Sequence record: OR539218.1 | DNA length: 64,000 nucleotides | Origin: Escherichia phage vB-Eco-KMB26 | Strand: one strand, 5' to 3' | Shown: positions 1-64,000 of the stretch, one piece after another | How positions within the stretch are numbered: the stretch's first letter is position 1 | How the letters are laid out: every line of letters starts with the position of its first letter | Program-made: the position numbers and the translations under genes | The notes under the pieces: model-generated | Told to the model about the DNA's origin: nothing | The model's input: the letters and a program-made list of their open reading frames with translations, nothing else | Databases searched by the model: none

Positions 1-136
1 TTTTAAAATCTTTAACGCGCTTACCGTTTGCCACATGCTTACGAACTATACCAAAAACACGCGGCAATTCACGGTATTCTGCGATTAAATGTTGATCAGC
101 AAGTTCAGATACTAAAGTCAAATTAATACGAGTCAT
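1..136 (-). CDS. denV: Endonuclease V (pyrimidine-dimer DNA glycosylase), N-terminal fragment; gene runs off the left edge
   Basis: Reverse-strand ATG at 134-136 behind a GGAGGG Shine-Dalgarno; reads [45 protein letters not shown], matching the T4 DenV N-terminus as I recall it. Confidence 0.8.
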
Positions 137-195
137 TTTATCCCTCCAAGTAACTGTGAATATACTATCACAATTCTAGGAGAAAGTAAACAACT

Positions 196-726
<531 letters not shown>

Positions 727-1182
727 TTAAAAGAGGCTGTTCATTATTCGGTAAAGTGAAGGACCCATCACATATTGCCACTGAGTACGAGGAATAAGAG
801 CAAAAGCATCCATCTCTGGAATCATAACGCCATCTTTATTTTCAAAATAAGACTCGCAATGGCAATTTCTAAACATCTCATGCTCTACTGGAATCGTATA
901 ATAAAATAACTGTAAGTCTTTATTACTAGAATATTTAAATACACCTAGGTCTTCTAGAAGGTCTGGATTATAATTGCTAAAACCGGTCTCTTCTAAGCAT
1001 TCTCTTTTTGCAGCTTCCAGTGCATTCAAATCAGAACTTTCTACGCGGCCCTTTGGAATATCCCAGCGATGTGCCATCATTCCAGGCTTACGAGAACCAG
1101 TAACCCGACCCATAAATAAATCTTTATCTTCTGTCATAAAGATAATACCAGCTGATAGTGTTTTCATTTTAATTTCCTGCAT
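727..1182 (-). CDS. nudE: Nudix hydrolase (T4 gene e.1 / NudE-like)
   Basis: 151-aa ORF with Nudix box GRVESSDLNALEAAKRECLEETG (REx2EExG); position matches T4 e.1. A second ATG at 1165-1167 with AGGAAA SD may be the true start. Confidence 0.85.
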   Translation of the reverse strand: MQEIKMKTLSAGIIFMTEDKDLFMGRVTGSRKPGMMAHRWDIPKGRVESSDLNALEAAKRECLEETGFSNYNPDLLEDLGVFKYSSNKDLQLFYYTIPVEHEMFRNCHCESYFENKDGVMIPEMDAFALIPRTQWQYVMGPSLYRIMNSLF

Positions 1183-1652
1183 TCAGTGATAAAGTTATTT
1201 AAATTTTGAGTATATTTCTTTTCATCAAAAATCTTTTGTTGTCTGCGTAAACGCCATGGCATTTCAATGAACATACGCCATATTCCTGATAATACTGCTG
1301 CTGTAAAAATATTAACAAGTATAGTTAAAAGAACCCAATCTCCTATTCTGTCCATTGGATTTTTTATAAAAAAGTAAAATACGAACGATGATATAGGAAG
1401 ACTAATGATATACCACAGAAGAACCTTCTTATCTGTGAACCAATCAGCATTCGTTAACTTAGCGCGACCGTTTTGAATACATACGAACTTATCATCTGTT
1501 ACAGTAAATGGCTTAGCTGCTTGATATCCCATTCTAAACTCCCTAATCAACAAATTTTTCATATCTTCGGAACAACCATTCCAGTCAACTCTATCAACTG
1601 AAATGCCATCGTCCCCATCATCTAAATCATACCAGCGAGTTTTTAAAATCAT
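1164..1652 (-). CDS. Small membrane protein: N-terminal soluble domain, two predicted TM helices, basic tail ending FITECRKLK
   Basis: 162-aa ORF, ATG start overlapping the upstream stop (ATGA), hydrophobic stretches LLWYIISLPISSFVFYFFI and WVLLTILVNIFTAAVLSGIW. Confidence 0.7.
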   Translation of the reverse strand: MILKTRWYDLDDGDDGISVDRVDWNGCSEDMKNLLIREFRMGYQAAKPFTVTDDKFVCIQNGRAKLTNADWFTDKKVLLWYIISLPISSFVFYFFIKNPMDRIGDWVLLTILVNIFTAAVLSGIWRMFIEMPWRLRRQQKIFDEKKYTQNLNNFITECRKLK

Positions 1653-2011
1653 TTAATTTTCCTACAATCACTCACAAACTCTTCCATTGATTCTTTTTCA
1701 ATATAAGACATATAGCTATTATATTCCTTTAATTGTATTTTGTAATCCTTTTTTCTTTGCCAATTTATTTTAAAATTATCATAATGAAAATATAACATGG
1801 TACCAAAGAATGAAAATAATGAAATCGCTATAGTAAAACGAAGTTCACTCCAAACCTCTGTTATAATTACTGTGCCGTCGATATTTAAAATAAAACAGTC
1901 AATTAACAATCCAATAAGACTACCCGCAAGAGCTGTAAATACTGATACAGCAAGAATTAATAGTGCCTCAGGAAACGAATATTTGACTTTATTTAGTTTT
2001 GGCTTTTGCAT
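1649..2011 (-). CDS. Small two-TM membrane protein, tail ending EEFVSDCRKIK
   Basis: 120-aa ORF with ATG start; hydrophobic segments ALLILAVSVFTALAGSLIGLLI and FTIAISLFSFFGTMLYF; coupled start/stop with neighbours. Confidence 0.7.
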   Translation of the reverse strand: MQKPKLNKVKYSFPEALLILAVSVFTALAGSLIGLLIDCFILNIDGTVIITEVWSELRFTIAISLFSFFGTMLYFHYDNFKINWQRKKDYKIQLKEYNSYMSYIEKESMEEFVSDCRKIK

Positions 2012-2385
2012 CGTGATTCCTTAACAAATTTCATAATTTCATCAAATTCATACATATCTAGCTTAAGCTGGTGTTCCTTTTTAATCTTTTTACACTGAGC
2101 TTTCCAATCACGTACACGTTTACGATAATGTCTTCCTTGATACCAGTATCCTACCCAATTTACGGGTACTAATAAAAGTGGAACTATTAATGGAAGAATT
2201 AGCATTAACACAAGTATTTCGCCAGAATCAATATCAGTCATAACATCTAAAACACCTCCAATAATCAATAGAATTACAAATGATATGAGTATAACAGGAC
2301 CTATTAACACATCAGTAGAAATTATCTGACGCTTTGGTTCATACTTCACAGGTTTACTTGGAAGGTATAGTGATGGTTTTGACAT
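1993..2385 (-). CDS. Small two-TM membrane protein, tail ending MKFVKESRCKSQN
   Basis: ORF track starts at a TTG (2406); first ATG is at 2383-2385 (MSKPSLY...) with AAGGAA SD upstream; two hydrophobic helices. Confidence 0.65.
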   Translation of the reverse strand: MSKPSLYLPSKPVKYEPKRQIISTDVLIGPVILISFVILLIIGGVLDVMTDIDSGEILVLMLILPLIVPLLLVPVNWVGYWYQGRHYRKRVRDWKAQCKKIKKEHQLKLDMYEFDEIMKFVKESRCKSQN

Positions 2386-2968
2386 ATTCTCTACATTCCT
2401 TAACAAATTTTTCTAGTAATAAATCACTTTCAAAATTGGGATTTTCTACAAATTTATCAAAAAGATCATCAACAATAGTTAAGATATTCTTTTTACTAAG
2501 AATACGTTTATTTTCATGCTTCGTTTCAGAATCAACTATAAGAGTAAAGAAATATTTCTTGCCCTGAAATTTTACAGTAGTATCAATATAAAATAAATTT
2601 GACTTTTGTAAATTACGTTTAAACCATGCGTCACTTAAACTATAAACACCGAGATAATCAAAATCGTCGTTTAAATAACAAACCGTCCATTCAGGAGAAA
2701 TGAAATCAGTAAATTCAACATCAAAATCACACGTCAATGAATGAATTGATTCAATACTGTTAATGAGTATTCCAGGACGTATTAAAGACTTTTTACCTCT
2801 AGAAAATCTTCCGGAAAGGCTTTCATCAGTTTCATATGAAGACCCCCAATAGTAATTACGTCCTTCTGCCATGCGTTTAAGAGCATTTAGTAATTGGTCT
2901 GGAACATCAACCTGTCTTTGGAACTCTTCAAACATTGAATTGAAATCACTTTGCATTTTCATTTTCAT
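2354..2968 (-). CDS. Hypothetical protein (204 aa), soluble; C-terminus EKFVKECREYVKTITIPSK
   Basis: ORF with three in-frame ATGs at the N-terminus (MKMKM...); GGAG upstream; no recognisable catalytic motif. Confidence 0.65.
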   Translation of the reverse strand: MKMKMQSDFNSMFEEFQRQVDVPDQLLNALKRMAEGRNYYWGSSYETDESLSGRFSRGKKSLIRPGILINSIESIHSLTCDFDVEFTDFISPEWTVCYLNDDFDYLGVYSLSDAWFKRNLQKSNLFYIDTTVKFQGKKYFFTLIVDSETKHENKRILSKKNILTIVDDLFDKFVENPNFESDLLLEKFVKECREYVKTITIPSK

Positions 2969-2985
2969 TCCTATTTACTCCAAGT

Positions 2986-3007
2986 ATAAGGGGCCGAAGC
3001 CCCTTAT
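2986..3007 (-). terminator. GC-rich hairpin between the 197-aa and 204-aa ORFs (weak terminator or RNA-stability element)
   Basis: ataaggggc-cgaa-gcccctt at palindrome; the same hairpin sequence recurs at 42718-42735; no clear U-run on the transcribed strand. Confidence 0.3.
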
Positions 3008-3009
3008 CA

Positions 3010-3603
3010 TTATTTCAGAGAATTAATGTATTCCTGAACATCGGCAGAGGTAGTTTCAACCCCAGAAATATTACCGTTAAAGGTTTCAACTCGAGCAAGG
3101 GTATCTTCAATATCAACCTTAGTCAGTGCTGCAATTTCAACTACATCATCGGCAGTACTAATTCCAAGGGCATTTGCTGCACGAGTTTCACGGATATATT
3201 CCAATTTAACCGCAAGTTCTTGACGAGCATCATCTAACTCAACTACTTTCTTGGCGATTTCAATTCGCATTTCAGCATAACCGTCAGCCTTAGTAGTCAA
3301 CTGCTCAGCTGTTCGACGATATAGTAAACCGAGTTTAGCATGCATTGTTACATCTTGGCCTTCGGAAAGAAGTTTACGAATTTCACGCTCTTTTGATTCG
3401 GCCTGTCGATTCTTTTCGATAACAAGTTCACGAATACGTTTTTCTTCGTTAATAGATTTAACAGAAGCAGTTTTTAGATCTTTAATTTTATCAAGTAGTT
3501 TTGCTGCTGCAGCAGTATACTGTTCTTCGACAGATAGATTTTTAGCCATAGCAGAACCAAGTTTAGTGCGAATAAACTCAACAATTTTCTTCAGTGTGTT
3601 CAT
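3010..3603 (-). CDS. Coiled-coil protein with PspA/IM30 (phage-shock protein A)-like C-terminal signature
   Basis: 197-aa ORF, ATG with AAGGA SD; helical, charge-rich; C-terminal [24 protein letters not shown] resembles the PspA QAANSS..LDSGKLDEAMARFESF region as I recall it. Confidence 0.55.
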
Positions 3604-3646
3604 AGTATTTCCTTAGGTTAATTGAGATTTAAAATCCATGAGAGTA

Positions 3647-3823
3647 TTATACTCCGGATAGTTTGTAAACTATTTCAACATCGCCTTTTGCTGCTTTATA
3701 ACCTTCAGCCCAAGATACAACCGAGTTTTTATCCGAAGATTCAAATTCTGGCATTGGGCTTTCGCCAATGTTCACGCAGTATGTTTCTTCATTTTCGTCG
3801 AACCAAATAATTAAAGTAGTCAT
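3647..3823 (-). CDS. Small hypothetical protein (58 aa), below the ORF-track length cutoff
   Basis: Hand-translated: ATG at 3821-3823 with GGAGAAATAA SD; MTTLIIWFDENEETYCVNIGESPMPEFESSDKNSVVSWAEGYKAAKGDVEIVYKLSGV; fills an otherwise empty 290-bp gap. Confidence 0.45.
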   Translation of the reverse strand: MTTLIIWFDENEETYCVNIGESPMPEFESSDKNSVVSWAEGYKAAKGDVEIVYKLSGV

Positions 3824-3892
3824 TTATTTCTCCGTTTTCTGTATTTGTTTTGATAAGTCTATAATAACACCGTCCTTGGCGTTTGTACACAA

Positions 3893-4156
3893 TTATTTCA
3901 TATTATTGAAATATTCTTCTGCGATTTCATCGTTATCATGGTAAACTTTAGAAGACAGTTTAACATAACCTTCAGCAGTGAACATGTTAATCACAACCTT
4001 TACAGTATACCACTGACCATCTTCATTACCCATTACTGCATAGGTTTCAAACATCGGATGGTCAGGACCGATAACTTTAATATCATTCACTGTACGACCG
4101 AAATCTTCTGAAACACATTTCATAAAGAAGTTGAACAGTTCGCCGTAATTATCCAT
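3893..4156 (-). CDS. Hypothetical protein (~87 aa)
   Basis: ORF track start is a TTG; first ATG at 4154-4156 (MDNYGELF...) with GGAGAATGAA SD; sits directly downstream of the tandem early promoters. Confidence 0.6.
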   Translation of the reverse strand: MDNYGELFNFFMKCVSEDFGRTVNDIKVIGPDHPMFETYAVMGNEDGQWYTVKVVINMFTAEGYVKLSSKVYHDNDEIAEEYFNNMK

Positions 4157-4186
4157 TTCATTCTCCAAGTTGTTTTTGTATCAGTA

Positions 4187-4278
4187 GTTGATAGTTGTAT
4201 AGTACCATGGAAGAACAGGGATGTAAACAGTTGTTGATAGTTGTATAGTACCATGGAAGAACAGGGATGTAAACAGTT
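4187..4278 (-). promoter_or_regulatory. Tandem duplicated sigma70-type T4 early promoter (2 x ~46 bp)
   Basis: Direct repeat gttgatagttgtatagtaccatggaagaacagggatgtaaacag at 4187-4230 and 4233-4276; each copy reads on the reverse strand TTTACA-N17-TACTAT. Confidence 0.6.
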
Positions 4279-4405
4279 TTGTGAAAAAATTTTTTAAAAA
4301 GTTTTAGGGAATTCTAGGGCAGGGAGGGGCAATTAAAAGATAGGATAATATATTATAAAGGGTAGAAACTAAATGATGTCTAGAGAGGCCCGGAAAGGCC
4401 TAGAT

Positions 4406-4436
4406 ACCAAAAAGCCCCAACCTTTTGGTCGGGGCT
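4406..4436 (-). terminator. Rho-independent terminator after the IP-like gene
   Basis: Hairpin agccccaacc-tttt-ggtcggggct at 4413-4436, followed on the reverse strand by a U-run (plus-strand aaaaa at 4408-4412). Confidence 0.6.
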
Positions 4437-4443
4437 AAGAATG

Positions 4444-4917
4444 TTATTTGATTTGTTTAGCAGACCAAATGCGGTCTTTAATAATTTTTTGGATGTCTTC
4501 AACATACTCAAGAGAGTGAACATGTGGGTTATCTTTGAAACTATAAGCACGAGCTAGCTTTTGGCCTTCAGTTTTGATTACTAAAAGCTCTTTAAGGATA
4601 GCTTCATATTTGGAGATAATTCCTTTAACAATATTTTTCTCTTGTGTGACTTTAGGATCTGCTTTAGGAGCAGGTTTACCTGAAGCCTTTGCAAAAGCAG
4701 CTCCAGTAGCAACTAAACTTTTCCAAGCCATACTAACTGCATTCCCTGTAAATCCTTCGGCTTTCATATCACGAGCAAATTGGAATCGTGATTCATCGGA
4801 AGCATCTTTATAGGAATATTTACCCGCGGCAATGGCAGCTTTTGCAACAGCTTGAATTTCAGTGCTAGATGCTTCATTTAACACCGCTTCATTTAAAAAT
4901 TGAGTATATGATTTCAT
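4444..4917 (-). CDS. Internal-protein-like head protein with N-terminal capsid-targeting-like leader (MKSYTQFLNE/AVLNE)
   Basis: 157-aa ORF, ATG with AGGAAATAAG SD; N-terminus resembles the T4 IP capsid-targeting sequence MKTYQEFIAE with L-x-E motifs; TATAAATA late promoter upstream. Confidence 0.6.
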   Translation of the reverse strand: MKSYTQFLNEAVLNEASSTEIQAVAKAAIAAGKYSYKDASDESRFQFARDMKAEGFTGNAVSMAWKSLVATGAAFAKASGKPAPKADPKVTQEKNIVKGIISKYEAILKELLVIKTEGQKLARAYSFKDNPHVHSLEYVEDIQKIIKDRIWSAKQIK

Positions 4918-4953
4918 CTTATTTCCTGTTTTAATTCGGGGTTTTAATATACT

Positions 4954-4961
4954 TATTTATA
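4954..4961 (-). promoter_or_regulatory. T4 late promoter box (TATAAATA, reverse strand) upstream of the IP-like gene
   Basis: Plus-strand tatttata 37 bp upstream of the ATG at 4917. Confidence 0.5.
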
Positions 4962-4991
4962 CTAAAAAGCCCCAACCTTTCGGTCGGGGCT
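4962..4991 (-). terminator. Rho-independent terminator at the distal end of the tRNA cluster
   Basis: Hairpin agccccaacc-tttc-ggtcggggct at 4968-4991 with reverse-strand U-run (plus aaaaa 4963-4967); near-copy of the 4413-4436 hairpin. Confidence 0.6.
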
Positions 4992-5042
4992 AAGCCTTGC
5001 GGCAACCTTGTCGGGGTTCCACCTGCTAAGGCAAGTGTTTGT

Positions 5043-5134
5043 ACGAAACGCCGGGATTCGAACCCGGTTATTAAGCAGTTGACGCTACTCAATATTTTTA
5101 AAAGGCCATATCTCGACCATATCCGAACGTTCCG
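5043..5134 (-). ncRNA. tRNA-like element: canonical T-arm and 7-bp acceptor stem, but no canonical D or anticodon arm (92 nt)
   Basis: Reverse strand reads ...CCGGG-TTCGAAT-CCCGG-CGTTTCG-T at its 3' end, pairing with CGGAACG at the 5' end; AT-rich interior does not fold as a cloverleaf by eye. Confidence 0.3.
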
Positions 5135-5307
5135 TCAAAAACGCTACTCGGCTTACGGCAAAGATATTTCCTCGAATCGATAATTCGGTGCGCCGTTTCT
5201 GCTGTGATATAAGGGGACATTAACAAAACATAAAGATTTATTAATACCAGTCCTTAAACAGGGAACATCAGTCCGACGACTTGCCGGTAGCGACCCGGCT
5301 TCTTGTC

Positions 5308-5383
5308 TGGTCGAGGCAGTAGGGATCGAACCTACGACCCAGGACTTAGAAGGTCCTTGCTCTTCCTTCTGAGCTATGCCTCG
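5308..5383 (-). tRNA. tRNA-Arg (anticodon UCU)
   Basis: 76-nt cloverleaf CGAGGCA..AGGAC-CTTCTAA-GTCCT..GTAGG-TTCGATC-CCTAC-TGCCTCG-A-CCA; encoded CCA. Confidence 0.85.
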
Positions 5384-5387
5384 TATT

Positions 5388-5462
5388 TGGCGGACGTGAT
5401 AGGATTCGAACCTATAACCAATCGCTTAACAGGCGATCGCTCTGCCATTGAGCTACACATCC
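5388..5462 (-). tRNA. tRNA-Asn (anticodon GUU)
   Basis: 75-nt cloverleaf GGATGTG..GCTC/GAGC D-stem, ATCGC-CTGTTAA-GCGAT anticodon arm, ATAGG-TTCGAAT-CCTAT T-arm, CCA encoded. Confidence 0.85.
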
Positions 5463-5466
5463 AAAT

Positions 5467-5553
5467 TGGTGGGGAGTGGTGGAGTCGAACCACCCGAGTC
5501 GCAATGACAATGAATTTACAGTCCACACCGCTACCTCTACGGGATAACTCCCC
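5467..5553 (-). tRNA. Type II tRNA with long variable arm, probably tRNA-Tyr (anticodon GUA)
   Basis: 87 nt: acceptor GGGGAGT/ACTCCCC, T-arm GGTGG-TTCGACT-CCACC, CCA encoded; best anticodon arm GTGGA-CTGTAAA-TTCAT (loop as in bacterial tRNA-Tyr) but D-arm is non-canonical. Confidence 0.55.
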
Positions 5554-5562
5554 AAATTAATT

Positions 5563-5637
5563 TGGTGGCCCTGGGTGGAATTGAACCACCATCTGGCGAT
5601 TATGAGTCGCTTGCTTGAACCTTCCAGCTACAGGGCC
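5563..5637 (-). tRNA. tRNA with CAU anticodon (Ile2 by T4 synteny, Met not excluded)
   Basis: 75 nt: GGCCCTG acceptor, anticodon loop CTCATAA, T-arm GGTGG-TTCAATT-CCACC, CCA encoded. Confidence 0.75.
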
Positions 5638-5638
5638 T

Positions 5639-5714
5639 TGGTGCTGATTGACGGAATCGAACCGCCGACCTTCTCATTACAAGTGAGTTGCTCTACCTAC
5701 TGAGCTAAATCAGC
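5639..5714 (-). tRNA. tRNA-Thr (anticodon UGU)
   Basis: 76 nt: GCTGATT-TA-GCTC..GAGC, ACTCA-CTTGTAA-TGAGA, GGCGG-TTCGATT-CCGTC, AATCAGC-A-CCA. Confidence 0.88.
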
Positions 5715-5719
5715 AAAAC

Positions 5720-5809
5720 TGGCGGAGGCGATAGGATTTGAACCTATGAGTCGCCGGAGCGACTGCCGGTTTTCAAGACCGGTGCATTAAACCACTCTGC
5801 CACGCCTCC
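5720..5809 (-). tRNA. tRNA-Ser (anticodon UGA), type II
   Basis: 90 nt: GGAGGCG acceptor, CCGGT-CTTGAAA-ACCGG anticodon arm, long variable arm, ATAGG-TTCAAAT-CCTAT, CCA encoded; 2-nt spacer to tRNA-Pro. Confidence 0.88.
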
Positions 5810-5811
5810 AG

Positions 5812-5885
5812 TCTCCGTGGCAGGATTTGAACCTACGACATTCTGCTCCCAAAGCAGACGCTCTACCAAACTGAGCTACACGGAG
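5812..5885 (-). tRNA. tRNA-Pro (anticodon UGG)
   Basis: 74 nt: CTCCGTG-TA-GCTC..GAGC, TCTGC-TTTGGGA-GCAGA, GTAGG-TTCAAAT-CCTGC, CACGGAG-A; CCA not encoded. Confidence 0.88.
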
Positions 5886-5895
5886 TAAATTAAAT

Positions 5896-5969
<74 letters not shown>

Positions 5970-5974
5970 AAATT

Positions 5975-6061
5975 TGGTGCGAGAAGTGGGACTCGAACCC
6001 ACAAGGAAATCATTCCGCAGCATTTTAAGTGCTGTGCCTTTACCAATTTGGCCATTCTCGC
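5975..6061 (-). tRNA. tRNA-Leu (anticodon UAA), type II
   Basis: 87 nt: GCGAGAA acceptor, CAGCA-CTTAAAA-TGCTG, long variable arm, GTGGG-TTCGAGT-CCCAC, CCA encoded. Confidence 0.88.
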
Positions 6062-6062
6062 G

Positions 6063-6135
6063 CTGGGAATAAAGGACTCGAACCTTTGCATCCTGGAATC
6101 AAAATCCAGTGCCTTACCAACTTGGCTAATTCCCA
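6063..6135 (-). tRNA. tRNA-Gln (anticodon UUG)
   Basis: 73 nt: TGGGAAT acceptor, CTGGA-TTTTGAT-TCCAG, T-loop GGTTCGAGTCC; 1-nt spacer to tRNA-Leu. Confidence 0.88.
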
Positions 6136-6232
6136 ATTATTAACAAAGGCTCTTAAGCAAGAACCCTTGATGATAGAGGGTATTAATCAGTGCGATATGA
6201 GTTAATAATAACAAATAATTCTTAAAGCATAT

Positions 6233-6520
6233 TTACCATTTATAATAATACATATTTACGATGCATTCAAGACCCAAAGGATTCTTGAAAATATCATATT
6301 CAAGAGGACCTTTTTCTGTTTCAATAAAGAAATCAAAATTTACTGTATTAAATTTACGTTCTTCCTTCACTAATTTAACTTGAGAAGATGAACGGTCAAT
6401 GTAAACCTTTTCAACTTCAAAACATGTTAAAATGCCATAATCATCAATCAAGGCTTTAGCTGCTTCTTGATCATATTTATATCCATTTTCAATGGATGAT
6501 ACTTTCGCATAAAGAATCAT
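6233..6520 (-). CDS. Hypothetical protein (95 aa)
   Basis: ORF only; between tRNA array and internal-protein genes; no recognisable motif. Confidence 0.55.
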   Translation of the reverse strand: MILYAKVSSIENGYKYDQEAAKALIDDYGILTCFEVEKVYIDRSSSQVKLVKEERKFNTVNFDFFIETEKGPLEYDIFKNPLGLECIVNMYYYKW

Positions 6521-6522
6521 TA

Positions 6523-6921
6523 TCAGCCTTCATCAACAATAGTGTGAGTATTAGCATTTACGATTTGCCACCAATCAAAGCGATTAGAATCCATCGGTTT
6601 GTTTTCATTTTCTTTGATAATGTCACGGAGTTCATCTTCAGAGAATGCTTTAGCAATTAAATCGGTATACCCACCACGGGGATAATAATTATCACCTGCA
6701 AACAAAAGGAAATTTACCTTCCCGGAAGCAACATATGCTTCCTTAGGATACTTGTTTCCTGCGTGGTCAACCACTTCAATATAACGGTAAGGAATATCGG
6801 TTCTTTCAACCCATTGCCATGCCGCCGCAGGGGAATCGAAAGCATCTACACCTAAACGATTATCTTCATCTTTAGACGGATTATTTTCGTAATCCGCATA
6901 TACATAATATTCAACGTTCAT
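6523..6921 (-). CDS. Hypothetical protein (132 aa)
   Basis: ORF tightly packed with neighbours (2-bp gap, ATGA overlap upstream); no recognisable motif. Confidence 0.6.
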   Translation of the reverse strand: MNVEYYVYADYENNPSKDEDNRLGVDAFDSPAAAWQWVERTDIPYRYIEVVDHAGNKYPKEAYVASGKVNFLLFAGDNYYPRGGYTDLIAKAFSEDELRDIIKENENKPMDSNRFDWWQIVNANTHTIVDEG

Positions 6922-7106
6922 TATTCACCTTTAGAAATTTTATCCATAACAATAGCAATTAAACCAATTAAAAATGCTACTACAAGTGAAAAAACATTTT
7001 CTGCCGTAGTCAATAATCCGCATATAAATCCAACAAACATTGAAAAACTGAAAGCGGAAGCAGAAATTGCAATAGCAACATTTCGAATTAATTCACAACG
7101 TTTCAT
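6921..7106 (-). CDS. Small hydrophobic membrane protein (61 aa, two predicted TM segments)
   Basis: ORF MKRCELIRNVAIAISASAFSFSMFVGFICGLLTTAENVFSLVVAFLIGLIAIVMD...; early promoter immediately upstream. Confidence 0.55.
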   Translation of the reverse strand: MKRCELIRNVAIAISASAFSFSMFVGFICGLLTTAENVFSLVVAFLIGLIAIVMDKISKGE

Positions 7107-7134
7107 TTTATTCTCCTCAGTAGTAGATAGGGTA

Positions 7135-7163
7135 ATAGTATCACTACCCTATCTAAAAGTAAA
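7135..7163 (-). promoter_or_regulatory. T4 early promoter embedded in a palindrome (PeSL-like)
   Basis: Reverse strand TTTACT-N17-TACTAT (plus atagta 7135-7140, agtaaa 7158-7163); -10 sits inside inverted repeat agggta..taccct. Confidence 0.55.
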
Positions 7164-7164
7164 C

Positions 7165-7398
7165 TTATTTTTTACGAAAAATTGATTTATTTTCTGCTGC
7201 CCATTTTTCAATAACTGCAGCAGGACCAGTAACAACAATTTTATCACCGTAATCTTCTGCGGCGAGTTGACCGAAATTATCTAATGCATCACGAAGAACT
7301 CCATGAGGCATTTCACCCATTTTATCTTTCTTGCCAGTGTAAATAAACTCAACTTTTACATCAGCAGTTTCAGCAATAAATTCTTGGTAAGTTTTCAT
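7165..7398 (-). CDS. ipI: Internal protein I-like head protein with capsid-targeting sequence MKTYQEFIAE
   Basis: ORF track begins MEIKM (7410); the second ATG at 7396-7398 gives the canonical IP leader MKTYQEFIAE; position between tRNAs and 57B matches T4 ipI. Confidence 0.75.
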   Translation of the reverse strand: MKTYQEFIAETADVKVEFIYTGKKDKMGEMPHGVLRDALDNFGQLAAEDYGDKIVVTGPAAVIEKWAAENKSIFRKK

Positions 7399-7432
7399 TT
7401 TGATTTCCATTTGGTTTTGTTTTGATAGGGTA

Positions 7433-7461
7433 ATAGTATCACAACTAAAACCCTATGTAAA
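7433..7461 (-). promoter_or_regulatory. T4 early promoter (PeSL-like) upstream of ipI
   Basis: Reverse strand TTTACA-N17-TACTAT (plus atagta 7433-7438, tgtaaa 7456-7461); flanked by inverted repeat ataggg..ccctat. Confidence 0.55.
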
Positions 7462-7486
7462 CAACTTTGTGAAATTATTTTAAATC
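7454..7486. repeat. 33-bp exact direct repeat, copy 1 (spans stop codon of the IP-like gene and the -35 of the ipI promoter)
   Basis: tatgtaaacaactttgtgaaattattttaaatc, identical to 7785-7817. Confidence 0.9.
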
Positions 7487-7732
7487 TTCTAATCGTTTCT
7501 TCATCTTAGAGCCATTTTTAGCAATTTCTCCTGCATCGGAGCATAATGCTAAAAGTGCTTTAACTTTAGTTTGGTCTCCTTTAAAAGATGAAGGATCGAC
7601 CGCAGCAGCAAGTTCTTTAATACGAGAGAAAAGACGCTCAGCTTCAGCTAAAGCCATTCCAAGCTTTACTTCCATACCGTGGGAAGATTCAGTAATAGTA
7701 GTTTTTGTAGCAAACTCTTTGAAAGTTTTCAT
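7475..7732 (-). CDS. Internal-protein-like protein with capsid-targeting-like leader MKTFKEF..ITE
   Basis: 85-aa ORF, ATG with AGGAAAATAAAA SD; N-terminus resembles the IP leader; ends ..EDLK like 57B (..DDLK) inside the shared 33-bp repeat. Confidence 0.6.
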   Translation of the reverse strand: MKTFKEFATKTTITESSHGMEVKLGMALAEAERLFSRIKELAAAVDPSSFKGDQTKVKALLALCSDAGEIAKNGSKMKKRLEDLK

Positions 7733-7763
7733 TTTTATTTTCCTAATTAATTTTGATGTGGTA

Positions 7764-7784
7764 ATAGTATCACTACCTCATCAG

Positions 7785-7792
<8 letters not shown>
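7764..7792 (-). promoter_or_regulatory. T4 early promoter (PeSL-like) upstream of the IP-like gene
   Basis: Reverse strand TTTACA-N17-TACTAT (plus atagta 7764-7769, tgtaaa 7787-7792); -10 within palindrome ggtaatagtatcactacc. Confidence 0.55.
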
Positions 7793-8490
<698 letters not shown>

Positions 8491-8491
<1 letters not shown>

Positions 8492-9216
8492 TATAGTACC
8501 TTTAGTGTATTTTTAATTTTAGAAAAAAGTTCTTCAAGAGAACCATCGTTTGTAATTACTAAATCGCCATCACGAATTGGCAATCCAGCTTCTGTAATAT
8601 GTGTATCATTGGATTTTTGACCAGGACGAACTACATGAATTACTGTAGCACCCATCGCCCTAGCCGCATCCATTTCATGATCTTGACGGGTATCAGGAAC
8701 GATATAATAATCATAACCTGAGTTAAATTTATCAAGATAATCTAAAGCAAATAATTTTACCCAGTACATGCGGTCGAAGTTATTAACAATCAAATCCGTA
8801 CCTAGGGCTTGCATCAGACGACGGACTGACCATTGATCTTCAATATTATTTATAACGTCAATAATCTTGTTAAATGCTACGGAATTAACTGATTCTTGTC
8901 CTTCGTCATCAAAAACAAACACACCTTTAATTGGGCTTTTACCATTAAGATAGCAAAATGCTTGTTCCATAATCGTGATTACTTCTAATTTAGTTAGATT
9001 TAAATTAGTCTCACGATCATAGTCAATTCCTTCAAACTCTTTACGAGTTAAGCAAGGATAGTCGGTATTTGCAGCAAATACTCCCCATGCATAAGCCAAT
9101 GCATCCTTAATAGGACCAGCAAGTTGGTATTTAACTGCAGAATAATTGCTCATGATAAAATCAGCAGTAGTATCTTTTCCACTACGCTTTACACCGCTTA
9201 AAAAGATTAGTTTCAT
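8491..9216 (-). CDS. 1: gp1, deoxynucleoside monophosphate kinase
   Basis: 241-aa ORF with P-loop GVKRSGKDT; T4 gene 1 position and length. Confidence 0.93.
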
Positions 9217-9265
9217 ATGTTTCTCCTCAAATTTAGTTAAGATTATAACACATGAAACTGAAGCA

Positions 9266-9796
9266 TTAAACTTCTGCTATAATTTTACCATCTTTTTCTA
9301 CTTGAAAATAGGTGTAAGGAATCGTTGCTGTACATACTAAAGCCGGGTCTGAATCTTCCGTGTAGCTAAATTCTACTTCAGATAGGTCAGAAACCCAAGG
9401 CTTATAAAAATTTATTGACATCACGATTTCAGTTTTACTATTATCTAAAATGTAAAGCGTAATGTATTCAGGACCTGTTTTTTGGGCAGTATTTTCGCCT
9501 GTAAGATAGTTACTAGTTCCTAGCATCCATTCATACATTCCTATCCACGACTTAAGCTCTTCGTCAACTATAAATCTCACGATGAGTGGATCGTACTCAA
9601 ATGTAACACCTGGACGTTGTGCTCGACCAAGTCCAAACGGCCCAGTCACGGTATCAGTAACAGGTATTCTAATTCCTGGAATAGGAACTGACTGAGCATT
9701 TAAAGTAAAAGCAGATGTAGTATTACTATGTGGTATTGATACTACAAAGTTAGTTGTATTTGCTTGGTTAAAAATTTGTTGCAGAGCTTGCGACAT
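9266..9796 (-). CDS. 3: gp3, tail completion / tail-tube terminator protein
   Basis: ORF track gives 204 aa from an upstream start; internal ATG at 9794-9796 (MSQALQQIF...) has GAGGAA SD and gives 176 aa; synteny 1-3-2-4. Confidence 0.85.
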   Translation of the reverse strand: MSQALQQIFNQANTTNFVVSIPHSNTTSAFTLNAQSVPIPGIRIPVTDTVTGPFGLGRAQRPGVTFEYDPLIVRFIVDEELKSWIGMYEWMLGTSNYLTGENTAQKTGPEYITLYILDNSKTEIVMSINFYKPWVSDLSEVEFSYTEDSDPALVCTATIPYTYFQVEKDGKIIAEV

Positions 9797-9904
9797 ATAT
9801 TCCTCATAATGCTTTATAACTGTTGGTGGTATAATGGGTCTAAGTCCCTTCCATTCAATTCCATTTAGAACAAACAACAAAAAAGAATGGAAGATAATAG
9901 AGAA

Positions 9905-10729
9905 TTAGATATTTGACCAGACTTTGTTTGCAGAGAAACGTTTTCCTTTTGAAACGAACTGCTGAAGCGGCATTAATACAACGTTCGCCCAGTCTTTCGG
10001 GGCGATTTCAACAAGGCTACCCATAACATTACCAGGTATATATGCCTTAATCATTTGGTCTGCACCCCTAAATCCTTTCACTTGACTCCAATCAATTTTT
10101 AATTTCGTTTTATTAGTAATAGTAGGTGTATTTGCATATTGCTTTAAAAGCTCTTCTAGGAATTGCTGACGAGCTTTAGGTGGAATATAGTGCAAGTTCA
10201 ATCCGTACATTAAATTATGCTTACCTAAACCAAGGTAAATTATCAAAGGAAATTTATCCCAGTAAGGAAGAGTTTCCTTGTGTTTAGCATCATAAGCAAA
10301 AGCATATATTCGTCCCGGCTGCGGGCGAACAACTTTATGTCCTTTTACTTGCTTAATAGTTTCAGCAAACCACTTTCTGGTTTTATTATTAATTGCTGCG
10401 CCTTCATTACGAATTTTATCGCGCAATGTTTGTCTGAATGAATTTATCATAAGCAGTTGTCTTTCTTGCTTATTGAGTTTATTCATTGGTTTTGATTCAA
10501 GCTTTTGAATCTTTTCAGCCGTTTTAATTCCTGAAGCATATTTTGACATTGCTGAAGTAAACGTAGAGTATTTGATTCCTCTTTCTTCAGCAAATTGCTT
10601 TCCTGTCATTCCTTTTGCTTTGGCCTTTTTATATTCAAGACCTATCTGAATCCATTTCTTTTCGTTTAATGATTGCTTAACCTTTGGAACTTGGGGAGTG
10701 CTTTCATTAATTATTTGAAAAATAGCCAT
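9905..10729 (-). CDS. 2: gp2, DNA end protector protein
   Basis: 274-aa ORF; ATG overlaps gene 4 stop; T4 synteny. Confidence 0.9.
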
Positions 10730-11181
10730 TATGCCCCCTTAAAGCCAAGAGCTCGTAATCCATCTTCTGTCAGAATTCTAAATTTTATTCCACGCTTTTC
10801 AGCTAAAGCTTGCGCTGCTTTCCATTTGTCGGTATTAACAGAATATGTATAAATTTCATTCATAAATCTTTTCTTCGCTGCGGTTGTTAGATGTGCTGGT
10901 TTAACTGGTGGTTGTGTTTCTTTTTTAGGTTTTATTTCAATAAAAAATTCTTGTCCAGAAGAATCTTTCATCCAAATATCCATGAAGTATCTACGTTTTT
11001 TCCCTTCTGCATTACAAAAATAAGGAATTACTGCTGTTTCACTACCCCATGCAATAATTTCTGGATTTTTATCTAACCATTCAAAAAAGAATTTTTCCCA
11101 ATTTGATCTATACGTAATTTTTTTAGGGTCACCTCTATACTTTGATATATTTTTAGGAACCCATTTTCCAGAATATGCCAT
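10729..11181 (-). CDS. 4: gp4, head completion protein
   Basis: 150-aa ORF, AAGGAGAA SD; T4 synteny; divergent late promoter pair with gene 53. Confidence 0.9.
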
Positions 11182-11192
11182 TGGATTCTCCT

Positions 11193-11215
11193 TATAAATA
11201 GATAATATATTTATA
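11193..11215. promoter_or_regulatory. Divergent T4 late promoters for gene 53 (plus) and gene 4 (minus)
   Basis: tataaata at 11193-11200 (plus) and tatttata at 11208-11215 (reverse TATAAATA) in the 47-bp divergent intergenic region. Confidence 0.65.
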
Positions 11216-11228
11216 AACAGGAGGGCCC

Positions 11229-11819
11229 ATGCTCTTTACATTTTTTGATCCGATTGAATATGCGGCCAAAACGGTGAATAAAAACGCGCCGACTATTCCT
11301 ATGACAGATATTTTTAGAAACTATAAAGACTATTTTAAACGCGCTCTTGCGGGATACCGCTTACGTACTTATTATATCAAAGGTTCACCACGCCCGGAAG
11401 AATTAGCAAATACTATATATGGAAATCCACAGTTGTATTGGGTTTTATTGATGTGTAATGATAATTATGACCCGTATTATGGATGGATTACTTCACAAGA
11501 AGCAGCTTATCAAGCATCTATACAAAAATACAAAAATGTAGGTGGAGACCAAATAGTATATCATGTGAATGAGAACGGTGAAAAATTTTATAATTTAATA
11601 TCATACGATGATAATCCATATGTTTGGTATGATAAAGGTGATAAAGCTAGAAAATATCCTCAATATGAAGGAGCACTTGCTGCTGTTAATACGTATGAAG
11701 ATGCTGTTCTTGAAAATGAAAAACTTCGTCAAATAAAAATAATAGCAAAATCAGACATTAATTCATTTATGAACGACCTTATACGTATAATGGAGAAATC
11801 TTATGGAAATGATAAGTAA
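11229..11819 (+). CDS. 53: gp53, baseplate wedge protein
   Basis: 196-aa ORF, GGAGGG SD; T4 synteny 4-53-5. Confidence 0.9.
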   Translation: MLFTFFDPIEYAAKTVNKNAPTIPMTDIFRNYKDYFKRALAGYRLRTYYIKGSPRPEELANTIYGNPQLYWVLLMCNDNYDPYYGWITSQEAAYQASIQKYKNVGGDQIVYHVNENGEKFYNLISYDDNPYVWYDKGDKARKYPQYEGALAAVNTYEDAVLENEKLRQIKIIAKSDINSFMNDLIRIMEKSYGNDK

Positions 11820-13530
11820 TAACCTTAATTGGTTTGTTGGTGTTGTTGAAGATAGAATGGACCCATTAAAATTAGGTCGTGTTCGTGTTCGTGTGGTTGG
11901 TCTGCATCCACCTCAAAGAGCACAAGGCGATGTAATGGGTATTCCAACTGAAAAATTACCATGGATGTCAGTTATTCAACCTATAACTTCTGCAGCAATG
12001 TCTGGAATTGGAGGTTCTGTTACTGGACCGGTAGAAGGAACTAGAGTTTATGGTCATTTTTTAGACAAATGGAAAACTAACGGAATTGTCCTTGGCACGT
12101 ATGGTGGAATAGTTCGCGAAAAACCGAATAGACTTGAAGGATTTTCTGACCCAACTGGGCAATATCCTAGACGTTTAGGAAATGATACTAATGTATTAAA
12201 CCAAGGCGGAGAAGTAGGATATGATTCGTCTTCTAACATTATCCAAGATAGTAACTTAGACACTGCAATAAATCCCGATGATAGACCACTATCAGAGATT
12301 CCAACCGATGATAATCCAAATATGTCAATGGCTGACATGCTTCGCCGTGATGAAGGATTAAGACTAAAAGTTTATTGGGATACTGAAGGATATCCGACAA
12401 TTGGTATTGGTCATCTTATCATGAAGCAGCCAGTTCGTGATATGGCTCAAATTAATAAAGTTTTATCAAAACAAGTTGGTCGTGAAATTACTGGAAACCC
12501 AGGTTCTATTACGATGGAAGAGGCGACGACTTTATTTGAACGTGATTTGGCTGATATGCAACGGGACATTAAATCACATTCTAAAGTAGGACCAGTCTGG
12601 CAAGCTGTCAACCGTTCTCGTCAAATGGCGTTAGAAAATATGGCATTTCAAATGGGTGTTGGCGGTGTAGCTAAATTTAACACAATGTTAACTGCTATGT
12701 TAGCCGGAGATTGGGAAAAAGCATATAAAGCCGGTCGTGATTCATTGTGGTATCAACAAACAAAAGGCCGTGCATCCCGTGTTACCATGATTATTCTTAC
12801 GGGGAATTTGGAATCATATGGTGTTGAAGTGAAAACCCCAGCTAGGTCTCTATCAGCAATGGCTGCTACTGTAGCTAAATCTTCTGACCCGGCTGACCCT
12901 CCTATTCCAAATGACTCGAGAATTTTATTCAAAGAACCAGTTTCTTCATATAAAGGTGAATATCCTTATGTGCATACAATGGAAACTGAAAGCGGACATA
13001 TTCAGGAATTTGATGATACTCCTGGGCAAGAACGATACAGATTAGTTCATCCGACTGGAACTTATGAAGAAGTATCACCGTCAGGAAGAAGAACAAGAAA
13101 AACTGTCGATAATTTGTATGATATAACCAACGCTGATGGTAATTTTTTGGTAGCCGGTGATAAAAAGACTAACGTCGGTGGATCAGAAATTTATTACAAC
13201 ATGGATAATCGTCTTCACCAAATAGATGGAAGCAATACAATATTTGTACGTGGCGATGAAACTAAGACAGTTGAAGGCAATGGAACTATCCTAGTTAAAG
13301 GTAATGTTACTATTGTAGTTGAAGGTAATGCTGACATTACAGTTAAAGGAGATGCTACCACTTTAGTTGAAGGAAATCAAACTAACACAGTAAATGGAAA
13401 TCTTTCTTGGAAAGTTGCTGGGACAGTTGATTGGGACGTTGGTGGTGATTGGACAGAAAAAATGGCATCTATGAGTTCTATTTCATCTGGTCAATACACA
13501 ATTGATGGATCGAGGATTGACATTGGCTAA
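11803..13530 (+). CDS. 5: gp5, baseplate central spike with tail lysozyme domain
   Basis: 575-aa ORF; internal lysozyme domain MADMLRRDEGLRLKVYWDTEGYPTIGIGH paralogous to gene e in this window; C-terminal VEGN/VKG beta-helix repeats. Confidence 0.95.
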   Translation: MEMISNNLNWFVGVVEDRMDPLKLGRVRVRVVGLHPPQRAQGDVMGIPTEKLPWMSVIQPITSAAMSGIGGSVTGPVEGTRVYGHFLDKWKTNGIVLGTYGGIVREKPNRLEGFSDPTGQYPRRLGNDTNVLNQGGEVGYDSSSNIIQDSNLDTAINPDDRPLSEIPTDDNPNMSMADMLRRDEGLRLKVYWDTEGYPTIGIGHLIMKQPVRDMAQINKVLSKQVGREITGNPGSITMEEATTLFERDLADMQRDIKSHSKVGPVWQAVNRSRQMALENMAFQMGVGGVAKFNTMLTAMLAGDWEKAYKAGRDSLWYQQTKGRASRVTMIILTGNLESYGVEVKTPARSLSAMAATVAKSSDPADPPIPNDSRILFKEPVSSYKGEYPYVHTMETESGHIQEFDDTPGQERYRLVHPTGTYEEVSPSGRRTRKTVDNLYDITNADGNFLVAGDKKTNVGGSEIYYNMDNRLHQIDGSNTIFVRGDETKTVEGNGTILVKGNVTIVVEGNADITVKGDATTLVEGNQTNTVNGNLSWKVAGTVDWDVGGDWTEKMASMSSISSGQYTIDGSRIDIG

Positions 13531-13564
13531 TATACTTCCAATGAGCGCTGATTTAGGAGAATCC

Positions 13565-14059
13565 ATGGAAGGTTCTTCTATCGACGTCACCTTTACCGCT
13601 CAATTAGAAACAGGTGAAACGTTAGTATCTATAAATATAACTAGTTACGAAGAAACTCCTGGGGTTTTAGTAGAAGAAAATCGCTTATACGGAACATATG
13701 AATCTGTGTTTGGATTTGGAAATGACGCGTTGAAATATCGTTTAGGCGATGAATTTAAAACTGCTGCTTCATGGGAAGAACTTCCTACTGATTCTGATAC
13801 TCAGTTGTATTTATGGAAAGCTCCTCAAAACCTCCAGAAGACATTCACTTACGAAGTAACATTAATATATGACTACCAAGAACAAAGTGAATCTGGAGGT
13901 TCTGGCAGTAATTCTAGGTCATCTTCTGATACTACTGAACCGACAGATCCTCCTGCTCCAGTAAGAAAAACTCTCGTTAAAAATTATACTAAAACTATAG
14001 TTGGAAATTGGAGTCGTTGGGCTAATAAATTAAGAAGCTATGTGTATGAGAGGTCATAG
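13565..14059 (+). CDS. 5.1: gp5.1-like hypothetical protein
   Basis: ORF track starts at TTG 13502; first ATG with a good SD (AGGAG, 6-nt spacer) is 13565 (MEGSS...); ATG at 13505 is an alternative. Confidence 0.6.
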
Positions 14060-14353
14060 ATGTCAGGATTAAGTTATGATAAATGTGTTACTGCTGGTCA
14101 TGAAGCGTGGCCTCCAACAGTTGTGAATGCTACACAAAGTAAAGTATTCACTGGAGGAATTGCTGTTCTCGTAGCAGGTGATCCAATTACAGAACATACA
14201 GAAATTAAAAAGCCATATGAAACACATGGCGGAGTGACACAACCCAGAACTTCTAAGGTATATGTCACTGGAAAGAAAGCTGTTCAAATGGCTGATCCAA
14301 TATCATGCGGTGATACTGTGGCTCAGGCATCATCTAAAGTATTCATTAAATAG
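14060..14353 (+). CDS. 5.4: gp5.4, PAAR-repeat spike-tip protein
   Basis: 97-aa ORF directly after 5.1; T4 synteny and size. Confidence 0.85.
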
Positions 14354-14361
14354 GATTTAAA

Positions 14362-16344
14362 ATGGCAAATACCCCTGTAAATTATCAATTAACAAGAACA
14401 GCAAATGCTATTCCCGAGATATTCGTCGGGGGTACATTTGCTGAAATAAAACAAAACCTCATTGAATGGCTTAATGGCCAAAATGAATTTTTGGATTATG
14501 ATTTTGAAGGCTCAAGATTAAACGTTCTGTGTGACCTTTTAGCTTATAATACATTGTACATTCAACAGTTTGGTAATGCTGCTGTGTATGAAAGCTTTAT
14601 GCGTACTGCTAACTTACGAAGTTCAGTTGTTCAAGCTGCACAAGATAACGGATATTTACCTACTTCAAAATCCGCTGCGCAGACCGAAATTATGTTAACA
14701 TGCACCGACGCATTGAATAGGAATTACATTACTATTCCTCGCGGAACTCGCTTTTTAGCATATGCAAAAGATACTTCTGTTAATCCATATAACTTCGTTT
14801 CTACCGAAGACGTTATTGCTATTCGTGATAAAAATAACCAATATTTTCCGCGTTTAAAATTGGCCCAGGGACGTATAGTAAGAACTGAAATCATTTATGA
14901 TAAATTAACACCTATTATCATTTATGATAAAAATATTGATAGAAACCAGGTTAAATTATACGTTGATGGAGCAGAATGGATTAACTGGACAAGAAAGTCA
15001 ATGGTTCATGCTGGTTCTACATCGACAATTTACTACATGCGTGAAACTATTGATGGAAATACTGAATTCTATTTTGGTGAAGGTGAAATTTCTGTTAATG
15101 CTTCTGAAGGAGCTTTGACCGCTAATTATATCGGAGGTCTTAAACCTACTCAGAACTCTACGATTGTTATTGAGTACATCAGTACTAATGGTGCTGACGC
15201 GAACGGAGCAGTCGGATTTTCATACGCAGATACATTAACAAATATAACTGTCATCAATATTAATGAAAATCCAAACGATGACCCAGATTTTGTTGGGGCA
15301 GATGGCGGCGGTGATCCAGAAGATATTGAGCGTATCCGCGAATTGGGTACTATTAAACGCGAAACCCAGCAACGCTGCGTAACTGCGACTGACTATGATA
15401 CATTCGTTTCAGAGAGATTTGGTTCTATTATTCAAGCAGTTCAGACTTTCACTGATTCTACTAAACCTGGTTATGCATTTATTGCTGCTAAACCTAAATC
15501 AGGTCTGTATTTAACTACTGTACAGCGTGAAGATATTAAAAATTATCTCAAAGACTATAATTTAGCTCCTATTACGCCATCAATTATTTCTCCTAATTAT
15601 CTTTTTATTAAGACTAATTTAAAAGTCACATATGCTTTAAATAAGCTGCAAGAATCCGAACAGTGGCTCGAAGGTCAAATAATTGATAAAATTGATCGTT
15701 ATTATACCGAAGACGTAGAAATTTTTAATTCATCTTTCGCTAAATCTAAGATGTTGACATATGTAGATGATGCAGATCATTCTGTCATTGGTTCATCAGC
15801 GACTATTCAAATGGTTCGTGAAGTACAAAACTTCTATAAAACACCTGAAGCAGGTATTAAATACAATAATCAAATAAAAGATCGTTCTATGGAATCTAAT
15901 ACGTTTTCATTTAATTCTGGACGAAAGGTTGTAAATCCTGATACTGGTTTAGAAGAAGATGTATTATATGATGTTCGTATAGTATCAACAGACCGAGATT
16001 CTAAAGGAATTGGTAAAGTTATTATTGGTCCATTTGCTTCTGGCGATGTTACAGAAAATGAAAACATTCAGCCATATACAGGCAATGATTTTAATAAATT
16101 AGCAAATTCTGATGGACGCGACAAATACTATGTTATCGGTGAAATAAATTATCCGGCTGACATGATTTATTGGAATATCGCTAAAATTAATTTAACATCT
16201 GAAAAATTTGAGGTTCAGACTATTGAATTATATTCTGACCCAACCGATGATGTTATCTTTACCCGTGATGGTTCACTGATTGTATTTGAAAATGATTTAC
16301 GTCCGCAATACTTAACTATCGATTTGGAGCCTATATCACAATGA
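14362..16344 (+). CDS. 6: gp6, baseplate wedge protein
   Basis: 660-aa ORF; T4 synteny and length. Confidence 0.93.
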   Translation: MANTPVNYQLTRTANAIPEIFVGGTFAEIKQNLIEWLNGQNEFLDYDFEGSRLNVLCDLLAYNTLYIQQFGNAAVYESFMRTANLRSSVVQAAQDNGYLPTSKSAAQTEIMLTCTDALNRNYITIPRGTRFLAYAKDTSVNPYNFVSTEDVIAIRDKNNQYFPRLKLAQGRIVRTEIIYDKLTPIIIYDKNIDRNQVKLYVDGAEWINWTRKSMVHAGSTSTIYYMRETIDGNTEFYFGEGEISVNASEGALTANYIGGLKPTQNSTIVIEYISTNGADANGAVGFSYADTLTNITVININENPNDDPDFVGADGGGDPEDIERIRELGTIKRETQQRCVTATDYDTFVSERFGSIIQAVQTFTDSTKPGYAFIAAKPKSGLYLTTVQREDIKNYLKDYNLAPITPSIISPNYLFIKTNLKVTYALNKLQESEQWLEGQIIDKIDRYYTEDVEIFNSSFAKSKMLTYVDDADHSVIGSSATIQMVREVQNFYKTPEAGIKYNNQIKDRSMESNTFSFNSGRKVVNPDTGLEEDVLYDVRIVSTDRDSKGIGKVIIGPFASGDVTENENIQPYTGNDFNKLANSDGRDKYYVIGEINYPADMIYWNIAKINLTSEKFEVQTIELYSDPTDDVIFTRDGSLIVFENDLRPQYLTIDLEPISQ

Positions 16345-19300
16345 CAGTAAAAGCACCTTCAGTCACTAGTCTCAGAATTTCCAAGTTATCCGCAAATCAG
16401 GTGCAAGTACGCTGGGATGACGTTGGTGCTAATTTCTACTATTTTGTAGAAATCGCTGAGACAAAAACGAACTCGGGGGAAAATCTCCCGAGTAATCAAT
16501 ACAGATGGATTAACTTAGGATATACTGCAAATAACAGCTTCTTTTTTGATGATGCTGACCCATTGACATCATACATTATCAGAGTAGCTACAGCTGCGCA
16601 AGATTTTGAGCAGTCTGATTGGATTTATACCGAAGAGTTTGAAACTTTTGCTACAAATGCTTATACATTTCAAAACATGATTGAAATGCAATTAGCCAAT
16701 AAATTCATTCAGGAAAAATTTACTCTTAATAATTCTGATTATGTTAATTTTAACAATGACACTATAATGGCTGCATTGATGAATGAATCATTTCAATTCA
16801 GCCCATCGTATGTTGATGTTTCATCAATAAGTAATTTTATTATTGGTGAAAATGAGTATCATGAAATACAAGGTTCCATTCAGCAAGTATGTAAGGATAT
16901 TAACCGAGTTTATTTGATGGAATCAGAAGGGATTCTATATCTTTTTGAGCGCTATCAACCCGTAGTTAAAGTATCTAATGATAAAGGACAAACCTGGAAA
17001 GCTGTGAAGCTCTTCAATGACCGTGTAGGATATCCTTTATCTAAGACAGTATATTACCAATCTGCGAACACAACATACGTTCTAGGATACGACAAGATCT
17101 TCTATGGCCGTAAATCAACTGATGTTAGATGGTCAGCTGATGATGTCAGATTTAGTTCACAGGATATAACATTCGCTAAACTTGGCGACCAATTACATCT
17201 AGGATTTGATGTAGAAATTTTTGCCACTTATGCGACTTTACCAGCGAATGTATATCGTATAGCTGAAGCCATTACTTGTACGGATGATTATATCTATGTT
17301 GTTGCCAGAGATAAAGTTAGATATATAAAAACGAGCAATGCACCTATAGATTCTGATCCATTATCTCCAACATATTCGGAAAGGCTATTTGAATCTGATA
17401 CAATGACTATAACTGGAAATCCTAAAGCAGTATGCTATAAAATGGATTCTATTGGTGATAAAGTTTTTGCTCTTATTATCGGTGAAGTTGAAACATTAAA
17501 TGCTAATCCTAGAACGTCAAAAATAATTGATTCTACTGATAAAGGAATATATGTTTTAAATCATGACACAAAAACGTGGAAAAGAGTTTTTGGCAACACT
17601 GAAGAAGAAAGAAGACGTATTCAACCTGGGTATGCGAATATGTCAACTGATGGTAAATTAGTTTCTCTATCTTCGAGTAATTTTAAATTTTTAAATGATA
17701 ACGTTGTTAATGACCCTGAAACTGTAGCAAAATATCAGTTAATCGGTGCCGTTAAATATGAATTTCCTCGTGAATGGTTAGCTGATAAGCATTATCATAT
17801 GATGGCATTTATAGCGGATGAAAAATCTGATTGGGAGACTTTTACTCCTCAACCAATGAAATACTACGCAGAACCGTTCTTTAATTGGTCTAAAAAATCT
17901 AACACACGCTGTTGGATAAACAACTCTAATAGAGCTGTAGTAGTTTATGCTGATTTAAAATACACTAAAGTTATAGAAAATATTCCGGAAACATCACCAG
18001 ATAGATTAGTTCATGAATACTGGGATGATGGTGATTGTACGATAGTAATGCCAAATGTTAAATTCACGGGATTTAAAAAATATGCGTCTGGGATGCTTTT
18101 TTATAAATCTTCTGGTGAAATAATTTCTTACTATGATTTTAACTATCGTGTGAGAGATACAGTAGAAATTATTTGGAAGCCGACTGGAGTATTTTTAAAA
18201 GCATTTTTACAAAACCAAGAGCATGAGACTCCTTGGTCACCAGAAGAAGAGCATGGATTAGCTGATCCTGATTTAAGACCATTAATTGGCACAATGATGC
18301 CTGATTCTTATTTGTTGCAGGATTCGAATTTTGAGGCATTTTGCGAAGCATATATTCAGTATCTTTCTGATGGATATGGAACTCAGTATAACAATTTACG
18401 AAATTTAATTCGTAACCAATATCCACGAGAAGAGCATGCGTGGGAATATTTGTGGTCAGAGATATATAAAAGAAACATTTATTTAAATGCTGATAAACGT
18501 GATGCTGTTGCGAGATTCTTTGAATCACGTAGCTATGATTTTTATTCTACTAAAGGAATTGAAGCATCATACAAATTTCTTTTTAAAGTTCTTTATAATG
18601 AAGAAGTTGAAATTGAAATTGAATCTGGGGCTGGTACTGAATATGACATAATCGTTCAATCTGATTCTTTGACTGAAGATTTAGTAGGACAAACGATTTA
18701 TACAGCCACAGGAAGATGTAATGTTACTTATATAGAAAGAAGTTATTCTAATGGTAAATTGCAATGGACCGTGACTATACATAATCTTTTGGGGCGTTTA
18801 ATAGCAGGGCAAGAAGTTAAAGCAGAAAGACTTCCTAGTTTTGAAGGCGAAATTATTCGTGGGGTTAAAGGAAAGGATTTGCTTCAAAATAATATAGACT
18901 ATATTAATAGAAGTCGATCATATTATGTAATGAAAATTAAATCCAATTTACCTTCTTCTCGTTGGAAATCTGACGTTATTCGTTTTGTTCATCCAGTAGG
19001 ATTTGGATTTATAGCAATCACGCTTTTAACTATGTTTATTAATGTCGGTTTAACTCTTAAACACACAGAGACAATAATTAATAAATATAAAAACTACAAA
19101 TGGGATTCTGGATTGCCTACTGAATATGCTGATAGAGTAGCTAAATTAACTCCAACCGGTGAAATTGAGCATGATTCAGTAACAGGCGAAGCAATTTATG
19201 AGCCTGGCCCAATGGCTGGTGTAGAATATCCTCTTCCTGATGACTATAATGCTGAAAATAATAATTCAATATTTCAAGGTCAATTGCCGTCTGAACGACG

Positions 19301-19439
19301 TAAATTAATGAGTCCTTTATTTGATGCATCTGGAACAACATTTGCGCAATTTAGAGATTTAGTTAATAAACGTCTAAAAGATAATATAGGAAATCCAAGA
19401 GACCCTGAAAATCCAACACAGGTTAAAATAGATGAATGA
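16341..19439 (+). CDS. 7: gp7, baseplate wedge protein
   Basis: 1032-aa ORF overlapping gene 6 stop by 4 nt; T4 synteny and length. Confidence 0.93.
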   Translation: MTVKAPSVTSLRISKLSANQVQVRWDDVGANFYYFVEIAETKTNSGENLPSNQYRWINLGYTANNSFFFDDADPLTSYIIRVATAAQDFEQSDWIYTEEFETFATNAYTFQNMIEMQLANKFIQEKFTLNNSDYVNFNNDTIMAALMNESFQFSPSYVDVSSISNFIIGENEYHEIQGSIQQVCKDINRVYLMESEGILYLFERYQPVVKVSNDKGQTWKAVKLFNDRVGYPLSKTVYYQSANTTYVLGYDKIFYGRKSTDVRWSADDVRFSSQDITFAKLGDQLHLGFDVEIFATYATLPANVYRIAEAITCTDDYIYVVARDKVRYIKTSNAPIDSDPLSPTYSERLFESDTMTITGNPKAVCYKMDSIGDKVFALIIGEVETLNANPRTSKIIDSTDKGIYVLNHDTKTWKRVFGNTEEERRRIQPGYANMSTDGKLVSLSSSNFKFLNDNVVNDPETVAKYQLIGAVKYEFPREWLADKHYHMMAFIADEKSDWETFTPQPMKYYAEPFFNWSKKSNTRCWINNSNRAVVVYADLKYTKVIENIPETSPDRLVHEYWDDGDCTIVMPNVKFTGFKKYASGMLFYKSSGEIISYYDFNYRVRDTVEIIWKPTGVFLKAFLQNQEHETPWSPEEEHGLADPDLRPLIGTMMPDSYLLQDSNFEAFCEAYIQYLSDGYGTQYNNLRNLIRNQYPREEHAWEYLWSEIYKRNIYLNADKRDAVARFFESRSYDFYSTKGIEASYKFLFKVLYNEEVEIEIESGAGTEYDIIVQSDSLTEDLVGQTIYTATGRCNVTYIERSYSNGKLQWTVTIHNLLGRLIAGQEVKAERLPSFEGEIIRGVKGKDLLQNNIDYINRSRSYYVMKIKSNLPSSRWKSDVIRFVHPVGFGFIAITLLTMFINVGLTLKHTETIINKYKNYKWDSGLPTEYADRVAKLTPTGEIEHDSVTGEAIYEPGPMAGVEYPLPDDYNAENNNSIFQGQLPSERRKLMSPLFDASGTTFAQFRDLVNKRLKDNIGNPRDPENPTQVKIDE

Positions 19440-20436
19440 TTCAAGTGTTATCTATCGTGCGATAGTTACTTCAAAATTTAGAACAGAAAAAATGTTGAAT
19501 TTTTATAATTCAATTGGAAGTGGTCCGGATAAAAACACTATCTTTATCACATTTGGAAGATCAGAACCGTGGTCATCAAATGAAAATGAGGTGGGCTTTG
19601 CCCCACCTTATCCAACCGATTCTGTATTAGGCGTAACTGACATGTGGACGCATATGATGGGAACAGTAAAGGTTCTTCCATCAATGCTTGACGCAGTTAT
19701 TCCTCGTCGAGATTGGGGAGATACTAGATATCCGGATCCATACACATTTAGAATTAACGATATTGTAGTGTGTAACTCAGCTCCTTACAACGCTACTGAA
19801 TCAGGCGCAGGCTGGTTAGTATATCGTTGTTTAGATGTTCCTGATACTGGAATGTGTTCAATTGCATCTTTAACTGATAAGGATGAATGCCTTAAATTAG
19901 GCGGAAAATGGACACCTTCTGTTAGGTCAATGACTCCTCCTGAAGGTCGAGGAGATGCTGAAGGAACAATTGAACCTGGGGACGGGTATGTATGGGAATA
20001 TCTTTTTGAGATTCCACCCGATGTATCTATAAATAGATGCACGAATGAATATATTGTGGTTCCTTGGCCTGAGGAATTAAAAGAAGACCCGACTAGATGG
20101 GGATATGAAGATAATCTCACTTGGCAACAAGATGATTTTGGATTAATTTACCGGGTTAAGGCAAATACTATCCGTTTTAAAGCATATTTAGATTCAGTTT
20201 ATTTTCCTGATGCTGCATTGCCAGGAAATAAAGGATTTAGACAAATATCAATAATCACGAATCCTCTTGAAGCTAAAGCTCATCCAAATGACCCAAACGT
20301 TAAAGCTGAAAAGGATTATTATGATCCAGAAGATTTAATGAGGCATTCGGGCGAAATGATTTATATGGAAAATAGGCCACCTATTATCATGGCAATGGAT
20401 CAGACAGAAGAAATCAATATTCTGTTTACATTTTAA
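19432..20436 (+). CDS. 8: gp8, baseplate wedge protein
   Basis: 334-aa ORF; T4 synteny and length. Confidence 0.93.
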   Translation: MNDSSVIYRAIVTSKFRTEKMLNFYNSIGSGPDKNTIFITFGRSEPWSSNENEVGFAPPYPTDSVLGVTDMWTHMMGTVKVLPSMLDAVIPRRDWGDTRYPDPYTFRINDIVVCNSAPYNATESGAGWLVYRCLDVPDTGMCSIASLTDKDECLKLGGKWTPSVRSMTPPEGRGDAEGTIEPGDGYVWEYLFEIPPDVSINRCTNEYIVVPWPEELKEDPTRWGYEDNLTWQQDDFGLIYRVKANTIRFKAYLDSVYFPDAALPGNKGFRQISIITNPLEAKAHPNDPNVKAEKDYYDPEDLMRHSGEMIYMENRPPIIMAMDQTEEINILFTF

Positions 20437-20440
20437 ATTA

Positions 20441-20465
20441 AGGGAGCCCATGGGCTCCCTTTTTC
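20441..20465 (+). terminator. Rho-independent terminator after gene 8
   Basis: Perfect palindrome agggagcc-catg-ggctccct followed by tttt. Confidence 0.65.
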
Positions 20466-20467
20466 TT

Positions 20468-20475
20468 TATAAATA
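20468..20475 (+). promoter_or_regulatory. T4 late promoter box for gene 9
   Basis: tataaata 25 bp upstream of the gene 9 ATG. Confidence 0.6.
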
Positions 20476-20499
20476 CTATAAACTCATAAGGAAACCGCT

Positions 20500-21366
20500 A
20501 TGTTCATTCAAGAACCAAAGAAATTGATTGATACCGGCGAAATTGGTAACGCTTCTACTGGTGATATCTTATTCGACGGTGGTAATAAAATTAATAGTGA
20601 TTTTAACGCAATTTATAATGCGTTTGGCGATCAGCGTAAAATGGCAGTAGCAAATGGCACTGGAGCAGATGGTCAAATTATCCATGCTACTGGATATTAT
20701 CAAAAGCACTCTATCGCGGAGTACGCAACTCCAGTGAAAGTTGGCACTAGACATGATATTGATACCTCTACTGTAGGTGTTAAAGTTATTATTGAAAGAG
20801 GAGAACTTGGCGATTGTGTTGAATTCATTAACTCTAATGGATCAATATCAGTTACTAATCCTTTAACGATTCAGGCTATTGATTCAATTAAAGGCGTTTC
20901 AGGTAATTTAGTAGTAACTAGCCCATATAGTAAAGTAACTTTACGCTGTATTTCATCTGATAATTCTACATCGGTTTGGAATTATTCTATTGAAAGTATG
21001 TTTGGACAAAAGGAATCACCAGCTGAAGGTACATGGAATATTTCTACATCCGGATCAGTTGATATTCCACTATTTCATCGCACTGAATACAATATGGCTA
21101 AATTGCTAGTTACGTGCCAATCAGTAGATGGAAGAAAAATTAAAACAGCAGAAATAAATATTCTTGTGGATACTGTTAATTCAGAAGTTATTTCTTCTGA
21201 GTATGCTGTCATGAGAGTTGGAAATGAAACAGAAGAAGACGAGATTGCTAATATTGCATTTAGTATTAAAACCAACTATGTAACGGCGACTATAAGTTCT
21301 TCTACCGTTGGCATGAGAGCAGCAGTTAAAGTTATCGCTACGCAGAAAATCGGGGTGGCTCAATAA
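20500..21366 (+). CDS. 9: gp9, baseplate wedge / long-tail-fibre connector
   Basis: 288-aa ORF; T4 synteny and length. Confidence 0.93.
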   Translation: MFIQEPKKLIDTGEIGNASTGDILFDGGNKINSDFNAIYNAFGDQRKMAVANGTGADGQIIHATGYYQKHSIAEYATPVKVGTRHDIDTSTVGVKVIIERGELGDCVEFINSNGSISVTNPLTIQAIDSIKGVSGNLVVTSPYSKVTLRCISSDNSTSVWNYSIESMFGQKESPAEGTWNISTSGSVDIPLFHRTEYNMAKLLVTCQSVDGRKIKTAEINILVDTVNSEVISSEYAVMRVGNETEEDEIANIAFSIKTNYVTATISSSTVGMRAAVKVIATQKIGVAQ

Positions 21367-23171
21367 TGAAACAAAATATTAATATCGGTAATGTTGTTGA
21401 TGATGGTACCGGTGACTACCTGCGTAAAGGTGGTATAAAAATAAATGAAAACTTTGATGAACTTTATTATGAACTTGGCGATGGAGATGTTCCATATTCA
21501 GCCGGTGCCTGGAAAACTTATAATGCTTCATCTGGTCAAACATTAAAAGCTAAGTGGGGAAAATCATACGCTATTAATACCTCTTCTGGAAGAGTAACTT
21601 TACAACTTCCTAAAGGAACTGTTAATGATTATAATAAAGTAATTAGAGCTAGGGATGTATTTGCAACATGGAACATTAATCCAGTTACTTTAGTAGCTGC
21701 TTCTGGAGATACAATTAAAGGGTCGTCATCATCGGTTGAAATTAATACTCAATTTAGTGATTTAGAGCTCGTTTATTGCGCTCCAGGACGTTGGGAGTAT
21801 GTCAAAAACAAACAAATTGACAAAATTATTAGTTCAGATATTAGTAATGTAGCACGTAAAGAATTTTTAGTCGAAGTTCAAGGACAAACGGACTTTTTAG
21901 ATGTTTTCCGCGGAACTAGCTATAATGTTAATAACATCCGAGTAAAACACCGTGGTAATGAATTATATTACGGCGATGTATTTAGTGAAAACAGTGACTT
22001 TGGCTCTCCTGGGGAAAATGAAGGAGAATTGATTCCTCTTGATGGATTTAATATTAGGTTAAGACAGCCTTGTAATATTGGTGACACTGTTCAAATTGAA
22101 ACATTTATGGATGGTATATCACAATGGAGAAGTTCATATACAAGACGCCAAATAAAAGTATTAGATTCAAAATTAACGTCAAAAACTTCTTTAGAAGGAA
22201 GTATTTACGTTACTGATTTATCAACAATGAAATCAATTCCATTCTCTGCATTTGGATTAATTCCTGGAGAACCTATTAATCCTAATTCTCTTGAAGTTCG
22301 TTTTAATGGAATTTTACAACAACAAGCTGGAACAGCAGGATATCCTCTGTTTTTGTGTGAAGGTGCTAACTCAGATACGCAAGCAGGATGTATATCTCTT
22401 GGTGGTGAATGGAAAGAATCGAACACAGATTATTCTATAGAATATGAAGATGGAAAACCTGTCAGTCTTTTATTTGATAGAAAATTTGAATCAGGTGATA
22501 TAATCGTTATAACATGGTTTAATAATGATTTAGGAACTCTTTTAGAAAAAGATGACATTATTGAATTAACTGATGACCGTTATGTTAGTAAAGGATCATC
22601 TACCGAAGTTACTGGTGATGTAGCCTTAACAGATTTTGATAAAATCGGTTGGCCAAATGTTGAAAAAGTTGATTCTTATACTAGAACGTATAATTCAATA
22701 TCATCTATTTTCGATAGCATTTATCCTGTAGGTTCAATTTATGAAAATGCTATAAATCCAAATAATCCGGTGACTTATATGGGATTTGGTTCATGGAAAT
22801 TATTTGGTAAAGGACAAGTTTTAGTAGGATGGAATGATGATGTTACGGATCCAAACTTTGCTTTAAACAATAATGATTTAGATTCTAGCGGAAATCCTTC
22901 ACATACTGCCGGTGGAACAGTTGGAACAACATCGGTGACACTTGAGAACGCAAATCTTCCTGCGACTAAAACTGATGAAAAAGTTTTAATTGAAGATGAA
23001 AACGGATCAGTTATTATTGGAGGTTGTCAATATGACCCAGACGAAACTGGTCCTATATATACAAAATATCGTGAAGACTACGCAACAACAAACTCTTCAC
23101 ATACTCCTCCTACTAATATTAGTAATATTCAACCGTCTATTACTGTATACCGTTGGATAAGGATTGCATAA
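21366..23171 (+). CDS. 10: gp10, baseplate wedge / tail pin
   Basis: 601-aa ORF; TAATG overlap with gene 9 stop; T4 synteny. Confidence 0.93.
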
Positions 23172-23830
23172 TGAGTTTACTTAATAATAAAGCGGGAGTT
23201 ATTTCCCGCTTAGCAGATTTTCTTGGTTTTAGAACTAAGAAAAATGATATTTCGGTTATGAATAATCAGCCAGTAGGCGCTGTAACAATTTCACAAATAG
23301 CAAAAGGTTTTTATGACCCGAATGTAGAATCTGCTATCAATGATGTTAGAAATATGGCAGAGCAACCGGTTGGAGCTGTATTAGTTAATATAAGCGGCGT
23401 ATCTCCTACTGGCGTGCAACAAACCGACTATTGGTCATTTGAAGGAACTGTTACTGATACTTCAGTCAAATCAGGTGACCCAGTTATTGTTAACATGTTT
23501 GGTATTCCAGTTAAAGCTACTAATGGAATGACTTCAATTGAATTTACTAGTGCCGTTAGAATAGCTCTACAGGAAATGGTTGTAAAATTTATTGCAATTG
23601 ATTCATTTGAAGACCATCCTACCATAGGAAATAAAATACAAGTTAAGTATTTAGATAACCAAGAACATATCTTAGAACAATACTCTGATAAAGGAATTAC
23701 TTTCAAACAGGAAATAATTTCTCCTTCTAAACCTGGGTATGGAACTTGGCAATTATTAGGTGCGCAAACTGTTACGCTAGATAGTCACACACAACCTACA
23801 GTATTTTATTATTTTGAGAGAGTAGCATGA
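23171..23830 (+). CDS. 11: gp11, baseplate wedge / short-tail-fibre attachment
   Basis: ORF track starts at TTG 23153; ATG at 23171 ([14 protein letters not shown]...) overlaps gene 10 stop (TAATG) and gives 219 aa. Confidence 0.9.
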
Positions 23831-25377
23831 GTAACAATACATATCAGCACGTATCAAATGAATCAAAATATGTTAAATTCGATCCTACTGGATCGAATTT
23901 TCCTGGCACTGTTACGACAGTACAGTCTGCATTATCAAAAATAAGTAATATCGGCGTAAATGGTATTCCTGATGCAACTATGGAAGTTAAAGGAATAGCA
24001 ATGATTGCGTCAGAGCAAGAGGTTTTAGATGGAACTAATAATTCTAAAATCGTTACACCAGCTACATTAGCAACAAGATTATTGTATCCAAATGCTACTG
24101 AAACTAAATATGGTTTAACGCGTTATTCAACAAATGAAGAAACATTAAAAGGCTCAGATAATAATTCATCAATAACACCACAAAAACTGAAATACCACAC
24201 TGACGATGTGTTCAAAAATAGATATTCGTCTGAGTCATCAAACGGGGTTATTAAAATATCATCTACACCTGCAGCTTTGGCTGGAGTTGATGATACTACT
24301 GCGATGACTCCGCTAAAAACCCAAAAACTTGCAATAAAATTAATTTCGCAAATAGCTCCTTCAGAAGACACTGCAACAGAATCGGTGAGAGGAGTAGTTC
24401 AATTATCTACTGTTGCACAAATTCGTCAAGGAACTCTCCGCGAAGGATATGCAATTTCCCCGTATACCTTTATGAATTCTGTTGCAACACATGAATATAA
24501 GGGTGTTATACGCCTAGGAACGCAGACTGAAATTAATAATAATTTGGGTGGTGTTGCAGTAACAGGTGAAACACTAAATGGTCGAGGAGCTACCGGTTCT
24601 ATGCGTGGAGTAGTTAAATTAACGACGCAAGCCGGTATTGCCCCTGAAGGTGATAGCTCTGGAGCATTAGCATGGAACGCAGATGTAATTAATACTCGTG
24701 GTGGACAAACTATTAATGGTTCTTTAAATTTAGACCATCTTACAGCAAATGGAATTTGGTCACGCGGTGGAATGTGGAAAAATGGCGATCAACCTGTTGC
24801 CACTGAAAGATATGCGTCCGAACGAGTTCCGGTTGGAACTATTATGATGTTTGCGGGTGATTCAGCACCTCCAGGTTGGATTATGTGTCATGGTGGAACC
24901 GTGTCAGGTGACCAATTTCCTGATTATAGAAACGTAGTTGGAACAAGATTTGGTGGCGATTGGAATAATCCTGGCGTTCCTGATATGCGGGGTCTTTTCG
25001 TCAGAGGAGCCGGCACAGGCGGTCATATTTTAAATCAACGTGGACAAGATGGCTATGGAAAGGATAGACTGGGCGTAGGATGTGACGGAATGCATGTTGG
25101 TGGTGTTCAGGCACAACAAATGTCATACCATAAACATGCTGGTGGTTGGGGTGAATATAACAGAAGTGAAGGCCCATTTGGCGCGTCAGTTTATCAAGGA
25201 TATCTTGGAACTAGAAAATATTCCGACTGGGATAATGCTTCATACTTCACTAATGATGGATTTGAATTAGGTGGACCGAGAGATGCTCATGGTACACTTA
25301 ATCGTGAAGGATTAATTGGTTATGAAACTAGACCATGGAATATATCATTAAACTATATTATTAAAGTTCATTACTAA
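23827..25377 (+). CDS. 12: gp12, short tail fibre
   Basis: 516-aa ORF overlapping gene 11 stop; T4 synteny. Confidence 0.9.
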
Positions 25378-25386
25378 GGATTACAA

Positions 25387-26844
25387 ATGATTGAATTAAA
25401 AGAGTTACCTTTTGTTGATAGCGTTCCTGACGAAGGTCAGGAACGTATTTCATGGATTAAAAATGGTGAAGAAATATTAGGAGCTAGTACTAAGTATGGA
25501 AATGATGGATCAATGAATAGACCAATTGTTTCCGTGTTTAAAAACGTCGAAGTTCTTGATGAAAATGTGGGAATTCTTAAAACTGCCATTGAAACATCAC
25601 AGAAAGATATTAAAACAATTCAAGGAGTTTTAGATGTATCAGGAGATATAGAAGCACTATCGCAGATCAGTGTTAATAAAAATGACATATCGAATTTAAA
25701 GACACTTACCAGTGAACACACTGATATATTAACTGGAACTAATAATACAGTTGACAAAATTATTGCTGATATAGGTCCATTTAATGATGAAGAAAACTCT
25801 GTTTATAGAACAATTAGAAATGATTTATTGTGGATTAAACAGGAATTAGGACAATATTCTGGCCAAGACATTAACGGTCTTCCTGTTGTTGGTAATGCTA
25901 GCACAGGAATGAAACACAGAATAATAACAAACAGTACATTATTATCTTCACAGGGCATTCGTTTAAGCGAATTAGAAAATAAATTTACTGAATCTGACGT
26001 AGGATCATTAACTGTTGAAGTTGGTAAATTACGTGATGAACTTGGTAATAAACCAGTAGATTTTGGGCCAAATATTTATAATAGATTAAACACCATAGAT
26101 GATAAACAAACTTTAATAATTTCTGATATAGCAGAAATTAAATCTTCTATTGGATACCCAGAAAATGTTTCTATAATAACAGAAATTAATAATAACAAAA
26201 GTAGCATTGAAGCTATTAATAATGAATTAAATCAGAGTGAAGGTGTTAAACAGCGCTTAACGGCTATTGAAACTTCTATAGGTTCAGATGATATTCCTTC
26301 TAGTATTAAAGGAAAAATTAAAAATCACACAACTTCTATTGAGTCTTTAAACGGAATTGTTGGTGAAAACACTTCGTCTGGTTTAAGAGCGAATGTTTCG
26401 TGGTTAAATCAAATTGTTGGAACTGACTCCAGCGGAGGACAACCGTCTCCTTCTGGATCTCTATTAAATAAAGTTTCAGTGCTTGAAGGAGAAGTTTCAG
26501 TTTTAAACAATAATGTTCAAAATATACAAGTTGAAATAGGAAATAATAGAACAGGAATTAAAGGTCAAGTTATTGAACTTACTTCACTTATAAATGGAAA
26601 TAATCCTGACGGATCAACTGTTGAAGAACGAGGATTAACTAATTCTATAAAAACGAATGAAACCAACATTGCGGCAGTCACACATGAAGTAAATACAGCT
26701 AAAGACAATATATCCTCTTTACAGAGCAGCGTTCAAGCTCTACAAGAAGCAGGTTATATTCCTGAAGCTCCAAAAGATGGCCAAGCTTACGTTCGTAAAG
26801 ACGGCGAATGGGTACTACTTTCTACCTTTTTATCACCAGCATAA
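25387..26844 (+). CDS. wac: Fibritin (whisker antigen control)
   Basis: 485-aa ORF, coiled-coil heptads; C-terminal foldon [27 protein letters not shown]. Confidence 0.95.
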
Positions 26845-26875
26845 CATGGGGCCGCAAGGCCCCAAAGGATTTTAA

Positions 26876-28577
<1,702 letters not shown>

Positions 28578-28618
28578 TAAATATTATAAACTAATTAAAG
28601 CCCAGATTAGGAGAAATC

Positions 28619-31759
<3,141 letters not shown>

Positions 31760-31787
31760 TATTAAAGCATATTAAAGAGGATTAAAA

Positions 31788-33767
31788 ATGACTTTATTAT
31801 CTCCGGGCATTGAGCTCAAAGAAACTACGGTTCAAAGCACCGTGGTTAATAACTCTACTGGTACAGCAGCTTTGGCCGGTAAATTCCAGTGGGGTCCTGC
31901 TTTTCAGATTAAACAGGTTACAAACGAAGTAGATTTAGTTAATACTTTTGGTCAACCTACAGCTGAAACTGCTGACTATTTTATGTCTGCAATGAATTTC
32001 TTACAATATGGAAATGATTTGCGAGTTGTGCGCGCTGTCGATAGAGATACCGCTAAAAACTCATCTCCGATTGCTGGTAATATTGAATACACAATTTCTA
32101 CCCCAGGTAGTAACTACGCGGTTGGAGATAAAATCACGGTCAAATATGTTTCAGAAGATGTTGAAACAGAAGGTAAAATTACCGAAGTAGATGCTGATGG
32201 AAAAATTAAGAAAATTAATATTCCTACTGCAAAAATTATTGCTAAAGCTAAAGAAGTTGGCGAATACCCAACATTAGGTTCTAACTGGACTGCAGAAATT
32301 TCTTCATCTTCTTCCGGTTTAGCTGCAGTAATAACTCTTGGAAAAATTATTACTGATTCTGGTATTTTATTAGCTGAAATTGAAAATGCTGAAGCTGCTA
32401 TGACAGCGGTTGACTTTCAAGCAAATCTTGAAAAATATGGAATTCCAGGAGTAGTAGCTCTCTATCCAGGCGAATTAGGCGATAAAATTGAAATTGAAAT
32501 CGTATCTAAAGCTGACTATGCGAAAGGCGCTTCTGCATTACTGCCAATTTATCCAGGTGGTGGTACTCGTGCATCTACTGCCAAGGCAGTATTTGGATAT
32601 GGGCCGCAGACTGACTCACAGTACGCTATTATAGTTCGTCGAAATGATGCTATTGTTCAAAGCGTTGTTCTTTCAACTAAGCGTGGTGAAAAAGATATTT
32701 ACGATAGTAACATCTATATCGATGACTTTTTCGCAAAAGGTGGTTCAGAATATATTTTTGCAACTGCACAAAACTGGCCAGAAGGCTTCTCTGGAATTTT
32801 AACTCTGTCTGGTGGATTATCATCAAATGCTGAAGTAACAGCAGGAGATTTAATGGAAGCTTGGGACTTCTTTGCTGACCGTGAATCTGTTGATGTTCAA
32901 CTGTTTATTGCGGGTTCTTGTGCCGGTGAATCTTTAGAAACAGCATCTACTGTCCAAAAACACGTCGTTTCAATTGGAGATGCTCGCCAAGATTGCTTAG
33001 TATTGTGCTCTCCTCCGCGTGAAACTGTAGTTGGAATTCCTGTAACTCGTGCAGTAGATAATTTAGTTAACTGGAGAACTGCGGCAGGTTCATACACTGA
33101 TAATAACTTTAATATCAGTTCAACCTATGCAGCAATCGACGGCAACTACAAATATCAGTATGACAAATATAATGATGTGAATCGTTGGGTTCCATTAGCA
33201 GCTGATATTGCCGGTTTATGCGCGAGAACTGATAACGTTTCTCAGACTTGGATGTCTCCAGCTGGTTATAATCGTGGTCAGATTCTTAACGTTATTAAAC
33301 TTGCTATTGAAACTCGCCAAGCTCAGCGCGACCGTTTATATCAAGAAGCTATCAACCCAGTAACTGGTACAGGTGGTGATGGTTACGTATTGTATGGTGA
33401 TAAAACAGCTACTTCTGTTCCTTCTCCATTTGATCGTATTAACGTTCGTCGTCTGTTTAATATGTTGAAAACGAATATCGGACGTAGTTCAAAATATCGT
33501 TTGTTCGAATTAAACAACGCGTTTACTCGTTCATCATTCCGCACAGAAACTGCCCAATACTTACAGGGAATTAAAGCTCTCGGTGGAATTTATGAATATC
33601 GTGTAGTTTGCGATACAACAAATAACACTCCGTCAGTAATTGATAGAAATGAGTTTGTTGCAACATTCTACATTCAACCGGCGCGCAGTATAAATTATAT
33701 TACTTTGAATTTCGTCGCAACTGCTACTGGTGCAGATTTCGATGAGTTAACTGGTCTTGCTGGTTAA
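31788..33767 (+). CDS. 18: gp18, contractile tail sheath protein
   Basis: 659-aa ORF; T4 synteny and length. Confidence 0.95.
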   Translation: MTLLSPGIELKETTVQSTVVNNSTGTAALAGKFQWGPAFQIKQVTNEVDLVNTFGQPTAETADYFMSAMNFLQYGNDLRVVRAVDRDTAKNSSPIAGNIEYTISTPGSNYAVGDKITVKYVSEDVETEGKITEVDADGKIKKINIPTAKIIAKAKEVGEYPTLGSNWTAEISSSSSGLAAVITLGKIITDSGILLAEIENAEAAMTAVDFQANLEKYGIPGVVALYPGELGDKIEIEIVSKADYAKGASALLPIYPGGGTRASTAKAVFGYGPQTDSQYAIIVRRNDAIVQSVVLSTKRGEKDIYDSNIYIDDFFAKGGSEYIFATAQNWPEGFSGILTLSGGLSSNAEVTAGDLMEAWDFFADRESVDVQLFIAGSCAGESLETASTVQKHVVSIGDARQDCLVLCSPPRETVVGIPVTRAVDNLVNWRTAAGSYTDNNFNISSTYAAIDGNYKYQYDKYNDVNRWVPLAADIAGLCARTDNVSQTWMSPAGYNRGQILNVIKLAIETRQAQRDRLYQEAINPVTGTGGDGYVLYGDKTATSVPSPFDRINVRRLFNMLKTNIGRSSKYRLFELNNAFTRSSFRTETAQYLQGIKALGGIYEYRVVCDTTNNTPSVIDRNEFVATFYIQPARSINYITLNFVATATGADFDELTGLAG

Positions 33768-33802
33768 TACGGTGCATTCTAAAGGCCTGTTTCGGCAGGC
33801 CA

Positions 33803-33869
33803 TATAAATACACTATATCCTTAATTCTTTAATTCTATATGCCCTAGGTTAAACATAGGGATATAAATA
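33803..33869 (+). promoter_or_regulatory. Two T4 late promoter boxes upstream of gene 19
   Basis: tataaata at 33803-33810 and 33862-33869 in the 116-bp intergenic region; preceded by hairpin ggcctg-tttcgg-caggcc. Confidence 0.6.
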
Positions 33870-33883
33870 CTACAGAGGCTAAT

Positions 33884-34375
33884 ATGTTTGTAGATGATGT
33901 AACACGAGCGTTTGAATCTGGTGATTTTGCTCGACCTAACTTATTCCAAGTAGAAATTTCTTATCTTGGACAAAATTTTACATTCCAATGTAAAGCCACT
34001 GCTTTACCAGCTGGTATTGTAGAAAAAATTCCAGTCGGATTTATGAACCGTAAAATTAACGTAGCAGGCGATCGTACATTCGATGACTGGACTGTTACAG
34101 TAATGAACGATGAAGCTCATGATGCTCGCCAGAAGTTTGTTGATTGGCAAAGCATTGCTGCTGGTCAAGGAAACGAAATTACTGGTGGAAAACCTGCAGA
34201 GTATAAAAAGAGCGCTATTGTTCGTCAATATGCTCGTGATGCTAAAACAGTAACAAAAGAAATTGAAATTAAAGGTCTGTGGCCTACTAACGTGGGTGAA
34301 CTTCAATTAGATTGGGATTCAAACAATGAAATCCAAACCTTTGAAGTAACTCTTGCTCTCGATTATTGGGAATAA
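33884..34375 (+). CDS. 19: gp19, tail tube protein
   Basis: 163-aa ORF; T4 synteny 18-19-20. Confidence 0.95.
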   Translation: MFVDDVTRAFESGDFARPNLFQVEISYLGQNFTFQCKATALPAGIVEKIPVGFMNRKINVAGDRTFDDWTVTVMNDEAHDARQKFVDWQSIAAGQGNEITGGKPAEYKKSAIVRQYARDAKTVTKEIEIKGLWPTNVGELQLDWDSNNEIQTFEVTLALDYWE

Positions 34376-34407
34376 AATGAATGGGGAGAAATCCCCATCC
34401 TGCTTAA

Positions 34408-36032
<1,625 letters not shown>

Positions 36033-36033
<1 letters not shown>

Positions 36034-36272
36034 TGGAAGGTTTAATTGAAGCTATTAAATCAAACGACCTCGTAGCCGCTCGTAAATTATTTGCTGAAGC
36101 CATGGCTGCAAGAACGACTGATTTAATTAAAGAAGAAAAAATCGCTATCGCTCGTAATTTCTTAATCGAAGGTGAAGAACCTGATGACGAGGATGATGAC
36201 GAAGACGAAGATAGTGATGATAAAGACGACAAAAAAGACAAAGACTCTGACGAAGACGAGGATGATGAATAA
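36033..36272 (+). CDS. 67: gp67, prohead core protein (acidic C-terminal tail)
   Basis: 79-aa ORF with D/E-rich tail [32 protein letters not shown]; TAATG coupling to gene 20. Confidence 0.88.
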
Positions 36273-36697
36273 TGCTTCTGATCCCTGAAACTCATGAATT
36301 AGTTCTCGAGAATGTCGAAGCACTTATTCCTGAAGCACAGGGTCGCTTTGACGAATTGTCTTCTGCTTTAAATAAAGACGATATAAATACAATTGTCGAG
36401 AATATGCTTGATGATGAAACTGATTTAGCGGTTGCATTAGCTTCTATTAATGAAAATATGCCGTTAAATGAATTTATCGTTAAACATGTTTCTGCCCGTG
36501 GTGAAATTACTCGCACTAAAGATCGCAAAACCCGCGAACGTAATGCATTTCAAACTACCGGGTTGTCTAAAGCAAAACGTAGACAAATTGCTCGTAAAGC
36601 TACCAAAACGAAGATTGCCAATCCAGCAGGTCAATCTCGTGCTCAGCGTAAGCGTAAAAAAGCTCTTAAACGCCGTAAAGCATTAGGATTAAGCTAA
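36272..36697 (+). CDS. 68: gp68, prohead core protein
   Basis: 141-aa ORF with basic C-terminus; TAATG coupling on both sides. Confidence 0.88.
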
Positions 36698-37335
36698 TGA
36701 ATGAACCCCAATTACTAATTGAAACTTGGGGTCAACCTGGCGAAATTATTGATGGCGTACCAATGCTTGAATCTCATGATGGAAAAGACTTAGGTTTAAA
36801 ACCGGGTTTATACATCGAAGGAATATTCATGCAAGCGGAAGTCGTCAATAGAAATAAACGTCTTTATCCAAAACGTATATTAGAAAAAGCGGTAAAAGAC
36901 TATATTAATGAGCAAGTTTTAACTAAACAAGCTCTCGGAGAATTAAATCATCCTCCACGCGCTAATGTTGACCCGATGCAAGCCGCTATCATTATAGAAG
37001 ATATGTGGTGGAAAGGAAATGACGTATACGGACGAGCTCGTGTTATTGAAGGTGACCACGGTCCTGGAGATAAATTAGCAGCTAATATTCGTGCCGGATG
37101 GATTCCAGGAGTTTCTTCTCGTGGATTAGGTTCATTGACTGACACAAATAAAGGTTATCGTATCGTAAACGAAGGATTCAAATTAACTGTAGGTGTTGAT
37201 GCAGTATGGGGTCCAAGTGCTCCAGATGCATGGGTAACTCCTAAGGAAATTACCGAATCACAGACGGCGGAAGCCGATACAAGTGCCGATGACGCCTATA
37301 TGGCTCTCGCAGAGGCCATGAAAAAAGCGTTATAA
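36697..37335 (+). CDS. 21: gp21, prohead core scaffold protease
   Basis: 212-aa ORF; T4 synteny 68-21-22. Confidence 0.93.
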   Translation: MNEPQLLIETWGQPGEIIDGVPMLESHDGKDLGLKPGLYIEGIFMQAEVVNRNKRLYPKRILEKAVKDYINEQVLTKQALGELNHPPRANVDPMQAAIIIEDMWWKGNDVYGRARVIEGDHGPGDKLAANIRAGWIPGVSSRGLGSLTDTNKGYRIVNEGFKLTVGVDAVWGPSAPDAWVTPKEITESQTAEADTSADDAYMALAEAMKKAL

Positions 37336-37338
37336 ATA
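37331..37338 (+). promoter_or_regulatory. T4 late promoter box for gene 22
   Basis: tataaata overlapping the gene 21 stop, 28 bp upstream of gene 22. Confidence 0.6.
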
Positions 37339-37365
37339 TTATTATCTAAACAACAGGACTACAAA

Positions 37366-38175
37366 ATGCTTAAAGAACAACTGATTGCTGAAGCGCAAAA
37401 AATTGATGCTTCCGTTGCTCTTGATAGTATTTTCGAATCAGTTAATATTTCTCCGGAAGCAAAAGAAACTTTCGGCACTGTATTCGAAGCTACCGTCAAG
37501 CAGCACGCCGTTAAATTAGCTGAATCTCATATCGCTAAAATTGCTGAAAAAGCAGAAGAAGAAGTAGAAAAAAATAAAGAAGAAGCAGAAGAAAAAGCTG
37601 AGAAGAAAATCGCTGAGCAAGCTTCTAAATTCCTTGACCATCTTGCAAAAGAATGGCTCACTGAAAATAAATTAGCAGTAGATAAAGGTATCAAAGCCGA
37701 ACTGTTTGAATCCATGCTTGGTGGATTGAAAGAGCTCTTCGTTGAACACAACGTTGTTGTTCCAGAAGAATCAGTTGATGTTGTAGCTGAAATGGAAGAA
37801 GAACTGCAAGAACATAAAGAAGAATCAGCTCGTCTGTTCGAAGAACTCAATAAGCGTGACGCATATATCAATTATGTGCAGCGTGAAGTGGCATTGAGCG
37901 AAAGTACTAAAGATCTGACTGAGTCTCAAAAAGAAAAAGTCTCTGCTCTGGTCGAAGGTATGGATTATTCAGATGCATTCTCAAGTAAATTGAGTGCAAT
38001 CGTAGAAATGGTGAAGAAATCTAATAAAGATGAAAGCACTATTACTGAGAGTATAAATACTCCTGATACTGAAGCAGCCGGACTGAATTTCGTCACTGAA
38101 GCTGTAGAAGATAAATCTGCACAAGGTGCAGAAGATATTGTAAGTGTATATGCGAAAGTCGCATCTCGTTTCTAA
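37366..38175 (+). CDS. 22: gp22, major prohead scaffolding core protein
   Basis: 269-aa helical E/K-rich ORF; T4 synteny. Confidence 0.93.
   Translation: MLKEQLIAEAQKIDASVALDSIFESVNISPEAKETFGTVFEATVKQHAVKLAESHIAKIAEKAEEEVEKNKEEAEEKAEKKIAEQASKFLDHLAKEWLTENKLAVDKGIKAELFESMLGGLKELFVEHNVVVPEESVDVVAEMEEELQEHKEESARLFEELNKRDAYINYVQREVALSESTKDLTESQKEKVSALVEGMDYSDAFSSKLSAIVEMVKKSNKDESTITESINTPDTEAAGLNFVTEAVEDKSAQGAEDIVSVYAKVASRF
38052..38059 (+). promoter_or_regulatory. Candidate late promoter for gene 23, inside the 3' end of gene 22
   Basis: tataaata ~135 bp upstream of the gene 23 ATG; no box in the short 22-23 intergenic gap. Confidence 0.4.
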
Positions 38176-38193
38176 TTTTAAAGGTTAACACAA

Positions 38194-39759
38194 ATGACTA
38201 TCAAAACTAAAGCTGAACTTTTGAACAAATGGAAGCCATTACTGGAAGGTGAAGGTTTACCGGAAATTGCTAATAGCAAACAAGCGATTATCGCTAAAAT
38301 CTTTGAAAACCAGGAAAAAGATTTCCAGACAGCTCCGGAATATAAAGACGAAAAAATTGCTCAGGCATTCGGTTCTTTCTTAACAGAAGCTGAAATCGGT
38401 GGTGACCACGGTTACAATGCTACCAACATCGCTGCAGGTCAGACTTCTGGAGCAGTAACTCAGATTGGCCCAGCTGTTATGGGTATGGTACGTCGTGCTA
38501 TTCCTAACCTGATTGCTTTCGATATTTGTGGTGTTCAGCCAATGAACAGCCCGACTGGCCAGGTATTCGCACTGCGCGCAGTATATGGTAAAGACCCAAT
38601 CGCTTCCGGTGCTAAAGAAGCATTCCACCCAATGTATGGTCCAGATGCAATGTTCTCTGGTCAGGGTGCTGCTAAGAAATTCGCTGCTTTGAAAGCAAGT
38701 GATACTCTTGAAGTCGGAACTATTTACACTCACTTCTTCCAGGAAACTGGTACAGTATATCTGCAAGCTACAGAAGTTAAACAAATTGATTCAGGCGCAT
38801 CTGACGCAGACAAATTAGATGCTGAAATTAAGAAACAAATGGAAGCTGGTGTACTGGTAGAAATCGCTGAAGGTATGGCTACTTCTATCGCTGAACTTCA
38901 GGAAGGTTTTAACGGTTCTACCGATAACCCATGGAATGAAATGGGCTTCCGTATCGATAAGCAAGTTATCGAAGCTAAATCTCGTCAGCTGAAAGCTGCT
39001 TACTCTATTGAATTAGCACAAGACCTTCGCGCTGTTCACGGTATGGATGCTGATGCTGAACTGTCTGGTATTCTGGCTACCGAAATTATGCTGGAAATCA
39101 ACCGCGAAGTTGTTGATTGGATTAACTACTCCGCTCAGGTTGGTAAATCTGGTATGACCCTGACTCCGGGTTCTAAAGCTGGTGTATTTGACTTCCAGGA
39201 CCCAATCGATATTCGTGGTGCTCGCTGGGCAGGTGAATCCTTTAAAGCTCTGTTGTTCCAGATTGACAAAGAAGCAGTTGAAATTGCTCGTCAGACTGGT
39301 CGCGGCGAAGGTAACTTCATTATCGCTTCCCGTAACGTAGTTAACGTTCTGGCTTCAGTTGATACCGGCATTTCTTATGCTGCACAAGGTCTGGCTACTG
39401 GCTTTAACACTGATACTACCAAGTCAGTATTTGCTGGTGTTCTGGGTGGTAAATACCGTGTATATATCGACCAGTATGCTAAACAGGATTATTTCACCGT
39501 AGGTTATAAAGGTCCGAACGAAATGGATGCTGGTATTTACTATGCTCCATATGTAGCTCTGACTCCGCTGCGTGGTTCTGATCCGAAGAACTTCCAACCG
39601 GTAATGGGATTCAAAACTCGTTACGGTATCGGTATCAACCCATTTGCAGAATCCGCTGCTCAGGCTCCGGCTTCTCGCATCCAGAGCGGTATGCCTTCTA
39701 TTCTGAATAGCCTTGGTAAAAACGCTTACTTCCGCCGTGTATATGTTAAAGGTATCTAA
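38194..39759 (+). CDS. 23: gp23, major capsid protein
   Basis: 521-aa ORF; strong codon bias; followed by a strong terminator. Confidence 0.97.
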   Translation: MTIKTKAELLNKWKPLLEGEGLPEIANSKQAIIAKIFENQEKDFQTAPEYKDEKIAQAFGSFLTEAEIGGDHGYNATNIAAGQTSGAVTQIGPAVMGMVRRAIPNLIAFDICGVQPMNSPTGQVFALRAVYGKDPIASGAKEAFHPMYGPDAMFSGQGAAKKFAALKASDTLEVGTIYTHFFQETGTVYLQATEVKQIDSGASDADKLDAEIKKQMEAGVLVEIAEGMATSIAELQEGFNGSTDNPWNEMGFRIDKQVIEAKSRQLKAAYSIELAQDLRAVHGMDADAELSGILATEIMLEINREVVDWINYSAQVGKSGMTLTPGSKAGVFDFQDPIDIRGARWAGESFKALLFQIDKEAVEIARQTGRGEGNFIIASRNVVNVLASVDTGISYAAQGLATGFNTDTTKSVFAGVLGGKYRVYIDQYAKQDYFTVGYKGPNEMDAGIYYAPYVALTPLRGSDPKNFQPVMGFKTRYGIGINPFAESAAQAPASRIQSGMPSILNSLGKNAYFRRVYVKGI

Positions 39760-39773
39760 TCTTTGACGATTTA

Positions 39774-39803
39774 AGGGACCTTCGGGTCCCTTTAGTTGTT
39801 TTT
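39774..39803 (+). terminator. Rho-independent terminator after gene 23
   Basis: Hairpin agggacc-ttcg-ggtccct followed by ttagttgttttta. Confidence 0.7.
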
Positions 39804-39807
39804 ATGG

Positions 39808-39815
39808 TATAAATA
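39808..39815 (+). promoter_or_regulatory. T4 late promoter box for gene 24
   Basis: tataaata 28 bp upstream of the gene 24 ATG. Confidence 0.6.
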
Positions 39816-39842
39816 AATCATATAAACTGAAAGGAAAGCGCA

Positions 39843-41126
39843 ATGGCTAAAATCAACGAACTTCTGCGCGAATCAACCACAACGAATAGCAACTCAATCG
39901 GTCGCCCAAATCTCGTTGCTTTGACTCGCGCTACCACTAAATTAATATATTCTGACATTGTAGCAACGCAAAGAACTAATCAACCTGTTGCTGCTTTTTA
40001 TGGTATAAAATACCTTAACCCAGACAATGAATTTACATTTAAAACTGGTGCTACTTATGCTGGCGAAGCTGGATATGTAGACCGAGAACAAATCACAGAA
40101 TTAACAGAAGAGTCTAAATTAACTCTCAATAAGGGCGATTTATTCAAATATAATAATATCGTTTATAAAGTATTAGAAGATACACCATTTGCTGATATTG
40201 AAGAAAGCGATTTAGAATTAGCTCTTCAGATTGCAATTGTTCTTTTAAAGGTTCGTCTATTTTCTGACGCAGCGTCAACAAGCAAATTTGAAAGCTCTGA
40301 TAGTGAAATTGCGGATGCTAGATTTCAGATTAATAAATGGCAAACCGCAGTTAAATCTCGTAAACTTAAAACTGGTATCACAGTTGAATTAGCACAAGAT
40401 TTAGAAGCAAATGGATTCGATGCTCCTAATTTCTTGGAAGATTTGCTTGCAACTGAAATGGCAGATGAAATCAATAAAGATATTCTGCAGTCTTTGATTA
40501 CAGTGTCAAAACGCTATAAAGTTACAGGAATTACTGATACTGGATTCATTGATTTGAGTTATGCATCTGCACCTGAAGCTGGTCGTTCATTATACCGAAT
40601 GGTGTGTGAAATGGTTTCACATATCCAGAAAGAATCAACTTATACAGCAACGTTCTGTGTTGCTTCAGCTCGTGCCGCTGCGATTCTTGCTGCATCAGGT
40701 TGGTTAAAACATAAACCAGAAGATGACAAATATCTTTCACAAAATGCCTACGGGTTCTTAGCTAATGGTTTACCGCTTTATTGCGATACCAACAGTCCAT
40801 TAGATTATGTAATCGTTGGCGTAGTAGAAAATATTGGTGAAAAAGAAATTGTTGGATCAATTTTCTATGCTCCGTATACAGAAGGTCTTGACTTAGATGA
40901 CCCTGAACATGTAGGTGCATTTAAAGTTGTAGTTGATCCAGAAAGTTTGCAGCCATCTATCGGTTTATTAGTTAGATATGCTTTATCTGCAAATCCTTAC
41001 ACTGTAGCAAAAGATGAAAAAGAAGCAAGAGTAATTGATGGTGGAGATATGGATAAAATGGCGGGTCGTTCAGATTTGTCTGTTTTATTAGGTGTTAAGC
41101 TACCAAAAATTATCATTGATGAATAA
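39843..41126 (+). CDS. 24: gp24, capsid vertex protein
   Basis: 427-aa ORF, paralogue-like to gp23 in position; T4 synteny. Confidence 0.95.
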   Translation: MAKINELLRESTTTNSNSIGRPNLVALTRATTKLIYSDIVATQRTNQPVAAFYGIKYLNPDNEFTFKTGATYAGEAGYVDREQITELTEESKLTLNKGDLFKYNNIVYKVLEDTPFADIEESDLELALQIAIVLLKVRLFSDAASTSKFESSDSEIADARFQINKWQTAVKSRKLKTGITVELAQDLEANGFDAPNFLEDLLATEMADEINKDILQSLITVSKRYKVTGITDTGFIDLSYASAPEAGRSLYRMVCEMVSHIQKESTYTATFCVASARAAAILAASGWLKHKPEDDKYLSQNAYGFLANGLPLYCDTNSPLDYVIVGVVENIGEKEIVGSIFYAPYTEGLDLDDPEHVGAFKVVVDPESLQPSIGLLVRYALSANPYTVAKDEKEARVIDGGDMDKMAGRSDLSVLLGVKLPKIIIDE

Positions 41127-41156
41127 AACAAAGGGACCGAAAGGTCCCTTTTTATT
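41125..41156. terminator. Bidirectional terminator between convergent genes 24 and rnlB
   Basis: Hairpin agggacc-gaaa-ggtccct flanked by A-run upstream and T-run downstream. Confidence 0.65.
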
Positions 41157-42160
41157 TAACTTACCAATTCAATCCAAGCCGGACGAAGTACATCTTGTAC
41201 CATTTTAACTAATTCCTTCTTAATCAAAGAAGGATTATCCGCTTGAGTTAGAGTAATACCTTCACGAGAAGTTTCTTCCAAAATATCTTGAACAGTTAGT
41301 CCCATCACCTTTCCAAAATCCTTCGGACCAATTTCACCAATTTTAGAAATAACGTTATTTACTCGGTTCAGTGTAACGTAGCAAGCTAAAATTCCCACCA
41401 ATTTGTTATCAGCTTCTGATAGTTCAACTTTAGCTTTAATAGGCTTATCAGACTTTTTCTTTTCACTAAATTTGGAATTCTTGCATTTGATGGCTACACG
41501 ATTTCCATTATGAAGCCAAGAAGGATAACAAGGTTTCAATACATATCCTTCAGCGGTAAATACTTCGCCTTTGGCTTCAGCTTTCCAAACACATTTGTTA
41601 GCGTCAACTAATCCAGCATGGTCTACTGTAAAATTATAATCTTGGACGACAGAATCTAAATCATTTGGCAATTTAATAAGCTCTTCAAATTTACCGCGAC
41701 CTAAAAGTGGAGCCATTTTAAATTTAAATGTATTGCAGAATGATTCCATCATATAATCATCGACATAAGTCACATCACCACTTTCTGTAGTAACAATAAT
41801 GTCAAATACATAAAAATCTTTATCGCCATAATCGACATTCTTCTGAATGCCAGGTCCAGCGAATTCGCCAAAAACTTGATAAGATACAACCGCTGAAGTT
41901 TCCATAATATCTTGTACTGCTTTAATGGAATCAGAGTAATTCTTCAAAATAATTTCATACCCAAAGAAATCTTCAGCAGGAAGAATAGGACCAGTGCGTT
42001 TAGCGCAAGTTACTTTATCACGCTCAATAATCAATGAGAAATTTGTGCCGTGAATCTTTTCACGAGCTACCCACTCCCCACCAGTCAATCCCAAGCTATA
42101 AAGTTTTTCAATAAATTTAGAGTTGTAATGATTTTCAAGACTGCTATACTTTTTAAACAT
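41156..42160 (-). CDS. rnlB: RNA ligase 2
   Basis: 334-aa ORF, nucleotidyltransferase lysine motif EKIHGTNF (KxxG); T4 position after gene 24. Confidence 0.9.
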
Positions 42161-42169
42161 AATTAATCC

Positions 42170-42448
42170 TCAAAATGTAATTTCTAACCAATCACCATCA
42201 CGCTGATCACTATTGACTTTAAAGCTAAATCCTTCTTTTCTCAGCCAATCACCAATTTCTTCAGTAATCAATTTATCGCGAGCAGTACAATAATAACTAA
42301 AATATGTTTTACCTTGTTCAGCTGCTTTATTAGCAAGTTCCGAAAAATCTTTAATAAAACACTCTAGCTTAAACTGTTTACTTTTAAGTGCTTTTTCGCG
42401 TAATCGATTAGCAAAAGATTCATTTTCATAAAGATCATACTGTTCCAT
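42170..42448 (-). CDS. Hypothetical protein (92 aa)
   Basis: ORF only; compact spacing between rnlB and hoc. Confidence 0.6.
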   Translation of the reverse strand: MEQYDLYENESFANRLREKALKSKQFKLECFIKDFSELANKAAEQGKTYFSYYCTARDKLITEEIGDWLRKEGFSFKVNSDQRDGDWLEITF

Positions 42449-42451
42449 TTT

Positions 42452-42649
42452 TCACCTTTTATTAATATGTCTTTTTCTATAGACAACTTTTTCTCGAGTT
42501 TCAAATTTATTCTTAGCAGTCATAGCTCGAGCCCATAATACAGCCACTTCTTTCGCCTGTAAGTTTAATTCACGAGCAATTTCAATGAATGACTTTCCAG
42601 ACTCATGAAGAGTAAACACCACAACCTCAGTTCTCATAATCAATCTCAT
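42452..42649 (-). CDS. Small hypothetical protein (65 aa), possible helix-turn-helix
   Basis: ORF; segment SGKSFIEIARELNLQAKEVAVLWARA looks HTH-like by eye. Confidence 0.55.
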   Translation of the reverse strand: MRLIMRTEVVVFTLHESGKSFIEIARELNLQAKEVAVLWARAMTAKNKFETREKVVYRKRHINKR

Positions 42650-42704
42650 GTTATCGAGTTGATGCCATTATATACATCATTTTCTGAGTATGTTTTGTGT
42701 GCTT

Positions 42705-42738
42705 TCAAAATGAAGAAAGGGGCCGAAGCCCCTTATGA
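42705..42738 (-). terminator. Rho-independent terminator after hoc
   Basis: Hairpin aaggggc-cgaa-gcccctt at 42718-42735 followed on the reverse strand by a U-rich run; preceded by (ATAATC)x3 after the hoc stop. Confidence 0.6.
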
Positions 42739-42750
42739 TTATGATTATGA

Positions 42751-44457
42751 TTATGGATAGGTATAGATGATACCAGTTTCTAAAGCAGTTTTATGAATGA
42801 TGTATCCATTGCGTGATTCTTGAACATCAACTTCTGGATAGTCTTTCATCATCTTCTGAAGAGTGTAACGATGCAGGTAGTATTTACTGTCTGGATCTTC
42901 AGTTTTCCAATCTTTACCTTCTTCGGTCATTTTTTGGATTTCATCCATAACCCACCAACCGCACCAGATATAAGCTGAAGTACGATGTGGAAGAGGATGA
43001 ACATAAGGCAATTCACCTTCTGGTTCTGGAGCAACTTTATCAGTTACCTGAACTTGACCTTCTGCTGTAATAGTTTTGCTATCGTAATCAGTTGCAGTAA
43101 CGACAGCAGTAACTTCAATAGTTTGACTTCCAACAGATGAGGTATCGACAGTATATACGTTAGTTGACCCTTCTACAGGAGAAGAATCTTTCTTCCATGA
43201 GTAAGTAATTTGTGCTTCTTCTGGAGCACCCGTAACATTAGCCGTAAATGTAGCCGAAGCATCTTGCTGAACGTTAATAGAAGGAGGAGTCAATGTAACC
43301 TGTGGATTCATTGTTTTCTTATTAACAGTCAATGATACTTCATTAGAAGTAACTTCCTTTTCATTGTAATTTTCTGCAGTTACTTGCGCTACACACTTAA
43401 CTGTTTTAGCTCCAACTGTGGTAGGAGTATAGTTAAATGTAGTAGTAGTTTCTCCATCGACCAGAGAACCGTCAACATACCACTGATACGTAGCAGACGC
43501 TCCTGGTGGCTGTGAATCCAAGGCAGCAGTAAATTGAACTGGGGTTCCAATTACTCCGGCAGCAGGATTAGCAGGAGTTACGGCTAACGTAGTTGTCTGT
43601 GTCTTCTTATTAACTGTTAATGATACTTCATTAGAAGTAACTGTTTTTGCGTCATAATCTGTTGCTGTTACTTGCGCTACGCATTTAATTCTTTTTACTC
43701 CACTTGTAGTTGGAGTATAGCTAAATGTAGCAGAAGTCGCTTCACCAATTTGAGAATCATCTACATACCACTGATACGTAGCAGATGCCCCATCAGGTTG
43801 AGAAGCTAAGGCAGCAGTAAATTCAACGGCTGTTCCAATCACTCCAGCTGGAGGACTATCAGGAGTTACTGCCAAGGTAGTCGTCTGCGTCTTTTTATTA
43901 ACAGTCAATGATACTTCATTAGAAGTAACGCTTAGTGCATCATAATCTGCCGCAGTTACTTGAGCTACACACTTGATTTTTTTAACTCCGCTTGTGTCAG
44001 GAGTGTAATTGAATGTAGCGTCAGTTGCTTCGTCTACAGGAGAACCGTCAACGTGCCATTGATACGTAGCGTTTGCACCTGATGGCTGTGAAGCTAAGGC
44101 AGCGGTAAATTCAATTGGAGTTCCAATCACTCCAGCATCAGGGCTACCAGGAGTTACAGCTAAAGTAGTTGTTTGTGTCTTATTTTGAACTGTGATAGTT
44201 GTAGTAGCTTCTGCTGTTTCAGCATCAGTATCTGGAACTGTATTTGTTGCAACTACTTTAATAGTCTTTTGTCCAGCAGGTCCTTTTAATACATAATCAA
44301 AAGTTGCTTCAGCTCCATCTTGTGGAGCATCATCTACAGTCCAAGCATATGTAATAGTTCCGCCTCCAGTTTCACCACTGGGTGTAGCAGTAAACTGCTT
44401 AGTTTCATCAATAACCCCTGTCGGTGTTTTAGGAGTTATATCAACTGTAAAAGTCAT
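42751..44457 (-). CDS. hoc: Highly immunogenic outer capsid protein, expanded to five Ig-like domains plus capsid-binding domain
   Basis: 568-aa ORF; N-terminus MTFTVDITPKTPTGVIDETKQF and C-terminal capsid-binding domain ..WCGWWVMDEIQKMTEEGKDW.. as in T4 Hoc; three tandem ~96-aa units each starting KTQTTTLAVTP. Confidence 0.93.
   Translation of the reverse strand: MTFTVDITPKTPTGVIDETKQFTATPSGETGGGTITYAWTVDDAPQDGAEATFDYVLKGPAGQKTIKVVATNTVPDTDAETAEATTTITVQNKTQTTTLAVTPGSPDAGVIGTPIEFTAALASQPSGANATYQWHVDGSPVDEATDATFNYTPDTSGVKKIKCVAQVTAADYDALSVTSNEVSLTVNKKTQTTTLAVTPDSPPAGVIGTAVEFTAALASQPDGASATYQWYVDDSQIGEATSATFSYTPTTSGVKRIKCVAQVTATDYDAKTVTSNEVSLTVNKKTQTTTLAVTPANPAAGVIGTPVQFTAALDSQPPGASATYQWYVDGSLVDGETTTTFNYTPTTVGAKTVKCVAQVTAENYNEKEVTSNEVSLTVNKKTMNPQVTLTPPSINVQQDASATFTANVTGAPEEAQITYSWKKDSSPVEGSTNVYTVDTSSVGSQTIEVTAVVTATDYDSKTITAEGQVQVTDKVAPEPEGELPYVHPLPHRTSAYIWCGWWVMDEIQKMTEEGKDWKTEDPDSKYYLHRYTLQKMMKDYPEVDVQESRNGYIIHKTALETGIIYTYP
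43318..44184. repeat. Three tandem ~288-bp coding repeats inside hoc
   Basis: Plus-strand ttattaacagtcaatgatacttcattagaagtaac recurs at ~43319, ~43607 and ~43896 (period 288-289 bp); coordinates approximate. Confidence 0.85.
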
Positions 44458-44466
44458 AAGTTATCC

Positions 44467-45147
44467 TTATTTTAATGTTACGAAAGAAGAGTTGCGTGTT
44501 TCACGAATTAAAACTGATCCGTCACGGTTAATGTAATAAATTAAGCTAAATAAAGTTTGGTGTGCTGACGCATGTTCAAAACTAGTTGGGTGAGATTTCC
44601 AATCAGGAGTTTCAGCAATCCATTGATAAATCCACCAAGGAACAGTACAGAATCCTGGATTTTTTCCAATCAACTGAAGATTCGGGCTAAAGTTTTCCGG
44701 AAGAGTAAATACAGACGGCTTTTCAGATTCAATAATCTCAGCTACAGCCTGTTCAAATTTTTCTTCAACAAATGGAGTATCTTCAATCAAAACATCGGTA
44801 TTTTCAGGAATTTTATCTGTTTCTACTACTTCAATTTTAATGTCAGATTTAACCGGAGAATCAATCAAAAGTGCTGCTTCTGGATTGACTTCTTCATCGT
44901 CATATTTTAACCCCTCTGCAGCATCAGCAGCATCAATTAAGTCTTTAATAGATAACCCATCAGTCTCTGGCATAGGTTCACTAGCGAGCTTCTGGAGAGA
45001 TTCTTCAATATCATTAACGATATTATCAAAAGATTTATTCTTTTTGACCTTTATACCAAACTGTTCAGCATATTCAGCTAATTTAGCTTTAGCTTCTTTA
45101 TTATCATCAAGAGCCTTCAGCTCTGCAATATAATCTTTATCTATCAT
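44467..45147 (-). CDS. inh: Inhibitor of prohead protease gp21
   Basis: 226-aa ORF downstream of hoc; T4 synteny hoc-inh. Confidence 0.85.
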   Translation of the reverse strand: MIDKDYIAELKALDDNKEAKAKLAEYAEQFGIKVKKNKSFDNIVNDIEESLQKLASEPMPETDGLSIKDLIDAADAAEGLKYDDEEVNPEAALLIDSPVKSDIKIEVVETDKIPENTDVLIEDTPFVEEKFEQAVAEIIESEKPSVFTLPENFSPNLQLIGKNPGFCTVPWWIYQWIAETPDWKSHPTSFEHASAHQTLFSLIYYINRDGSVLIRETRNSSFVTLK

Positions 45148-45160
45148 AATATTTCCTCAG

Positions 45161-45168
45161 TATAAATA
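45161..45168 (+). promoter_or_regulatory. T4 late promoter box upstream of uvsW
   Basis: tataaata 30 bp upstream of the uvsW ATG. Confidence 0.5.
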
Positions 45169-45197
45169 TAGATATATTTATTACATGGTATTTAGAC

Positions 45198-46709
45198 ATG
45201 ACTGACATTAAAGTACATTTTTATGATTTTAGTCACGTGAGAATTGATTGCGAAGAAAGTACATTTCATGAACTCCGTGATTTCTTTAGCTTTGAAGCTG
45301 ATGGGTATCGTTTTAATCCGAAGTACAAATATGGCCACTGGGATGGACGAATTCGTCTTTTAGATTATAATCGTCTTCTTCCATTCGGCTTAGTCGGGCA
45401 AATTAAAAAGTTCTGTGATAACTTTGGCTATAAAGCCTGGATTGACCCACAAATTAACGAAAAAGAAGAATTATCAAGAAAAGATTTTGATGAATGGCTT
45501 TCTAAATTAGAAATCTATTCAGGAAATAAAAGAATTGAACCACACTGGTATCAAAAAGATGCAGTGTTCGAAGGATTAGTTAATCGTCGTAGAATTCTTA
45601 ATCTTCCAACATCCGCTGGTAAATCGTTAATTCAAGCTTTGCTTGCGCGATATTATTTGGAAAATTATGAAGGTAAAATTCTTATCATTGTTCCAACAAC
45701 TGCTCTAACAACTCAGATGGCTGATGACTTCGTTGACTATCGTTTATTCAGTCATGCAATGATAAAGAAAATTGGTGGCGGAGCATCAAAAGATGATAAA
45801 TATAAAAATGATGCACCAGTCGTTGTTGGTACATGGCAAACTGTAGTAAAACAACCGAAAGAATGGTTCTCACAGTTTGGAATGATGATGAATGATGAAT
45901 GCCATCTTGCTACAGGAAAAAGTATTTCATCTATCATATCAGGTTTAAATAACTGCATGTTCAAATTTGGTCTATCTGGTTCATTACGTGATGGCAAAGC
46001 CAATATCATGCAGTATGTTGGAATGTTTGGTGAAATATTTAAGCCAGTAACGACTTCTAAGTTAATGGAAGATGGACAAGTAACTGAGCTAAAAATTAAT
46101 AGTATTTTTCTTCGCTATCCCGATGAGTTCACTACTAAATTAAAGGGAAAAACTTATCAAGAAGAAATAAAAATTATTACGGGGCTTAGTAAAAGAAATA
46201 AATGGATCGCTAAATTGGCTATTAAGCTTGCACAAAAAGATGAAAACGCTTTTGTCATGTTTAAACACGTATCGCACGGTAAAGCTATTTTCGATTTAAT
46301 TAAAAATGAATACGATAAAGTTTATTACGTATCAGGGGAAGTTGATACCGAAACCCGCAATATAATGAAAACCTTAGCTGAAAACGGTAAAGGAATAATT
46401 ATAGTAGCTAGTTATGGTGTATTTTCTACTGGTATTTCAGTTAAAAATCTGCATCACGTTGTTTTAGCGCACGGTGTTAAATCAAAAATCATTGTATTAC
46501 AAACAATCGGTCGTGTATTACGTAAGCATGGTTCTAAGACAATAGCAACCGTCTGGGACCTCATAGATGATTGTGGCGTTAAGCCAAAATCTGCTAATAC
46601 GAAAAAGAAATACGTTCATTTGAACTATCTTTTAAAACACGGCATTGATCGTATTCAGCGCTACGCAGATGAAAAATTTAATTACGTAATGAAAACAGTT
46701 AATTTATAA
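45198..46709 (+). CDS. uvsW: UvsW, SF2 DNA/RNA helicase
   Basis: 503-aa ORF; Walker A PTSAGKS, DEAH-type box MMNDECH, helicase C-terminal motifs. Confidence 0.93.
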   Translation: MTDIKVHFYDFSHVRIDCEESTFHELRDFFSFEADGYRFNPKYKYGHWDGRIRLLDYNRLLPFGLVGQIKKFCDNFGYKAWIDPQINEKEELSRKDFDEWLSKLEIYSGNKRIEPHWYQKDAVFEGLVNRRRILNLPTSAGKSLIQALLARYYLENYEGKILIIVPTTALTTQMADDFVDYRLFSHAMIKKIGGGASKDDKYKNDAPVVVGTWQTVVKQPKEWFSQFGMMMNDECHLATGKSISSIISGLNNCMFKFGLSGSLRDGKANIMQYVGMFGEIFKPVTTSKLMEDGQVTELKINSIFLRYPDEFTTKLKGKTYQEEIKIITGLSKRNKWIAKLAIKLAQKDENAFVMFKHVSHGKAIFDLIKNEYDKVYYVSGEVDTETRNIMKTLAENGKGIIIVASYGVFSTGISVKNLHHVVLAHGVKSKIIVLQTIGRVLRKHGSKTIATVWDLIDDCGVKPKSANTKKKYVHLNYLLKHGIDRIQRYADEKFNYVMKTVNL

Positions 46710-46734
46710 GGGCTTCGGCCCTTTGGAGAAAAAG

Positions 46735-46965
46735 ATGTTACTAGAATTTAAACAATTTCTTTATGAAGCTTCTATTGATGAATTTATGGGTAAAATTGCC
46801 TCTTGTCAAACATTAGAAGGTTTAGAAGAACTTGAAGCTTATTATAAGAAAAGAGTTAAAGAAACTGAATTAAAAGATACTGATGACATCTCAGTCAGAG
46901 ATGCTTTGGCAGGAAAAAGAGCTGAATTAGAAGATTCAGACGATGAAGTAGAAGAAAGCTTTTAA
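46735..46965 (+). CDS. uvsW.1: UvsW.1 small acidic protein
   Basis: ORF track starts at TTG 46723; ATG at 46735 (MLLEFKQF...) with GGAGAAAAAG SD gives 76 aa. Confidence 0.8.
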   Translation: MLLEFKQFLYEASIDEFMGKIASCQTLEGLEELEAYYKKRVKETELKDTDDISVRDALAGKRAELEDSDDEVEESF

Positions 46966-47020
46966 ATTAAAAAAGGCCCAACCAAAAAGGAAGGGCCAAA
47001 ACTATAGACTAAAGGTCACA

Positions 47021-47188
47021 CTATAGCAAAAGTTGCGTTTCATTTAATTGTTCTTCCGAACTTTCTGAAACTGGTAGTTCTTTAATGTAATTATAGCAAG
47101 GCCCAGGATGTACAGGACCTTTGTCTGTTTCAACAACCAATGCAGAATCGATTGGAGTTTTACAGACAACACAAATCTTATCTGACAT
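47021..47188 (-). CDS. Small Cys-containing protein (55 aa), possible zinc ribbon
   Basis: Hand-translated: ATG at 47186-47188 with GAGGAG SD and a TATAAATA box at 47214-47221; MSDKICVVCKTPIDSALVVETDKGPVHPGPCYNY... Confidence 0.5.
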   Translation of the reverse strand: MSDKICVVCKTPIDSALVVETDKGPVHPGPCYNYIKELPVSESSEEQLNETQLLL

Positions 47189-47213
47189 GATTGTCTCCTC
47201 TGAATTATATATC

Positions 47214-47221
47214 TATTTATA
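47214..47221 (-). promoter_or_regulatory. T4 late promoter box (reverse strand) upstream of the 55-aa ORF
   Basis: Plus-strand tatttata 26 bp upstream of the ATG at 47188. Confidence 0.5.
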
Positions 47222-47441
47222 CAACTCTCATATGCATATCAATGCCCATATCTTTAGAATAAAAATATTCATCAAGATATCCGGCAAATTTTCCTTTAAT
47301 ATAAAGGACATCTTCACCACACGGGTGATCGGCCAGGATACGAATATCCTGACGCTTGAGATTATACTTTTTCATTAAGAATTGAATTTCCGTTTCAAAT
47401 TCTTCTTCATAATTAAAAGCATCATCAATGCTATATCTCAT
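47217..47441 (-). CDS. Hypothetical protein (74 aa)
   Basis: ORF with ATG start overlapping uvsY stop; position corresponds to the small ORFs flanking uvsY in T4. Confidence 0.65.
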   Translation of the reverse strand: MRYSIDDAFNYEEEFETEIQFLMKKYNLKRQDIRILADHPCGEDVLYIKGKFAGYLDEYFYSKDMGIDMHMRVV

Positions 47442-47854
47442 TATTTTCCAGCCTCAAATGCCCGCATGTCTTGAATATGCTTAATAGCAAATCCACGTGA
47501 TTTAATAGCATCAAGAGCTCCGCTACAGAAATCTAATAAAATCCCCCAATACTGCAACGAGGTATCAACCTTTAAAACATCCTTATCAGCTGATAGAACT
47601 GTCTTCATTTCTGATTTCTCGTAACGATCCATACTAAATTCATCACCATCTCCTCGTCCCGAGTAGTAGTCTAATTTAGCTTTAAGAGCAACTTTTTTCT
47701 GGGCGTCAATTCTAAGCATTTCCTTTTTAATACTTGAATGCTTATTAAGCCATTTACTATATAACATCACATTATTAGCTGCTTCATACTGTAATTTAGT
47801 CGAATCTATAAACACATCTTTCTTCAATTCTTCTTGAAGATCTTCTAATCTCAT
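47441..47854 (-). CDS. uvsY: UvsY, recombination mediator
   Basis: 137-aa ORF MRLEDLQEELKKDVFIDSTKLQYEAANNVMLYSKW...; T4 synteny. Confidence 0.92.
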   Translation of the reverse strand: MRLEDLQEELKKDVFIDSTKLQYEAANNVMLYSKWLNKHSSIKKEMLRIDAQKKVALKAKLDYYSGRGDGDEFSMDRYEKSEMKTVLSADKDVLKVDTSLQYWGILLDFCSGALDAIKSRGFAIKHIQDMRAFEAGK

Positions 47855-47920
47855 ATTGTTCTCTATTCAATTGTTATTGGATGGACTTAGATTCATTATA
47901 CCACGTTTATACGTTAAGCA

Positions 47921-48319
47921 TTATACTCTATTACTGGAAGCCAGTTGTAGTTTTATCTGCTCAATATCATCAGGGTTATCGATGACTGAAAAGCGTATTT
48001 CTACTATCAAAGTATAATCATCATAAACCGGTATTACATTAACTGCTAATTTATCAATACGTGGCTCATAGTTTCTTACTGCGCTTTCGATATTACGCTC
48101 AACCGTGTCAGCAGTAAGAGGAGTCATATTCTCAAAAAGTTGGTCAGATAAATCGCATCCAAATTCAGGGTCAAACGGTCTTGAACCTTTTCTTGTTGTA
48201 ATAATTCCTAAAAGACTATTTTTAATTGACCTTAATCCAAGTGATCTTGAAACGTCTTTGTTCCAATCCATTTTCATCTCTGGGTCAATATCAGAATAAA
48301 GCTTATTAATATTTGCCAT
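47921..48319 (-). CDS. 25: gp25, baseplate wedge / sheath initiator (LysM-like fold)
   Basis: 132-aa ORF; T4 synteny 25-26 divergent from 51. Confidence 0.93.
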   Translation of the reverse strand: MANINKLYSDIDPEMKMDWNKDVSRSLGLRSIKNSLLGIITTRKGSRPFDPEFGCDLSDQLFENMTPLTADTVERNIESAVRNYEPRIDKLAVNVIPVYDDYTLIVEIRFSVIDNPDDIEQIKLQLASSNRV

Positions 48320-48945
48320 TACAATAGCTCAAAGAATTCTTTGAGTCCTCTTATTACATGAGCGTGAGTTTTTCCACACTCTGGACATTTAATTGGAACA
48401 GCCAAATAAACAGTAGGCTTTAAAAGCATATCTTTTATAGCTACAATATCTGACTCTGTGATGATAGAATATAAATCTTCCAGTTCTTTTTCATTTAAGT
48501 CTTCAACTGGAATGCTTTCACCGTTAGCATGAATCGTTTCTATACATGATACTATCATGTGGGCTATATTTTTATCATCAAAAATTTTAGGGTAATGGAA
48601 TTTAATTTTAATGTCACCCAGTGTATACCAGAGGTCTTCTGGTGCATCTATTTGTGTATGTAATAGATTTATATGGGTTGGTATTTCAGTTCCACAGGTG
48701 CACTTCCAGGAGTTTTCGTGATTAACTTCTCCAAGAGAATGCGCCCATAAATGAATCAGTAATAGTTCTGATTCTTGGCGGTTTAAATCTTTTGCATTTG
48801 TACAGTCTTTGATTAGCTTTTTAACAATCTCTTCTACTGAACCATTCTTTTTAGCAGTAATAAGTTCTAGATATTCTTTAAGAGTAAATGCGCGACAGTT
48901 GATTATTTTAGAACCAACTCTCACATCAAATTTGTATTCATACAT
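48319..48945 (-). CDS. 26: gp26, baseplate hub subunit
   Basis: 208-aa ORF overlapping gene 25 start; T4 synteny. Confidence 0.9.
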
Positions 48946-48966
48946 ATTTAGCTCCTTTATTTATCA

Positions 48967-48978
48967 TATTTATAAATA
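48967..48978. promoter_or_regulatory. Divergent overlapping late promoters for gene 26 (minus) and gene 51 (plus)
   Basis: tatttata 48967-48974 and tataaata 48971-48978 in the 50-bp divergent intergenic region. Confidence 0.6.
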
Positions 48979-48995
48979 GAATAAAAGGAGCATCT

Positions 48996-49748
48996 ATGGC
49001 AAACATTATTCGTTGTAAATTACCAGATGGTGTTCATCGTTTTAAACCATTTACGGTAGAAGATTATCGAGATTTTTTGTTAGTTCGAAACGATATAGAA
49101 CATCGGTCACCACAAGAACAAAAAGAAGTAATTACTGATTTAATTGATGATTATTTTGGAGACTATCCGAAGACTTGGCAACCATTTATATTTTTGCAGG
49201 TATTTGTAGGTTCAATAGGTAAAACTAAAGTACCAGTCACATTTGTATGTCCAAAATGTAAAAAAGAAAAGACAGTTCCATTTGAAATATATCAAAAAGA
49301 ATTAAAGGAACCTATTTTTGATGTAGCTAATGTTAAAATTAAATTAAATTTTCCTTCTGAGTTTTATGAAAATAAAGCAAAGATGATTACTGAAAATATT
49401 CATTCTGTTCAAGTAGATGAAATATGGTATGATTGGAAGGAAATTAGCGAATCGAGTCAAATAGAACTTGTTGATGCCATCGAGATAGAAACATTAGAAA
49501 AAATTCTCGATGCAATGAATCCTATTAATTTAACACTGCATATGTCGTGTTGTAATAAGTATGTAAAAAAATACACTGATATAGTAGATGTGTTTAAGCT
49601 ATTAGTTAATCCAGATGAGATATTTACTTTTTATCAAATTAATCACACACTTGTAAAAAGTAATTATAGCTTAAATTCAATAATGAAAATGATTCCTGCT
49701 GAGCGCGGATTCGTATTAAAACTGATTGAGAAGGATAAACAACAATGA
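48996..49748 (+). CDS. 51: gp51, baseplate hub assembly catalyst
   Basis: 250-aa ORF with Cys pairs CPKCKK / CCNKY; T4 synteny. Confidence 0.9.
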
Positions 49749-50917
49749 GTATGTTGCAACGCCCCGGATATCCAAATCTCAGCGTTAAATTATTTGAGAG
49801 TTATGACGCTTGGAGTAATAATAGATTTGTTGAATTAGCTGCTACTATTACCACATTAACTATGCGGGATTCTCTTTATGGTCGAAATGAAGGAATGCTG
49901 CAGTTTTATGATTCTAAAAATATCCATACAAAAATGGATGGAAATGAAATAATTCAGATTTCTGTAGCTAATGCAAACGATATTAATAATGTTAAAACAC
50001 GAATTTATGGATGTAAGCACTTTTCCGTATCGGTAGATTCAAAGGGTGATAACATCATTGCTATTGAATTGGGAACTATTCATTCTATAGAAAATCTTAA
50101 ATTTGGCAGACCGTTTTTCTCTGATGCAGGTGAATCTATAAAGGAAATGCTTGGTGTCATTTATCAGGATCGCACGTTATTAACTCCAGCAATAAATGCT
50201 ATAAATGCTTATGTTCCTGATATTCCATGGACTAGTACATTTGAAAATTATTTGTCCTATGTAAGAGAAGTTGCTCTAGCGGTAGGAAGCGATAAGTTCG
50301 TATTTGTATGGCAAGACATCATGGGAGTTAACATGATGGACTATGATATGATGATAAATCAAGAACCATATCCAATGATTGTAGGTGAGCCAACTTTAAT
50401 AGGTCAATTCGTCCAAGAATTGAAATATCCATTAGCATATGATTTTGTTTGGTTGACTAAATCAAACCCGCATAAACGTGATCCAATGAAAAATGCTACT
50501 ATCTATGCTCATTCGTTTTTAGATTCTTCACTGCCAATGATTACTACAGGAAAGGGTGAAAACTCTATTGTAGTGTCAAGGTCAGGTGCTTATTCTGAAA
50601 TGACTTATAGAAATGGCTATGAAGAAGCTATTCGTCTTCAAACTATGGCGCAATATGATGGCTATGCTAAATGTTCTACTGTCGGTAATTTTAACTTGAC
50701 TCCTGGTGTTAAAATTATTTTTAATGATAGTAAAAACCAATTTAAAACAGAATTTTACGTTGATGAAGTTATCCATGAATTATCAAATAATAATTCAGTA
50801 ACTCATCTATATATGTTCACTAATGCGACGAAACTGGAAACAATAGACCCAGTTAAGGTTAAAAATGAATTTAAATCTGATACTACCACTGAAGAAAGTA
50901 GTTCTTCCAATAAGTAA
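49745..50917 (+). CDS. 27: gp27, baseplate hub subunit
   Basis: 390-aa ORF; T4 synteny 51-27-28-29. Confidence 0.93.
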
Positions 50918-51398
50918 TAAAGAAGTTTCTATTCCTAAGATGGGTCTTAAACATTATAACATTTTAAAAGATGTTAAAGGTCCTGATGAAAATTTAAAAC
51001 TTCTTATTGATTCTATTTGTCCGAATTTATCACCGGCAGAAGTTGATTTCGTTTCTATTCATTTATTGGAATTTAATGGAAAGATTAAATCTCGTAAAGA
51101 AATAGATGGTTATACTTATGATATTAATGACGTTTATGTATGTCAAAGATTGGAATTTCAATACCAAGGAAATACATTTTATTTTAGACCTCCTGGAAAA
51201 TTTGAACAATTTTTAACTGTAAGCGATATGTTATCCAAATGCTTGCTTAAGGTCAATGATGAAGTTAAAGAAATTAATTTTCTTGAGATGCCAGCATTTG
51301 TTTTAAAATGGGCAAATGATATTTCTACAACTTTAGCAATTCCTGGCCCTAATGGTCCAATAACCGGAATTGGCAATATTATTGGATTATTTGAATGA
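50865..51398 (+). CDS. 28: gp28, baseplate hub distal subunit
   Basis: 177-aa ORF overlapping gene 27 3' end in another frame; T4 synteny. Confidence 0.9.
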
Positions 51399-53167
51399 AA
51401 AAGCCACAAGAAATGCAAACGATGCGTAGAAAAGTTATTTCAGATAATAAACCAACACAGGAAGCGGCTAAATCCGCTTCTAATACTTTATCTGGTCTTA
51501 ATGACATTTCTACAAAATTAGATGATGCTCAAGCTGCCTCTGAATTAATAGCTCAGACTGTTGAAGAAAAATCAAATGAAATAGTTGGAGCAATTGATAA
51601 CGTTGAAAGCGCAGTAAGTGATACTACTGCCGGTTCTGAGTTAATTGCCGAGACTGTTGAAATTGGCAATAATATCAATAAAGAAATAGGCGAATCACTC
51701 GGAAGCAAATTAGATAAATTAACGAGTTTATTAGAACAAAAAATTCAAACAGCTGGAATTCAACAGACTGGAACGAGTTTAGCAGTAGTCGAAAATGCTA
51801 TTCCTGTTAAAGTCGTCGAGGATGATACAGCTGAATCTGTGGGTCCTTTATTACCGGCTCCTGAAGCAGTTAATAATGATCCTGATGCTGATTTTTTCCC
51901 TACTCCTCAGCCAATTGAACCAAAACAAGAGTCTCCAGAAGAGAAGCAAAAAAGAGACGCATTTAACTTAAAATTATCTCAAGCTTTAGATAAATTAACA
52001 AAGACAGTTGATTTCGGATTTAAGAAATCTATTTCAATTACTGATAAAATATCTAGCATGCTATTTAAGTATACCGTCAGTGCTGCTATTGAAGCTGCTA
52101 AAATGGTTGCATTGATAATGGCTGTTGTTATTGGAATAGACCTGCTGATGGTTCATTTTAAATACTGGTCAGATAAATTTTCAAAAGCCTGGGATTTATT
52201 TAGCACTGATTTTAAAACTTTCTCAAGCGAAACAGGAACTTGGGGCCCTTTATTACAAAGCATCTTTGAATCTATTGATGAAATTAAAAAGTTCTGGGAA
52301 GCTGGAGATTGGGGCGGATTAACAGTAGCTATTGTTGAAGGGCTTGGAAGTGTTCTTTATAATTTAGGAGAGCTTATTCAATTAGGTATGGCTAAATTAT
52401 CTGCAGCAATTCTTCGAGTCATTCCTGGCATGAAGGATACTGCTGATGAAGTAGAAGGAAGAGCATTAGAAAATTTCCAAAATTCTACTGGAGCATCTCT
52501 TAATAAAGAAGACCAAGAAAAAGTAGCAAATTATCAAGATAAACGAATGAATGATGATCTTGGCCCAATAGCAAAAGGATTAGACAAAATTGCGAACTGG
52601 AAAACTCGTGCATCTAACTGGATTCGTGGTGTAGATAATAAAGAAGCATTGACTACTGACGAAGAACGTGCAGCAGAAGAAGAAAAATTAAAACAACTTT
52701 CACCGGAAGAAAGAAAAAATGCTTTAATGAAAGCTAATGAAGCTCGTGCTGCGATGATTCGTTTTGAAAAATATGCTGATTCAGCTGATATGAGCAAAGA
52801 CTCGACAGTTAAATCAATTGAAGCTGCTCATGAAGACCTTAAAAAACGAATGAATGATCCGGATTTAAATAATTCACCAGCAGTTAAAAAAGAACTTGCT
52901 TCTAGATTTGCTAAAATTGATGCCACTTATCAAGAGCTCAAGAAAAATCAACCTGAAGCAAAACCTGAAACTTCTGCTAAATCACCAGAAGCAAAACAGG
53001 TCCAGGTGATTGAAAAGAACAAAGCACAACAAGCTCCTGTTCAACAAGCATCTCCTTCAATCAATAATACTAATAATGTTATTAAGAAAAATACTGTCGT
53101 TCATAATATGACACCTGTCACAAGCACAACTGCTCCTGGTGTATTTGGTGCGACGGGAGTTAATTAA
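51395..53167 (+). CDS. 29: gp29, tail tape-measure / baseplate hub protein
   Basis: 590-aa ORF, long helical segments; T4 synteny and length. Confidence 0.93.
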   Translation: MKKPQEMQTMRRKVISDNKPTQEAAKSASNTLSGLNDISTKLDDAQAASELIAQTVEEKSNEIVGAIDNVESAVSDTTAGSELIAETVEIGNNINKEIGESLGSKLDKLTSLLEQKIQTAGIQQTGTSLAVVENAIPVKVVEDDTAESVGPLLPAPEAVNNDPDADFFPTPQPIEPKQESPEEKQKRDAFNLKLSQALDKLTKTVDFGFKKSISITDKISSMLFKYTVSAAIEAAKMVALIMAVVIGIDLLMVHFKYWSDKFSKAWDLFSTDFKTFSSETGTWGPLLQSIFESIDEIKKFWEAGDWGGLTVAIVEGLGSVLYNLGELIQLGMAKLSAAILRVIPGMKDTADEVEGRALENFQNSTGASLNKEDQEKVANYQDKRMNDDLGPIAKGLDKIANWKTRASNWIRGVDNKEALTTDEERAAEEEKLKQLSPEERKNALMKANEARAAMIRFEKYADSADMSKDSTVKSIEAAHEDLKKRMNDPDLNNSPAVKKELASRFAKIDATYQELKKNQPEAKPETSAKSPEAKQVQVIEKNKAQQAPVQQASPSINNTNNVIKKNTVVHNMTPVTSTTAPGVFGATGVN

Positions 53168-53175
53168 GGAATAAT

Positions 53176-54270
53176 ATGGCAATTGTTAAAGAAATAACTG
53201 CTGATTTAATTAAAAAGTCCGGTGAAACAATTTCAGCCGGACAGAGTACTAAATCAGAAGTAGGAACTAAAACATACACAGCCCAGTTTCCAACTGGGCG
53301 TGCTAGTGGTAATGACACTACAGGGGACTTCCAGGTAACAGATCTATATAAGAATGGATTATTATTTACTGCATACAATATGTCATCTAGGGATTCTGGA
53401 AGTCTTAGAACGATGAGATCTAACTACTCTTCTTCATCTTCGAGTATTTTACGTACAGCCAGAAACACTATCAGTAATACAGTATCAAAACTATCAAATG
53501 GACTAATATCAGATAATAATTCAGGAACAATAAGTAAAGTTCCTGTTGCAAATATTCTTTTACCTAGATCTAAATCTGACGTCGATACGTCATCACATAG
53601 ATTTAATGATGTTCAAGATAGTCTTATTACAAAAGGTGGAGGTACTGCTACTGGTGTGCTAAGCAATATGGCTTCAACCGCAGTATTTGGAGCGCTGGAA
53701 AGTATAACACAAGGTATAATGGCTGATAATAATGAACAGATTTATACGACAGCCAGAAGCATGTACGGCGGTGCTGAAAATAGAACTAAAGTGTTCACTT
53801 GGGATTTGACTCCGCGCTCAACAGAAGATTTAATGGCTATTATTAATATCTATCAGTATTTTAACTATTTTTCTTACGGTGAAACTGGTAAATCTCAATA
53901 TGCTGCTGAAATAAAAGGATATTTAGATGAGTGGTACCGTTCTACTTTTATTGAGCCGTTAACTCCAGAAGATGCAGTTAAAAATAAGACGTTATTTGAG
54001 AAAATGACATCGAGTTTAACTAACGTTCTTGTAGTTTCAAACCCGACAATTTGGATGGTGAAAAACTTTGGTGCAACATCTAAGTTTGATGGAAAAACGG
54101 AAATATTCGGTCCATGTCAAATCCAGAGTATCAGATTTGATAAAACACCTAATGGTAACTTTAACGGATTAGCTATTGCTCCAAATCTCCCTAGTACATT
54201 TACTCTCGAGATTACTATGAGAGAAATTATCACGTTAAACCGTGCTTCTTTATATGCGGGGACTTTTTAA
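53176..54270 (+). CDS. 48: gp48, baseplate tail-tube cap
   Basis: 364-aa ORF; T4 synteny. Confidence 0.93.
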   Translation: MAIVKEITADLIKKSGETISAGQSTKSEVGTKTYTAQFPTGRASGNDTTGDFQVTDLYKNGLLFTAYNMSSRDSGSLRTMRSNYSSSSSSILRTARNTISNTVSKLSNGLISDNNSGTISKVPVANILLPRSKSDVDTSSHRFNDVQDSLITKGGGTATGVLSNMASTAVFGALESITQGIMADNNEQIYTTARSMYGGAENRTKVFTWDLTPRSTEDLMAIINIYQYFNYFSYGETGKSQYAAEIKGYLDEWYRSTFIEPLTPEDAVKNKTLFEKMTSSLTNVLVVSNPTIWMVKNFGATSKFDGKTEIFGPCQIQSIRFDKTPNGNFNGLAIAPNLPSTFTLEITMREIITLNRASLYAGTF

Positions 54271-55235
54271 TGTATTCTTTAGAGGAATTTAATAATCAAG
54301 CAATAAACGCAGATTTCCAACGTAATAATATGTTCAGCTGTGTTTTTGCTACAACTCCATCAACTAAAAGCTCTTCGTTGATAAGTTCAATTAGCAACTT
54401 TTCTTATAATAACTTGGGCCTAAATTCAGATTGGTTAGGATTAACTCAAGGCGATATTAATCAGGGAATTACTACGCTAATTACAGCTGGCACACAAAAA
54501 CTGATAAGAAAATCAGGGGTTAGTAAATATCTTATTGGTGCCATGAGTCAACGTACAGTTCAAAGTTTATTAGGCTCATTTACAGTTGGTACATATTTAA
54601 TTGACTTCTTTAACATGGCATATAACTCATCTGGATTGATGATATACTCTGTAAAAATGCCAGAGAATAGATTATCCTATGAAACTGACTGGAACTATAA
54701 TTCTCCTAATATTCGTATAACTGGGAGAGAATTAGACCCTTTGGTTATTTCATTCAGAATGGATTCAGAAGCTTGTAACTATCGTGCAATGCAAGACTGG
54801 GTTAACGCTGTTCAAGACCCAGTAACTGGATTGCGTGCTTTGCCGCAAGATGTCGAGGCAGATATTCAGGTTAATCTTCATTCTCGCAATGGATTACCAC
54901 ATACTGCGGTGATGTTCACTGGATGCATTCCAGTGTCCGTAAGCGCTCCTGAGTTATCATATGATGGAGATAACCAAATAACTACATTTGATGTTACTTT
55001 TGCGTATAGAGTGATGCAGGCTGGAGCAGTTGATAGACAAGCTGCCCTTGAATGGCTTGAATCTGCTACTATAAATGGTATTCAAAGCGTTCTCGGAAAT
55101 AGTGGAGGTGTTACTGGACTATCTAATTCGCTTTCACGACTTAGTAGATTAGGGGGAACTGCAGGAAGCATTTCAAATATTAATACTATGACAGGAATTG
55201 TCAATTCGCAAAGTAAAATATTAGGAGCAATATAA
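54270..55235 (+). CDS. 54: gp54, baseplate tail-tube initiator
   Basis: 321-aa ORF; TAATG coupling to gene 48; T4 synteny. Confidence 0.93.
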   Translation: MYSLEEFNNQAINADFQRNNMFSCVFATTPSTKSSSLISSISNFSYNNLGLNSDWLGLTQGDINQGITTLITAGTQKLIRKSGVSKYLIGAMSQRTVQSLLGSFTVGTYLIDFFNMAYNSSGLMIYSVKMPENRLSYETDWNYNSPNIRITGRELDPLVISFRMDSEACNYRAMQDWVNAVQDPVTGLRALPQDVEADIQVNLHSRNGLPHTAVMFTGCIPVSVSAPELSYDGDNQITTFDVTFAYRVMQAGAVDRQAALEWLESATINGIQSVLGNSGGVTGLSNSLSRLSRLGGTAGSISNINTMTGIVNSQSKILGAI

Positions 55236-55239
55236 CAAT

Positions 55240-55266
55240 GGGGACCTTTCGGTCCCCATATTTTTA
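55240..55266 (+). terminator. Rho-independent terminator after gene 54
   Basis: Hairpin ggggacc-tttc-ggtcccc followed by atatttttattta. Confidence 0.65.
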
Positions 55267-55554
55267 TTTACGGAATGAAATGAAAGCAGAAACTGAAGCA
55301 ACTAAACTGTCTTCAATATAAACTTCAATTTTTACCGGAGCTTCTGACTCAAATTTACCTGTTACTACACCCTGAAAAATACTTTCAGTCTGTTCTGGCT
55401 TTGAAAAATTTTCAGAAGGAAAAATTCCGAACTTTTTATCTGTTCCAAAAATTTTAATAAATTCATCGTAAACTGCTTCATTAAAAGCGTTATCAGCAGG
55501 AATAACGCCTTCAACTACAAGTTCTTGACCTAAAAAGCGTAAAGAAGATTTCAT
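55264..55554 (-). CDS. Hypothetical protein (96 aa) downstream of the alt paralogs
   Basis: ORF with ATG start; own early promoter at 55586-55614. Confidence 0.6.
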   Translation of the reverse strand: MKSSLRFLGQELVVEGVIPADNAFNEAVYDEFIKIFGTDKKFGIFPSENFSKPEQTESIFQGVVTGKFESEAPVKIEVYIEDSLVASVSAFISFRK

Positions 55555-55585
55555 TTTGTGTTCCTCATGTTATGTCAGTAAGATT

Positions 55586-55614
55586 ACTATAACACAACAC
55601 GAGGGACTTGTAAA
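55586..55614 (-). promoter_or_regulatory. T4 early promoter immediately after the stop codon of alt paralog A
   Basis: Reverse strand TTTACA-N17-TATAGT (plus actata 55586-55591, tgtaaa 55609-55614). Confidence 0.5.
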
Positions 55615-57672
55615 CTACATTTTGAACTTTTTAGACATTCCGTTGATGTTAACCAAAGAAGCTAAGATTTGAGAAACTTCATTTTCCTCTTCTTTTGATT
55701 CTTCTACAAGGAATTGATTAAATCCAGCCATTGGACGAACTTCACCAGTTTCCATTAGATGGTCTCCATCATATACTGATTCTTCTAATTGTTCAGAAGG
55801 AGGAACGATTGTACCTTCGATTAGATACTTGTTATAAGCAGTTTCTTTCATAAAGTACGTACTTACTTTATTAATCTTCAGTAAAATTCCACGTGGTAGA
55901 ATAACTTCAGCTTCTGATGGAAATCCTGATAAATGACCTGGAACGATAACTTTGATTCGCTCAGCTCCTTTAATTACCATACCCACGCTAGTTTCAGCAT
56001 CTTCATTAGCATATGTAGAATGACTACCCATATGCATCAAATCTTCTGCATCAACGGAACCTTCTCCTTCGCCAGAAAATACTGCGCCAGAATCATCTAG
56101 AGCCATATAGTTTTTACCATGCTCACCGAAGATATTTGGTTTAAGCGATGTGGATACGAAGTTCTTGAAATAGAACATTTTGTTTTCAATGTTATGACGC
56201 AAAGTTTTAAAGGTAACTTCTTGTCCACGATAAAGCGTAGTTCCTGGAGGAAGAACTGAACCTTTAGCGAATGCAGAATCCAACGTCTCGATGTGCTTAA
56301 TAGCTCGTTCCATATATTCTTCACGGGTAGAATCTGGTTTACCCAAAAGGAACGAGTTCATTTCAACATATGAATCTGCACAATAATCTTCAATTACATC
56401 AGATTCAGCCTGAGTCAGTCCTTTTGGAGCTACTTCGGTGCTTGCGTATTCATATGCCTGGGCAGCAGATTCATTAATCAATTTATAAATGCCATTCATG
56501 ACAAATTGAATAATAGCTGTCTTTTCATCTGGTGTGGTTTTAGAACCTTTAACTAAATCATTAATAATTTTCTTAATAACATCAAAGCTATTAGAAATAT
56601 TAATGTCAGCAAGATCGCTTAAAATTTTATCAGTTTTATAATCAAAGAATTCTTTATTCTTTAAATATTCTTGAGAACCTTGATATGTTATATCGCTCTG
56701 CAACTTGATAGATGGATCACGTAAACGTGCATGGGCCAATGCAATATGATTTCGGAAGCTTTCTAGTTCATAATCGTTAGATTTAAAACGAGAAGCACTT
56801 CTCATACCACCGATAGCTCCTTTGCTGAAGTTTGAACCAATCTGGATAACGCCAGAGTTCATCGGACCTTCTGCTTTATATACCGGAACTTTAGATTCAA
56901 ACTCTTGATATTTCTTAGCAGCGAAGCTATCACCCTGAAGCGAAGCATCAACAGTAGAATATTGAGCTTGTGCTGCTAATCGACGACTAATTTTAGTTTT
57001 CTGAATAACAGCTTGGTCCGTGCGCTTATCATTTTCTAAAGCAATAGAAGCAGCAACAGCAACAGCTTTAGGAACAGCATTTCCTGTTTTAACGTCTACA
57101 TAAACATCACCGACCTTTGATTCAACTTTTGTGAATAACTCAGTTGAAATAGGAGGTACACCTGGAATGTCTTCTAAATTGGCATTTTTACGGTAAACCA
57201 TAATATATGCATATTTCTTATCATAGTCCCAGATTTCCTTTAAAAGAACATATCGACCTGCTCCTTTAGTACGTACTAAACGGTCAGCAATAACTTGCAT
57301 TTGACGAGCTGCGCCATTTGTTTTACTTTTTAGTACGCGGAATAGGCATGCGTCGATTTTATACTGTTTCATTGTTTGAAGAGCAGTATCAAAAACGGCA
57401 TTAATGACACCAATTGGATTTCCACCCAAGTTTTTAAGCTTAACTAATGATAGTTTCTCATTAACACCTATCATTACGATATGCATCATTTTATCGCCTG
57501 GCTTAACGTTTTTATTCGTATCACCACCAGAGGTATATGTACAAAATCTAAATCCAGGAAGCACGCTTTCTTCGCCGGCTTGAATAGCAAAAATTTGTGG
57601 TATTTTATGCTTAGGATTTAAGTTAACAACCGGCGCCGAAGCGCCGTCAAATAATTCTGTAATAAGTTCCAT
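55615..57672 (-). CDS. Alt-like ADP-ribosyltransferase, divergent paralog (A)
   Basis: 685-aa ORF; N-terminal ~200 aa colinear with the adjacent alt gene (both start MELITELFD); C-terminal ART motifs YRG .. FVSTSL .. EAEVILPRG. Confidence 0.85.
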   Translation of the reverse strand: MELITELFDGASAPVVNLNPKHKIPQIFAIQAGEESVLPGFRFCTYTSGGDTNKNVKPGDKMMHIVMIGVNEKLSLVKLKNLGGNPIGVINAVFDTALQTMKQYKIDACLFRVLKSKTNGAARQMQVIADRLVRTKGAGRYVLLKEIWDYDKKYAYIMVYRKNANLEDIPGVPPISTELFTKVESKVGDVYVDVKTGNAVPKAVAVAASIALENDKRTDQAVIQKTKISRRLAAQAQYSTVDASLQGDSFAAKKYQEFESKVPVYKAEGPMNSGVIQIGSNFSKGAIGGMRSASRFKSNDYELESFRNHIALAHARLRDPSIKLQSDITYQGSQEYLKNKEFFDYKTDKILSDLADINISNSFDVIKKIINDLVKGSKTTPDEKTAIIQFVMNGIYKLINESAAQAYEYASTEVAPKGLTQAESDVIEDYCADSYVEMNSFLLGKPDSTREEYMERAIKHIETLDSAFAKGSVLPPGTTLYRGQEVTFKTLRHNIENKMFYFKNFVSTSLKPNIFGEHGKNYMALDDSGAVFSGEGEGSVDAEDLMHMGSHSTYANEDAETSVGMVIKGAERIKVIVPGHLSGFPSEAEVILPRGILLKINKVSTYFMKETAYNKYLIEGTIVPPSEQLEESVYDGDHLMETGEVRPMAGFNQFLVEESKEEENEVSQILASLVNINGMSKKFKM

Positions 57673-57675
57673 GAT

Positions 57676-59733
57676 TTATCCTTGAACGAACTTGTAAGGC
57701 ATGTTTGCAATATCTATACAAGACGCAATAATTCCAAGAGATGATTCTACTTTCTGTTTAACGTTTGATGAAACAAATGATGCAAAGTCAACTCTGTCTT
57801 CTATTTCAATATCACCTGTCATTGCAACTACTTCGCCGGTTTCCATTAGACGGTCACCGTCATAAATTACCGATTCGGTGAGTTCTTCTGTGGTCATAAC
57901 TTCAGCTTGAATAAGCTTGTTGTTAGTTTTAACTGTTCCATCATTGTAAGATGCATCGGTTATTTTATTAACTTTGACCATTAATCCACGTGGCAAAATG
58001 ACTTCCATTTCATTTGAAGGTGCTAAACTTCCACCTGGTAAAACAACATTGACTTTATCAGCCCCAGTAATAACCCATCCAATTCCAACTAAATTATCGC
58101 TAGAATTTACTAGTCCTTCATCAGTTTTATCAATAGAAACACTTAAACGCTTTTCGTCTGGTAAAACACCCACAGATGAATCAGTCATCCAGGTACCAAA
58201 AATATTTGGATATAATGATGTTGACACAAAGTTTCTAAAATAAAAAACTCGATTTTTTACCAGTGCTTCATATATTGAAGGTAACATTCGTTGTGAACGA
58301 TACAAAGTAATACCTTTTGGTAATCGTTCACCATTTTTAAAGGCAGAATCTAAATTATCAATAGCTTTTTCTATATCAGATGCTGTCAAAATACTTGTAC
58401 GCTCATCTGGATTATATAATCCCAAAAGAGCGTTATTTATGTCTACATATCCTGAACTTACGTATTCACGAATTCCGCGTTTTTGTGCCGGTGTGTATTT
58501 AGATGAATCTTTATTTTCGACTATAGGATGTAGTGACCATCCAGCGGTAAGAGCATATCCACGCAATTCTCTTCGAATAATCTTTGTTTTTATTGCATTC
58601 CAAGAATTTTGTACTAACTCATTCGCAGCATCTTGATTTAAATGCGAATGCTTGTTAATGTTTCTTTCTAACCAAGCACCTTTATATTTTTCTAAAGTAT
58701 CATCAACTATAGAAGCAATAGTTTCTAAAGTTTTTATTGAAGTAATAGATTCTTTTCGTAATCTTTCTAAAGCTTTATTTTTTATTTCTGCATTAACATC
58801 AGATTCTTTATCTTCAGGAATTATAGAAGCTTCTCTGAATGCCATTCCAGCTGTAACACTACTAAGAGCATTCTCTAATGCAAATCCTGAAGTAGAAATA
58901 ACAGTTAATTCATTAGCGTCAGAAATTAAAGGAGCGTCAGCAGGTTTATTTAATTCTGCTGCTGAAGCCTCAAATTTTTGAAACATCGGCGTTTCAAATC
59001 TAGAAGATTCCAATGATTGACTTTGCGCAATTGCTCTACGGGAAATTTTAACTTTAACGATTACAGCTTGGTCAGAACGTTTATCATTTTCTTGCGCAAT
59101 AGATGCTGCAATTGCCTCATTTTTAGTTACTTGAGCTCCAGTATCTTTATTGATATAAACATCACCGACCTTCGATTCAACTTTAGTAAAGAGCTCAGTA
59201 CTAATTTCCGGAACTCCCGGAATGTCTTCTAGTGATACATTTTTGCGATGTATAAGAATATATGCATACTTTTTATCGTAATCCCAGAGTTCCTTAAGAA
59301 GGACGTATCTGCCACCTGAACGACTACGGATAAGTCTATCAGCAATAACTTGAATTTGTCGAGCTTGACCAGCGGTTTTAGACTTAAGAATACGAAGCAT
59401 ACAGGCATCAATTTTATACTGACGCATTGTTTGCATCGCAACAGTAAAAACTGAATTGATATAATTAATTGGGCTTGGACCAAGACCTTTTAATTTAGCA
59501 ATTGAACCTTTAGCAGTTAATGTAAAAGGAACAATATGCATCATTTTATCGCCCATCTTTAAATCGCGATTAGTATCACCTCCAGATGTATAGGTACATA
59601 AACGAAAGCCTGGTTGTTCAATTGCATCATCAACATGAACTGAAAAAATTTGCGGTATTTTCTTCTTTGGATTTAAGTTTGTAATCGGAAGAGTAGTATC
59701 TTCGTCAAATAATTCTGTAATAAGTTCCATCAT
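57676..59733 (-). CDS. alt: Alt, ADP-ribosyltransferase (head-packaged); likely T4 Alt orthologue
   Basis: 685-aa ORF; ART motifs LYRSQ .. FVSTSL .. EMEVILPRG; stop 3 nt before the start of paralog A; TATAAATA box upstream; second ATG at 59730 is an alternative start. Confidence 0.88.
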   Translation of the reverse strand: MMELITELFDEDTTLPITNLNPKKKIPQIFSVHVDDAIEQPGFRLCTYTSGGDTNRDLKMGDKMMHIVPFTLTAKGSIAKLKGLGPSPINYINSVFTVAMQTMRQYKIDACMLRILKSKTAGQARQIQVIADRLIRSRSGGRYVLLKELWDYDKKYAYILIHRKNVSLEDIPGVPEISTELFTKVESKVGDVYINKDTGAQVTKNEAIAASIAQENDKRSDQAVIVKVKISRRAIAQSQSLESSRFETPMFQKFEASAAELNKPADAPLISDANELTVISTSGFALENALSSVTAGMAFREASIIPEDKESDVNAEIKNKALERLRKESITSIKTLETIASIVDDTLEKYKGAWLERNINKHSHLNQDAANELVQNSWNAIKTKIIRRELRGYALTAGWSLHPIVENKDSSKYTPAQKRGIREYVSSGYVDINNALLGLYNPDERTSILTASDIEKAIDNLDSAFKNGERLPKGITLYRSQRMLPSIYEALVKNRVFYFRNFVSTSLYPNIFGTWMTDSSVGVLPDEKRLSVSIDKTDEGLVNSSDNLVGIGWVITGADKVNVVLPGGSLAPSNEMEVILPRGLMVKVNKITDASYNDGTVKTNNKLIQAEVMTTEELTESVIYDGDRLMETGEVVAMTGDIEIEDRVDFASFVSSNVKQKVESSLGIIASCIDIANMPYKFVQG

Positions 59734-59753
59734 AGCCTCTCTAGTGTTTATTC

Positions 59754-59761
59754 TATTTATA
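59754..59761 (-). promoter_or_regulatory. T4 late promoter box (reverse strand) upstream of alt
   Basis: Plus-strand tatttata 21 bp upstream of the ATG at 59733; hairpin aaggcc-cgaa-ggcctt just upstream. Confidence 0.5.
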
Positions 59762-59782
59762 AAATTAAAGGCCCGAAGGCCT

Positions 59783-59971
59783 TTAATAATCTAGTGGTAA
59801 GAGAGTACGGTATATTTCAAACTTTGGACCTTTTTCATAGGCATCAATTGTTTCTGTGAATTTATTATAAGCGTATGCATCTACAAATTCGAGAATGACT
59901 TGTGATACAGAAGTAGAAACATCTCCACCTTCTTTTTGAGCAATGACAATTGTTTCTAAGTAAGCTTTCAT
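59783..59971 (-). CDS. Small hypothetical protein (62 aa)
   Basis: ORF with ATG overlapping ligase stop (ATGA); no motif. Confidence 0.5.
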   Translation of the reverse strand: MKAYLETIVIAQKEGGDVSTSVSQVILEFVDAYAYNKFTETIDAYEKGPKFEIYRTLLPLDY

Positions 59972-61431
59972 AAACCAGTTACCTCATGAAAATCACCAAA
60001 TACATCCTCGAATGTATTAGCTTTAGTTTTATCTTCACGCAAACGAATCGCAATCGGAAGAAATAATTTAACGTAATCAGTGCGGCCATCAGATTTTAAC
60101 CAACCGTTGCATTCGCACTCTAGAATTTTTCCAATATAATAATTTTGGTTTTCCATAATGCGAGTACGGTCAAGTTCATGCGATTTTACACCGGCTTTAT
60201 CTTTTAAGCCTGAACCAGCATTTACTTTAATTTTTCCACACTCTGACTCAAGAATAAATCCACCTGCTTTAGTAGGGTCTTTACGGTGAGGATAAATTCC
60301 TACAATTTTTAAATCAACATCAATTACTTCTTTAAATTTATAGAGATTTTTTGAACGAGCATTTTCCCATAATCCATCGATATTTTTGAGAATAATACCT
60401 TCAAGACCTTGGTCAATATACTTTTTATAAATTACCTTGGCTTCGTCTAGGTTATTTACTACCTGGTTTTCAATTAAAATTACTTTATCATAGCCTGATG
60501 TCATTTGTTCTAGTTTAGAAAAACGTACATCATATTTCAAACGAAATGCAGGAAGACCGTATATTTCTACCAACGGTACATAATCCCAGACCTGAAACTT
60601 CATGCATTGTGCTTCTTTTTCAGAAATGGTTCCCTTTAAAGATTTATTGGCGATGCCATTAGATGCAGTACGTGATTCAGCTACTTCGGCGAATTCTTTA
60701 GCTTTACTGTTTTCAGGATAAGCATCAAAAAGAAAATCTAGGCCTTCTGGCTCCTTTTCAACTTGCTCATGGTATACCAATTCGCCATCAATTAACACGC
60801 CTTCTGGATGAATCTGGCGGGCTTCAGCGGTCATTTTGATTAATTCTTCCTTAAGAAGATCTAATCCTAGATATTCATTACCAGCTCGTGATAAAAGACG
60901 AACGTCATCTAATTCATCACCTCTGACTTCGGCAAAGCACCGAGCTCCATCAGCTTTTAACTGGGCAAAGGCTGGAAATTTGATATTCTTATTAATGCCT
61001 TTTTCATCATAAGAACTTGCGAGCATTTGAGGTTGTTCAGGAATTAAACCTGGCCAAACTTTGTTTGCAATAGATACTGAAGCACCACATTCAAGGTCTC
61101 GCATCATCACTCGACGCAAAACTTCAACATCATCTTTTTTACCGTCAGTAATATAACCTACTAATTCCTCAATTGCCGCATTTCCGGTCAATTTTCGAGT
61201 AGCTAATGTAAATTCAATGAAGTCAAGCATATCAGTAATAGTCAGCATTCCAAAACTCTGGGTAGCAATACCAGGTTTAGGCCATTTCTTGATATAATAC
61301 TGTAACCCACGAGAATAAGTCAGACGATATACTCGTTTAAGCAATTCATTATCTTTATTCTTTTCAAGAATTGCTTGCTTCTGCTTAGTTGAACCAATAG
61401 ATGCTATTTCGTTCAGAATTTTAAGAATCAT
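59968..61431 (-). CDS. 30: gp30, ATP-dependent DNA ligase
   Basis: 487-aa ORF; N-terminus MILKILNEIASIGSTKQKQAILEKNKDNELLKRVYRL..; adenylation lysine motif QLKADGARCF (KxDG). Confidence 0.95.
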   Translation of the reverse strand: MILKILNEIASIGSTKQKQAILEKNKDNELLKRVYRLTYSRGLQYYIKKWPKPGIATQSFGMLTITDMLDFIEFTLATRKLTGNAAIEELVGYITDGKKDDVEVLRRVMMRDLECGASVSIANKVWPGLIPEQPQMLASSYDEKGINKNIKFPAFAQLKADGARCFAEVRGDELDDVRLLSRAGNEYLGLDLLKEELIKMTAEARQIHPEGVLIDGELVYHEQVEKEPEGLDFLFDAYPENSKAKEFAEVAESRTASNGIANKSLKGTISEKEAQCMKFQVWDYVPLVEIYGLPAFRLKYDVRFSKLEQMTSGYDKVILIENQVVNNLDEAKVIYKKYIDQGLEGIILKNIDGLWENARSKNLYKFKEVIDVDLKIVGIYPHRKDPTKAGGFILESECGKIKVNAGSGLKDKAGVKSHELDRTRIMENQNYYIGKILECECNGWLKSDGRTDYVKLFLPIAIRLREDKTKANTFEDVFGDFHEVTGL

Positions 61432-61697
61432 TGTTCATCCTTTAGAGTTTGGTTTACAGCTCTATTATAAATCAATTCATCATTAAGCTCAGTCAAAGAC
61501 CTGTGGTACGTGGTTCTAACTTTATTTCCTTGCATCCAGTGCTTGACGTAAATGAAACCTTGCTCTACGCATTTTTTAAAAATTCGTTCGTCTTTTTGAG
61601 CTCGGAATTCTGGATTGCATCTAAAAAATTGATTTACGTGACCGTAATCACGTGTAGTATTACCTTCATTTTCATAAATAGTGTGAACAACAAACAT
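61428..61697 (-). CDS. Hypothetical protein (89 aa)
   Basis: ORF overlapping ligase start by 4 nt; no motif. Confidence 0.6.
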   Translation of the reverse strand: MFVVHTIYENEGNTTRDYGHVNQFFRCNPEFRAQKDERIFKKCVEQGFIYVKHWMQGNKVRTTYHRSLTELNDELIYNRAVNQTLKDEQ

Positions 61698-62533
61698 TAG
61701 AATGCTCCTTGGAAAATATTATTAGCACCAGTAGGTCTATTATACAAATACTCTATGCCACCGGGTTTAATATAGTTCCATGTCTGAAACGGATGCGTCT
61801 GATATGGATGATATGGATTATAAGGATTAAATCCAGGAGTTCTCCAGGTAGTGTTCCAAGGAAAAGAATCGTTTTTAATCATCTTTTCAATTACATCTTT
61901 TATAGCTTTTTCACTATCAAAACTTTCTTTATTTTCCTTCGGTGAAAAAAGCTTATTTTCTACATCATTCCATGTATAAACTCGCTGAGCAGTTTTTGGA
62001 ATATTGTCACGCTCTCCTCGAGCCATCCAATAAACAGGAACATTTAATATTTCACTCGCATGATCGCAATGGTGAGCGAGATCGTCAATATAACAAATCA
62101 CGTTATATTTCTCTTTTGCCTTTTTAAACAACTCTTCTTTTGAAGAATCATGACCACACATCAGTACTTCTGAGAAGGCACCAGGAAAAAGAGCGTTTAA
62201 ATTAAATTGACGATTCAGCAGAGCGTCAATAGAATCACCCAATGCTGTAACAGCTACAAAATTATAATCTTCTTTTAATTTGTTAATTACACACAGAGCA
62301 TCTTTATATGGAGACAAGTAACGAATAAAATCTGAACGATTGTATTTTTCAATTAGCTTGACGCCAAGTTCTTCGTCACAATTAAAGAGTTTACCTGGAG
62401 AAATAAATTTCTCATCCTGGATCATTTTTAAAATATGTTCTAACGGAAGATTATATTTCTGAGCAAAATAAGGAAGACCTGATTGCCAGCTTAAACATAC
62501 TCCATCAATATCAGTTAAAATAGTAGGCTTCAT
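61697..62533 (-). CDS. HAD-superfamily-like hydrolase (possible nucleotidase/phosphatase)
   Basis: 278-aa ORF; N-terminal motif ILTDIDGV (DxDG nucleophile motif of HAD enzymes). Confidence 0.6.
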   Translation of the reverse strand: MKPTILTDIDGVCLSWQSGLPYFAQKYNLPLEHILKMIQDEKFISPGKLFNCDEELGVKLIEKYNRSDFIRYLSPYKDALCVINKLKEDYNFVAVTALGDSIDALLNRQFNLNALFPGAFSEVLMCGHDSSKEELFKKAKEKYNVICYIDDLAHHCDHASEILNVPVYWMARGERDNIPKTAQRVYTWNDVENKLFSPKENKESFDSEKAIKDVIEKMIKNDSFPWNTTWRTPGFNPYNPYHPYQTHPFQTWNYIKPGGIEYLYNRPTGANNIFQGAF

Positions 62534-62994
62534 AGAGAGTCTCTTAATAGGTTTAACACATCAATAAATTCAGCTTCGGTTAGTATTGTATCATCTTTTG
62601 TTAGACCACTAGCCATGCTGTGCTTCAAAACTTTTCCTTTCGAGGCTTGTAATGCATCACGAAAGCCCTTGTTTTGAATCGCTGCTTCAAAATATGCATT
62701 TGTGTATAATTCTTTCCACGCCGGGGAGTATCTTGAAAATGGAACTCCAAGCCAGAAGAGGGTCCCACGGTCCTGAGCTCTAGCATAAGACCTTCCAGCT
62801 TGTTGAGCGGCAAGCCCGGATAACCCAAATATACGACGTTGTTGTTCAACGTTTTTCACCTTGCATCCTTGGAGGAATCCTTCAAGACCTCCAAATTGAA
62901 TACCATCCATAACGAAAGGCCAATGGGCGAAATTACTTAATGCACATGATGGCCACCTAAAATTACTTCTAATCTCTAACTCAGACATTTTCAA
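62530..62994 (-). CDS. NADAR/YbiA-like (DUF1768) protein, predicted ADP-ribose / N-glycoside processing enzyme
   Basis: 154-aa ORF; ALSNFAHWPFVMDGIQFGGLEGFLQGCK resembles the YbiA core FSNFAAWPIKVDGKTWPTSEHYFQAQK as I recall it. Confidence 0.55.
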   Translation of the reverse strand: MKMSELEIRSNFRWPSCALSNFAHWPFVMDGIQFGGLEGFLQGCKVKNVEQQRRIFGLSGLAAQQAGRSYARAQDRGTLFWLGVPFSRYSPAWKELYTNAYFEAAIQNKGFRDALQASKGKVLKHSMASGLTKDDTILTEAEFIDVLNLLRDSL

Positions 62995-63187
62995 TGCTTA
63001 TAATTTCAACATCAGCCCAATGACCATAGTTTGGTAGACGAAATTCAACTGGCCAGTCACTGCCTTTTTCTAATATAATAGACTCAATTTGTGGTTCTTC
63101 ATGTTCATCGGTATATGGATTTTTATCTGTTACTTTATATGTGACCTTAATGTACTGAATTCCAAAAATCTTATTAATTATATTCAT
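62981..63187 (-). CDS. Small hypothetical protein (68 aa)
   Basis: ORF overlapping neighbours at both ends; no motif. Confidence 0.5.
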   Translation of the reverse strand: MNIINKIFGIQYIKVTYKVTDKNPYTDEHEEPQIESIILEKGSDWPVEFRLPNYGHWADVEIISIENV

Positions 63188-63381
63188 ACTAATTCCTTTA
63201 ATCCGTAGATAGGAGATAATTCATCGCCCATACGAAGGTCTTCATTTCCATCTACCCAAGAAACAATATAAGCCTCTTTTATTTGAATACCACTCCATTT
63301 AAACGAAGGTAGAACCTTAGAAATTAATCCAGGTATACCAACTCCCTTTAATTCAACAGTTTGACCTAAAAAGAATTTCAT
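63184..63381 (-). CDS. Small hypothetical protein (65 aa)
   Basis: ORF, ATGA-coupled to upstream gene; no motif. Confidence 0.5.
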   Translation of the reverse strand: MKFFLGQTVELKGVGIPGLISKVLPSFKWSGIQIKEAYIVSWVDGNEDLRMGDELSPIYGLKELV

Positions 63382-63668
63382 TAAAACCTCATCTGAAAAC
63401 CGTGCGATTTAACATTACCGCCATTAATATCAGAACTATTAATTTCACGCGCAATTGAAGGGTCAATGTCAATTTCGCGATTGAGTTTAGTGATAGCTAA
63501 AGTATCGCGCCCATTTACAGTACGAAACTCTAAAGGACAAACCACATCAACGTAGTTTTTAATCGATTCGCTAGTAGGTTGCAAATGTGCAGGAAGGTCT
63601 TTAGGCGCCTTTGAGAAAACTACTTCGCAGAAGTTTTTACGGGTATCAAAATAAGTAGTCATAAACAT
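63381..63668 (-). CDS. Hypothetical protein (~95 aa)
   Basis: ORF track starts further upstream (63719) across a GC hairpin; ATG at 63666-63668 (MFMTTYFDT...) has GAGGAAAA SD. Confidence 0.5.
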   Translation of the reverse strand: MFMTTYFDTRKNFCEVVFSKAPKDLPAHLQPTSESIKNYVDVVCPLEFRTVNGRDTLAITKLNREIDIDPSIAREINSSDINGGNVKSHGFQMRF

Positions 63669-63708
63669 AACATTTTCCTCAGTAAGGGGCCAAAGCCCCT
63701 CATTTATT

Positions 63709-63960
63709 TTAAATATCAAATTCGTTAAGAACTACATCAAAGATTGCTTCAAGATGCTCAGGTTTAGCTCTGTTACTCAGAATATGACGAATCCAAGTTT
63801 TAACCAAAAGCTTGCGATTAACGCCATTCCAGCAAGGATGAGTCCCTAAATCGCGTTCACGGAAATCATCATCCAGAGCGATTTTAAAGTTGGAACCTTC
63901 CATCGTGATTGAAACCGTGATACCGTTTTCAAATCGCATATAAACGTAATTAGGAGTCAT
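63709..63960 (-). CDS. Hypothetical protein (83 aa)
   Basis: ORF with AGGAG-containing leader; followed by hairpin aggggc-caaa-gcccct at 63688-63703. Confidence 0.55.
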   Translation of the reverse strand: MTPNYVYMRFENGITVSITMEGSNFKIALDDDFRERDLGTHPCWNGVNRKLLVKTWIRHILSNRAKPEHLEAIFDVVLNEFDI

Positions 63961-64000
63961 ATACTGCTCAATTTCGCATACTGATCCATTTTGATGTTTC

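What the first reader, a model, noticed from the sequence alone, without database searches (positions are those of the whole stretch)
55615..59733. Two tandem Alt-type ADP-ribosyltransferase genes with conserved ends and divergent middles
Two adjacent 685-aa ORFs, 3 nt apart, both start MELITELFD, with the first ~9 codons identical at the nucleotide level. They share an N-terminal ~200-aa region and C-terminal ART catalytic motifs (R, STS, E-x-E), but their central ~250 aa differ substantially. Alt is packaged in the head and injected, so two paralogs with different central regions suggest two injected ARTs with different substrate specificities. I cannot tell from memory whether the T4 reference carries the same duplication.
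Basis: partly seen in the sequence, partly recalled or inferred. Interest (0 to 1): 0.5.

Follow-up and report, generated by a model that had tools for sequence, protein, structure and literature searches.

The report
Tandem Alt ADP-ribosyltransferase genes, T4-like phage
This T4-like phage carries two intact, adjacent genes for Alt-type ADP-ribosylating enzymes; about four in five of its relatives (including T2 and T6) do too, the pair is already annotated and remarked on in print, and reference phage T4 keeps only a deleted stump of the second gene.

Summary
Two minus-strand ORFs lie 3 nt apart: UP at 57676-59730/59733 and DN at 55615-57672. They are 41-46% identical overall (by aligner), about 67% in the first ~238 residues, 11-13% in the centre and about 35% in the ART domain. 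Both keep R / S-T-S / E-x-E.

UP is the ortholog of T4 Alt (98.4%). DN is the full-length form of T4 alt.-1/alt.-2. T4 lost 1,699 bp between two 9-bp repeats (CTAAAAAGT) and carries a 1-nt frameshift.

About 402 of roughly 500 Tequatrovirus records, including T2 and T6, hold intact DN; 91 hold the T4-type deletion. DN is under strong purifying selection (dN/dS 0.04-0.05). It keeps both motifs where T4 Alt is cut by the head protease, and appears co-transcribed and translationally coupled with UP.

The pair is already annotated in GenBank/RefSeq.

What I add: the N-terminal domain groups by phage genus, while the central and ART part groups by gene position across genera. That suggests a lineage-specific, presumed head-packaging module fused to exchangeable effector cassettes.

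Packaging of DN and its targets remain untested. Interest is low to moderate.

The parts
59767..59784 (-). G+C-rich hairpin AAAGGCC-TTCG-GGCCTTT followed by a T-rich stretch, overlapping the alt.1 stop codon. Terminator-like boundary upstream of the alt operon.
   Evidence: Read directly from the sequence. Identical in T4, T2 and T6. The consensus terminator scan did not list it.
59754..59761 (-). T4-type late promoter box TATAAATA, 20-23 nt upstream of the UP start. It is the only such box in 55100-60100.
   Evidence: 24 matches in the window against 9.3 expected. This is the only one between gene 54 and gene 30. Conserved in T4, T2 and T6.
57676..59733 (-). UP, the ortholog of T4 alt. The ORF runs from the first ATG at 59733; the probable start is the second ATG at 59730 (MELITE..., 684 aa). 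Stop codon TAA at 57676-57678.
   Evidence: 98.4% aa identity to T4 Alt NP_049811. dN/dS 0.056 against T4. PF03496 at 120.9 bits. Full-length match to phrog_802.
59017..59730 (-). UP N-terminal module (aa 1-238): propeptide MELITE with the gp21 site ITE-6, plus an alpha/beta domain. 100% identical in aa to T2/T6 Alt, 67% to DN.
   Evidence: The T4 cleavage site is from PMC5694885.
57931..59016 (-). UP variable effector cassette (about aa 239-600): helical region plus ART core. Contains R478 (58297-58299), S503-T-S505 (58216-58224) and E574-M-E576 (58003-58011). Replaced by a 18-31%-identical (central region) cassette in T2/T6.
57868..57888 (-). UP residues EELTESV, containing LTE-619. This is the C-terminal gp21 cleavage site mapped by mass spectrometry in T4 Alt.
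   Evidence: PMC5694885.
57679..57683 (-). Shine-Dalgarno AAGGA for DN, formed by the last sense codons of UP (CAA GGA TAA). A 3-nt spacer (57673-57675) separates the UP stop from the DN ATG. This is a translational-coupling layout.
   Evidence: The same layout occurs in T2, T6 and Dhakavirus (CAAGGGTAAATGATG).
55615..57672 (-). DN, the second Alt-type ART (685 aa). It is the full-length counterpart of T4 alt.-1 plus alt.-2.
   Evidence: At least 95% identity in 396 phage records. dN/dS 0.04-0.05 against T2/T6. phrog_802 full length; phrog_23015 and phrog_15247, which I equate with the T4 alt.-1 and alt.-2 ORFs from their lengths (61 and 67 positions) and the residues matched (1-56, 62-117), match DN residues 1-56 and 62-117.
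56959..57672 (-). DN N-terminal module (aa 1-238): MELITE propeptide plus an alpha/beta domain (model residues 12-195) and linking helices.
56428..56958 (-). DN central all-helical region (aa 239-415). 11-13% identical to UP but 44% identical to the positional ortholog in Dhakavirus JS98.
55798..56427 (-). DN ART domain (aa 416-625). Contains R482 (56227-56229), S507-T-S509 (56146-56154) and E587-A-E589 (55906-55914).
55774..55794 (-). DN residues EQLEESV. LEE-631 aligns with T4 Alt LTE-619, so this is a candidate C-terminal gp21 cleavage site. It lies in the disordered segment 629-663 of the model.
57325..57333 (-). First copy of the 9-bp direct repeat CTAAAAAGT: left end-point of the 1,699-bp deletion that made T4 alt.-2.
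55626..55634 (-). Second copy of CTAAAAAGT: right end-point of the T4 deletion, 9 nt before the DN stop codon.
55586..55614 (-). T4-early-type promoter (G)TTTACA-N17-TATAGT immediately after the DN stop. It probably drives alt.-3 separately, so it marks the 3' boundary of the late alt operon.
   Evidence: 10 of 12 matches, TG extension.

Best explanation
The locus is a two-gene late operon encoding two anciently diverged, functional Alt-family mono-ADP-ribosyltransferases of the R-S-ExE class.

UP is the ortholog of T4 Alt, which modifies RNA polymerase alpha. DN is a second enzyme that most Tequatrovirus phages, including T2 and T6, retain. T4 and about 18% of records lost it through a microhomology-mediated 1.7-kb deletion.

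Each protein appears built from four parts:
1. A 6-residue propeptide, MELITE.
2. An N-terminal module of about 230 aa, specific to the phage lineage and kept similar between the two paralogs of one genome. I infer it directs incorporation into the prohead core.
3. An exchangeable effector cassette: a helical region plus the ART core.
4. A C-terminal tail with a second protease site.

Inferred mechanism:
- Both genes are transcribed late from the single TATAAATA promoter.
- DN is translated by coupling to UP.
- Both proteins are built into the prohead and trimmed by gp21 at ITE-6 and at LTE-619 (UP) or LEE-631 (DN).
- Both are injected with the DNA and use NAD+ to ADP-ribosylate arginines on different sets of host proteins. 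The difference is expected because the helical region, the ART surface and the segment before ExE differ.

Shown here:
- Gene integrity and catalytic residues.
- ART fold of DN (on a predicted model).
- Purifying selection and orthology.
- Origin of the T4 relic and population frequency.
- Discordant histories of the two protein parts.

Inferred only:
- Co-transcription and translational coupling.
- Packaging and processing of DN.
- Arginine specificity and distinct targets.
For: ORFs and spacing.

Family and motifs:
- PF03496 for both.
- phrog_802 over the full length for both.
- R, STS and ExE invariant across 25 homologs and present in 115 of 120 database homologs.
- The R and ExE positions align to the catalytic R and Q/E-x-E of solved C3-like and BECa toxins.

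Selection: dN/dS is 0.039-0.052 for DN between this phage, T2 and T6, and 0.056 for UP against T4.

Distribution:
- DN at 80% identity or more in 402 records.
- T4-type deletion junction in 91 of 497 records.
- T2 and T6 carry both genes.

Origin of the T4 relic.

Expression layout: one late promoter box and a coupling layout conserved across genera.

Protease motifs: using the T4 sites reported in PMC5694885.

Ancient duplication and modularity (NJ trees):
- The DN clade spanning Tequatrovirus and Dhakavirus has 100% bootstrap in both the central and the ART regions.
- The UP clade has 91% (central) and 100% (ART).
- In the N-domain, Tequatrovirus UP and DN form one clade at 100%.

Tandem pairs at the same locus also occur in Dhakavirus, Gaprivervirus and Biquartavirus.
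Against: - I found no virion proteomics or biochemistry for DN in the searchable literature. Packaging, processing, activity and targets are unproven.
- DN has no late promoter of its own, so its expression rests on read-through from UP.
- The aligned C-terminal motif in DN is LEE, not LTE. Whether gp21 cuts it is unknown.
- That 18% of records, including T4, have lost DN shows it is dispensable on at least some hosts.
- Database homologs truncated at the N-terminus exist (P0007, P0008, P0010). DN may be decaying in several lineages.
- The structural model is of moderate confidence, and the segments 517-540 and 629-663 are unresolved.
Confidence: 0.7

Rival explanations
1. DN is a redundant or decaying duplicate on its way to the state seen in T4. 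It adds nothing functionally distinct.
For: T4 and 91 of 497 records have deleted it. N-terminally truncated or frameshifted versions are present in databases. Alt itself is non-essential in T4 (PMC9026906).
Against: DN is intact in about 402 records. dN/dS is 0.04-0.05 with 45-52 synonymous against 8-9 non-synonymous changes. Catalytic residues are invariant. A positional ortholog is retained in Dhakavirus at 44-59% identity. Only 35% ART identity and 11-13% central identity to UP argue against simple redundancy.
Confidence: 0.1
2. DN is an active ART but is not packaged. It acts inside the producing cell late in infection, for example on host or phage proteins, like ModA/ModB acting from within.
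For: There is no direct evidence of DN in virions. Its gene has no promoter of its own. The C-terminal motif differs from T4 Alt (LEE against LTE).
Against: The first 9 residues, including the ITE-6 cleavage site, are identical to Alt. The N-domain is 67% identical to UP, far more conserved than the catalytic part. The region around the C-terminal cleavage site and the YDGDxLMETGEV block are conserved. A late-only operon with the packaged Alt fits a virion component.
Confidence: 0.15
3. The two ORFs are an assembly or collapse artefact of a single alt gene.
For: None beyond the shared 27-nt start and equal ORF length.
Against: 41-46% aa identity with high synonymous divergence throughout. The identical arrangement is found in hundreds of independently sequenced genomes, including T2 and T6.
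Confidence: 0.01

Closest known systems
Bacteriophage T4 Alt (gpAlt, NP_049811): head-packaged, injected mono-ADP-ribosyltransferase that modifies Arg265 of RNA polymerase alpha and other host proteins
   Same: UP is its ortholog: 98.4% identity, same position between alt.1/gene 30 and alt.-3/gene 54, same promoter and hairpin upstream, and the same ITE-6 and LTE-619 sites. DN shares the whole architecture, the propeptide, the N-domain (67%), the R-S-ExE residues and the C-terminal conserved block.
   Different: DN is only 44% identical overall. Its helical centre is unrelated at the sequence level (11-13%) and its ART domain is 35% identical. No experiment on T4 can have addressed DN, because T4 lacks it.
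T4 alt.-1 / alt.-2 (NP_049810, NP_049809), annotated as an old duplication of the first part of alt
   Same: They are the same gene as DN. The DNA is 97% identical over the first 356 nt and 97.5% over the 80 nt that span the last ~25 nt of DN and the sequence downstream of it.
   Different: Here the gene is whole. The T4 state is derived: a 1,699-bp deletion between two CTAAAAAGT repeats plus a 1-nt loss in an A-run. It is not a partial duplication.
Tandem alt pairs in other Straboviridae: T2 and T6 (second gene annotated as hypothetical), RB14 'alt.-2', SHFML-11 / 6phi13 (PMC13600099), Dhakavirus JS98 and IME281, Gaprivervirus SP18 alta/altb, Aeromonas 44RR ORF187c (PMC1524935)
   Same: Same locus, same order, and the same 0-3 nt junction in Tequatrovirus and Dhakavirus. 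The DN proteins of T2 and T6 are 98.7-98.8% identical to this one.
   Different: The upstream gene here is the T4-type allele, whereas T2 and T6 carry a different cassette (73% overall, 18-31% in the centre). This phage therefore combines a T4-type Alt with an intact DN.
C3-like / VIP2 / iota / Vis arginine- or Rho-specific bacterial ART toxins (PF03496, R-S-E clade)
   Same: Catalytic fold and R, STS, ExE motifs.
   Different: The Alt proteins carry a ~415-aa phage-specific N-terminal extension and a cleavable tail. They are delivered by a virion, not by a binary toxin B component or secretion.
Polymorphic toxin systems and phage polyvalent / MuF-fused head proteins (Aravind group; PMC3482391, PMC5512222, PMC9503650)
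   Same: A conserved delivery module is fused to variable, exchangeable enzymatic heads. The cassette type is shared across genera while the delivery module follows the lineage.
   Different: No immunity gene was identified next to the ARTs. No MuF domain was detected. The variable part is internal, flanked on both sides by conserved sequence. This is an analogy only.

Membership tests
PF03496 ADPrib_exo_Tox (Alt/VIP2 family, R-S-E clade ARTs) | Profile match above the curated gathering score | tested here: met
   UP 120.9 bits and DN 72.3 bits against a cut-off of 23.4.
PF03496 ADPrib_exo_Tox (Alt/VIP2 family, R-S-E clade ARTs) | Catalytic triad of motifs: Arg (YR), Ser-Thr-Ser, Glu-x-Glu | tested here: met
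   UP R478 / S503-T-S505 / E574-x-E576. DN R482 / S507-T-S509 / E587-x-E589. Invariant in A1. R and ExE align with the catalytic residues of 4xsg_B and 5h03_A.
PF03496 ADPrib_exo_Tox (Alt/VIP2 family, R-S-E clade ARTs) | ART fold | tested here: met
PF03496 ADPrib_exo_Tox (Alt/VIP2 family, R-S-E clade ARTs) | NAD+-dependent ADP-ribosyl transfer to a protein acceptor | not testable with these tools
   Needs enzyme assays.
T4 Alt-like head-packaged injected ART (phrog_802) | Full-length similarity to Alt, including the non-catalytic N-terminal 400 aa | tested here: met
   phrog_802 matches residues 1-685 of DN (E = 4e-256) and 1-683 of UP (E = 6e-262).
T4 Alt-like head-packaged injected ART (phrog_802) | Conserved genomic position between gene 30/alt.1 and alt.-3/gene 54 | tested here: met
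   The region is colinear with T4 apart from the 1.7-kb indel.
T4 Alt-like head-packaged injected ART (phrog_802) | gp21 prohead-protease cleavage motifs at both ends (ITE-6 and LTE-619 in T4) | tested here: met
   The motifs are present by sequence in both: ITE-6 is identical, UP has LTE-619 and DN has the aligned LEE-631. Actual cleavage was not tested.
T4 Alt-like head-packaged injected ART (phrog_802) | Late transcription | tested here: inconclusive
   TATAAATA lies 20-23 nt upstream of UP. None lies before DN, so co-transcription is inferred from the 3-nt spacing and the absence of a terminator.
T4 Alt-like head-packaged injected ART (phrog_802) | Physical presence in the virion and injection into the host | not testable with these tools
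   No proteomic data for DN were found in the literature searches.
Polymorphic-toxin-like modular effector locus (considered as an analogy) | Conserved delivery module plus variable toxin module with discordant phylogenies | tested here: met
   The N-domain clusters by genus (100% bootstrap for Tequatrovirus UP plus DN). Central and ART regions cluster by type across genera (91-100%). IME281 UP has a T2-type ART at 95% aa although the N-domains are 48% identical.
Polymorphic-toxin-like modular effector locus (considered as an analogy) | Cognate immunity gene immediately downstream of each toxin module | not tested
   The flanking small genes alt.1 (PF24647) and alt.-3 (DUF5498) were not examined for an immunity role. 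There is no gene between UP and DN. I do not file the locus in this family.

The most novel reading that the evidence does not exclude
The alt locus of T-even-type phages is a polymorphic injected-effector locus. A lineage-specific N-terminal head-incorporation module is kept alike between tandem paralogs by gene conversion or co-adaptation to the phage's own prohead core. It carries interchangeable helical-plus-ART cassettes. At least two ancient cassette families sit at the two gene positions, with further cassette types at the upstream one, and cassette types are shared across genera. DN would then be a second injected enzyme with host targets different from RNA polymerase alpha, possibly a host defence factor. 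It has escaped study only because the model phage T4 deleted it.
Probability: 0.45. Interest if true: 0.5.

Novelty: already known. Interest (0 to 1): 0.3.

Why it matters
Everything known about Alt biochemistry comes from T4, which turns out to be in the minority (about 18% of records) that has deleted the second enzyme. T2, T6 and about 80% of sequenced Tequatrovirus phages probably inject two different ADP-ribosyltransferases. The set of host proteins modified in the first seconds of infection may therefore be wider than the T4 model suggests, with possible effects on host range and on countering bacterial defences.

The point is easy to test, because T2 and T6 are standard laboratory phages. 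The modular architecture of packaging module plus exchangeable cassette may also be useful for engineering protein delivery by phage heads.

As a discovery, however, the tandem pair is already annotated and has been remarked on in print. The gain here is clarification rather than novelty.

Tried and rejected
- Sequence search of DN against PDB chains found nothing at E of 0.01 or below. A profile of 25 homologs was needed to reach C3-like and BECa toxins.
- The local Pfam copy gave no family for the N-domain. Precomputed hits list PF26846 on full-length homologs, but I could not read what that family is.
- Literature searches for virion proteomics or biochemistry of the second Alt found nothing. 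Koch et al. 1995 (PMC6134386) is not held. PMC12373910 deals with Ip proteins, not Alt.
- My first attempt to count T4-type deletions with a 427-nt query did not discriminate between the two states. A 126-nt junction query did.
- I tested the idea that the identical 27-nt start reflects recent gene conversion of the whole N-domain. I rejected it because synonymous divergence is high across the N-domain (pS 0.5-0.7).
- An assembly artefact and a catalytically dead paralog are both rejected (see rival explanations).


Full report
**1. What is in the sequence**

The window is a Tequatrovirus (T4-like) genome segment. The query region 55200-60000 is 99.7% identical to Escherichia phage Pinarejo and Yersinia phage PYPS2T. 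It is colinear with T4 genes 29-48-54 / alt.-3 / alt / alt.1 / 30.

Two ORFs on the minus strand occupy 57676..59733 (UP) and 55615..57672 (DN), 3 nt apart. UP begins ATGATG. T4, T2 and T6 have the same sequence and their records annotate the second ATG. The likely product is therefore 684 aa, starting MELITE at 59730.

The first 27 nt of the two genes are identical.

Identity between the two proteins:

| Region (DN numbering) | Identity |
|---|---|
| Overall | 41% by BLASTP; 43-46% in MAFFT alignments |
| Residues 12-238 | 67% |
| Residues 239-415 | 11-13% |
| ART domain 416-625 | 35-36% |
| C-terminal tail | 42% |

Synonymous differences are high along the whole length (pS 0.43-0.84). This is an old duplication and not an assembly artefact.

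**2. Both are bona fide Alt-family ARTs**

- Both proteins exceed the PF03496 gathering score.
- Both match phrog_802, "Alt-like RNA polymerase ADP-ribosyltransferase", over their full length.
- The motifs are R478 / S503-T-S505 / E574-M-E576 in UP and R482 / S507-T-S509 / E587-A-E589 in DN.
- These columns are invariant in an alignment of 25 diverse homologs. All three motifs are present in 115 of 120 database homologs.
- A profile of that alignment aligns the Arg and the ExE to the catalytic Arg and Q/E-x-E of solved C3-like and BECa toxins.

An AlphaFold2 model of DN has pLDDT 74.8 and pTM 0.67. It shows:
- a disordered propeptide;
- an alpha/beta N-domain (residues 12-195);
- a long all-helical region (about 200-470);
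- an ART beta-core (480-622);
- a disordered stretch (629-663);
- a terminal helix.

**3.

UP is 98.4% identical to T4 Alt.

T4 has no intact second gene. Its alt.-1 and alt.-2 ORFs translate to the first ~115 residues of DN almost exactly.

At the DNA level, T4 matches DN over the first 356 nt (97%) and again from 25 nt before the DN stop onward (97.5%). The two matches overlap by the 9-nt sequence CTAAAAAGT. In this window that sequence is present twice, at 57325-57333 and 55626-55634.

T4 therefore lost 1,699 bp by recombination or slippage between 9-bp direct repeats. It also lost one A from an A-run, which creates the alt.-1/alt.-2 split. The T4 annotation ("an old duplication of the first part of gene alt") describes the relic. 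The full gene shows the T4 state is derived.

**4. How common it is**

- tblastn finds DN at 80% identity or more in 402 phage records: 168 at 99% or above, 228 at 95-99%, 5 at 90-95% and 1 at 80-90%.
- A 126-nt query across the T4 junction is covered contiguously in 91 of 497 records.
- About four in five sequenced Tequatrovirus genomes therefore have the intact pair. These include T2 (AP018813) and T6 (MH550421), whose second gene is exactly 2,058 bp.

DN is essentially monomorphic. The upstream locus is dimorphic:
- T4-type at 90% or more in 174 records.
- A T2/T6-type at about 71% identity in about 320 records.

The two upstream alleles are 100% identical in aa over residues 1-238 and about 95-100% over the last ~85. 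Between them they differ sharply: 18-31% identity in the centre, with high synonymous divergence.

**5. Both genes are maintained by selection**

dN/dS is 0.039-0.052 for DN between this phage, T2 and T6, from 45-52 synonymous against 8-9 non-synonymous differences. It is 0.056 for UP against T4. This rules out a decaying pseudogene in this genome.

N-terminally truncated DN homologs do exist in the databases. One is a 624-aa form that starts exactly where T4 alt.-2 starts. DN is therefore being lost repeatedly in some lineages.

**6. Expression and delivery signals**

The only T4-type late promoter box (TATAAATA) between gene 54 and gene 30 lies at 59754-59761, 20-23 nt before UP. It sits just after a G+C hairpin that overlaps the alt.1 stop.

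The scans found no promoter box between UP and DN, and no terminator-like site at their junction on the coding strand; the two hairpins found inside UP (57867-57881, 59206-59222) are on the opposite strand. The last sense codons of UP (CAA GGA) provide the Shine-Dalgarno sequence for DN. The same layout is conserved in Dhakavirus. I infer a bicistronic late transcript with translational coupling.

Directly after the DN stop there is a T4-early-type promoter, GTTTACA-N17-TATAGT, in front of alt.-3.

From the literature:
- T4 Alt is a prohead-core component of about 40 copies (PMC9026906).
- It is cut by gp21 at ITE-6 and LTE-619, giving a 68.2-kDa mature protein (PMC5694885).

UP has both sites. 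DN has an identical MELITE start and an aligned LEE-631, followed by the conserved block SV(I)YDGDxLMETGEV. This lies in a segment the model predicts to be disordered. That is good circumstantial evidence, not proof, that DN is packaged and processed like Alt.

**7.

Tandem alt pairs occupy the same locus in:
- Dhakavirus (JS98, IME281);
- Gaprivervirus (SP18, annotated alta/altb);
- Biquartavirus (Aeromonas phage avDM1).

Neighbour-joining trees with 200 bootstraps, made separately for three regions, disagree with each other.

Central region and ART domain: genes group by position.
- DN of this phage and T2 groups with DN of JS98 and IME281 at 100% in both regions.
- The UP genes group together at 91% (central) and 100% (ART).
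- The duplication therefore predates the split between Tequatrovirus and Dhakavirus.

N-domain: genes group by genus.
- Tequatrovirus UP plus DN form one clade at 100%.
- Dhakavirus UP plus DN cluster with SP18 UP at 94%.
- The raw identities agree. UP against DN is 67% within this genome, against 46-47% to the respective Dhakavirus orthologs.

In addition, IME281 UP carries a T2-type cassette. The ART is 95% identical in aa and nt 681-1937 are 80% identical, although the N-domains are only 48% identical and not alignable by blastn.

The break in paralog similarity, the break between the T4-type and T2-type alleles, and the domain boundary in the model all fall near residue 238.

The simplest reading is a lineage-specific N-terminal module. 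It is homogenised between paralogs, or co-adapted to the phage's own head core, and it is fused to exchangeable effector cassettes. Homogenisation is not recent, because pS in the N-domain is 0.5-0.7.

**8. Mechanism proposed**

Both enzymes are made late and built into the prohead through the shared N-terminal module and propeptide. They are trimmed by gp21, injected with the DNA, and ADP-ribosylate arginines on host proteins. Arginine specificity is inferred from the ExE motif, by analogy with arginine-specific R-S-E ARTs; this is established family knowledge and was not tested here.

Different substrates are expected for three reasons:
- The helical region preceding the ART core is unrelated between the paralogs.
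- The segment between STS and ExE differs in length and sequence.
- The residues just before ExE differ (LAPSNEME in UP, SGFPSEAE in DN).

This remains inference.

**9. Comparison with what is known, and novelty**

- The pair is annotated as two "Alt-like RNA polymerase ADP-ribosyltransferase" genes in many GenBank and RefSeq records.
- The T6 record notes an "apparent insertion in alt.-2; also similar to alt".
- RB14 calls the gene alt.-2.
- Nolan et al. 2006 (PMC1524935) list alt paralogs in T4-like phages, including a full-length one in 44RR.
- A 2026 paper (PMC13600099) describes two paralogous Alt-like proteins of 43% identity in 6phi13 and SHFML-11. SHFML-11 is 98.7% identical to this region over 4.8 kb. 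The paper offers the same "expanded target range" interpretation.

The finding as stated is therefore already known. My searches turned up no description of three things:
- the deletion mechanism that produced T4 alt.-1/alt.-2;
- the frequency estimate;
- the discordant histories of the N-domain and the cassette.

The function of DN is experimentally untouched as far as I could find.

**10. Verdict**

This is a real and correctly described feature, a textbook gene family in an arrangement that is the norm among T4's relatives. Interest is 0.3. It is useful mainly as a reminder that T4 is atypical at this locus and that a second, probably injected ART awaits characterisation in T2 and T6.

Noticed in passing
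window 55264-55554 (-) and 55586-55614 (-): An alt.-3 homolog (DUF5498, 96 aa) lies just downstream of DN, behind its own T4-early-type promoter GTTTACA-N17-TATAGT. In T4, C-terminal extensions of Alt.-3 let the phage escape the CmdTAC defence system (PMC11618068). An early gene therefore sits directly after a late operon on the same strand.
   Followed up: partly
window 55238-55259 (both strands): A 9-bp-stem G+C hairpin with T-runs on both sides lies between the convergent gene 54 and alt.-3. It looks like a bidirectional terminator.
   Followed up: no
database proteins P0007, P0008, P0010: These are N-terminally truncated versions of DN at 97-99% identity: 624 aa, 528 aa and 415 aa, with 36, 7 and 12 member sequences. 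The 624-aa form starts exactly at the T4 alt.-2 start (MMHIVMIG). They look like frameshifted alleles, intermediate between the intact gene and the T4 relic.
   Followed up: partly
L006 4001-6085 (IME281, Dhakavirus) compared with L003 9798-11891 (T2): The upstream Alt of Dhakavirus IME281 carries a T2-type effector cassette (nt 681-1937 80% identical, ART 95% aa). Its N-domain is Dhakavirus-like: 97% to JS98 and 48% to T2. The cassette type crosses genus boundaries.
   Followed up: yes
window 57645-57675 and 59703-59733: The 27-nt identical 5' end of the two genes (ATGGAACTTATTACAGAATTATTTGAC) is the longest identical run between them, although synonymous sites elsewhere have diverged heavily. 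Chance is about 0.007. The cause is unresolved: nucleotide-level constraint on the start region, or a short conversion tract.
   Followed up: partly
window 59783-59971 (-): alt.1 matches Pfam PF24647 'Phage blade protein' (E = 4e-29) and overlaps the ligase gene stop. Its function was not examined.
   Followed up: no
precomputed Pfam column: A Pfam family PF26846 is recorded on all full-length Alt homologs. It is absent from P0008, which starts at residue 158, so it probably models the Alt N-terminal domain. It is not in the local Pfam copy, so its name and description could not be checked.
   Followed up: no
L005 2392-3216 (phage Phi1, Krischvirus): In Phi1 the gene after alt is a short (274 aa) stand-alone ADP-ribosyltransferase rather than a full-length paralog. 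This may be another outcome of the same tandem arrangement.
   Followed up: no
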